In this document: piece after piece, positions 1 through 32,000 of the stretch
Layout: each line of letters starts with the position of its first letter
Numbering within the stretch: position 1 is the stretch's first letter
Source: a virus
Strand: one strand, 5' to 3'
IMG/VR virus record: IMGVR_UViG_3300045988_175865
Span: 60,001-92,000 of that record
DNA length: 32,000 nucleotides
Notes under the pieces: model-generated
The model's database searches: none
Told to the model about the DNA's origin: nothing
What the model saw: the letters and a program-made list of their open reading frames with translations, nothing else
Made by a program: the position numbers and the translations under genes

Positions 1-27
1 GATAACTTTGTCTCCTTGTTCAAACAT
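1..27 (-). CDS. 5' end of a leftward gene leaving the window (MFEQGDKVI...)
   Basis: ATG at 27-25 (minus), 14 nt below the stop of the upstream gene; open to the window edge; only 9 codons visible. Confidence 0.3.
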
Positions 28-41
28 AACTATTTTTATTT

Positions 42-1118
42 TTATTTGAAAAATGATAAATATTCTAATGGACTAACAATTCTATATTTAGTCTTTCTAA
101 ACTCTAAAAGGTCAAAAGAATCTGAATAACTCATCATTGACCTTAAGTAGTCAACGAAATTTTCACACCAATCTTGTAACTTATACAAAACTGGAACTGT
201 GGTTTCAATACCCTCAGCAGTTTTGAGTTTTTGGTTTCCTATTTCTATCTGTGCTTTTTTAGTAGACATACCATAGTATTTACGTCTGAGTCCTAGATTT
301 GGATCTGTAACAGGTAGTAACTCTCCACAGGCTTCTTGAGATTGTGCAAAGAGTTTTCCAACCATTACATAATCAGCTCCAAGAGCTAGTGCTTTAATAA
401 TCTTATCATAATTATCAAATCCTCCGTCCGCAATAATAAATGGAACACTTTTGTATGGATGAGTTATTGAGTTACAACCCAAGTAAAAACCAGAGTCACC
501 CGCTATATTAACTACTTTTGTTTCTTCAATACATTTTTCTATAGCCCGCTTTTTATCAACAACTTCCTTAATTAAGGAAGCCATTGCATAGTGTATTCCA
601 CCATTAGCAGAAGTAGTACATACAGAACCTCCCCCTACACCTATCCGTACAAAATCAATTCCTGCTAGTGAATAATCAGCATAAGTATCAGGGTTAGCAA
701 TATTGCCCGCCATTAATGACAATCGACCTACAAATATAGACTTTGCTTGTGAGCATAAATCAATTAACTTTAACATGTGGCCATTAGCAATATCAACACA
801 CACATAACGAATATCATTGGTGGTATCATATATATTTTCAAAATCTGTAATAAATCTTTCAAACTCAGATAAGCCAAGTGCAACAAACGTACTTGTAGAC
901 AACTCCCATCGTTTATCATAATCTACTCCTCTTGGAATAATTGTATTGATCTTATTTCTAAGAAAAACTTCATAATTATTCTCATTAATAACAGAATTCA
1001 TAGGAGCAGTAAATAACGGCAGCATACCATCAAAGTTATATGGATTACAGTCTGCACGATGTTCTATTCTACTGGTTCTAGCTGGTACTAAACAAATATC
1101 ATTTAACCCATATGTCAT
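42..1118 (-). CDS. IMP dehydrogenase/GMP reductase family protein (GuaC-like, no CBS insert)
   Basis: ORF track 358 aa; IGVGGGSVCTTS catalytic-Cys loop and GADYVMVG motif typical of the IMPDH/GuaC TIM barrel; TAA stop. Confidence 0.85.
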   Translation of the reverse strand: MTYGLNDICLVPARTSRIEHRADCNPYNFDGMLPLFTAPMNSVINENNYEVFLRNKINTIIPRGVDYDKRWELSTSTFVALGLSEFERFITDFENIYDTTNDIRYVCVDIANGHMLKLIDLCSQAKSIFVGRLSLMAGNIANPDTYADYSLAGIDFVRIGVGGGSVCTTSANGGIHYAMASLIKEVVDKKRAIEKCIEETKVVNIAGDSGFYLGCNSITHPYKSVPFIIADGGFDNYDKIIKALALGADYVMVGKLFAQSQEACGELLPVTDPNLGLRRKYYGMSTKKAQIEIGNQKLKTAEGIETTVPVLYKLQDWCENFVDYLRSMMSYSDSFDLLEFRKTKYRIVSPLEYLSFFK

Positions 1119-1120
1119 TT

Positions 1121-1261
1121 TTAATCTCTCTTAATTAGTTTATTTTTCTGTTCCTCAGTATCCCTAAATTTTTTTATTTTTCTTTTCTTATTTAGACGAG
1201 CAATCTCTTCCTCGTACCTATTATATTTATCCAATTGATTACCTCGAATAAATTTACCCAT
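1121..1261 (-). CDS. small basic protein, 46 aa
   Basis: Manual translation MGKFIRGNQLDKYNRYEEEIARLNKKRKIKKFRDTEEQKNKLIKRD; its stop lies 2 nt from the next start; below the ORF-track cutoff. Confidence 0.45.
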   Translation of the reverse strand: MGKFIRGNQLDKYNRYEEEIARLNKKRKIKKFRDTEEQKNKLIKRD

Positions 1262-1291
1262 GATAAAAAACAGAATTTCAATTTTGATTTA

Positions 1292-2074
1292 CTATTGAAT
1301 CTCTAAAGTACCTGGTTCCAGTCCAAGTTCTTTCTCGACTTCTGCGATTGTTTTCTTTACAACCTTATTCTTTACTTTTGGCCAAGCAACATCCATTTTT
1401 GTGTAATCACTAAGTTTAAAACAGTGTGGTGTTGGAACAAAAATCTTCTTAACTTGGTAGAAACTCCCATTTTTAGGGGAATTAAAGCATCCACTTAAAT
1501 AACCCTTAATTTCTCCTTTATTGTTAACATAAACAATAGCTTTAGAAGAAATAATAAATACAAAATACTCTTGATCTTTAACTATTAACTGTACTATTCG
1601 CCCAGGTAAAAACTCAGACTTAAAATCATTATTAAGATTAGAATCTACCTTATTATCCTCAACCTTATTTTTTTCTTTACCTAGAATCTTTTCAAACTGG
1701 TCTATAATAGATATGTCATTTGATTTTAATTCAGGTGATTCAAGTAATTTTAATAGATTCTTTTCTGATTTTAAAATAATATCACTATATAGAGCAAGTT
1801 TATTCTCTTCTATATCATTAATACCTAACTCTTTAAGGATAGTGTTGTCATCATCTGAACAGAAGATATCACTATCTCCAGTAAGGTAATGAATATTCTG
1901 ATTATATGTAACAACATAATAAGATCTTTTATCTGTATCAATTAAGATCTTATAAGGGTGTCCTGAAAGTAATAAAGATATACTTACCTTAGGATAGTTT
2001 AATGTATATCCGTATCTACTTAAGATAAACAAAATGGTATTTAAACTGTTACCATTATATAATAAATAACGCAT
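1292..2074 (-). CDS. hypothetical protein, 260 aa
   Basis: ORF track; ATG start, TAG stop; same-strand dense packing. Confidence 0.6.
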   Translation of the reverse strand: MRYLLYNGNSLNTILFILSRYGYTLNYPKVSISLLLSGHPYKILIDTDKRSYYVVTYNQNIHYLTGDSDIFCSDDDNTILKELGINDIEENKLALYSDIILKSEKNLLKLLESPELKSNDISIIDQFEKILGKEKNKVEDNKVDSNLNNDFKSEFLPGRIVQLIVKDQEYFVFIISSKAIVYVNNKGEIKGYLSGCFNSPKNGSFYQVKKIFVPTPHCFKLSDYTKMDVAWPKVKNKVVKKTIAEVEKELGLEPGTLEIQ

Positions 2075-2127
2075 AATTTGATTTTTTTGTTCTTTTTAGT
2101 TAAAAAACAGTAACAAGTGAAGGCTCA

Positions 2128-2976
2128 CTATTCTTTTACTTCTATAATTTTATATACAGAATTTTGAGTATGAAAATGATTTTTATCTACGATTTTAGTT
2201 ACAGGTGAGGTTGAGAAGCGAAATCCAAGACAAGCTCGAAACCCTACAGTTATAGGTAGACTTAAATATCCTTGAGTAAGGTACCCTTTATTGATTCCAT
2301 TTGGATGATGACCTGGCTTATAATTACAAGTATCAGTATCTTCTAACTTTTCAATCTGAACTTTAGTTTGTGCAGGATAACTACACACCTCATAATATAA
2401 TTCACGTACACTCCTCAAAGTTTCCTCATGGTGATCATCTGATTCAGGTATTGATCCTTCACAATCACATTTCTTTAATAGTAGTAATGCTTCGAAGTCA
2501 ATACACTCTAGATTATTAGCTAACCTTAGAATAGCCGACTTGATATCTCTTTGTTTTAAAATATAAAGAGGTTGCATGTGACACCTTACCAAAGAAAGAA
2601 TAGCTCTTTTGTACTGAGGTTTAATATCAGAAATATATGTATCTAAAATATGTTCAGCAATTGGAACTCCTTTAATTGCATGGTCCTTACAGTGGTAAAG
2701 TCCATCTTCTCCCTTTTTTGTAGTAACTGGTTTACCTATATCATGTAATAGAGCAGCAAAGATTAGAATATTTCGATAGTCCATGTCTTGAAAAAGTACT
2801 TCATTACTGTTTTCAATATGCTTCAACATACATTTTGTAACCATACAAGTATGGGTGAAAGCGTCTCCCTCTTTATGCCAAAGTATATTCTGAGGAGTTT
2901 CTGACAACGCTTTAAATTCAGGAATTTTTAAAAGTTCATCCCAAAAGACAATATTAGTTTTTGGATCATAAATCAT
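2128..2976 (-). CDS. HD-domain phosphohydrolase resembling the C-terminal HD domain of CCA-adding enzymes
   Basis: WHKEGDAFTHTCMV ... ALLHDIGKP ... KDHAIKG pattern parallels E. coli Cca WHPEIDTGIHTLM...CHDLGK...HHGHG; start moved to the ATG at 2976, just after the upstream stop (2978-2980). Confidence 0.75.
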   Translation of the reverse strand: MIYDPKTNIVFWDELLKIPEFKALSETPQNILWHKEGDAFTHTCMVTKCMLKHIENSNEVLFQDMDYRNILIFAALLHDIGKPVTTKKGEDGLYHCKDHAIKGVPIAEHILDTYISDIKPQYKRAILSLVRCHMQPLYILKQRDIKSAILRLANNLECIDFEALLLLKKCDCEGSIPESDDHHEETLRSVRELYYEVCSYPAQTKVQIEKLEDTDTCNYKPGHHPNGINKGYLTQGYLSLPITVGFRACLGFRFSTSPVTKIVDKNHFHTQNSVYKIIEVKE

Positions 2977-2977
2977 A

Positions 2978-3457
2978 TTATATAATAAGATTATAAGAGA
3001 TAATAGTAGTAACAAATAAAATAGCTGAAGATTTTGCAAAATGTATAAAAGTTGAATCATAATCCGACATTATTAGAGATCCTATAGTAATTGCAAATAA
3101 AAGGGCAATTGACACTATAAAAATATCTCTATACACTTTGTATGTTTTGTTATTAGATACTACCCACCCTTTAAGTTTATATGTTAATATAACACCAGGT
3201 TTGTTATGGTATATATGGTAATCTTCTGGAGTAGCCTCAAAACTAAGTATTTTATTAGTTTTTATATCTTTTGCAATAAGATACATCTTACCATTAGTTT
3301 TATAGCCTCCAGATATCTTTTCTCCTCCTATAATCTCACATTGATATGGATTAGTATTTACATAGTTACTAAATTCAGAGTAATGTAGATTCAAACTTAT
3401 AAGTATAACTACTATAGAAGGAACCCAATAAGCTAAAATTTTAGAAGGTATATCCAT
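2978..3457 (-). CDS. membrane protein, 159 aa
   Basis: ORF track; N- and C-terminal hydrophobic segments. Confidence 0.6.
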   Translation of the reverse strand: MDIPSKILAYWVPSIVVILISLNLHYSEFSNYVNTNPYQCEIIGGEKISGGYKTNGKMYLIAKDIKTNKILSFEATPEDYHIYHNKPGVILTYKLKGWVVSNNKTYKVYRDIFIVSIALLFAITIGSLIMSDYDSTFIHFAKSSAILFVTTIISYNLII

Positions 3458-3458
3458 T

Positions 3459-3872
3459 TTATATCCATGTCTTTAAAGCTTCCAAAAAAGCTGATTCTAA
3501 AGCTTCTTCATATGTATTATAATCTACTCCACTTGCATCTATACTATGAGGAGGTCTTACAATTTTCTTAGAAGGATCTATCTGAATATCAACGATTTTA
3601 TATGTCCAATATCCATGAATAGTGGGAACTATTATAATATGTATCTTATGAATATCTCTTAACCATTTTTGAAGTTTAGATTGAGTTGGAGCTAAATAAT
3701 AATTATCTGTAGGATCATAAAACTTACAATTCCAAAGCACTCCTTTTTCATCATAACAAGGGCTACAATTTACATATCCTAATTTTGGAAATAGTTTAGA
3801 TATTCTATTTCCATCCATATAATGTTTTTCCTTTGCAAGTTTAGCAGTATCAAAAGTAATATGTGATTCCAT
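3459..3872 (-). CDS. paralog family A protein (AKLAKEK-GY ... WLRD ... EAL..AL)
   Basis: ORF track, start trimmed to ATG 3872 (TAATG overlap with the upstream stop); similar to 16697..17095 and 21563..21931. Confidence 0.65.
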   Translation of the reverse strand: MESHITFDTAKLAKEKHYMDGNRISKLFPKLGYVNCSPCYDEKGVLWNCKFYDPTDNYYLAPTQSKLQKWLRDIHKIHIIIVPTIHGYWTYKIVDIQIDPSKKIVRPPHSIDASGVDYNTYEEALESAFLEALKTWI

Positions 3873-4219
3873 TATTCCCAAGGTAAAATTTTCTGAGTTA
3901 TTCTTTTATAGTTATTTAATATTCCTAAGATGTTTGCTCGACCTACAGGATTTGCAGATTGACTTGCAAACTGTGGAAGGACATATCCTTCATCTATACA
4001 TTTATCTACAATATACTTGGCTATATCGTATCCAGATTTTTCCTCTCCTAAATCATGATCGAGACAAATTGCATAAGGTCATTCTTTTTCAAGGAAGTCA
4101 ATAGCTTCTTGATAAGACTGAGCCCATACAACTTTACAATTTCTGCCAATTGGACTAAAATTCATCCAATCATCTTCCATTGGATTACGAGCATCATCTA
4201 TCCAAAAAAGTGTTTTCAT
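3872..4219 (-). CDS. receiver-like domain protein (cyclic-phosphate-processing receiver type), 115 aa, one in-frame TGA
   Basis: Manual code-4 translation MKTLFWIDDARNP...EKE(TGA=W)PYAICLDHDLGEEKSGYDIAKYIV...; TGA at 4079-4081; missed by the standard-code ORF track. Confidence 0.7.
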
Positions 4220-4221
4220 AA

Positions 4222-4467
4222 TCATCTAATTCTTAAATGAGAAAGTAAATTAAAAACTATTAATATAATACAAGCCATAGTTGGAATAAAGTTTAAAGGA
4301 GTCCAAATGAGTATTATAAAGACAAAGCTACTAATATATTTATCCTCAGTATAGTATAAATACATATCTCCTAGAGTAGTTCCTTCTTTAGATTTTATCC
4401 TCCAATAAACGTAGAGAATAATATGATTAATAATTATACATACAAACCAGCAATATACAAATTCCAT
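4222..4467 (-). CDS. small membrane protein, paralog family B
   Basis: ORF track 81 aa; C-terminal half aligns with 5995..6402; apparent stop is TGA, giving 8 more codons under code 4. Confidence 0.6.
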   Translation of the reverse strand: MEFVYCWFVCIIINHIILYVYWRIKSKEGTTLGDMYLYYTEDKYISSFVFIILIWTPLNFIPTMACIILIVFNLLSHLRIR

Positions 4468-4517
4468 AATTATATTTTATTTAAATGAAATTTTCACTAC
4501 CTAATTATTTATAAAAG

Positions 4518-4589
4518 TATCCCCACCTTGATTCGAACAAGGACCTTTCGGGTAGAAGCCGAAGATTCTCTCCATTGAACTATGGGGAC
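4518..4589 (-). tRNA. tRNA-Arg(UCU)
   Basis: Manual cloverleaf: acceptor GTCCCCA/TGGGGAT, anticodon stem TTCGG/CCGAA, loop CTTCTAC, T arm CCTTG-TTCGAAT-CAAGG. Confidence 0.85.
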
Positions 4590-4630
4590 TAAATAAATAG
4601 TTTATCTTACTATTTATATAAATATTATTA

Positions 4631-4960
4631 TTAAAGTTTTTGAATATTCTTCATAAAAACTCTAGTAATAATATCTATATTCATCTTACATTGCTCAAAT
4701 ATATCTATTTTATAAGAATCTTTCAGTGGGCTATCCTCTTTGTATGGCCAATGTGCAATTATAAATTCATATTCACATCTAGCCCAGTATTGATACATTA
4801 ATTTTCTCGTTACAAAATCCTTACACTGCTCAAAATTTTCTTTAGAAGGTTTATCTGCTTTATAAGCATCATTATACTTTCTAACTAGGTAAGGCATTAT
4901 ATCATAATAGGTTGGTTTATTTTTATTATATTCTAACCATAATACTTTGAATGGTATCAT
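4631..4960 (-). CDS. hypothetical protein, 109 aa
   Basis: ORF track; ATG start, TAA stop. Confidence 0.6.
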   Translation of the reverse strand: MIPFKVLWLEYNKNKPTYYDIMPYLVRKYNDAYKADKPSKENFEQCKDFVTRKLMYQYWARCEYEFIIAHWPYKEDSPLKDSYKIDIFEQCKMNIDIITRVFMKNIQKL

Positions 4961-4971
4961 AAATTTTACTA

Positions 4972-5169
4972 TTACAATTTTTCACCTAAATAATTAACTT
5001 CTATAACATTTAAATAGTTAACTTTAAATGGATAATCATCAACTATAGTATTATACTGTATACAAACACTTTTTTTATCTGTATCATGAAAGCAAGATAC
5101 AACATGATTGAAATTGATATTACAGTTATATCCTTCACCTATAATATTAATAATATTTATCTTTTTCAT
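4972..5169 (-). CDS. hypothetical protein, 65 aa
   Basis: ORF track; ATG start, TAA stop. Confidence 0.5.
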   Translation of the reverse strand: MKKINIINIIGEGYNCNINFNHVVSCFHDTDKKSVCIQYNTIVDDYPFKVNYLNVIEVNYLGEKL

Positions 5170-5209
5170 ATTGTATTTATGTAAAAGCTCTTAGTAATAA
5201 AATCTTAAC

Positions 5210-5494
5210 TTAAAATTCTAAGTGGTTTTTATACTTGGCAGCACATCGAAGAAACCTATATGGATCCTTTATAAAAATGCGTTTTATATTAGGATTTAAA
5301 TGGCTAAGATCTGGGTAAAAACAAAAAAAGCCAAACTTATCTGTATAATATAAAACAACAACAGAGCTCTGGATTTTATTACCTTTCATGTATATCTGAA
5401 CGTCGAAATATGGCCTATACCCAAGTTTAACTAGACTGCTGTAAAATAAAAGGAATTGTTTAGATGATATTATAGTATATGGATATTCTTTCAT
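5210..5494 (-). CDS. hypothetical protein, 94 aa
   Basis: ORF track; start overlaps the upstream stop (TAATG). Confidence 0.55.
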   Translation of the reverse strand: MKEYPYTIISSKQFLLFYSSLVKLGYRPYFDVQIYMKGNKIQSSVVVLYYTDKFGFFCFYPDLSHLNPNIKRIFIKDPYRFLRCAAKYKNHLEF

Positions 5495-5673
5495 TATAGT
5501 AGTGAATTAATTATTAAGATAGCTTTTTTACTGTCATAACGACCCTTGTAATCAGATTTAGGTATAATATTCAATACCTTATTGACAATATTCTCACCAC
5601 TAGTAGCATATAATGCTCCACTTGGATGATAAAAATCATGTCGTAAATCTACAACAATTAATGTACGCTTCAT
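5494..5673 (-). pseudogene. N-terminal fragment (59 aa) of an isochorismatase/nicotinamidase-like hydrolase
   Basis: MKRTLIVVDLRHDFYHPSGALYATSGENIVNKVLNII matches the family N-terminus (compare E. coli PncA LLLVDLQNDFCAGGALAV); the frame stops after 59 codons and the rest of the ~200-aa fold is absent. Confidence 0.45.
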
Positions 5674-5677
5674 ATAG

Positions 5678-5995
5678 TTAAATTAAGCATAATAAAATTT
5701 GAATAAAGTGTAGACTTTGATCAATATAATATGAAGTAAAATCCTTCATATACTTTTTATAAAGTCCTCTACACTTCCAGTAATCAATAGCATAATGTCC
5801 AACTAGTAACATTATTAATTTCCAAATTGCAGCTAATCCCAAAAAGTGTAATGCAATATAAATACCTAACGCCTAAATTGCACAATGTACAAACAAGACA
5901 TAATTATTTTCACATTTATACTTCTTACAAAACTCATCTTGCAACGGATAGTCTAAAACTAAATTTAGAAAGTAAAGTATAATAAAATTTATCAT
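5678..5995 (-). CDS. membrane protein, 105 codons with one in-frame TAG (pseudogene or readthrough)
   Basis: Manual translation MINFIILYFLNLVLDYPLQDEF...VHCAI(TAG)ALGIYIALHFLG...; TAATG coupling to the upstream gene; TAG at 5873-5875. Confidence 0.5.
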
Positions 5996-6402
5996 TATCT
6001 AATCTTTATTTTTGAGAACAAACTTCCAATATCTAAGAAGATTTGTATTATCAATACAATAGTATTTACTACAGGAACCCATATTAAAAGGAAGATCCAA
6101 TCATTATCTTGATCTACATAAAAAGAATAAAGATCACCTATTGTGCTTCCACACTTGTCTTCTTCAATCCAATCAAAATACAGGGAAACGTGTAAATAAA
6201 CAACTCCTATTAGATAAATACCTAAAATAATTAAAAATGTATACATATTAATCCAGTTTTTCCCAGCATTCTTGATCAAAATTCCAATGTCTAATATCAC
6301 AAATATTAAACTCGAAACATAATCCAAGAATGCCGATATTAAAACAAAAGCCTGCATGATCCCCTTTATTATTATAACTAATATGGAAATCAAGCAAGCC
6401 AA
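5995..6402 (-). CDS. membrane protein, paralog family B
   Basis: ORF track 135 aa (TTG start at 6402; first ATG at 6357); C-terminus GSTIGDLYSFY...IWVPVVNTIV... aligns with 4222..4467. Confidence 0.6.
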   Translation of the reverse strand: MACLISILVIIIKGIMQAFVLISAFLDYVSSLIFVILDIGILIKNAGKNWINMYTFLIILGIYLIGVVYLHVSLYFDWIEEDKCGSTIGDLYSFYVDQDNDWIFLLIWVPVVNTIVLIIQIFLDIGSLFSKIKIR

Positions 6403-6574
6403 ATGTATTGATGTTTATAAACAAATAATAACAAATACCAAATAGTTGAATATCAAAGTCAAAAAATTTTGATAACTTAAAGATTTTAAATCTAATAGAC
6501 ATTTCTAATGATTTAAACTCTCCTATAGGGTGCACAAACACCCACCACAAAAAATCTAATTTACAAAGCTTCAT
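6248..6574 (-). CDS. hypothetical protein, 108 aa, 3' end overlaps the next gene out of frame
   Basis: ORF track; ATG start, TAA stop; overlaps 5995..6402 by at least 110 nt, so the boundaries are uncertain. Confidence 0.45.
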   Translation of the reverse strand: MKLCKLDFLWWVFVHPIGEFKSLEMSIRFKIFKLSKFFDFDIQLFGICYYLFININTFGLLDFHISYNNKGDHAGFCFNIGILGLCFEFNICDIRHWNFDQECWEKLD

Positions 6575-6627
6575 ATTTTTCTTAAATTAGAGTAATAAGC
6601 GGTTATAGACTATACTTCTAATTTGGG

Positions 6628-6780
6628 TTAATAACTAATATTATTGTAATACTTTATATCTTCAATATAAGTTTTCTGTGTATCTCCAGTAGGCCCTATC
6701 ATAATATTAGGTTTTATTGTTCCGCATGATATATTAAGTATTACTAAGACTATTATAACTATTTTTACTATTGTTTTCAT
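6628..6780 (-). CDS. small putative lipoprotein, 50 aa
   Basis: Manual translation MKTIVKIVIIVLVILNISCGTIKP...; signal-like hydrophobic stretch followed by Cys. Confidence 0.45.
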   Translation of the reverse strand: MKTIVKIVIIVLVILNISCGTIKPNIMIGPTGDTQKTYIEDIKYYNNISY

Positions 6781-6801
6781 CTTTATGTTATTAATGTTTA
6801 G

Positions 6802-6874
6802 AGTAGGTAACAGGATTCGAACCTGTGATATAGCTTTTGCAGAGCTGGGCCTTAACCAACTTGGCGATACCTAC
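6802..6874 (-). tRNA. tRNA-Cys(GCA)
   Basis: Acceptor GTAGGTA/TACCTAC, anticodon loop CTGCAAA, T arm ACAGG-TTCGAAT-CCTGT. Confidence 0.85.
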
Positions 6875-6879
6875 ATGTG

Positions 6880-6970
6880 CGGTAAGGGTGGGATTCCAAC
6901 CCACGCAGCGATTTCTATACGCTCTAATGCATTTCAAGTGCATCCTCTTAAAGCTCTTGAGTACCTTACC
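6880..6970 (-). tRNA. tRNA-Ser(UGA), class II
   Basis: Acceptor GGTAAGG/CCTTACC, anticodon arm ATGCA-CTTGAAA-TGCAT, long variable arm, T arm GTGGG-TTGGAAT-CCCAC. Confidence 0.85.
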
Positions 6971-7008
6971 AAATTTATCTATCTATAAACTTTCTAGTAA
7001 GTTATTTG

Positions 7009-7081
7009 CTGGACCGATAGGATTCGAACCCACGTTACCCAAATTAACAGTTTGGTGCTTAAACCACTCAGCCACAGTCCA
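7009..7081 (-). tRNA. tRNA-Asn(GUU)
   Basis: Acceptor TGGACTG/CGGTCCA, anticodon arm CCAAA-CTGTTAA-TTTGG, TTCGAAT T loop. Confidence 0.8.
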
Positions 7082-7233
7082 GTACATTTTATATATTTAT
7101 TACAGATAACTCTGCAAAAGTATTTGCAGAAATATTATAAATTAATTAGTCGAGAATGATAGTAATGCTCTATCCCCTAGAAATCCCAAATTTCTCGTGC
7201 TACTTCCACACCCCATTCTCGATAAACTATCCT

Positions 7234-7467
7234 TTATTCAAGGATAGCGTTTAATTTTGCAAGAACACCTTCGTTTTTCTTACGAATGTTTTCAAGAGCT
7301 TCTTTTTCAGCTTGAGCTGCTTTGATTTCCTCGTCTCTTGCTGCAATTTCTAATTCTGCAGAAGCATTTACTTCTTTAAGACCATCAATTGCAGTTTTGA
7401 AAGCATTTAAAACATTGTCTACTTTCTTAGACAGATCTACAGATGTTTTACTTTTTGAATTAAACAT
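7234..7467 (-). CDS. coiled-coil protein, 77 aa
   Basis: ORF track; Ala/Glu/Lys-rich heptad-like sequence. Confidence 0.6.
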   Translation of the reverse strand: MFNSKSKTSVDLSKKVDNVLNAFKTAIDGLKEVNASAELEIAARDEEIKAAQAEKEALENIRKKNEGVLAKLNAILE

Positions 7468-7524
7468 GTTTAATAGTTTTTTAAATTAATGCTGTGAGGA
7501 AATTTTTGGGACCCCCAATAATAG

Positions 7525-7596
7525 TGAACCATATGAGACTCGAACCCCTCTATTTCCTTGCAAAGGAAATGTGCTCGCCTTTACACTACATGGCCC
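7525..7596 (-). tRNA. tRNA-Ala(UGC)
   Basis: Acceptor GGGCCAT/ATGGTTC including the G3.U70 Ala identity pair; anticodon arm TTTCC-TTTGCAA-GGAAA; one mismatch in the T stem. Confidence 0.8.
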
Positions 7597-7603
7597 AAAA
7601 TAC

Positions 7604-7789
7604 TTAAAGTTTAATACGAAATTGTCTTATTTTATTACATATTTTACAACGCTGTATATAAACTTTTTCAACTTTAACTGGGCGACTTTGATAGTCATTT
7701 TCAAACACCTTTTTTAATTTTTCTTCAACTGTCTCCCAATCATGTACATGAAATTTCAATTCAAACCATTTCTTTATAAGTTCTAACAT
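7604..7789 (-). CDS. small Cys-containing protein, 61 aa
   Basis: ORF track; C-terminal CKICNK motif. Confidence 0.55.
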   Translation of the reverse strand: MLELIKKWFELKFHVHDWETVEEKLKKVFENDYQSRPVKVEKVYIQRCKICNKIRQFRIKL

Positions 7790-7816
7790 ATTATAAAGTT
7801 TTTAATAAAATTTTAG

Positions 7817-7898
7817 AGCCTCCTGTCGGACTCGAACCGACGCGTTCAAATGAAGACGGATTACAAAACCGTTGCAGTCGCCGCTGTGCCAAGGAGGC
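7817..7898 (-). tRNA. tRNA with class II-like 14-nt variable region; anticodon UGU (Thr) by 7-nt loop geometry, isotype uncertain
   Basis: Acceptor GCCTCCT/AGGAGGC, 3-bp D stem, anticodon arm ACGGT-TTTGTAA-TCCGT with a U31.U39 mismatch, T arm GTCGG-TTCGAGT-CCGAC. Confidence 0.6.
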
Positions 7899-8014
7899 TT
7901 ATAAACACTATCGTAGTTTGCACGTCTGATTTTTATTGCCACAGAAACTTCATACAAATGATCAATTTATATGTTAAGAGTTGTTACGCCGCTAATGTCA
8001 AATTTAGAAATAAC

Positions 8015-8893
8015 TTATAATGACATAAATTGGTTATAGTTATCCTTGTATCCTATAGAAGTATTCACAAGAAGCTCGCCATGCATGCTTCTACCAGGCA
8101 TTGGCACCATAAAGTCATTTCCATATATGTTAGTTAAAACACTTAAATATACTTCTGGAGCAGGAAACATTCCTCACTCAAATTTAAGGTAAACCTTATT
8201 GTTATAGTCTCTAGCGTTTCTAAGACTTTGTATCTTATTTGGAAATGTAAGATTACCAAATGACTCTGTGGAGAGTACATTATATCGTTGTCGTAGCTCT
8301 TGATATTTTTCTCTAAGATATAAAAGTCTAGATGTGTTTTCCTTAGAAGAATCATAACATTGTATTCTTGTTTTTACAGCCAGTGCTTCTAGTTTAATTA
8401 AGTGAAGCTGGTGCATAAACTTTTGTCTCTCAACTAGATCATCTGGAACATTATCAAAAGGACATATATCTATAAAGATCCCTTGGTTAAAGGTAAAATG
8501 ACCTTCTAAATCCTTTTTGTGAATACATGTTGTGTCACTTCTTCTTAACTTCGTACAGCAATAAAAGGTACTGTCTGTTCAGTCATTTTGAACAAAATAT
8601 GGATAATTCAACTCTTTAACTGCACACTCTAAAAATCTATCATAGTCTGTTCTAGGCATAGCAATATCAATATCATCGTCCCATGGAATAAATCCACCAT
8701 GTCTGACAGCACCAAGTAATGTTCCTCCATCTAAATAGTGCTTCAAATGATATTTATCACAGATATTTTTAAACTGTCATAGCAAATCTAGCTCAACTCC
8801 TCAAAGTTCTTTTCTTTCTTTAGACACCAAGAATCCATTTTTTACTTCTGCTTCAAAAAAGTTATCTGGTAATTTAATATTTAAGTTTACCAT
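8015..8893 (-). CDS. licD: LicD-family phosphotransferase, 292 aa, four in-frame TGA codons
   Basis: Code-4 translation gives the LicD core [32 protein letters not shown] and C-terminal [25 protein letters not shown] at 8801, 8777, 8579 and 8174; the ORF track only shows fragments. Confidence 0.85.
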
Positions 8894-9554
8894 TAAATAA
8901 AAATTTAGCCAACTCTAAATCATCAGGACTTGTAATTTTAAAATTCATAAGTTCTCCCGAGATATATAAGCATTTATTTCCATTATGCTCATATAAGTCA
9001 GGTAAAGTCTGATAATTATCTATATTTTTAATCTTTGTAATTATATTATAAAGGCTTCTAAGCATAAAAGTTTCAGGAGTCTGTAAGATAGCAATTGGCT
9101 CCGTTCTTACTCCAGGAACATGTAACGAACTAAGATCTTTTAAAGTGCTAACTGTTGGAATGTATGGAACAACAGCCGAATTATTAGAATCACAAGAAGA
9201 CAAACATCTTGTAATTAAATTTGAAGTGAAAAAAGGTCTAACAGAATCATGAAACATAATTTTTTCAATAGAAGGATAGTAAGTCATTATGTATTCAAGA
9301 CCAGCAATTCTAGATCTTAAGCATGAGTACCCTCCTTCTATAATTTTGATATAAGAAAATGGAAAAAGCTTTCGAAGAATAGGAATATATTCAGGTAGAG
9401 TAACTATAACAATTATGTTAAACAGTCTTAACCTAACAAACTTTTCAACAGTCAAATATACTATAGGATGTCCATTAATATCTATAAACTGCTTAGGAAT
9501 ATTCATTCCTACCCTAGTTCCTTTTCCAGCAGCATTAATAACTAAGGCATTCAT
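8874..9554 (-). CDS. IspD/TarI-like sugar-phosphate cytidylyltransferase
   Basis: ORF track 226 aa; N-terminal NAAGKGTRVGMNIPKQF matches the AAGxGxR...PKQ signature; its 3' end overlaps the licD start. Confidence 0.85.
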   Translation of the reverse strand: MNALVINAAGKGTRVGMNIPKQFIDINGHPIVYLTVEKFVRLRLFNIIVIVTLPEYIPILRKLFPFSYIKIIEGGYSCLRSRIAGLEYIMTYYPSIEKIMFHDSVRPFFTSNLITRCLSSCDSNNSAVVPYIPTVSTLKDLSSLHVPGVRTEPIAILQTPETFMLRSLYNIITKIKNIDNYQTLPDLYEHNGNKCLYISGELMNFKITSPDDLELAKFLFNGKLKY

Positions 9555-9598
9555 ACACTTAATCTTATACTCTTTTTCTTTTAATACTAGTTAATACA

Positions 9599-9712
9599 CT
9601 AAAATAAAGATTCATTTCTATTCCTAAAGTAAAGGATAGTACATAGTACTATTACCACAAACCAGATAAAAAGAAATAGTAATATTAGACAGTTAATTAG
9701 TACTGTTGCCAT
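9599..9712 (-). CDS. small membrane protein, 37 aa
   Basis: Internal ATG of ORF 9599..9850; the upstream part of that ORF overlaps tRNA-Gln and is discarded. Confidence 0.35.
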   Translation of the reverse strand: MATVLINCLILLFLFIWFVVIVLCTILYFRNRNESLF

Positions 9713-9757
9713 AGTATTATTTATTATATGTGAGAAATATTTATTTAATTTTAATAG

Positions 9758-9832
9758 TTGCTCGTTAAAGATTCGAACTTTAACTTTCACGTTCAAAGCG
9801 TGACGTGCACAAACCAAGTACACCAACGAGCA
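9758..9832 (-). tRNA. tRNA-Gln(UUG)
   Basis: Acceptor TGCTCGT/ACGAGCA (U1-A72 as in bacterial tRNA-Gln), anticodon arm TCACG-CTTTGAA-CGTGA, T arm TAAAG-TTCGAAT-CTTTA. Confidence 0.85.
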
Positions 9833-9960
9833 GAAGCAAATCCGCAGCAAGAATCCACCACAAATATAAAGATAAAAGTCAATATAACCAAATATTTGTA
9901 CACTTATTTCTATAATTTGTACAAATTTTTGAGATTACTATTCAGTATAATAACTAACAC

Positions 9961-10320
9961 TTACTTTTGCTTCTCTTTTAAATAAGTATAGATAATAATG
10001 ATCATTAAAGTGATAACAATCATCACGAAGAAATATGTTAATACTGTAACAAAGAAGTTTATCCCTAATATGTTATTAACAAAGTGTAATAAATAGCACA
10101 CTAGAACACAATACAACAAAATTCTATGATAAATATAAAATTTGAATGTAAGAGATAAAACAATGAGACCTATTAGTACTACCATAACTGTTACCAAATC
10201 TACACAACTAATAATTACTGTAGAAATTGTATAGTAACGTAGTAGTATTTTAAATAATATGTTTAGTGCTAGTAAGAAAGGTGCAAAACGAATGAATATT
10301 AAACTAAGTTTCTTTAACAT
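9961..10320 (-). CDS. multi-pass membrane protein, 119 aa
   Basis: ORF track; strongly hydrophobic throughout. Confidence 0.6.
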   Translation of the reverse strand: MLKKLSLIFIRFAPFLLALNILFKILLRYYTISTVIISCVDLVTVMVVLIGLIVLSLTFKFYIYHRILLYCVLVCYLLHFVNNILGINFFVTVLTYFFVMIVITLMIIIIYTYLKEKQK

Positions 10321-10436
10321 TCTATAAAATAAAATATCAAATTAATAATTAATATAATAATCACCCAGCTAATTATTGTTAATAATCTCGATAAACACCC
10401 TAATCTAGTAAGAATATCATGTGATGTAAGTTTCAT
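10314..10436 (-). CDS. small membrane protein, 40 aa
   Basis: Manual translation MKLTSHDILTRLGCLSRLLTIISWVIIILIINLIFYFIEC; overlaps the next start by 7 nt. Confidence 0.4.
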   Translation of the reverse strand: MKLTSHDILTRLGCLSRLLTIISWVIIILIINLIFYFIEC

Positions 10437-10438
10437 TA

Positions 10439-10699
10439 TTAAAATTCAGGTTCAAACATACTAGACGCCCATGACCAATAGCCACCATCTTCTTCTATAG
10501 AATACAAATAGCCATCATCAGGAAGTCTACCGTCTTGCATTTTATGCCAATATTTAGCTTTACTAATAGTGCATACTCTTCCTCCATATTCTGTAAGCAT
10601 ATTTTCTGCAAACCAGTACGAATAATCGAGATCCTTACATCCTGGATCATACTTTTCCTTTATTAAAACATTATCTCCAATTTTGTATAATGATTCCAT
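10439..10699 (-). CDS. hypothetical protein, 86 aa
   Basis: ORF track; ATG start, TAA stop. Confidence 0.65.
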   Translation of the reverse strand: MESLYKIGDNVLIKEKYDPGCKDLDYSYWFAENMLTEYGGRVCTISKAKYWHKMQDGRLPDDGYLYSIEEDGGYWSWASSMFEPEF

Positions 10700-10717
10700 A
10701 AGTTAAAAAGATTTTTG

Positions 10718-11138
10718 TGTGCCTGATGAGAATTGAACTCATGTCCATTCAACTATTAATAATAATTTTATTTACATGCTAGGTTATTTTATTCTCCTAT
10801 TCCGAAAAATAACAAAACGTATCAGATAGTTTTTATCTTATCTCCTACAACTTATCTGAAATAACTCGGTTCTATAATAGTAGTTAGTAATGATTAACTT
10901 ACATCATCTGCATTAATCTATACAGAAAATCTTTGTCTATTATTTCTCCAGACTTGGATAGCTTAAGCTGCAAAAGCTACTTGAGCACGCATAGGAGTTG
11001 CAAGAGGCATAACCTTGTTAGCCATCTTACGTACAGTGTTCTTAGCGTTTATTTTTTGGTCCAGTTGTTAAAGAAGTTATACCAGCTCCTGCATGAATTG
11101 TTATCAACTATCTTGAATGTCAAAAACCTGGCAGGCCC
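10718..11138 (-). ncRNA. ssrA: tmRNA-like RNA (ssrA-like), 421 nt, tag ANKVMPLATPMRAQVAFAA
   Basis: 5' GGGCCUG-CC-AGGUUUUUGAC-AUUCAA and 3' UUGAAU-GGAC-AUGAG-UUCAAUU-CUCAU-CAGGCAC-A reproduce the tmRNA tRNA-like domain layout; internal frame 11022..10963 ends GCU UUU GCA GCU UAA (E. coli: GCU UUA GCA GCU UAA). Confidence 0.75.
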
Positions 11139-11261
11139 AAAGACAGGGCAGTTTATACTTATACCCTAGAAGTGGTCCATAATAGCTAAAGTGTTTAATG
11201 CTCTAATTATATAGCAGCGACTAGTATACTGTTATACTTTTCTTGTAACTTCAAGAACTAT

Positions 11262-11286
11262 TACTAAAACTTCAATGTGAAGTTCC
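11262..11286 (-). terminator. intrinsic terminator-like hairpin
   Basis: Minus sense GGAACTTCA-CAT-TGAAGTT followed by TTAGTAA; 7-bp stem; weak U tract. Confidence 0.4.
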
Positions 11287-11455
11287 TAAAAGCCACTTGA
11301 GTATTTTTTGGGTTCACTCAAGAATACCGTGTTTTATTGTCGGGATCAAACAACCAAACTACCACCTTTCTATATACAAAGGCAAACTCATACTATCTGG
11401 CGTAACCCGTTACTATTATTTATATACCGCTAAGTAACCTAATGCGGTTTACTTT

Positions 11456-12046
11456 TTATCCTTTAAAGTATAATAATGTTGGATTATTCTTATGCACATC
11501 AATATTCGGATATCGTTTTGCAAAAGTTGACATATCAAAAGGAGTTGTAATTAAATGAAAACCATTTTTAGTAGGAATCAAAGCCTTAAACTTTGAACCA
11601 ATAGGTTGACATTCTCGTTCAATAAACAGTAAGATATTATTTACCGCACGATTATCTGTAGGTCCATCAATATCAACAACCCATGTTTTATCGTCTTTAT
11701 TACATGTTGATCCACAAGCATGATCATAACAACGATAAACTTCTTCCATCTGATCATATCGTATTCGTTCAGCAAGATTCTCTAAACAAACTAACGCTAC
11801 ATCTTTATAGCTTCGCTTGTTTAAATGAATATAAGCACGTGCTTTAAATATAGAACACATTTGCTTAATTTCCTTTTTCTTGCCTTCGAAATATTCAAGA
11901 GAACGTATACAATAGGAACGAACTAAACGGTTATTTACTCCTATATCGGGATTATCCTTTGATCTTTGTATAATCTGAAGATAATAAAAATCATCTTTAG
12001 ATTCAAATTTCAAAAGACTTTTAATTAAGTCAAAATTATCTACCAT
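11456..12046 (-). CDS. hypothetical protein, 196 aa, with weak primase-polymerase (AEP)-like motifs
   Basis: ORF track; VVDIDG (DxD-like) then KNGFHLIT (sGxGxH-like) about 35 aa later; motif resemblance only. Confidence 0.55.
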   Translation of the reverse strand: MVDNFDLIKSLLKFESKDDFYYLQIIQRSKDNPDIGVNNRLVRSYCIRSLEYFEGKKKEIKQMCSIFKARAYIHLNKRSYKDVALVCLENLAERIRYDQMEEVYRCYDHACGSTCNKDDKTWVVDIDGPTDNRAVNNILLFIERECQPIGSKFKALIPTKNGFHLITTPFDMSTFAKRYPNIDVHKNNPTLLYFKG

Positions 12047-12125
12047 TTTCTTTAATAAGTAAATTTAATTTGCATATACAAAATATTTTTATTATATTTG
12101 ATTTAATTATTAAATCAAATAAATC

Positions 12126-12503
12126 ATGAATATATTAATAAAAACATGTACGGTTTGTAAAGAATCAAAAGCCTTAGATGAGTTTCCAAAGCATCCACAG
12201 CATAAAGATGGATACAATAGTGTTTGTAAAAAATGTATGCAAAAAAGCAATAAAAAATGTAGATCAAATAAAAAGATTCATTTTATAAAGAAAATGGGAG
12301 GAGAATGTACAAATTGTAAAATAAAATTGACTGAAAATAATTGACCAATATTTGATTTTCATCATATAGATCCTTCCCAAAAAGAAGTTTCTTGATCAAC
12401 ATTAAGAAATTGAAGTAATGATAAAATTGAAAAAGAATTAAACAAATGCACTTTACTATGTGCTAATTGTCATAGACTTTTACACGCAAAGACTAAAGAT
12501 TAA
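12126..12503 (+). CDS. HNH endonuclease, 125 aa, three in-frame TGA codons
   Basis: N-terminal CxxC...CxxC, then under code 4 ENN(W)PIFDFHHIDP...VS(W)STLRN(W)SNDKIEKELNKCTLLCANCHRLLH; TGA at 12342, 12393 and 12411; only plus-strand gene in the left arm. Confidence 0.85.
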
Positions 12504-12544
12504 CTTTAGTCTTTTATTTTTATCTATTACTATTATTCTAGTCA

Positions 12545-12586
12545 ATAAAAAATAGAGCCTACACCTCCGATCAAGGAGATGTAGGC
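12545..12586 (-). terminator. intrinsic terminator (usable in both directions)
   Basis: GCCTACA-CCTCC-GATCAA-GGAG-A-TGTAGGC hairpin; on the minus sense it is followed by TCTATTTTTTATT. Confidence 0.65.
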
Positions 12587-12708
12587 AATGTTTATCGTCT
12601 TTTAAGAGCTTCATAATTTTTATATGGGCCCCTCCTCTTAGTAAAGGTTTTTCCTTTACCGTGTTAGAGGAAACTATAGTGTTCTACTATAGAGACTACA
12701 CCTTTGAT

Positions 12709-12888
12709 TTAGCAGGTAGGCTTTTCTGCTTTGTAATTAGGTAAGTATAGAGCATTATGCCTTACTCTACGGTAAACAGTTCTATACGAAAGTTCTCCTG
12801 TCTTTTTATCAAAAACAGGGTTGCCTTCTTCATCTACTTTAACTTCTTTAAAGGGCATTGTAATAGCCTTCATTTTAGGATGTGCCAT
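12709..12888 (-). CDS. small protein, 59 aa
   Basis: Manual translation MAHPKMKAITMPFKEVKVDEEGNPVFDKKTGELSYRTVYRRVRHNALYLPNYKAEKPTC; one codon below the ORF-track cutoff; 9 nt downstream of the SPFH gene stop. Confidence 0.55.
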   Translation of the reverse strand: MAHPKMKAITMPFKEVKVDEEGNPVFDKKTGELSYRTVYRRVRHNALYLPNYKAEKPTC

Positions 12889-12897
12889 CTGTGTTAT

Positions 12898-14091
12898 TTA
12901 ATTATTTTTACCTTGTTTTTTAGCAATATCAAGGAGCATATTCAGTCCTACAGCATCCATAGGATTAGCAGATGCTCCTTCTTTACCTCCAATAATCATT
13001 ACTTCAGGAACCCAACGAACATTTGAGTTTGCTAATGCCTGAGCTACACCAATTGTGGTTTCTTTATCAATTGTTGCTCTTTGCAATGGGTCCAATCCAG
13101 CAAGTACTTTAGCTCGTGCTGCTGCAGCTTCTGCCATGCCCTGAGCTTCAATACGTTTTGCATCTTCCTTTGCCTTTAAAGCAGAAAGACGAGCTACTTC
13201 ATATTCCTGTTCAGCCTTAGTAACCTCTACAGCCTTAATTTTCTCCTGTTCCCACTTAGCCTTCATAGCAAGTGCCTTACCCTCCTCTTCAGCACGAATT
13301 GCCTCTTGAGCAGCAGCAGCTGACTTCGCACGACTAGTTTGAATAAGCATATTTGCTTCCTGTTGCTGAGCAATCTGCCTATTTACTTTATCAGAATATG
13401 CAATCTTTGATACAGCTACCTGACCAATCTCTAGTCCATAATAAGCAAATGGGGAGGATTCACTACGCTTGTAACCTCCTGCTGCTAATGAGTCAGGAAT
13501 TAGTGTAGCTACATTAATAACTTTCTTTTCTCCAGTAATTGCATCAAGTACTTCGCTACGCTTGATTGCAGTTTTGTAGACACCATTATTTAACTGATCA
13601 GTAATATATTCAATCAAGTCATTCTTCTTCTCTGCATACGATTCAAAAGCAGACATCAGAGGACCTGAAGCATAAATTACCTTAGTAACAGTCGGACGAA
13701 CAAGATCATTCATTAGACGATCCATACCATTATAATCAGTCTGAATACGAGCGAGGTATTTAGGGTCAGTAGGAAGTTTTACACGAAGTGATCCATAAAT
13801 CATACCATCTGAAGCATCATTGAAGATTACAGGAATAGGTTTTCCCTGCTGATCGCCAGCCTCAGAGTCAGATCCGAACCACAACTGTTGAGTTTTATAG
13901 TAAGTAGTGGTTTTGCCCCACCACTGCCAGTGAAAACCAGGACTAGTCCAGTATTCCATGTTACCAGTAAACGGATACTGATTGACTACAATCGTCTCAT
14001 TCTTTACATCTTCCCCGATTTTACCCAGAGAAACAACACAGAAAATAGCAAATACTACTACAAGAGCAGCAACAATTTTTTTGAAATTCAT
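12898..14091 (-). CDS. SPFH/band-7 (flotillin/YqiK-like) membrane protein
   Basis: ORF track 397 aa; N-terminal TM helix, globular domain, then a long Ala/Glu/Lys-rich coiled region typical of flotillin-like SPFH proteins. Confidence 0.7.
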   Translation of the reverse strand: MNFKKIVAALVVVFAIFCVVSLGKIGEDVKNETIVVNQYPFTGNMEYWTSPGFHWQWWGKTTTYYKTQQLWFGSDSEAGDQQGKPIPVIFNDASDGMIYGSLRVKLPTDPKYLARIQTDYNGMDRLMNDLVRPTVTKVIYASGPLMSAFESYAEKKNDLIEYITDQLNNGVYKTAIKRSEVLDAITGEKKVINVATLIPDSLAAGGYKRSESSPFAYYGLEIGQVAVSKIAYSDKVNRQIAQQQEANMLIQTSRAKSAAAAQEAIRAEEEGKALAMKAKWEQEKIKAVEVTKAEQEYEVARLSALKAKEDAKRIEAQGMAEAAAARAKVLAGLDPLQRATIDKETTIGVAQALANSNVRWVPEVMIIGGKEGASANPMDAVGLNMLLDIAKKQGKNN

Positions 14092-14114
14092 CTTTAGATT
14101 TTTAAATTACACAA

Positions 14115-14270
14115 TTACCTTTTAAAAAAATAATAAAATGGAATTATTACCTTCCATGTAATTTTACGATTAGTAATTTTACATGTATCTAATAACTGAA
14201 GAGTCATTAGAGTATAGTAAAGAATAAAGGAAATACTAACTAATAGTATAACAAAACGATAAAACCACAT
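14115..14270 (-). CDS. small membrane protein, 51 aa
   Basis: Manual translation MWFYRFVILLVSISFILYYTLMTLQ...; TAATG overlap with the upstream stop. Confidence 0.45.
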   Translation of the reverse strand: MWFYRFVILLVSISFILYYTLMTLQLLDTCKITNRKITWKVIIPFYYFFKR

Positions 14271-14551
14271 TACTTTAAATTACTTTTAATGTTATCTCTT
14301 GTATCACAGTAGATTTTAATTTCTTGGGGGAAAACATGAATGATAGTAGTATCTTTCATTTCCTTAAATGTAGAATTAATAATCCTCTCTAGGGAGTCTA
14401 TCTGTAAAACTAGAGATTTTATATTCTCTTGGTTCTGTCTAAAAAAGGTTTCACTGCGTGTATTATCTATACAAAAAAATGCAAAACTTATTAGGAAAGA
14501 AGTTCCAAGAAGAAGTAAGACAACTCCAATTTTTATAGATTTATCTGTCAT
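14270..14551 (-). CDS. membrane-anchored protein, 93 aa
   Basis: ORF track; N-terminal TM segment. Confidence 0.6.
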   Translation of the reverse strand: MTDKSIKIGVVLLLLGTSFLISFAFFCIDNTRSETFFRQNQENIKSLVLQIDSLERIINSTFKEMKDTTIIHVFPQEIKIYCDTRDNIKSNLK

Positions 14552-14774
14552 AACTAAGAATTAGCATATTAACTATTTAAGTTAAGATAAGGATTAGATT
14601 TTTATTACAAAAATATATACCAGCTGTGTAACACAATTTTTGCCTGATTGGTACTAGCATTTACCATACACTTCCTTAACCAATATCAGAAACTATATGT
14701 ACAGGTATATAAACAATAAATAGCTTCTGTAAGTGTACAACCTATTGCACAGATACTTTCACTATCTTATTATT

Positions 14775-14862
14775 GTGATTGGATAGGATTCAAACCTAAT
14801 GTTTCCCTATTGTACAACAAGGCGAGTTTCATCACATTCTCCTCTCAATCAACCCCCAATCT
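14775..14862 (-). other. degenerate tRNA-like element (T arm and partial acceptor only)
   Basis: TTAGG-TTTGAAT-CCTAT T-arm-like hairpin; 6 of 7 acceptor pairs (AGATTGG/CCAATCA); no convincing D or anticodon arm. Confidence 0.3.
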
Positions 14863-15203
14863 TATTGAAAACAATAAGACGCCCTTGTCTTGTCTGGGAG
14901 ACTTTCATAAGGGTACTTTTTAAATAAAAAGAGGTAATCCCATAAGTATTATTCTACCTCCGCCTCATCTATAAAATCATAGATTATCAGCAGCCTCTGC
15001 CAAGGCATCCCTGTTTTTCTATGAACTGGCAGATTCATAAATTATCAGGATAAACAGATTATTAAATTTCTTTAATATTTTCGTTTTTATATTTCTTCTG
15101 AGTAGCAATCTTTATTATTCCATCCTCGTTTACTAGTTTCTCTTTTCATTCTTAGCTATAACTTTATTAGTATATTACTAATATAATGCAGAAAGTAGTG
15201 TCA

Positions 15204-15497
15204 TTACTTCTCTAATCCAAATTCATTAATAAAATCAATATTCCTCTTACATAAACTTTTTACAGTAGCAACTTTATGAGTTACATTTCCCGCGGTAACC
15301 TCAGAAGCTATCTCTGCAATATGCGTAAGATTATTGTATGCCATGATCTCACCATATTGTTTCTTTATTTTATCTGTATAATTAAATGCTAATGCTTTAA
15401 TTAGAGCAACATTATGAGAGTAATTTTCAGTAGTTACTCTATCACATTTATTATTTATACGTGTAAACCATAATATAACATCCTCTTTTGTTATCAT
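15204..15497 (-). CDS. hypothetical protein, 97 aa
   Basis: ORF track. Confidence 0.6.
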   Translation of the reverse strand: MITKEDVILWFTRINNKCDRVTTENYSHNVALIKALAFNYTDKIKKQYGEIMAYNNLTHIAEIASEVTAGNVTHKVATVKSLCKRNIDFINEFGLEK

Positions 15498-15523
15498 AGT
15501 GTTATGTGCTTATTGTTAGGTTT

Positions 15524-15781
15524 CTAAGAATGAATTTGTTTCCCTTTATATATAGACCAGCCTTTATCTTCTGCTATTCTAACACAACGAGACTCCATTT
15601 GGCTATGTATTGTTTGAATGTTTTGATTTAAGGAGTACGTTATAGTATCTTCTTTACCATTAATAAGAATTTTGCCATTTTCATAGTCAAAAAGAATCTT
15701 ATCTTTAAAGATTTCTATAACTAACAAATAAAGGGTTTCCGCATAGCAAGTTGTATAAATAGGATGAATAGCAAAGTACAT
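15524..15781 (-). CDS. hypothetical protein, 85 aa
   Basis: ORF track. Confidence 0.6.
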   Translation of the reverse strand: MYFAIHPIYTTCYAETLYLLVIEIFKDKILFDYENGKILINGKEDTITYSLNQNIQTIHSQMESRCVRIAEDKGWSIYKGKQIHS

Positions 15782-15801
15782 ATTGGGTTTGAATCTAATT
15801 A

Positions 15802-15843
15802 TAAAAAAATACTCCTCTGTAACGCATGCCCTTGCAGGAGTAT
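15802..15843 (-). terminator. strong intrinsic terminator ending non-coding block B
   Basis: Minus sense ATACTCCT-GCAAGGGCATGCGTTACAG-AGGAGTAT followed by TTTTTTTAT, about 20 nt before the next ATG. Confidence 0.75.
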
Positions 15844-16432
15844 CAATTCACTATAATAATACTGGCTCCCTATAATAGTTTCTGAACTCAAGACTACAGA
15901 ATCTCAAAAGTAAAGTTATTCAATCAGAAACTTCTTGTTGTACCTATCGTATCTAACACATTCACAAATCTGGGGATATTGTTTATGCTGACTAAATACT
16001 CCTGGCCTGGACTCAAGTTTTTCTACTCCTTCCCTCTAAACTTATAACGAGTGAACTCCCTTAGTAGACAAAGGACTCATTGACAGTTTAACTACTACTA
16101 TCAACCTGCAGTTTAACTCCCCGAATTTACGGAGTAATCCATGCAACTGTACATAGAACTTGCTCTTTTGTTACACAACACAAGTTATTGTGAAAGATTT
16201 ACGACTTCCTTAAACGATTTACCTTAGAACATTGCAGAACTTATTCCTTTAACATATGATTATTTCTACTAATACGCATAATAATCTAGAATAAAAACCT
16301 CTGTTAAAGTTAAGATACACTAGGTTAATATTATCCTCTAATCCCCGCTATTAGAGTATTCTTTTTTTAGTTTAACTCCCCTTCTACTATTAGGGTTTAT
16401 CTACAATGCTTAAGTTTATATTAGAATTCTTT

Positions 16433-16540
16433 TTATCTGCGTTTGAATTCTGTAATATCCTCTTCATCATAGCCAATTAAGGCTTCAAGAGGAACATCAT
16501 CAACCATCTCGTCAATAATAGATGTATCTTCAATTTCCAT
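16433..16540 (-). CDS. small acidic ORF, 35 aa, immediately after a G9 tract
   Basis: MEIEDTSIIDEMVDDVPLEALIGYDEEDITEFKRR; the frame stays open upstream through a TM-like segment but has no canonical start there. Confidence 0.3.
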   Translation of the reverse strand: MEIEDTSIIDEMVDDVPLEALIGYDEEDITEFKRR

Positions 16541-16696
16541 ACCCCCCCCCTCTTTAAGTTTATAGGCTACTATAAATAGTATAGTTGAGACTAAGATAAT
16601 TAATATAAAAAATGATACTTTTTTAGTTTTGCTTGAGGTAAGTATCTAGATGAAACGTTATAATCTAATCAGTCATTTCCTACTCATCTATTTTTA

Positions 16697-23905: not shown

Positions 23906-23948
23906 AAAACAAGTTGCAAATATAGCACTTAATTATTGAATATGCAAA

Positions 23949-24339
23949 TTATTTACAACTATGATAAACATGAAAAGGTCCACAATGAATTTTACCATTT
24001 ACAGAAGTTTCTCTTCTATAAATAATTTGAAAAACATTTGGATGATCCTTTATATAGTCTTCGACTTGCTGAACTGAAGAGAATGTTGCCAATATTTCCC
24101 ATTTGCCTTTGCTCCATGTTGACGTACATGAACTCACGCTATCCCGCAAAATCTTTATATTACTATAAAGCTTTATCCTTAAAAGACCGCTAGGTAGATC
24201 GACGCCTAATAAGTATTCACCTTCCTTTGCTCACTTTCTTAAGGACGTTAGGTTCCTAATTATACTCTTAAAAGTGGAAGAGTTTATTTAAAAAAAGATA
24301 AACGAGCTTATTTAGTTCATAATGATAGTATACTTCCAT
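23949..24339 (-). CDS. hypothetical protein needing a +1 shift (or an indel correction) near 24287-24296
   Basis: ORF track 23949..24149 has no ATG; its frame stays open 46 codons upstream (one TGA). The ATG at 24339 opens a 23-codon frame that is +1 relative to it across T7-AAA. Confidence 0.45.
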
Positions 24340-24453
24340 TATTTATCAGAATCTAGTATAAAGGGTCTACTGATTCTATATTTTGCTCTAATTATGGTAT
24401 ACCCTTTACTTATACTATAATGTTCATATCTTTGTATATAAGAAATGTGTAGT

Positions 24454-24489
24454 CAAAAATAGAGGAGGTACTATACTTCACTCCTCTAT
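24454..24489 (-). terminator. intrinsic terminator ending non-coding block E
   Basis: Minus sense ATAGAGGAG-TGAAGTATAGTAC-CTCCTCTAT followed by TTTTTGAC. Confidence 0.7.
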
Positions 24490-24904
24490 CTTACGATTTC
24501 CAGTTTTCGGCTCTTATTTATACTCGTTTAAGCCTACTTACATTAGATAAAACTAATCATAGTAAATCCAGACATTAATTTCTGGTAATCGTCAGGCACG
24601 ATTTCGAGTTTTAAAAACAAATATACCTACTATCATGATATTCCTCAGTTACATAATCCTATCATGAGGTGCCTCCACGATAAGTGACTAACTAAAGAGA
24701 ACTGAGAGTCTTTAAGTTAGTATTATTTCTCCTCCTCGGTATATTTGAAAATACACAACCATACTTAGTGCTATGAGCTTCCCAAAAACTACTCGCGCGT
24801 TTTCATTTAAGAGATTCTAAACTAAGTGATCCTACTCTATGGTAGATTAATTATGGCTGCTACTTAATAGCAGAATTTAACCCTTAGGTTTTATGTGTAT
24901 CTTT

Positions 24905-25189
24905 TTAAAGTATTGTATATACTACAATGATACTGTATTCATTTTCTACTTCTATGAAGTATAACTCTATTATTTCATCATCAAATTTAAATAGACAGTA
25001 GTCACCACTCTCTTCTGTTGGTATTCCCAAAAGGAGAGAGTAGATTTCCTTGAACCGTCGGAAAGACTCTTTCCCCAATTCTTTATCGGTATAAACACCA
25101 AAAGACCCAATAATACCACATATGTTAGAATTGCTCGAATTTGTATCATTATATAAAATGTTTATGTATGCTGGAAATAATTTGTCCAC
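24905..25189 (-). CDS. hypothetical protein, 94 aa, GTG start
   Basis: ORF track; no ATG at the 5' end; the start region lies inside a 20-bp direct repeat. Confidence 0.5.
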   Translation of the reverse strand: MDKLFPAYINILYNDTNSSNSNICGIIGSFGVYTDKELGKESFRRFKEIYSLLLGIPTEESGDYCLFKFDDEIIELYFIEVENEYSIIVVYTIL

Positions 25190-25443
25190 TCTCTTCTGTT
25201 GGTATAAATCAATAAAATCTTATCAAACGCTTACTCAAACTTTAAATTATTAATTTATAAATTATTAATTAAAGAGTAACTCGCTGAGTGTGAGAAGTTT
25301 ATTGATTATAATATGTGAAAATTGTTTCTGAATTTTTTAAAAAATAAAAGAATAGAGTGTGGTTTAGAGATTGATAATCAAGCACTTAGCATCATTTATA
25401 AAAATATTTAATAATATATATTAAAAATATTTATAAATAATAT

Positions 25444-25473
25444 TAAAAAAGAGACTGCCTCTGCTCAGTCTCT
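25444..25473 (-). terminator. intrinsic terminator
   Basis: Minus sense AGAGACTG-AGCAGAGG-CAGTCTCT followed by TTTTTTAATA. Confidence 0.7.
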
Positions 25474-25588
25474 ATCAATCATAGACAAAGGCACTTAATG
25501 TACAGAGGGAGGGCTCTGCTTCACAGCAGTGCAAATTCAATTATTAACTATTAACCCTTGTTAATTCTGTTTCAGAACAGTATTTAGT

Positions 25589-25618
25589 GTTTGTAGGGAA
25601 GTTTATTTTCCTACAAAC
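25589..25618. terminator. 9-bp hairpin downstream of 25626..25790
   Basis: GTTTGTAGG-GAAGTTTATTTTC-CCTACAAAC; no clear U tract. Confidence 0.4.
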
Positions 25619-25625
25619 AGAGTAG

Positions 25626-25790
25626 TTATTCAAGGAATGATGCTCCAGCAGCGATAGCATAAGATATTACAGTACTTACTACAGGTGAATATCCTAATAC
25701 TTCTGCACCACCGAATGCAAAAGCAGCGAGGAGAGTACCCCAGAAGATAGTACTAAATAGTCTTTCAGAAAAAGAACCTTTATTTTCCAT
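25626..25790 (-). CDS. small membrane protein, 54 aa
   Basis: Manual translation MENKGSFSERLFSTIFWGTLLAAFAFGGAEVLGYSPVVSTVISYAIAAGASFLE. Confidence 0.5.
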   Translation of the reverse strand: MENKGSFSERLFSTIFWGTLLAAFAFGGAEVLGYSPVVSTVISYAIAAGASFLE

Positions 25791-25976
25791 TTAGTTGAAT
25801 AACTTTTTGGATATAGAATTCGTTGTTTTTAGTTGCTTTGATTACGTAGAAAGCGAGTTTATTGTGTATTCAGCCTCTTCAGTTGTATACTACATAATCG
25901 CCGCAATTGGTAGTTAAGATGTTAAAAGGGAGTTTTCACTCCCCTTTAACAGTTAACTGGCCGTTACGAGCAGGTT

Positions 25977-26459
25977 TTAGGCTTTCCATACGAGGTTAGC
26001 CGTTTCCTTCTCGGTGGTGGTATCGAGAGGCAGCCCGTTGTCGAAGTCCCGTTGCTTGAACTTGACGGTTCCCTGAGCTACGATCGTCTTACCGAGGCAA
26101 GCTTCGAGGCGATCATAGTCGGTTTCGAGATTGCAGAGGTCAGCAGATACAGGATGAACGGGCTGCATATCTGCGTCACGACGGCGGAGGTTTGCCAACG
26201 AGAAGTTAGCCAGCTTGCCGTTCTTGAGGCCCATGACGAGCACTTCGACGTTCTTGGAGTCTTTCCGCACCTGACGGGTAGTGATTACGGCGTCTTCAAG
26301 AGTGTCAGGGAATTCAAAGACATCGCCATTGGAAAGGCCATAGCTGACGAGGCCGATACCAGTGCTCTTCAGAAAGTCTACTGCGACCTGCTTTACTTCG
26401 AGGCCGTTTCGAGTAGGAATAATAGGAAACTCTTCCTTCTTGAATTGATTAATCTTCAT
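25977..26459 (-). CDS. hypothetical protein, 160 aa, encoded in a GC-rich island
   Basis: ORF track; two 60-nt lines counted by hand give 57% and 53% GC against AT-rich flanks; no family recognised. Confidence 0.7.
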   Translation of the reverse strand: MKINQFKKEEFPIIPTRNGLEVKQVAVDFLKSTGIGLVSYGLSNGDVFEFPDTLEDAVITTRQVRKDSKNVEVLVMGLKNGKLANFSLANLRRRDADMQPVHPVSADLCNLETDYDRLEACLGKTIVAQGTVKFKQRDFDNGLPLDTTTEKETANLVWKA

Positions 26460-26515
26460 AGTATAAATATTTAATTAATTGTTATAAATCTCGACATTTG
26501 TTGTCGTAATAATTT

Positions 26516-26563
26516 GTTGGAAGCTTTTGTTTATGTTCTTCCTAGTTATTAGTTGGAAGCTTT
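26516..26563. repeat. direct repeat GTTGGAAGCTTT x2
   Basis: Copies at 26516-26527 and 26552-26563. Confidence 0.7.
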
Positions 26564-26638
26564 GGTAAATGTTAGTTGTTTTGGTTTACATTGATTTCAA
26601 ATAAAAACAGTTTGAGGGCAGTTCGAAGAACTGGGCTA

Positions 26639-26675
26639 TTAAGTATAGTTCTTTAAGTATAGGTATTAAGTATAG
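26639..26675. repeat. direct repeat TTAAGTATAG x3
   Basis: Copies at 26639, 26653 and 26666 (13-14 bp period). Confidence 0.75.
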
Positions 26676-26680
26676 TTAGG

Positions 26681-26759
26681 GTTTAAAAATGCAATTGATC
26701 GGTTTAAAAATACAACACCTTATAGTTTAAAAATACAATTGATTAGTTTAAAAATACAA
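26681..26759. repeat. iteron array GTTTAAAAATRCAA x4
   Basis: Copies start at 26681, 26702, 26725 and 26746 (21-23 bp period), upstream of the wHTH gene. Confidence 0.8.
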
Positions 26760-26819
26760 TCGTTATTAAATTTTATGGTAAAAAATTACCAATTATTTGC
26801 ACAATTAAAGTTAATTATG

Positions 26820-26827
26820 TATCTTTG
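26820..26827 (+). promoter_or_regulatory. Bacteroidota-type -7 box TATCTTTG
   Basis: Matches TAnnTTTG, 33 nt upstream of ATG 26860; a TTTG lies about 24 nt further upstream. Confidence 0.45.
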
Positions 26828-26859
26828 TGTTTAGATAATTAATTTAATATAAGAATAAG

Positions 26860-27621
26860 ATGAATCAGTATGTAATATTACCGAAAAAAGAGAATGGGGA
26901 GCTACTCCAAAAGTATGAGATTCTAATATATGTGTGTATACGTAGGTATATGAATAAGGATACTATGGAGGCATTTCCATCCTTAGATAGAATTGCTAAG
27001 GATTCTGGGTGTAGTAAGCCCACCGTTATAAAAACACTAAAAGAGATTAGAAGAAAAGGCTATATTACCTGGAAGTCTTGTGGTAGAGCTACGGTGTATA
27101 CTTTTAATAATGAGAAATCTTTTGAGCCGTTCAGTTATGAGTTTTTAGATAAGAAAGACTTATCTAAATCTGAGAAGCTTCAGATACTCTGTACCCAGCA
27201 ATATATGTATAAAGATAATGGTATCGGAAAGATGTCATTTTCAGATAGAGAGTTATGTGAAATGACAGGTCTTAATTGGAGAACTCTTAATAAAAACACA
27301 CAGTCATTAATACAAAAAAATTATGTAAATCAAGTTTCTCTTCAGATTCGTGATAAAGAATCAGGTTGTTTTAAAAAAGAAACTATTTATAATCTTAATG
27401 ATCTGGGTCAGGCTATTGTATTTGCATTTCAAAATCATGAAAATAGAATACAACGAAATGAGGATTCTATTGAAGAATTAAGAAATCAGGTTCAAAAACT
27501 TGAAGAGAGAGATCAGAAGAGATCAAAGGATGTTGAGTTGTTATTAAGTGAAGTAAGAAGACTTCAGAAGGAGAACAGTCAACTTAAGAACGGAGAAATT
27601 CCAGAAGTATTTGAGATGTAA
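26860..27621 (+). CDS. winged-helix DNA-binding protein with C-terminal coiled coil (candidate iteron-binding initiator or regulator)
   Basis: ORF track 253 aa; SLDRIAKDSGCSKPTVIKTLKEIRRKGYI HTH-like segment, a second HTH-like segment, heptad-rich tail; paralog of 30170..30952. Confidence 0.6.
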   Translation: MNQYVILPKKENGELLQKYEILIYVCIRRYMNKDTMEAFPSLDRIAKDSGCSKPTVIKTLKEIRRKGYITWKSCGRATVYTFNNEKSFEPFSYEFLDKKDLSKSEKLQILCTQQYMYKDNGIGKMSFSDRELCEMTGLNWRTLNKNTQSLIQKNYVNQVSLQIRDKESGCFKKETIYNLNDLGQAIVFAFQNHENRIQRNEDSIEELRNQVQKLEERDQKRSKDVELLLSEVRRLQKENSQLKNGEIPEVFEM

Positions 27622-27624
27622 ATA

Positions 27625-27651
27625 AAAGGAGTAGCCACAAACTACTCCTTT
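27625..27651. terminator. bidirectional terminator hairpin between convergent genes
   Basis: AAAGGAGTAG-CCACAAA-CTACTCCTTT, 10-bp stem. Confidence 0.6.
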
Positions 27652-27797
27652 ACTTGTTCCATATCTATTCCTGTTTCTTCTTTGATGTAGTTGGTTAGTA
27701 CATAAACAGGAATATTAGTGAATTGGATAGATCTCTGAGTATTCTCAAGAGCTTCCATCAGATGTTCGATCTTCTTGTTGAGTTCTTCTCGTGTCAT
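27642..27797 (-). CDS. small protein, 51 aa
   Basis: Manual translation MTREELNKKIEHLMEALENTQRSIQFTNIPVYVLTNYIKEETGIDMEQVKE. Confidence 0.5.
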   Translation of the reverse strand: MTREELNKKIEHLMEALENTQRSIQFTNIPVYVLTNYIKEETGIDMEQVKE

Positions 27798-27823
27798 AGC
27801 AGATAATAATAAGAAGGGAGATA

Positions 27824-28090
27824 TTACTCTCCCTTCATTTGTTTGATAGCTTCTCTGACGATATCTGTGATAATATCATCTTCCTTCAGAGATTTGCACT
27901 TCTTCCTAGGATAAACAACTCTGTGTCGTCTAACCTCTACTTGCATGTGAATCTCTGTAACCGTTTCGACCTCTACAAGGAGACCATTAACAACGATATA
28001 CACCATACTCGAAGAAATTTTCAAGGGCTCTGGAAACTCCACAGCCCAGATTTTGGGTACTAGAGATAGATGATTGAAAATGATATTCAT
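27824..28090 (-). CDS. hypothetical protein, 88 aa (start taken at internal ATG MNIIFNH...)
   Basis: ORF track 27824..28156; GAGGAAAATG context at 28090; overlaps the 3' end of 27987..28262 by 104 nt in another frame. Confidence 0.5.
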   Translation of the reverse strand: MNIIFNHLSLVPKIWAVEFPEPLKISSSMVYIVVNGLLVEVETVTEIHMQVEVRRHRVVYPRKKCKSLKEDDIITDIVREAIKQMKGE

Positions 28091-28262
28091 TTTCCTCAAA
28101 CTTAGGAACGTTACGTTTCTCTCGTAATTCCTTGAATGCTTGAGAGTTGGTAACACGACTTACAAGAATAGGATCTTTCTCTTCTAAGAAAGCTTGTAAT
28201 GCAAGAGCAGTCATATAGCAGAATTTTAAATTTAAATAAACTACTGTATCTTTGGTATCCAT
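27987..28262 (-). CDS. hypothetical protein, 91 aa
   Basis: ORF track; ATG start, TAA stop. Confidence 0.5.
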   Translation of the reverse strand: MDTKDTVVYLNLKFCYMTALALQAFLEEKDPILVSRVTNSQAFKELREKRNVPKFEENEYHFQSSISSTQNLGCGVSRALENFFEYGVYRC

Positions 28263-28274
28263 ATGGGAGTAAAA

Positions 28275-28424
28275 CTACTCCCCATCAATATATCTGACAA
28301 TCCTTCCAAGATACAAATAATTGTACACTATAAAAGGAATCCAGCATATAATTAATGGCAAGTAGTCCACCCCAACAACAAGAAACAAGATCACAAAGAT
28401 CTCACCAACGATGAGCTTTTTCAT
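28275..28424 (-). CDS. small membrane protein, 49 aa
   Basis: MKKLIVGEIFVILFLVVGVDYLPLIICWIPFIVYNYLYLGRIVRYIDGE; its ATG overlaps the TGA of the upstream ORF (ATGA). Confidence 0.45.
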   Translation of the reverse strand: MKKLIVGEIFVILFLVVGVDYLPLIICWIPFIVYNYLYLGRIVRYIDGE

Positions 28425-28591
28425 TGCATAATCTTAAATGAATAGATAGTTCCTTTGAAGATATGTTCTTGCTCATCAGTTTTAAATCCGATAAGGTTCT
28501 CCGTATCATAAATAGGAGAAATCTTACGAGTGTCTTTAATGGACACTGTAATTCTTTTACCCTCTACTAATAAATAAACACGAAGAGTCAT
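28421..28591 (-). CDS. hypothetical protein, 56 aa, apparent TGA stop
   Basis: ORF track, trimmed to the ATG at 28591. Confidence 0.5.
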   Translation of the reverse strand: MTLRVYLLVEGKRITVSIKDTRKISPIYDTENLIGFKTDEQEHIFKGTIYSFKIMQ

Positions 28592-28595
28592 AACA

Positions 28596-28691
28596 TTACC
28601 AGTCTGTGCTGTTTCTACGAACCCAAGCACCAGTGATAGTGCTGATCTTTGCTATAGCAATAACTGCTACGATAAGAATAATAACTTCCAT
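28596..28691 (-). CDS. small membrane protein, 31 aa
   Basis: MEVIILIVAVIAIAKISTITGAWVRRNSTDW. Confidence 0.35.
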   Translation of the reverse strand: MEVIILIVAVIAIAKISTITGAWVRRNSTDW

Positions 28692-28763
28692 AATAGTATA
28701 GAGTTAAAGTTAAACTTAACAACCTTTTGTAAGTTTTAGTTACCTATAAAAAGAGATAGAGGA

Positions 28764-29207
28764 TTACTCCTCTATCTCAATGAGGCTATACTCTTCACTA
28801 ACCCTCTTATAACCAGAAGATTTCTTGAGTATAACCATATCCCAACCCTGTTTCTTAAGGGCTAGTAATGCTAACTCGAAGGAAGGCAGACGTTGTACCT
28901 TCTTTTCAACCTTAACTCTGCTCTTAACGTCTTTCGTGTAAGTACGATATACTTCGGTTAGCAATGCAGGGTTAGGTGCACATTTTGACGTATTCCAGTA
29001 GCACTTCTGCTGAGCACGTTCTCCTTCAATAATAATCTGTTGCATTTCTGCAAGAATATTACGAACTTTCATGAGAACGTTGGCAGATGTGTTGCAATCT
29101 GCAGCAAGTTTATTGACATTTTTCTGGTCAATTTTAGCCTTGCTATAGTTACGGTAGATACCGTCAATGATAATGCCAATCTCAGGCATTGTGTAAATCT
29201 TAGCCAT
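28764..29207 (-). CDS. hypothetical protein, 147 aa
   Basis: ORF track. Confidence 0.6.
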   Translation of the reverse strand: MAKIYTMPEIGIIIDGIYRNYSKAKIDQKNVNKLAADCNTSANVLMKVRNILAEMQQIIIEGERAQQKCYWNTSKCAPNPALLTEVYRTYTKDVKSRVKVEKKVQRLPSFELALLALKKQGWDMVILKKSSGYKRVSEEYSLIEIEE

Positions 29208-29319
29208 GGATATATGAGTTAAGGTAAATAGATTGCAAAAAAAAACAACAGCCTAACTTATAAACCATCTACGCATCGGTAGGCCACACTGGTATAGTAC
29301 TGTTGTTAAATTAAAGATC

Positions 29320-29436
29320 CTATTTTTGAAACCAAGAATCAACGTAACTGTCCAATTGCTCTTCAGCAATATCTTCTTGATAACATATCTCATTCAGCTC
29401 CTCAGGAGTATAGTCAGTAATATCAAGGTTAATCAT
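29320..29436 (-). CDS. small acidic protein, 38 aa
   Basis: MINLDITDYTPEELNEICYQEDIAEEQLDSYVDSWFQK. Confidence 0.35.
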   Translation of the reverse strand: MINLDITDYTPEELNEICYQEDIAEEQLDSYVDSWFQK

Positions 29437-29506
29437 GACTCCACGTTTTTTGAAATTATCCTACAGATATGTTTAAAGCTTTGATTACTAGAGAATAAAG
29501 TTATCC

Positions 29507-29656
29507 CTACTTAGTAGGGATAATTGTAAGTGCTCCAGTAATCAGCAGCATGGTAGCTGCATATGAAAATGCTTCGTGATGAGAAACTGAGTAGAACAGT
29601 AAACCAATAGCTATTATGGCAGCAACAGCTATTAGAACATTAACGGTTCGTTTCAT
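29507..29656 (-). CDS. small membrane protein, 49 aa
   Basis: MKRTVNVLIAVAAIIAIGLLFYSVSHHEAFSYAATMLLITGALTIIPTK; its stop lies inside an 8-bp hairpin. Confidence 0.45.
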   Translation of the reverse strand: MKRTVNVLIAVAAIIAIGLLFYSVSHHEAFSYAATMLLITGALTIIPTK

Positions 29657-29971
29657 AGTAAACAGTGTTAAGGTTATGAAAAGGTTATATGCTTTGGTAA
29701 ATTTAATTCAATTTTTTATGGGAATTTTTGTCTTAAAATAAATCGTTTTCCCATTGGTGGTGGGAGGGGGCTAAAATACTATGTAACCGTATTTGTGCAT
29801 TATATACCCACATTTTATTTAGAGAATTGAAAATTTTTAGGAACCTATGAATTAGGTTCCATTTCGTTTAAAGGAGGGGGGGGGCTTTTAGTGCTCAGCC
29901 TTAAATCTAGTTCCATCCGAGCGCCTCCGCGAAGCGAGGATGCATATAGTATATAGATAGATATCAAATTA

Positions 29972-30064
29972 ACATCACTTATGTATTAACCTAACATCAG
30001 TATGTATCGTGTCAATGTATCAATCTGACATCGGTATGTATCAATCTGACATCACATGCTGTAT
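29972..30064. repeat. iteron array, core ACATCRNNTATGTAT, including an 18-nt perfect repeat
   Basis: Core copies at 29972, 29994, 30028 and 30049; ATGTATCAATCTGACATC at 30015-30032 and 30036-30053 (21-bp period). Confidence 0.8.
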
Positions 30065-30138
30065 TACAATATTAATAATTATTTATACAAATTATATAAA
30101 ATAATATACAAATATTTTGTATATTGTAATATTATTCA

Positions 30139-30146
30139 TATTTTTG
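30139..30146 (+). promoter_or_regulatory. Bacteroidota-type -7 box TATTTTTG
   Basis: Matches TAnnTTTG, 24 nt upstream of ATG 30170. Confidence 0.4.
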
Positions 30147-30169
30147 TACTATAATTAAAATAACTAATT

Positions 30170-30952
30170 ATGGAAGAGAAAAAAATATCAAAACAACATA
30201 TTCAAGTTCCACATAATCTAGGAGAAAGAAATGAGGAAATAAAAATAAAAATGAATCCAACAGATTATCTTGTATATGGTTATTTACGTAAATTTATGAA
30301 TAAAGATACTTATCAAACGCTTGTGTCTTTAAGAAAGTTAGCCAATTTAGTAGATGTATCTATTAACACTGTACAAGCTAGTATTAAAAAGTTAAAAGAA
30401 GCAGGAGAGATTAAGGTTTTGGAAGAAAAAAATGGTAGAAGTAATATATATGAAATACAGAAAGGCAGTAAATATTTTGAACGATTTACTTTTGAATTTT
30501 TAGATTTAGATGATAATATTCTTAAACCTGAAGATAAGGGAGTTCTGTTAGCGATGCAACAATATAGTGATACTTCTAGCGGAACATTTGCCATTAATAC
30601 TAGTTCTAATAGAGAGTTATCTAAAAAGTTACATATTGGGACTAGAGCCTTATCAAGTGTATTTCAGAGACTTGAAGATAGAGGCATTTTAACTACAAAA
30701 CCTCTTACTACCAGAGATTCTATCACAGGATTAAATAAAACTGCTAAATATATAGATTTATCTATTATTTGCCAAGCTATATTATTTATCAATAAAAAAG
30801 TAGATGAACAAGGTGAACAGATTAATGAGCATGATAAGAGGCTACATACTGTAGATAAAAATATTCTTAAAATGCAAGAAGAGATAAACAGACTAAAAGA
30901 AATTATTGAAAAGAGTAATTTAAAAGAGTCATCAGGCTTTAAATTTGAATAA
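30170..30952 (+). CDS. winged-helix DNA-binding protein with C-terminal coiled coil, paralog of 26860..27621
   Basis: ORF track 260 aa; same order of features (KFMNKDTYQTLVSLRKLANLVDVSINTV..., second HTH-like segment, coiled tail). Confidence 0.6.
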   Translation: MEEKKISKQHIQVPHNLGERNEEIKIKMNPTDYLVYGYLRKFMNKDTYQTLVSLRKLANLVDVSINTVQASIKKLKEAGEIKVLEEKNGRSNIYEIQKGSKYFERFTFEFLDLDDNILKPEDKGVLLAMQQYSDTSSGTFAINTSSNRELSKKLHIGTRALSSVFQRLEDRGILTTKPLTTRDSITGLNKTAKYIDLSIICQAILFINKKVDEQGEQINEHDKRLHTVDKNILKMQEEINRLKEIIEKSNLKESSGFKFE

Positions 30953-30956
30953 AAAT

Positions 30957-31166
30957 ATGGATCAACAGAAAAACTTACCATTTAGTTTTAATCCTATTAG
31001 TTTAGAAGGTATAGGAGACGATTACAGTATTATCATAGATACAGGTAGAGATCATTTAGATAGATTTAAAACAAGGGAAGAGGAGAGATTAGATGAGCTC
31101 TACGATAGAGTAGAGAAGTTAGAATATAGGATTGTAGAACTAGAAAACAGGTTAAGGAATAGATAA
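30957..31166 (+). CDS. small coiled-coil protein, 69 aa
   Basis: ORF track, trimmed to the ATG at 30957, just after the upstream stop. Confidence 0.55.
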   Translation: MDQQKNLPFSFNPISLEGIGDDYSIIIDTGRDHLDRFKTREEERLDELYDRVEKLEYRIVELENRLRNR

Positions 31167-31194
31167 GTTATTATTACTGAATAGTAGAATATTA

Positions 31195-31226
31195 TTTGTT
31201 TTTGTTAAAAAAAAATGTTATATTTG
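31195..31226 (+). promoter_or_regulatory. Bacteroidota-type promoter (TTTG then TATATTTG)
   Basis: -7 box TATATTTG at 31219-31226; TTTG at 31195-31198 and 31201-31204; ATG at 31252. Confidence 0.5.

Positions 31227-32000: not shown

Follow-up and report, generated by a model that had tools for sequence, protein, structure and literature searches.

A one-piece tmRNA gene of human-gut phages and a young, probably inactive allele with an altered acceptor stem

The tmRNA gene and its phage

The window, i.e. the whole stretch of 32,000 nucleotides of viral DNA analysed here, possesses a tmRNA (ssrA) gene on its minus strand. ARAGORN places it at 10717-11138 (422 nt) and Rfam at 10715-11138, where the tmRNA model RF00023 is matched over its full length (positions 1-374) with 50.0 bits against a gathering threshold of 47. 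With an E-value of 4.6e-17 for the window the resemblance to tmRNA is well past chance, and both programs, named as a check in the initial annotation, agree with the tmRNA gene and the tRNA-like layout described there, the sequence being as it had been written. The locus is a one-piece, colinear tmRNA gene; the two-piece (permuted) model RF04321 stays at 19 bits in the window, below its gathering threshold of 47 (E 0.1). The minus-strand RNA starts with GGGCCUGCCAGGUUUUUGACAUUCAA, ends with UUGAAUGGACAUGAGUUCAAUUCUCAUCAGGCACAC and comprises the following features, each given with the basis of its assignment.

10717-11138, minus strand: whole tmRNA (ssrA), nt 1-422; ARAGORN, RF00023 and syntenic homologues at 73-99 bits
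11132-11138, minus strand: 5' acceptor strand GGGCCUG, nt 1-7; sequence, with pairs 4:69 and 5:68 covarying in the family
11120-11131, minus strand: D-loop analogue CCAGGUUUUUGA, nt 8-19, the family version of the GGNUUCGAC motif; Rfam alignment
11091-11119, minus strand: 5' strand of helix 2, nt 20-48, CAUUCAA ... GUUGAUAACAAUU-CAUGC; pairing and compensatory changes
11057-11090, minus strand: pseudoknot PK1, nt 49-82, S1 AGGAG/CUUCU and S2 UGGU/ACCA; by eye across subfamilies
10963-11046, minus strand: tag reading frame, nt 93-176, with a GCU resume codon after CAAAAAAUAAAC, encoding AKNTVRKMANKVMPLATPMRAQVAFAA and UAA; ARAGORN, Rfam alignment and relatives
10959-10979, minus strand: helix 5-like hairpin UAGCUU/AAGCUA, nt 160-180, holding the UAA stop; direct reading of the sequence
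10780-10958, minus strand: A+U-rich region equivalent to PK2-PK4, with local hairpins, e.g. UCUGUAU/AUGCAGA; Rfam alignment at low posterior probability
10746-10779, minus strand: 3' strand of helix 2, nt 360-393, GCAUG ... AAUUAUUAUUAAU ... UUGAAUG; pairing and compensatory changes
10726-10742, minus strand: T arm AUGAG-UUCAAUU-CUCAU, nt 397-413; compensatory changes in 4 of 5 pairs, 100% of alignment cells paired
10719-10725, minus strand: 3' acceptor strand CAGGCAC, nt 414-420, followed by the discriminator A73 at 10718; sequence
10720-10721, minus strand: derived dinucleotide, C418 being position 70 (10721) and A419 position 71 (10720); relatives have U70 and C71

The acceptor stem is composed of G1-C72, G2.A71, G3-C70, C4-G69, C5-G68, U6-A67 and G7-C66 with the discriminator A73, so that standard pairs occur at six of the seven positions, 2:71 being the exception. 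Both odd pairs of the initial annotation, G2.A71 and G3-C70, are present and recur identically in at least seven contigs of different sample accessions. CCA is not encoded at the 3' end, as had been observed as well, but this is no oddity in a window in which none of the 11 ARAGORN tRNA genes encodes CCA; the mature RNA presumably ends with A73 (window 10718) and a CCA added post-transcriptionally. Helix 2 carries a C.A mismatch due to C39 of the window haplotype. A sigma-70 scan, which does not cover Bacteroidota promoters, yielded four promoter-like sites against 5.2 expected, and a scan for intrinsic terminators yielded none.

The window has a G+C content of 31.6%, with almost all transcription on the minus strand, and contains 11 ARAGORN tRNA genes besides two odd tRNA-like genes. 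Its proteins include an IMPDH/GMP-reductase-like enzyme, an HD-domain protein, IspD, LicD and an SPFH/Band-7 protein, furthermore one ParB-like and two DnaD/replication-initiator-like proteins. SmpB, AlaRS, release-factor and integrase domains are absent from the 44 window ORFs scanned; lacking SmpB among them, the RNA would depend on SmpB of the host. The best match of the SPFH protein is to crAss001-type Bacteroides phages (48% identity), and a 196-aa ORF adjoining the tmRNA has its best matches, at about 40% identity, in ORFs of Cellulophaga phage phi17:2 and the Prevotella Lak phages. These two matches point to a Bacteroidota-type phage of the human gut as the carrier; an assignment to the crAss-like phages is not made. 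According to exact-protein look-ups the locus resides on contigs of about 166 kb from many human-gut assemblies; in the assembly collection one of the two ORFs beside it is indexed in 836 blocks and the other in 1128.

The TGA recoding initially proposed for this phage is supported in some of its genes. LicD (8015-8893, minus strand) has four in-frame TGAs and, with these read as Trp, gives one Pfam LicD match over 1-227 of 227 positions (E 2.3e-39); public gene calls render it as 292 aa in some assemblies and as pieces of 55, 80 and 51 aa in others. A cREC_REC domain at 3872-4225 (minus strand) likewise spans a TGA. The majority of window genes is free of TGA, in agreement with the partial stop-codon recoding, biased toward late genes, that has been published (bioRxiv 10.1101/2021.08.26.457843). 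None of the 12 ARAGORN and 14 Rfam calls of the 32-kb window is a suppressor tRNA with the anticodon UCA.

Conservation of the gene and its tag in related phages

Relatives were retrieved from IMG/VR via the SPFH protein and the 196-aa ORF, and syntenic tmRNAs occur in many related gut phage contigs of 100-175 kb, with RF00023 scores from 72.9 bits (the sister allele) to 99.1 bits; relatives other than the sister allele lie at 82-99 bits. A blastn search of the locus against 50,697 GenBank phage records returned no matches.

Covariation was assessed in a MAFFT alignment of 13 sequences, in which only definable helices were counted. Standard pairs occupy 86.3% of the cells, against 34.5-47.6% with slid partners. 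The covariation score amounts to 0.382; column shuffles give 0.189, with 0 of 500 attaining the observed value, and slid partners give 0.094 at most. Changes on both sides were found in acceptor pairs 4:69 and 5:68, in five of seven H2a pairs, two of five H2c pairs and four of five T-arm pairs; H2a is paired in 97.8% and H2c in 100% of the cells. Compensatory changes of the kind suggested as a check, in acceptor and helix 2, are therefore at hand, and the 5' and 3' halves covary. The D-loop analogue is invariant at G11, G12, U13, U15-17, G18 and A19. In H2b and PK1, MAFFT shifts the register of the L006 subgroup, so that pairing is undercounted there, and PK1 was for this reason read by eye. 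Its S1 occurs as AGGAG/CUUCU, AGGAG/CUCCU and CGAGU/ACUCG, its S2 as UGGU/ACCA, UGAUA/UAUCA and UUGA/UCAA, and both stems are kept despite sequence change in at least three subfamilies, as judged by inspection rather than by a statistical test. Of the pseudoknots proposed for verification, PK1 thus covaries by eye, and the PK2-PK4 region is aligned at low posterior probability only.

ARAGORN, the Rfam alignment and the relatives concur in a resume codon GCU at nt 93 (window 11046-11044), from which the 27-aa tag AKNTVRKMANKVMPLATPMRAQVAFAA is read. The initial annotation had correctly recognised an open internal frame ending GCU UUU GCA GCU UAA, yet let it resume at nt 117, eight codons further downstream; nt 93 is preferred because the GCU at nt 117 is ACU or AUC in relatives. 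The in-frame AUG, taken to precede the tag as an oddity, is Met8 of the tag itself. With 27 residues the tag is long, as had been stated, but not exceptional, since lengths between 8 and 35 residues have been reported for tmRNA tags (PMC3968760). In all subfamilies a GCU or GCA resume codon directly follows a conserved CAAA(A/C)AAUAAAC, and the frame remains open for 26-29 codons. The stop is UAA or UAG in every tag frame of the family, which as weak evidence is compatible with a rescue of ribosomes after UGA read-through. C-termini are AFAA, VLAA, AIAA, LMAA, LIAA or LMVA, so that frame, upstream motif and hydrophobic-Ala-Ala end are kept across relatives, a maintenance on which the initial annotation had made its proposal depend. 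The N-terminus is conserved as AK[KN].[FV].KM.NKV, in the most distant group as ANNIFSRIINKV, and codons differ synonymously (CGU/CGC, UCU/UCG, ACU/ACA, CCU/CCA, CAA/CAG, GCU/GCC). Conserved N-terminus and synonymous changes together argue that the peptide is translated, at least from canonical alleles.

The acceptor variant: origin and likely effect

Outgroup subfamilies possess the acceptor stems GGGGAUG/CAUCUCC, GGGGCUG/CAGCUCC, GGGCCUG/CAGGUCC and GGGGGUG/CACCUCC, all with G3.U70. An exact search of IMG/VR with the 28-mer of the window's tmRNA 3' end gave no matches, and a degenerate scan of IMG/VR and a metagenome collection (T arm and 3' strand, any base being allowed at 70 and 71) retrieved 4 and 11 contigs, respectively, all 15 with UC (DNA: TC) at these positions. 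These UC-only scans first suggested that the CA of the window was a private change or possible error, a view overturned by at least seven identical CA assemblies. Exact-protein look-ups, which bias the sampling of contigs, revealed the identical CA-allele tmRNA in ERZ28619108, ERZ28616149, ERZ28644809, ERZ18534333, ERZ27267225, ERZ913495 and ERZ28579255, and UC in eight other contigs with the same 422-nt tmRNA type. At least seven sample accessions with an identical CA effectively rule out an assembly error.

The CA haplotype links A37, C39, U358, C418 and A419 and is devoid of diversity across the 422 nt of the tmRNA. Over 4 kb, CA contigs diverge from the window by 0.02-0.10% versus 0.4-1.3% in UC contigs. 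G2-C71 and G3.U70 are kept in all other relatives examined, including the sister contigs diverged by 0.4-1.3%. The CA change is real, derived and confined to one near-clonal lineage; the altered identity pair is hence not the family-wide trait that the initial annotation had implied, the other relatives being canonical. By these sequences CA appears to mark a single, recently expanded phage lineage. Labels of the CA contigs resemble cohort-style names from several projects, and the presence of the lineage in at least seven accessions under such labels suggests that the allele is at least not harmful, as would hold for a neutral change and for a new function alike.

G3.U70 and A73 are reported to be the keys to recognition by AlaRS, with the wobble pair conserved across all ssrA sequences (PMC3968760). 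The window allele retains A73 and lacks G3.U70, having G3-C70 and G2.A71 instead; it is a tmRNA by descent, in an allele that, to judge from its sequence, lacks a feature on which function depends. The phage's own tRNA-Ala(UGC) (7524-7596, minus strand) retains G3.U70, which suggests that the standard AlaRS rule holds and does not indicate an altered alanine system. Folded as a mini-helix, the UC allele has the canonical 7-bp acceptor stem at -20.5 kcal/mol, whereas the CA allele reaches -16.8 kcal/mol with pairs 1 and 2 frayed (lost in the centroid structure), a destabilisation of the stem end of about 3.7 kcal/mol. Its RF00023 score is about 23 bits lower, at 50.0 against 72.9 bits for the sister allele. 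On paper, neither a shifted register of the acceptor nor a bulged A71 nor a partner strand in the 5' leader gives back a G.U, the 3' strand CAGGCAC being free of U. G1-C72, G2.A71, G3-C70 and A73, in an RNA with neither anticodon nor long variable arm, are not known to constitute an anticodon-independent identity set; charging by another synthetase was rejected on the grounds of identity rules. From the lost G3.U70, the open 2:71, the standard tRNA-Ala, the frayed fold, the lower Rfam score and the want of a fitting identity set we infer that the CA allele is most likely uncharged or poorly charged, hence inactive in trans-translation. The question raised initially, which synthetase charges this RNA, would then probably be answered with none for the CA allele and with host AlaRS for the canonical alleles.

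Sister lineages bear further lesions of the gene. L008 and L002 are chimeras, window-like in their first approximately 35 nt (GGGCCUG...) and L001-like in the remainder (...CAUCUCC); as a result pair 4:69 is C.C, pair 5:68 is C.U and H2a has a C.A mismatch. Both were missed by ARAGORN and detected by Rfam. In L002 the T loop is mutated as well (GUUCGUCGCC), and S2 of PK1 has a mismatch. A 143-nt deletion in L004 removes PK2-PK4 and the 3' strand of H2c, and L003 is without the tmRNA and without the adjacent ORF. These chimeric, T-loop-mutated, deleted and absent copies suggest a gene that is dispensable and inclined to decay, which fits an accessory gene useful in some backgrounds and readily lost.

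We therefore favour, at a probability of about 0.68, the reading of the window copy as a young loss-of-function allele, recently inactivated, of a dispensable phage tmRNA gene; the intact remainder of the CA allele (tag, PK1, H2, T arm) counts against it. The gene shares its descent with one-piece bacterial ssrA and forms an accessory translation gene of a widespread, approximately 166-kb, low-GC and partly TGA-recoded gut phage. Canonical alleles would be co-transcribed with the surrounding minus-strand genes, processed by host RNase P, furnished with CCA by the host CCA-adding enzyme and charged with alanine by host AlaRS via G3.U70 and A73. Host SmpB and EF-Tu would bring the RNA to stalled ribosomes, where a phage-specific, degron-terminated tag of 26-29 aa with a hydrophobic-Ala-Ala end would be added and the ribosome freed. 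For the infecting phage the gain would be additional ribosome rescue at a time when decaying mRNAs and read-through of UGA may yield non-stop complexes, UGA suppression carrying ribosomes beyond UGA stops to the 3' ends of messages; such a benefit is plausible. In the CA lineage the tandem change from U70C71 to C70A71 has abolished the alanine identity pair and opened 2:71. The identity of the gene, its conservation and covariation in the family, the derived state of the change, its recurrence in several sample accessions and the decay in sister lineages are observed; expression, absent charging, dispensability and benefit to the phage are what we infer.

That a natural tmRNA without G3.U70 should still function, either as a decoy titrating SmpB or charged by AlaRS via the neighbouring G.A, is improbable. 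Taken by itself, continued activity through charging is improbable: AlaRS, possibly with help of SmpB, would accept the CA allele, the irregularity of G2.A71 substituting for the G.U wobble. The lineage persists in several sample accessions, A73 and all other functional elements are intact, and in older in vivo suppressor work by McClain and colleagues other irregularities of the helix at 3:70, non-G.U mispairs among them, reportedly can support alanine acceptance, so that by analogy a G.A mismatch adjoining G3-C70 might permit residual charging. The irregularity of the CA allele, however, is located at 2:71 rather than 3:70, G3-C70 is a Watson-Crick pair where G3.U70 is reported invariant in ssrA (PMC3968760), all of the more than 30 related phage tmRNAs examined have G3.U70 and G2-C71, and the end of the stem is weakened by the 3.7 kcal/mol of the mini-helix fold.

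There is a slim chance that the uncharged CA RNA has taken on a new role: as a decoy it would occupy SmpB of the host, and perhaps also EF-Tu or the ribosome, and inhibit host trans-translation, or it would act in some other regulation. In the account of Mao 2009 given in PMC4131195, an RNA consisting of the tRNA-like domain (TLD) only, chargeable or not, strongly inhibits tmRNA, perhaps by titration of SmpB, and mycobacteriophage DS6A has a TLD-only gene (PMC4131195). The SmpB-binding region of the window RNA (T arm, D-loop analogue, H2) is intact, and SmpB would have to come from the host, none being encoded in the 44 ORFs scanned. On the other hand, CA shows no sign of selection and is a single clonal haplotype, a decoy would have no need of the kept tag frame, and the plain decay in sister lineages by deletion and loss fits dispensability better.

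A sequencing or assembly artefact with a canonical RNA behind it, to which the missing exact match in IMG/VR and the 15 of 15 TC pattern hits might lend support, has a very faint chance in view of the identical CA tmRNA in at least seven sample accessions on one linked haplotype (A37, C39, U358, C418, A419). Practically negligible is the idea that the locus is no tmRNA gene but a chance tRNA-like resemblance or an att-site remnant, a 3' ssrA fragment as left in mobile elements when phages or islands integrate into ssrA (PMC4131195, PMC9004378), for the match is full-length (1-374) with both acceptor strands, H2, PK1 and tag frame, its halves covary, and integrase domains number zero in the 44 window ORFs scanned.

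Significance and comparison with known systems

Phage tmRNAs as such are established, with 402 of 18,146 phage genomes (about 2.3%) carrying them (PMC9004378), and occur also in huge phages (PMC7162821), mycobacteriophages and Bacillus phage G (PMC4131195). New here is a tmRNA family without nucleotide match in GenBank phages; a report tying tmRNA specifically to this phage group was not found in the literature. It is unusual for a circulating lineage to lose G3.U70, a dead allele being the most likely explanation. Phage tmRNAs are known yet functionally unexplored, and human-gut metagenomes are rich in the present family. Its near-isogenic phages form a natural allelic series (canonical, identity-pair loss, chimeric stems, mutated T loop, deletion, absence) that could reveal whether a phage tmRNA brings a gain in fitness. 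The series could likewise test a link between rescue and TGA recoding, in which UGA read-through should generate non-stop ribosomes, and interference with the host by an uncharged tmRNA. Were the CA allele functional without G3.U70, ssrA would have its first natural exception to this rule, with a built-in comparison of canonical and variant alleles in phages less than 1% apart. For annotation, caution is advised, as phage tmRNA calls of ARAGORN and Rfam include probably dead copies and ARAGORN misses chimeras that Rfam detects.

With SsrA of Escherichia coli and the RF00023 family the window RNA shares the end-paired acceptor stem, the T arm with its GUUCNANNC-type loop, the D-loop analogue and A73. 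Further features in common with the E. coli RNA are the long helix 2, a PK1 just 5' of the Ala resume codon, the hydrophobic-Ala-Ala end of the tag and a stop codon within a hairpin. It differs from E. coli SsrA in G3-C70 and G2.A71 in place of G3.U70 and G2-C71, in a tag of 27 aa versus 10-11 aa with the N-terminus AK.....M.NKV versus AANDENYALAA, in the A+U-rich and poorly alignable PK2-PK4 region, in the CCA that is not encoded, and in being carried by a phage with no smpB found in the window.

The tmRNAs of the mycobacteriophage Bxz1 group, Bacillus phage G, huge phages, pelagiphages and Melnitz are similar in representing accessory ssrA genes of large, tRNA-rich genomes for which SmpB and AlaRS of the host are presumed. 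Unlike those of the pelagiphages and Melnitz, which are two-piece, the window tmRNA is one-piece; unlike earlier phage tmRNAs in general, it belongs to a human-gut, low-GC, partly TGA-recoded phage group with affinities to Bacteroidota phages, for which canonical, defective, chimeric and deleted alleles are documented side by side.

The TLD-only remnant of DS6A and the engineered TLD RNAs (Mao 2009, as reported in PMC4131195) are comparable as derivatives that may bind SmpB without tagging, the window RNA being phage-borne as well. In contrast to the DS6A remnant it is of full length with an intact tag frame, changed in the identity pair and its neighbour only, and any inhibitory action of it is purely hypothetical. 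Comparable, too, are the degenerate ssrA genes of Carsonella and Hodgkinia (PMC4131195), natural cases of decay where trans-translation is dispensable or relaxed. Theirs is a slow decay on the host chromosome, whereas the window allele would represent a very recent one-step lesion in an accessory copy of a virus.

Mosaicism of the genomes and of the tmRNA gene

The closest relative of the window changes from segment to segment. Positions 7891-15148 share 98.7% identity across 7.3 kb with L028, one close relative, and the neighbouring segments of the same pair reach just 88-94% identity or are unalignable. The phage genomes are thus strongly mosaic. The tmRNA gene itself is mosaic as well, with recombination breakpoints within the gene that give rise to mismatches in the acceptor, in H2a (part of helix 2) and in PK1, the pseudoknot upstream of the resume codon. 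Sister lineages possess mosaic or decayed copies:

L008 12456-12861, mosaic tmRNA locus
L002 12939-13344, mosaic tmRNA locus
L004 12836-13098, tmRNA with a 143-nt internal deletion

A further related locus, L003, has no tmRNA and is also without the neighbouring 196-aa ORF. A related phage tmRNA, represented by two loci, measures 618 nt and scores 66.6 bits with Rfam; ARAGORN made no call for it:

L118 6386-7003 (-)
L119 903-1520 (-)

This gene exceeds those of its closest relatives by ~190 nt, placed by eye 3' of the tag stop codon. The extra sequence, in which no Rfam intron family was found at threshold, could be an intron, an inserted mobile element or an enlargement of the pseudoknot region.

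Partial TGA recoding

In-frame TGA codons occur in three ORFs of the window, in two cases inside a conserved domain:

8015-8893 (-), LicD, 4 in-frame TGA inside the conserved domain
3872-4225 (-), cREC_REC, 1 in-frame TGA inside the conserved domain
16697-17362 (-), third ORF without domain match, 1 in-frame TGA

Most other genes of the window are free of in-frame TGA and use TGG for Trp. The TGA codons within LicD and cREC_REC, together with this distribution, indicate a partial TGA-to-sense recoding in this phage. No tRNA-UCA suppressor was found within the 32-kb window.

tRNA and tRNA-like genes

The window contains two irregular tRNA-like genes, detected by Rfam only, and a tRNA-Ala(UGC) with a weak Rfam score:

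23801-23905 (-), tRNA-like gene, 34.7 bits
23537-23665 (-), tRNA-like gene, 32.8 bits
7524-7596 (-), tRNA-Ala(UGC), 35.7 bits

In the tRNA-like genes the region of the variable arm is enlarged by insertions of ~32 nt and ~59 nt, respectively. The anticodon loops of both look irregular by eye, the former apparently of 8 nt (GUGGCAAC), the latter of 6 or 7 nt (CUAAUA(U)), and a UCA anticodon is absent from both. The relative L014 possesses a 105-nt tRNA match of equal score (3669-3773, 34.7 bits), in a stretch 99.5% identical to window positions 23683-24105.

Pistol self-cleaving ribozymes (RF02679) lie a few kb away from the tRNA and tmRNA region in two relatives, with none at threshold in the window:

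L005 1161-1230 (+), 63.4 bits
L014 1627-1696 (+), 61.0 bits

A further irregular anticodon loop within this phage group belongs to a 'tRNA-???' with a two-base anticodon (tg), called by ARAGORN and conserved among relatives of the L006-type subgroup (L009, L010, L011, L015, L017-L020, L022, L024, L029, L030 and L032) at ~7150-7650 of the locus (792-863 in L017).

The tRNA-Ala(UGC) of the window combines G2.U71 with G3.U70. The latter is the pair that specifies alanine, kept here and lost from the tmRNA encoded by this genome.

Follow-up and report, generated by a model that had tools for sequence, protein, structure and literature searches.

Large, intricately folded RNAs are rare in bacteria and phages. 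The closest described systems to the locus considered here are ROOL and GOLLD, which are large, associated with phages or prophages, and located close to tRNA genes. ROOL has an average length of about 581 nt and possesses multistem junctions and three pseudoknots, with a function that is unknown, whereas GOLLD, often found in prophages beside tRNAs, is longer and structurally more complicated (PMC5737381). GOLLD, ROOL, and OLE form homo-oligomeric RNA-only complexes, as cryo-EM showed for ROOL (PMC12286853).

A block at positions 15782-16432 (minus strand) was analysed in a window of viral DNA, 32,000 nt in length (IMGVR_UViG_3300045988_175865:60001-92000). Comparison with related phages makes it very likely that a structured RNA gene exists at the block, and the best explanation, which we hold with good confidence, is a minus-strand gene for a structured non-coding RNA of ~620 nt that is composed of two modules and would act in trans. 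The RNA resembles ROOL (RF03087) in its size (~620 nt versus about 581), its complex fold, and its location in phage DNA near tRNAs. At least 17 helices and one well-supported pseudoknot are predicted here. The conserved sequences differ from those of ROOL, and the two-module build with a natural short form belongs to this RNA. The ROOL covariance model has no match in the block (E ≤ 10), the window (E ≤ 0.5), or the related loci of clades B-D (E ≤ 1), and ROOL is widespread whereas this RNA is confined to one crAss-like lineage. GOLLD (RF01998) is likewise a large ornate RNA, but its covariance model has no match and it has no motifs in common with this RNA. The likeness to GOLLD and ROOL is an analogy of size, complexity, and genomic setting, without homology in sequence or structure. 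Since no Rfam 15 family matches, the RNA appears to be a new family among the large ornate phage-associated non-coding RNAs, from which it differs in the phages that carry it (the crAss-like phages of Bacteroidota), in its build of two modules, and in having a natural short form. An RNA of this type in crAss-like phages was not found described in full-text literature searches, and the terms "non-coding", "noncoding", and "tmRNA" do not occur in the Crassvirales review or the comparative-genomics paper that were word-searched.

Genomic Setting of the Block

The window DNA has a G+C content of 32%, and almost every gene lies on the minus strand. The SPFH/band-7 protein encoded at 12898-14091 (minus strand) shows 48% identity to gp91 of Bacteroides phage crAss001, and this similarity, together with phage-like PHROGs matches, indicates that the window is DNA of a crAss-like phage, a group that ranks with the most abundant human-gut viruses. 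For the ten nearest neighbour proteins of the block, PHROGs matches were uninformative and Pfam matches were not obtained. The related contigs are 100-175 kb in length and originate from human-gut metagenomes, a size that fits the Zeta group of crAss-like phages, the members of which are large, inhabit the human gut, and carry many group I introns (PMC7886860).

Twelve tRNA genes and one tmRNA gene are present in the window. The tmRNA gene, at 10715-11138 (minus strand) inside the tRNA island, scores 50 bits and encodes the tag peptide AKNTVRKMANKVMPLATPMRAQVAFAA; tmRNA genes were also found in two relatives (L012, 9951-10359; L026, 11563-11921). Two weak Rfam tRNA matches at 23537-23665 and 23801-23905 (minus strand; 33-35 bits), 129 and 105 nt in length and both missed by ARAGORN, may be intron-containing tRNAs or tRNA-like RNAs with large insertions. 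Six more ORF-free stretches of 0.5-1.4 kb occur at 12047-12897, 17930-18406, 19698-21135, 24150-24904, 25190-25976, and 29208-30169. Reading through TAG or TGA leaves them mostly empty, two gaining a partial ORF only, and an Rfam search of the six gave nothing above threshold, the sole weak match being RAGATH-33 at 20946-21055, which scores 31.7 bits where the gathering score is 120. Additional unrecognised RNAs may be present in the region.

A Conserved Non-coding Block

The longest minus-strand ORF with an ATG start in the block spans 13 codons, as the first-pass annotation had observed in calling it ORF-free, and ORFs with TTG or GTG starts reach 22-34 codons. Because stop codons are recoded in some crAss-like phages, a recoded coding gene was also considered and rejected: TAA, TAG, and TGA each occur in all six frames of the block, and reassignment of TAG or TGA yields no ORF of at least 80 aa. 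Substitutions in the block are distributed equally among the three phases (p = 0.85), without codon periodicity, while the adjacent SPFH gene displays an excess of third-position substitutions (p = 1.5e-26). Within the same clade A HSP, the block is 95% identical and its flanks about 86%. These comparisons show that the block is non-coding and conserved beyond its flanks.

Conserved homologues, on the existence of which the first-pass annotation had made its reading depend, were found. Related IMG/VR contigs were reached through the flanking proteins, and the block was then located by profile search of those loci. The homologues comprise three sequence clades and a short form (D): clade A shows at least 95% identity to the window, clade B about 72-74%, and clade C about 60%, with a 5′ part that aligns poorly. 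All are confined to large (about 100-175 kb) human-gut crAss-like contigs. Rfam gave no match on the block even at E ≤ 10 (gathering and permissive thresholds), and Rfam 15 found only tRNAs, tmRNA, and group I introns elsewhere in the whole window (E ≤ 0.5) and in the loci of clades B, C, and D (E ≤ 1). A blastn search of GenBank phages with the block gave no match, a 14-mer scan for distant homologues gave, beyond the known clades, only chance matches, and scanning every other locus for motif clusters yielded nothing. Gapped-motif scans of viral, metagenome, and genome collections returned clades A-D, the other matches lying in unrelated sequence; one of these is a conserved stretch of Flavobacteria that looks protein-coding and is presumably a pyruvate kinase gene. 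The covariance model R1, built on the central domain, had no match in over 60 further crAss-like SPFH loci, among them that of crAss001, and no paralogue of the RNA occurs elsewhere in the window. The family therefore appears to be real but narrow, restricted to one lineage of large human-gut crAss-like phages.

Modular Architecture of the Predicted RNA

The coordinates of the predicted RNA and its parts are listed in Table 1. The start of the gene was placed at the first motif common to all clades, AAUAUAAAC, just past the stop of the upstream ORF.

Table 1. Positions in the window of the predicted RNA, its structural elements, and the upstream ORF
Feature	Position	Strand	Elements and remarks
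Whole predicted RNA gene, ~620 nt	15803..16422	minus	limits of between-clade alignability; no coding signal; 5′ end predicted
5′ domain, ~230 nt	16190..16422	minus	framework common to clades A, B, C and short form D
P1, 5′ strand	16401..16414	minus	CUUA..AUUGUAG; pairs with 16223-16237
P1, 3′ strand	16223..16237	minus	CUGCAAU..UAAG; covariation with P1 5′ strand
P2 hairpin	16370..16395	minus	CCCU/AGGG, variable length, then GAGUUAAAC; first repeat copy
P3	16247..16309	minus	CUUUAACA/UGUUAAAG, around variable insert; inverted repeat I3
Invariant segment	16238..16246	minus	GAAUAAGUU, adjoining P1 3′ strand; same in A, B, C, D
Hairpin Ha	16193..16211	minus	AAGGA/UCUUU, conserved loop GUCGUAA; helix 1 of the model
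3′ domain, ~390 nt	15803..16192	minus	clades A, B, C only
Hairpin Hb	16174..16192	minus	CACAAUA/UGUUGUG; UACGAUG/UGUCGUA in clade B; helix 2
Hairpin Hc	16138..16157	minus	UCUAUGU/GCAUGGA; loop ACAGUU forms PK1; helix 3
PK1, 3′ strand	16109..16113	minus	AACUG; pairs with Hc loop CAGUU, 16145-16149; helix 4
Hairpin Hd	16116..16135	minus	ACUCCG/CGGGGAGU; second copy of GGGGAGUUAAAC; helix 5
Hairpin He	16080..16104	minus	UUGAUAG/CUGUCAA, conserved loop GUAGUUAA; helix 6
Hairpin Hf	16058..16074	minus	CCUUUG/UAAGGG; UUCUCA/UGAGGG in clade C; helix 7
Purine-rich invariant segment	16030..16043	minus	AAGUUUAGAGGGAA
Long irregular hairpin Hk	15949..15999	minus	GUAUUUAG..CAU..ACAA / UUGU..AUG..UUAGAUAC; shorter in clade C
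Helix Hg	15877..15932	minus	AGUUUCUGA/UCAGAAACU, enclosing invariant UUGAAUAACUUUACUU and hairpin Hh; inverted repeat I5
Hairpin Hh	within 15877..15932	minus	UUGAGA/UCUUGA, invariant loop UUCUGUAG
Terminal hairpin and U-tract	15803..15843	minus	AUACUCCU/AGGAGUAU, near-invariant 19-nt loop GCAAGGGCAUGCGUUACAG, then U7; helix 12
Upstream acidic ORF, 35 codons	16433..16540	minus	syntenic with the RNA in every clade

The 5′ domain is closed by the long-range helix P1, which covaries in four lineages, from the clade A arms of Table 1 to CCUAAA..AUUAUGG / CUGUAAU..UUUAGG in clade B, CUUAUUUUAUUGGG / CUUAAUAAAAUAAG in clade C, and UUUAAGUAAU / AUUGCUUAAA in form D. As read from the sequences, P2 is closed by CCC/GGG in the three clades and by CCGC/GUGG in D, and its loop varies in length. 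In P3, most clade B sequences have C-G where clade A has U-A, two C-A intermediates also occur, and one relative (L004) carries a 29-nt deletion within the P3 region.

In nine phages (L018, at 4150-4345, L013, L016, L017, L025, L027, L029, L031, and L037), the flanks of which are 91-98% identical to clade B, a segment of ~240 nt replaces the locus of ~670 nt. The resulting short form D (~190 nt) retains the framework of P1, UAAACC, P2, GAAUAAGUU, GUGAAUCGUUU, and Ha with its loop GUCGUAA, and ends at the Ha hairpin CUAGAGU/ACUCUAG directly before U5. Its occurrence in sister phages indicates that the 5′ domain can stand alone as an RNA of ~190 nt, and because the interior of the short form differs from the 5′ domain of clade B, cassette exchange is likelier than simple deletion. 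From these comparisons, the 3′ domain would be either an add-on or a part lost in the short-form phages, and the 5′ module may be the core with the 3′ module as an accessory.

The short form, in which the 5′ module stands alone with its own hairpin and U5, could also mean that the locus produces two or more RNAs, of ~230 nt from the 5′ part and ~390 nt from the 3′ part, through processing or an internal start, and a covarying helix that links the two domains was not found. This reading is nevertheless distinctly improbable, because Ha is not followed by a U-tract in the long forms, no conserved promoter-like element lies between the modules, and the modules are contiguous wherever both occur. 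A single two-module RNA is therefore preferred.

In the 3′ domain, the loop of Hc and a downstream strand covary from CAGUU/AACUG to CAACA/UGUUG in clade C and, independently, to CAGUA/UACUG in the clade A relative L235, with all cells paired. PK1 is thus a well-supported candidate for an H-type pseudoknot that spans hairpin Hd, to which its loop lengths are suited. The ACTCC/GGAGT stem noted in the first reading corresponds to Hd (16135-16116) and does flank one repeat copy; its outer ACU/AGU pairs are invariant, while the inner stem is CCG/CGG in clades A and B versus CGUU/AACG in C. The variants of He include UUGAUAG/CUAUCAA, UCAAUAGA/UCUAUUGA (clade B), and AAUAGG/CCUAUU (clade C), and the inner stem of Hk changes from ACAA/UUGU to GUUA/UAAC or GCUA/UAGU in clade B (helices 8-9). 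Four complementary variants of Hg were observed (AGUUUCUGA/UCAGAAACU, AUCUCUAA/UUAGAGAU, CUUUCUGA/UCAGAAAG, and AACUCUUUGA/UCAAAGAGUU), and Hh has seven complementary arm variants around its invariant loop. The RNA palindromes GCAUGC, CUGCAG, UGUACA, and GGCC are conserved, but as signs of homo-oligomeric assembly they are no more than suggestive, since ~10 six-base palindromes are expected by chance in 640 nt.

The internal repeats reported earlier are present at their assigned sites: the 13-mer AGTTTAACTCCCC at 16110-16122 and 16369-16381, and CAGTTTAACT and CTTGAGT twice each. An exact 12-mer repeat occurs in 4% of mononucleotide shuffles of the block, so the repeat is only modestly unusual. 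Each copy of GGGGAGUUAAAC supplies a hairpin, P2 or Hd, with its 3′ strand and is followed by UUAAAC.

Compensatory Changes in the Fold

The folding energy of the whole block is ordinary (z = -0.83), and the evidence for structure therefore comes from comparison between phages and not from thermodynamics. Compensatory changes between clades were visible by eye before counting. A 13-helix model of the 3′ domain was scored on an alignment of 27 sequences (20 distinct rows) against a slid control, in which partners were moved by 1-3 columns, and a shuffle control (n = 500), which ignores relatedness where the slid control does not. Covariation, another point on which the first-pass annotation had staked its proposal, was positive: 93.7% of cells are paired in the model versus 37-46.5% in the slid controls, the covariation score is 0.263 versus at most 0.10, and 23 pairs are changed on both sides versus 2-5, many of these compensatory changes tracing to few evolutionary events because only three or four lineages are represented; the observed value was reached in 0/500 shuffles for each of the three measures. 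These figures are conservative because MAFFT misaligns Hg in clade B; when the helix arms of Hg, Hh, He, and the terminal stem were extracted directly, every variant was complementary. In L235, independent double changes occurred in both PK1 and the terminal stem, and these within-clade events lessen the concern that the covariation stems from two or three deep splits. Insertions and deletions (the deletions in L004 and L021, a hairpin added in clade C, and the shorter Hk) lie within helix-enclosed regions or add or shorten a hairpin. Most of the at least 17 helices into which the RNA is predicted to fold are shown by the sequence comparison to be backed by compensatory substitutions.

Some pairings outside the model were also considered. 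RNAalifold, run on the raw MAFFT alignment, proposed a long-range pairing of CUGUCAAU with CUGAUUG, which was rejected because it clashes with the better-supported hairpins He and Hg; the pairing of GUAGUAGUUA with UAACUUUACUU, which clashes with better-supported hairpins as well, was kept as a possible tertiary contact only. Alternative pairings of GAGU/ACUC versus CUC/GAG near Hf, of the He loop with UAACUUUACUU, and of GCAGG with the UUCUGUAG loop are uninformative by covariation because the positions involved are invariant.

The alignment holds 179 G-U cells versus 40 A-C cells, and the model is canonical in 93.7% of cells on the minus-strand transcript versus 84.8% on the opposite strand; this excess of G-U over A-C indicates that the folded molecule is the minus-strand transcript. 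Such strand-specific use of G-U, together with the compensatory changes, is a signature of a single-stranded transcript and makes it very improbable that the block is instead a DNA-level element (an origin, a packaging site, or a protein-binding site) or a young, undiverged spacer without an RNA function. The window does contain many other ORF-free stretches, and the G+C content of the block (33%) resembles that of the window, but the genes on either side are less conserved than the block, and the replication-initiator-like gene and the gene-strand switch lie ~10 kb away, at ~26.8 kb.

The 3′ End and the Neighbouring Genes

The block had been described as closing in a textbook intrinsic terminator ~20 nt before the next gene. 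The hairpin, the U7 tract, and the ~20-nt gap to the ATG at 15781 were borne out; "textbook" is slightly too generous, since the loop is 19 nt in length. The terminal stem consists of 8 bp with three G-C pairs, in which ATACTCCT (15843-15836) pairs with AGGAGTAT (15816-15809), and the T7 tract follows at 15809-15803; the predicted energy of the hairpin is -13.7 kcal/mol (z = -2.9). A consensus terminator scan (loop 3-8 nt) of 15000-17500 returned no terminator-like site, and the hairpin was missed because its loop exceeds that range. The stem covaries from ACUCCU to ACCACU in clade B, ACCAUU in clade C, and ACUACU in L235, with 3′ arms that match each time; the variants AUACUCCU, AUACCACU, UACCAUU, and AUACUACU are each found with a complementary 3′ arm. 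The 3′ end of the block resembles an intrinsic terminator in its stable, G+C-containing stem directly before U7, which is kept in all clades, and differs from one in its nearly invariant loop, which contains an inner mini-stem and the palindrome GCAUGC. This near-invariance suggests that the terminal hairpin probably has a second role besides termination. Given the homologues, the covariation, and the terminal stem with its U-tract in every clade, the earlier proposal of a discrete non-coding RNA unit of ~600 nt that ends in a terminator is supported.

The small acidic ORF upstream comprises 28-39 codons across the clades and is separated from the RNA by a spacer of about 10-40 nt; its peptide is conserved in A, B/D, and C, with the core (I/L)(I/V)DE(M/F)(V/L)DD..(L/I)EA, and the ORF and the RNA may share a transcript. 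Nine consecutive G (minus-strand sense) at 16541-16549, 2 nt upstream of its ATG, could be prone to slippage or assembly error. In several clade A relatives (L236:3207-3260), the stop codon TAA of the ORF is changed to CAA, by which four codons are added into the first bases of the predicted RNA, and the 5′ end of the RNA is therefore probably at or after the TAA of GAAUUCUAA. No promoter-like motif common to the clades was detected before the RNA, and the motif TAAYAYAAAC is not enriched in the window.

Downstream of the RNA, two small ORFs, the first of 85 aa, are found in clade A, a 206-aa ORF in clade C, and another non-coding stretch in clades B and D. In clade A, the two small ORFs (15781-15204) separate the RNA from a second ORF-free block of 652 nt (14552-15203, minus strand). 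A core of ~60 nt in this second block, at about 14990-15056 (..CUGCCAG..GGAUGCCUUGGCAGAGGCUGC..), is kept in clade B and, as a profile match, in the short-form D phages, directly after the RNA; the second block may represent a further small RNA or a hairpin with a regulatory function. The T-arm-like sequence GGTTTGAATCC at 14786-14796 (minus strand) within it, called as a tRNA by neither ARAGORN nor Rfam, could be a degenerate or tRNA-like element.

The constant position of the acidic ORF directly before the RNA in all clades, the lack of a common promoter-like motif between them, and the hairpin and U-tract just before the next gene are what would be expected of a cis-acting element, either a structured 3′ UTR of the acidic-ORF mRNA or a leader or attenuator that controls read-through into the downstream gene. 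A gene-specific cis-regulator is argued against by the downstream gene, which differs among A, B/D, and C, and a riboswitch or cis-regulatory leader was rejected because a constant association with a particular downstream gene is lacking. Furthermore, known attenuators come nowhere near this RNA in size and complexity (~620 nt, at least 17 helices, and a pseudoknot). An anti-terminator pairing recognised in clade A (CAGGAGUAU with AUACUCCUG, repeats D2/I1 and I2) was also rejected, since three of its positions no longer pair in clade B, whereas the arms of the terminator covary. A cis-acting element is on these grounds improbable, and the status of a 3′ UTR would be compatible with a trans function in any case.

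The relatives carry group I introns (L026, 11906-12133, 75 bits; L012, 2865-3059, 44 bits), and the size of the block is compatible with a degenerate or ORF-less self-splicing intron or another mobile-element remnant. The group I model (RF00028), however, has no match on the block (E ≤ 10) or in clades B and C (E ≤ 1). The upstream ORF has its own stop in all clades and the downstream gene varies, so that there are no exons to join, and the 3′ end is a hairpin with a U-tract. The exchange of long and short forms between near-identical genomes is cassette-like, yet it always occurs at one fixed locus, and an intron or mobile-element origin is scarcely probable. In L026, the intron match lies directly beside, or overlaps with, the 3′ end of the tmRNA gene as called (11563-11921).

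Proposed Role of the RNA

Based on the preferred reading of a two-module, trans-acting RNA, a possible course of events can be proposed. The RNA gene would be read in the same direction as the neighbouring genes, and transcription may begin either close to 16422 or before the small acidic ORF and end at the terminal hairpin and U7, which could protect the 3′ end as well. During infection, the RNA would be produced together with the phage tRNAs and tmRNA, and the folded molecule may act in trans and not as a regulator of one downstream gene, a proposal made because the downstream gene differs between clades. A host or phage component could be bound by it or scaffolded on it, self-assembly being one possible means. 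By analogy, a structured trans-acting phage RNA of the GOLLD/ROOL type was rated the most likely function, as a tentative assignment. It is fairly unlikely that the RNA represents a hitherto unrecognised class of large phage RNAs that are active in themselves, for example as ribozymes, as self-assembling RNA-only complexes like those of ROOL and GOLLD, or by engaging the host translation apparatus; if it did, abundant human-gut crAss-like phages would make use of this class, and the short form would mark the minimal functional core.

A family of ~620 nt with solid covariation, a pseudoknot, and long and short forms represents a defined target for RNA structural biology, with a narrow distribution that limits its generality. 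The locus is also a sign that tRNAs are not all that the "RNA island" of these phages contains.

A further comparison is offered by Y RNA/YrlA with Ro60, since a TROVE gene occupies the syntenic site upstream of the SPFH gene in crAss001 and is followed by an ORF-free gap of ~900 nt. A link of this kind was rejected for the RNA described here: in tblastn, the crAss001 TROVE protein matches only crAss001-like loci, with none in the window or around the RNA in clades A-D, tRNA-like and Y RNA models have no match on the block, and the block has no nucleotide similarity to crAss001, where covariance model R1 also finds nothing. The crAss001 gap itself (MH675552.1, from gp96 TROVE to gp95) contains an unannotated 144-nt tRNA-like element (L007:4919-5062; 46.6 bits with the tRNA model), which is a candidate YrlA-type Y RNA partner of the Ro60-like TROVE protein, and this neighbourhood thus appears to host non-coding RNA genes in another crAss family as well.

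Follow-up and report, generated by a model that had tools for sequence, protein, structure and literature searches.

A GC-rich gene of an AT-rich, opal-recoded gut phage as the probable footprint of continuing codon selection

The gene at 25977..26459 (minus strand) of the window, by which we mean the whole 32,000-nt stretch of DNA analysed here, encodes a 160-aa protein and is an outlier in GC and GC3 within an AT-rich phage genome. Our results indicate that this GC island probably records codon selection that is strong and still continuing, and that acts on a single gene of a conserved early or accessory cluster. Its carriers are best explained as large human-gut phages of the crAss-like group, Zeta or Epsilon in type and opal-recoded (TGA=Trp). 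From sequence comparison, the 160-aa gene appears to be a conserved gene of these phages, and a recent import is not supported. Its codons have most likely been kept host-friendly so that the protein can be made very fast or very abundantly.

Results

Composition and codon usage of the 160-aa gene

An earlier sequence-only reading had described a GC-rich gene in an AT-rich phage, and both sliding-window GC and codon-position ranks bear this out. In 200-nt windows, GC is 50.5-56% at 25900-26400 and 21-39% in the flanks; the ORF itself has 51.3% GC, the window 31.6% and the complete 148,631-bp record 30.1%. The maximum of the genome in 400-nt windows lies at 26001-26400, with 54% (mean 30.1%, sd 4.0%, runner-up 44.5%). 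Among the 129 non-overlapping ORFs of at least 100 aa in the phage genome, the gene ranks first in GC (z 6.0), in GC1 (z 3.5) and in GC3 (0.61 against 0.196±0.061, z 8.7), and only 31st in GC2. Codon positions 3 and 1 thus hold the GC excess. The standard code suffices to read the gene, which has no TGA codon and a single Trp, encoded by TGG.

The bias is carried by particular codons. TTC accounts for 82% against 16% genome-wide, ATC for 55% against 8%, and GAC for 57% against 15%. Among Arg codons CGT reaches 50%, and AGA makes up 3% against 61% genome-wide; among Leu codons CTC reaches 50% against 3%, and TTA plus CTA 0% against 65%; among Gly codons GGT and GGC together reach 91%, and GGG 1%. 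CCT and ACY are also preferred, and C replaces T in the two-fold boxes. TTA, CTA, AGA, ATA, GGA, ACA, GGG and CCG are near zero, the G-ending GGG, CCG, GCG and AGG are rare, and A-ending codons are avoided, with the exception of GCA and GTA, which counts against codon selection. The A-ending class is the most depleted, A3 dropping from 0.36 to 0.14-0.16. At four-fold sites, A/C/G/T number 82/188/80/247 against 4964/780/750/6225 in the genome; C is up five-fold and G only two-fold, and T is the commonest at 41%.

These preferences run against the tRNAs that the phage itself encodes. The cognate codons of the phage U34 tRNAs make up 8.5% of the relevant codons in the gene and 46.9±9.2% in other ORFs (rank 1, z -4.2), and the NNC fraction is 0.62 against 0.165±0.068 (rank 1, z 6.7). 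The next-ranked ORFs on the codon index are a virion structural protein and the 147-aa first gene of the cluster, and the index therefore appears to track expression. The RSCU of the 160-aa gene correlates at -0.11 with the phage's own genome and at +0.36 with ordinary genes of one unrelated Bacteroidota-like contig, which may not be that of the host. Early and late phage genes are known to differ in codon usage (PMC5683454), and plasmid leading regions are GC-rich and codon-adapted, with the highest CAI in anti-restriction genes (PMC13478746). The pattern agrees with translational selection in that the bias is codon-specific and is kept across lineages despite synonymous turnover. It probably marks the 160-aa gene as the most strongly or urgently expressed of the phage, as far as codon usage can tell.

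The in-register antisense ORF at 26052..26474 (plus strand), which the sequence-only reading had listed beside the 160-aa ORF, is likewise present, and appears to be spurious, as that reading supposed. In-register antisense stops can arise only from the sense codons TTA, CTA and TCA, so that the avoidance of these codons fully explains the open frame; TTA and CTA together account for 0 of 117 Leu codons. The frame is fully open in six of eight homologues examined and is interrupted in lineages L011 and L012, each by two TCA codons. With these broken frames, and with sense pS saturated and not depressed, an antisense gene was rejected. An RNA-level explanation of the GC was also rejected, given that an Rfam search returned no match and that shuffled controls fold as well as the 160-aa mRNA does (z -0.60).

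Homologues and age of the gene

Homologues of the 160-aa protein form 145 clusters at 50% identity, and all were found on metagenome or virome contigs. Down to 38-52% identity they occupy the equivalent gene cluster in related AT-rich phages, where the genes have 48-56% GC within contigs of 29-38% GC, and GC3 of 0.43-0.64, the flank means being 0.22-0.27. The gene is kept in synteny, with an equal GC excess, in every related lineage examined. Synonymous sites are saturated between lineages (pS 0.57-0.80), and dN/dS is 0.06-0.39, mostly 0.06-0.27. Given this saturation, a foreign composition would have decayed unless maintained by selection. No bacterial homologue was detected among 185,579 representative bacterial genomes in two scans, both pattern-limited, and a tblastn search of 50,697 phage records gave no match. 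The genome holds no paralogue of the gene, and neither mobility genes nor repeats flank it. The Bacteroidota-like contig of the RSCU comparison is chromosomal and carries a distant family member, which has a host-like 42% GC and no GC enrichment.

The suggestion of recent acquisition from a higher-GC donor is thus contradicted, since relatives share the GC excess at saturated synonymous sites, and the phyletic comparison yielded metagenome or virome contigs and no bacterial donor within the two scans. The alternative offered with it, an unusual selective constraint, finds support and can be narrowed to selection on codons, of the tRNA-adaptation type. As a refutation of its view, the sequence-only reading had named equally GC-rich homologues in related AT-rich phages together with a clear conserved core function; the homologues were found, and no such function was assigned to them.

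One near-identical strain pair differs by seven nonsynonymous and no synonymous changes in the 160-aa gene, which gives only a hint of a possible host-interaction or anti-defence role. A diversity-generating retroelement was considered as the source of these changes and rejected on inspection, because they are spread along the whole gene and show no specificity for A.

Leader and origin side

The gene is preceded by a conserved leader or promoter region at 26492..26586 (minus strand), recognised by cross-lineage conservation and covariation. It comprises box1 (26578-26586), box2 (26548-26565), a middle segment (26535-26544), box3 (26512-26528) and hairpin 2 (26492-26506), all on the minus strand, and about 32 nt of AT-rich sequence separate it from the ATG at 26459. 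The leader is about 130 nt long, contains repeated CAAAGC boxes and two co-varying hairpins, and is kept in all lineages although the synonymous sites of the gene that it precedes are saturated. Hairpin 1 (middle segment with box3) and hairpin 2 are 82.7% paired, against 31-41% in slid controls; their pairing and covariation were reached in 0 of 500 shuffles, and RNAalifold yields the identical two hairpins. The leader motif occurs once in the genome, and was therefore rejected as a general promoter consensus. In viral and metagenome scans it was found only upstream of family genes; the metagenome scan added no further lineage, its other matches being unrelated tandem repeats. No Bacteroidota -7 box (TAnnTTTG) was found upstream of the 160-aa gene on the coding strand.

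The adjoining region had been read as a set of iterons at an origin. The two GTTGGAAGCTTT repeats in fact belong to the conserved leader, and the region is only partly an origin. A gene for an HTH_36/DnaD_N-like initiator adjoins the 160-aa gene in the window, in L007, in L009 and in the 24%-identical L082, and is missing at that position in L001, L004 and L019-L021. Adjacency to the origin is on these comparisons not a conserved property among close family members.

Downstream hairpin and the three-gene unit

On the other side of the gene, a 13-bp hairpin with a GAAA tetraloop lies at 25921..25950 (minus strand), 27-56 nt beyond the stop codon, and may be terminator-like or a 3' stabiliser. 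Across 11 lineages, 100% of cells are paired. At two pairs the changes are compensatory (GCG/CGC, GAG/CTC, ACG/CGT) and alter the amino acids encoded there. G-U pairing is seen on the sense strand only, and these values were reached in 0 of 500 shuffles. The 3' arm ends in CCCUUUUAAC, followed by AUCUUAAC, and because this T-run is weak the hairpin was not called by a consensus terminator scan. The terminator-like hairpin of the sequence-only reading is a real element, conserved by covariation.

The hairpin is located within an ORF of 69 aa (25780..25989, minus strand) that had been missed and that appears only when TGA is translated as Trp (table 4). This ORF contains three TGA codons, and its first 13 nt are shared with the end of the 160-aa gene. 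The first TGA (Trp18) sits at the apex of the hairpin in 11 of 11 lineages, and TGA and TGG alternate at the second and third Trp positions. The ORF is kept at 66-69 aa, with conserved residues, in all lineages. It is followed by a 54-aa predicted membrane protein (25626..25790, minus strand; hydrophobic sequence), at whose position homologous loci carry ORFs of 53-55 aa and which matched no Pfam, PHROG, NCBIfam or PADLOC family. An intrinsic-terminator-like site at 25450..25473 (minus strand; 8-bp stem and 8-nt loop, then TTTTTAATAT) ends the unit, and is a stronger terminator candidate than the 25921-25950 hairpin. The leftward unit proposed before, with the 54-aa membrane gene in it, is thus maintained, with the recoded ORF inserted to give the order 160 aa, 69 aa and 54 aa. 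Since the ORF abutting the 160-aa gene needs TGA=Trp, 'pre-recoding' does not describe the entire cluster.

The conserved first gene of the cluster encodes 147 aa (28764..29207, minus strand) and has the second-highest GC3 and NNC bias (0.415 and 0.43; rank 2 of 129). In L015 and L019-L021 a homologue of this first gene (GC3 0.39-0.50) stands upstream of the 160-aa gene, and the similarly placed ORFs of 149-150 aa in L001 and L004 (GC3 0.33-0.39) are candidate counterparts. No family match was found for the 147-aa protein.

The protein

The gene encodes a real, conserved protein with a confidently predicted fold (two AF2 models, pLDDT 89.9 and 91.3). The strand order is beta1-3, helices and a long beta4-beta5 hairpin. 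Basic residues are conserved at R62, R65 and in NLRRRD, and the C-terminal hairpin is basic in most lineages and acidic or neutral in the clade of the window. As the sequence-only reading had it, the protein falls into no recognised family: the 160-aa protein, 92 family members and the neighbours, compared with Pfam, PHROGs, NCBIfam and PADLOC, gave no match for the family, and PADLOC-DB gave none for the 160-aa, 69-aa, 54-aa and 147-aa proteins or for two distant members. A sequence-profile search of the PDB was also negative. Structure prediction, which had been proposed as a check, produced a confident fold to which Foldseek assigned no significant PDB relative with either model (best E-values 0.48 and 0.73); OB-like matches (TPP1) had TM of 0.24-0.27 and a probability of at most 0.10. 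Against BFVD, Foldseek found only A0A8S5RA49, an uncharacterised gut-virome protein. When the wider family was searched for fusions, a single marginal member (E 9e-4) turned up, joined to a PLD-like nuclease and LRR, which is uninformative.

Discussion

The best reading of the sequence is that the 160-aa unit may be a host-tRNA-adapted, high-expression and probably early cassette. Such a cassette would give a discrete, stable mRNA, which the host tRNA pool would translate very efficiently, before, or independently of, the phage tRNAs and the decoding of TGA as Trp. The reason would be that the protein is required very quickly or in very large, stoichiometric amounts. With respect to its function, an abundant nucleic-acid-binding or replication accessory protein and an early host-takeover or anti-defence protein are the leading guesses, and are roughly equal.

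Recent horizontal acquisition, with the GC as a foreign signature that has yet to ameliorate, would account for the gene being the strongest compositional outlier of its genome, and the distant member at 42% GC on a Bacteroidota-like chromosomal contig leaves room for an ancient origin of the family in a host or mobile element. However, high GC recurs in every related phage lineage together with synteny and leader, GC3 stays at 0.43-0.64 over saturated synonymous sites, and the bias is codon-specific, unlike a uniform donor composition; with 185,579 bacterial genomes devoid of a homologue in the two pattern-limited scans and with neither mobility genes nor repeats next to the gene, we regard this explanation as scarcely tenable. 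An equally poor prospect is that a nucleic-acid-level function within the coding region (a structured RNA, the 140-aa antisense gene or a DNA element tied to the origin) forces the GC. The antisense frame open in six of eight homologues, the neighbouring iterons and replication-initiator-like HTH_36 gene, and the conserved RNA structures directly upstream and downstream would all suit it, but the saturated synonymous sites leave no sequence-specific constraint to be seen inside the gene, folding and Rfam gave nothing, L011 and L012 have an interrupted antisense frame, and five lineages (L001, L004 and L019-L021) are without HTH_36 gene and iterons at that position. Less easily dismissed, although still unlikely, is selection on mRNA survival or escape from host nucleases, and not on decoding speed, in which GC-rich codons would remove AU-rich cleavage sites (of RNase E/Y-type or of toxin endoribonucleases) or AT-rich motifs targeted by defence. 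The depletion of A-ending codons above all others, A3 included, and the hairpins of a transcript-stabilising kind that bracket the mRNA at its 5' and 3' sides speak for it, and the same alternative has been weighed for GC-rich plasmid leading regions (PMC13478746). On the other hand, no specific depleted motif has been named, T-ending codons are still the commonest at four-fold sites and the GC-rich GGG, CCG, GCG and AGG remain rare, so that tRNA-based choice fits better than plain avoidance of AU. Selection of the latter kind for mRNA stability could nevertheless add to, or mimic part of, the codon signal.

A further alternative concerns only the functional part of the codon-selection explanation, namely that the protein is an ssDNA-binding or other abundant replication protein, with the leader as an autoregulatory operator like that of T4 gene 32. 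No canonical SSB (PF00436) was found in the 148.6-kb record; since the record is 88% complete, one could be encoded elsewhere. The strand order, the conserved basic residues, the initiator gene adjoining in the window, L007, L009 and L082, and a codon signature of very high expression would suit an SSB, yet Foldseek found no OB-fold or other PDB match (best E 0.5-0.7), none of the 92 members matched a Pfam or PHROG SSB, and the C-terminal hairpin is acidic or neutral in the clade of the window. On balance this function is rather unlikely, less so than any of the alternatives above.

More speculatively, and with a rather low likelihood, the hairpin that carries TGA at its apex may sense the switch in the genetic code of the phage, as a recoding-dependent attenuator of a new kind. 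As long as TGA is not yet read as Trp, ribosomes that arrive by coupling from the 160-aa gene would halt at the apex and the hairpin would re-form, ending or protecting a short monocistronic mRNA of very high abundance. With opal suppression active, read-through would keep the hairpin melted and turn on both the 54-aa membrane protein and the small recoded one. If true, this attenuator, with co-varying leader hairpins, would be attached to an orphan hyper-expressed protein of new fold.

Zeta and Epsilon crAss-like phages belong to the most abundant human-gut viruses, and hardly any of their early or accessory genes has been assigned a role. Because its codon signature is conserved, the 160-aa gene is a rational first target for work on expression, structure and interactions. 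That an extreme GC island in a phage can stem from translational selection and not from HGT calls for caution with composition-based HGT calls. In uncultured phages with a recoded stop codon, early genes could be told from late ones by whether their codon usage depends on phage or on host tRNAs.

The closest known parallels are the GC-rich leading regions of conjugative plasmids (PMC13478746) and early versus late phage genes (PMC5683454), for which the accepted reading of such codon shifts is selection for rapid expression. As in those systems, a gene of the early or accessory region appears to be shifted to host-efficient codons, in opposition to the element's own mutational bias. Unlike them, essentially one gene is involved here, to an extreme degree (GC3 z 8.7), in a phage with tRNAs of its own and a reassigned stop codon.

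T4 gp32 and phi29 p6 are highly expressed nucleic-acid-binding proteins of phages, with autoregulated leaders. The 160-aa protein resembles them in being small, non-structural and presumably required very abundantly, in having a conserved structured 5' leader, with an A/U-rich stretch between it and the start codon, and in lying near replication functions in some lineages; it shares neither sequence nor fold similarity with the OB-fold SSBs or p6. In attenuators of the trp-operon-leader type, translation of a short ORF across a terminator-like hairpin hinges on the decoding of particular codons. Here too the candidate hairpin lies within a short ORF, and the key codons would likewise specify Trp. 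In contrast with those attenuators, the 25921-25950 hairpin is without a clear U-tract, no antiterminator pairing was identified, and the 'leader' ORF is a conserved protein of 66-69 aa.

In gut phages, stop-codon recoding has been described as a timer of late and lytic genes (bioRxiv 10.1101/2021.08.26.457843; PMC7886860; PMC12386605). As in those phages, TGA stands for Trp in numerous structural and lysis genes of the present one. In this case, however, a recoded ORF begins inside the end of a standard-code gene and its first TGA is at the apex of a conserved hairpin, an arrangement of which no description was found in these three reports. Taken together, the conserved leader and the hairpin with TGA at its apex are new candidate regulatory RNA elements tied to stop-codon recoding.

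Results

The 160-aa gene (25977-26459, minus strand) belongs to a phage record of 148,631 bp, 88% complete (the window being its bases 60001-92000), with an overall GC content of 30.1%. In 200-nt sliding windows, GC rises to 50.5-56% at 25900-26400, with flanks of 21-39%, and the top 400-nt window of the record is 26001-26400, at 54% GC, the second-highest reaching 44.5%; the sequence-only reading had rightly picked out a GC-rich gene in an AT-rich phage. When ORFs are called with TGA as a sense codon and a minimum of 100 aa, and overlaps are excluded, 129 remain; in this set the gene ranks first for GC (z 6.0), GC1 (z 3.5) and GC3 (0.61 vs 0.196±0.061, z 8.7) but only 31st for GC2, which indicates that the excess is mainly synonymous. 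Part of it comes from amino-acid composition, as Gly, Ala, Val, Asp, Glu and Arg are abundant in the protein.

TerL of this phage is ~30% identical to that of cr-series crAss-like phages of Bacteroidota, TGA=Trp is required in many structural genes, and related contigs are of 120-172 kb and derive from human-gut metagenomes, all of which is consistent with a large crAss-like phage of the Zeta or Epsilon group (PMC7886860). The Zeta group takes in opal-recoded phages with 30-33% GC and many tRNAs (PMC12386605). All 11 ARAGORN-detectable tRNAs of the record lie in the window, together with one tmRNA, and seven of them have U34 anticodons, reading the A-ending codons TTA, CTA, AGA, TCA, ACA, GCA and CAA. 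The tmRNA is located among the tRNA genes at 10715-11138 (minus strand; Rfam 50 bits, ARAGORN tag peptide AKNTVRKMANKVMPLATPMRAQVAFAA), and its presence is notable where a phage reassigns a stop codon. Two further tRNA-like genes with insertions of 30-57 nt, at 23801-23905 and 23537-23665 (both minus strand; Rfam 34.7 and 32.8 bits), were missed by ARAGORN. Among the tRNAs with a readable anticodon, no tRNA-Trp(UCA) opal suppressor was detected anywhere in the 148.6-kb record, despite the clear use of TGA as Trp. Sister phages carry Pistol self-cleaving ribozymes of 61-64 bits (contigs L019, 15265-15334, and L001, 11941-12011). That of L019 begins inside the final codons of a 110-aa ORF (14942-15274), a further extreme codon outlier with GC3 0.74; the genome of the window has no counterpart of this ribozyme or ORF.

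Two AlphaFold2 models of the 160-aa protein, built from 13 and 20 input sequences, agree (pLDDT 89.9 and 91.3, pTM 0.84-0.85). In the predicted fold, short N-terminal elements precede three strands (59-87); three short helices (88-121) come next, and the C-terminus forms a long beta-hairpin (125-158). With either model, Foldseek found no match in the PDB (best E 0.48 and 0.73, TM ≤ 0.27), and in BFVD it found only an uncharacterised gut-virome protein, in agreement with the earlier failure to recognise a family. Invariant residues include G45, F48-E-F-P51, R62, V64, G77-x-K-N-G81, N90-L-R-R93, P100-V-H102, C121 and G123, and the pI within the family is 5.7-7.8. In its order of strands the model bears a loose resemblance to an OB fold, and no PF00436 SSB was found in the 88%-complete record. 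Assignment to any SSB family is supported neither by profile searches nor by fold comparison.

Contig L009 is nearly identical to the window (99.7% over 6.3 kb) and differs from it at 19 positions, seven of which fall in the 483-nt gene (3921-4403 in L009; binomial P 3e-4) and are all nonsynonymous, changing positions 37, 38, 44, 109, 112, 139 and 141. Elsewhere in the 90% cluster, which has 198 members, alleles differ for the most part at 10, 38-44, 99, 106-112 and 143. Diversifying selection may act on the gene, and this clustering hints at host interaction, a lead that comes from one lineage and a single Logan contig.

A word-indexed search retrieved 13 homologues (42-96% identity). With E ≤ 1e-3, a profile search gave 145 clusters (50% identity), of which almost all are ~160-aa proteins that stand alone. 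The gene order is conserved: after a 147-150-aa gene and several small ORFs come the 160-aa gene, the 66-69-aa ORF that abuts it and a 53-55-aa membrane protein. Synonymous differences between lineages are saturated (proportion 0.57-0.80) and dN/dS is 0.06-0.27 in most pairs; the sense-frame protein is under purifying selection. More distant members, with 22-29% identity, are found beyond this group of phages. One of them, on a Bacteroidota-like chromosomal contig (44% GC), has GC3 0.39 and no GC enrichment; another, on an AT-rich phage-like contig and again adjoining an HTH_36 (replication-initiator-like) gene, has GC3 0.33 vs 0.12-0.14 in its neighbours, and the family gene therefore appears to have a host-like composition wherever it is located. 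Distant members at L081 (1102-1560) and L082 (2-391) look by eye like tandem paralogues, from motif resemblance. The member at L080 624-1088, at the edge of a Bacteroidota-like chromosomal contig, has as neighbours a gene with a weak sigma-70 region 2 match and a TonB-dependent receptor.

Codon usage of the family differs sharply from that of the rest of the genome. TTC accounts for 82% of Phe codons (genome 16%), ATC for 55% and ATA for 2% of Ile (8% and 36%), GAC for 57% of Asp (15%), AAC for 56% of Asn (18%) and AAG for 66% of Lys (28%); CGT supplies 50% and AGA 3% of Arg (15% and 61%), GGT+GGC 91% and GGG 1% of Gly (41% and 10%), and CTC 50% and TTA+CTA 0% of Leu (3% and 65%). At four-fold sites the counts of A/C/G/T are 82/188/80/247 in the family and 4964/780/750/6225 in the genome: C is up five-fold and G only about two-fold, and A has collapsed. 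Of the relevant codons of the gene, 8.5% are cognate to the phage U34 tRNAs (rank 1 of 129, z -4.2), the figure for other ORFs being 46.9±9.2%, and the NNC fraction is 0.62 vs 0.165±0.068 (rank 1, z 6.7). Next after the gene, by either index, come a 299-aa virion structural protein outside the window (142563-143462 of the record, phrog_1623/11320; NNC 0.42, phage-tRNA codons 17%) and the first gene of the conserved cluster, which encodes a 147-aa protein matching no family (28764-29207, minus strand; GC3 0.415 and NNC 0.43, both second-highest in the genome). That a virion structural protein is a runner-up suggests that the codon index tracks expression level in this phage, and the 160-aa gene far exceeds the structural protein. 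The RSCU of the gene correlates at -0.11 with the phage's own genes and at +0.36 with ordinary genes of one Bacteroidota-like contig, weak support for likeness to the host since this contig may not be the host's. Neighbours of the structural gene share the direction of its bias, at lower strength than the 160-aa gene, and CAAAGC-type motifs lie 260-480 nt upstream of the 147-aa gene, at 29471 and 29684 (minus strand).

Upstream of the gene, a leader of ~130 nt is conserved across lineages whose synonymous sites are saturated. It comprises box 1 (26578-26586, ACCAAAAC), box 2 (26548-26565, CCAAAGC-TTCC-AACTAAT), a middle segment (26535-26544), box 3 (26512-26528, AAAAGC-TTCC-AACAAAT), a second hairpin (26492-26506, CGACA-ACAAA-TGTCG) and an AT-rich spacer of ~32 nt before the ATG. 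In every variant seen, the variable core of box 3 finds its complement in the middle segment (middle/core GGAAG/CTTCC, GGAAGC/GCTTCC, GACGC/GCGTC, GAGG/CCTC, GGGGG/CCCCC, GGAG/CTCC and GGGAG/CTCCC), and this pairing has more support than an alternative one between the middle segment and box 2. In a MAFFT alignment the two hairpins are 82.7% paired (slid controls 31-41%), the only broken row of the first, that of L001, being a one-column misalignment; in 500 shuffles, pairing, covariation score and the count of doubly changed cells never came up to the observed values, RNAalifold predicts the same hairpins, and G-U pairs lie on the sense strand. The extended motif has no second copy in the genome, and in scans of viral and metagenome collections it occurs only upstream of family genes, including loci without the HTH_36 gene, the remaining matches being unrelated tandem repeats. 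The two GTTGGAAGCTTT repeats (26512-26586) therefore belong to the leader of the 160-aa gene and not to the origin iterons. The region may be a promoter, a 5' UTR or both; no Bacteroidota -7 box was found on the coding strand upstream of the gene.

Downstream, a hairpin with a 13-bp stem and a GAAA tetraloop (25921-25950, minus strand) shows complete pairing in 11 lineages (100% of cells); two of its pairs carry compensatory changes, and G-U pairs are confined to the sense strand. The hairpin proposed earlier is real and conserved. As its U-tract is weak, it may be a terminator or a 3' stabiliser; a clearer terminator follows the 54-aa membrane protein gene (25450-25473). The hairpin is not intergenic. 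It falls within a 66-69-aa ORF, conserved in all related lineages, that begins 1 or 13 nt before the 160-aa gene ends (the L004 copy has an apparent GTG start, identified by eye only). In the window this ORF (25780-25989, minus strand; 69 aa) needs TGA=Trp, with in-frame TGA at W18, W37 and W40, and is absent under the standard code. In this frame the hairpin is translated as ...TVKG-x-W-K-x-PFNI..., and compensatory stem changes switch both x residues jointly: Ala(GCG)/Arg(CGC), Glu(GAG)/Leu(CTC) and Thr(ACG)/Arg(CGT). The first Trp is a TGA at the loop apex in 11 of 11 lineages; the second and third are TGA in some lineages and TGG in others, direct comparative evidence for TGA=Trp even in this 'early' region. 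It is conceivable, though improbable, that the TGA-capped hairpin is a recoding-dependent attenuator through which the small proteins downstream are expressed in step with the phage's genetic-code switch. A second, weaker hairpin follows at once (25896-25917, minus strand; 76% of cells paired, some compensatory changes), encoded by the ...TNCG(D/E)Y... stretch of the 69-aa ORF.

Discussion

Our results indicate that the 160-aa gene is a conserved orphan encoding a real protein with a predicted fold, and that its GC island results from codon selection which has lasted through complete synonymous turnover. From the composition, the sequence-only reading had proposed recent acquisition from a higher-GC donor or unusual selective constraint. 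Recent acquisition is very unlikely: gene GC is 48-56% and GC3 0.43-0.64 in every close lineage with DNA retrieved, within the conserved cluster, at loci of 29-40% GC (the upper end being short contigs where the gene itself weighs on the value) whose other ORFs average GC3 0.22-0.27. With synonymous sites saturated, a foreign composition would have decayed, and GC-ending codons are actively maintained. Scanning 185,579 representative bacterial genomes twice, with pattern-limited searches, turned up no member, and neither did tblastn against 50,697 phage records. A nucleic-acid function inside the coding region is just as hard to credit. The in-register antisense frame is open in six of eight homologues; stops in that register arise only from sense TTA, CTA or TCA, TTA and CTA are used for none of the 117 Leu codons of the family, and the frame is broken in exactly the two lineages using TCA. 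Avoidance of these codons explains the open frame, saturated synonymous sites give no sign of a second constraint, and the plus-strand ORF can be dismissed as spurious, as had been supposed. Shuffled sequences fold as well as the mRNA does (z -0.60), the coding region has no Rfam match, and ALTERNATIVES inside it fail on folding, Rfam and antisense-frame tests.

The family codon pattern is that expected under tRNA-based codon choice, and is not what one would see after a mutational shift towards GC, under biased gene conversion or with AU avoidance alone. Selection for mRNA stability is a variant that we consider unlikely; against simple AU avoidance, T is still the commonest four-fold base and the G-ending codons GGG, CCG, GCG and AGG remain rare. 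We favour, as the probable reading, high expression with adaptation to host tRNAs. The gene, on codon counts, avoids almost all codons served by the phage's own tRNAs, and comparison of lineages places it between a structured leader and a 3' hairpin, both conserved, with an abutting recoded ORF. Such a cassette would give a discrete, stable mRNA that host tRNAs could decode efficiently, for a protein presumably needed very early or in very large amounts. We cannot separate two candidate functions, an abundant nucleic-acid-binding or replication accessory protein and an early takeover or anti-defence protein. In the literature, the closest parallels are the differences in codon usage between early and late phage genes (PMC5683454) and the leading regions of conjugative plasmids, which are GC-rich and codon-adapted, with the highest CAI in anti-restriction genes (PMC13478746).
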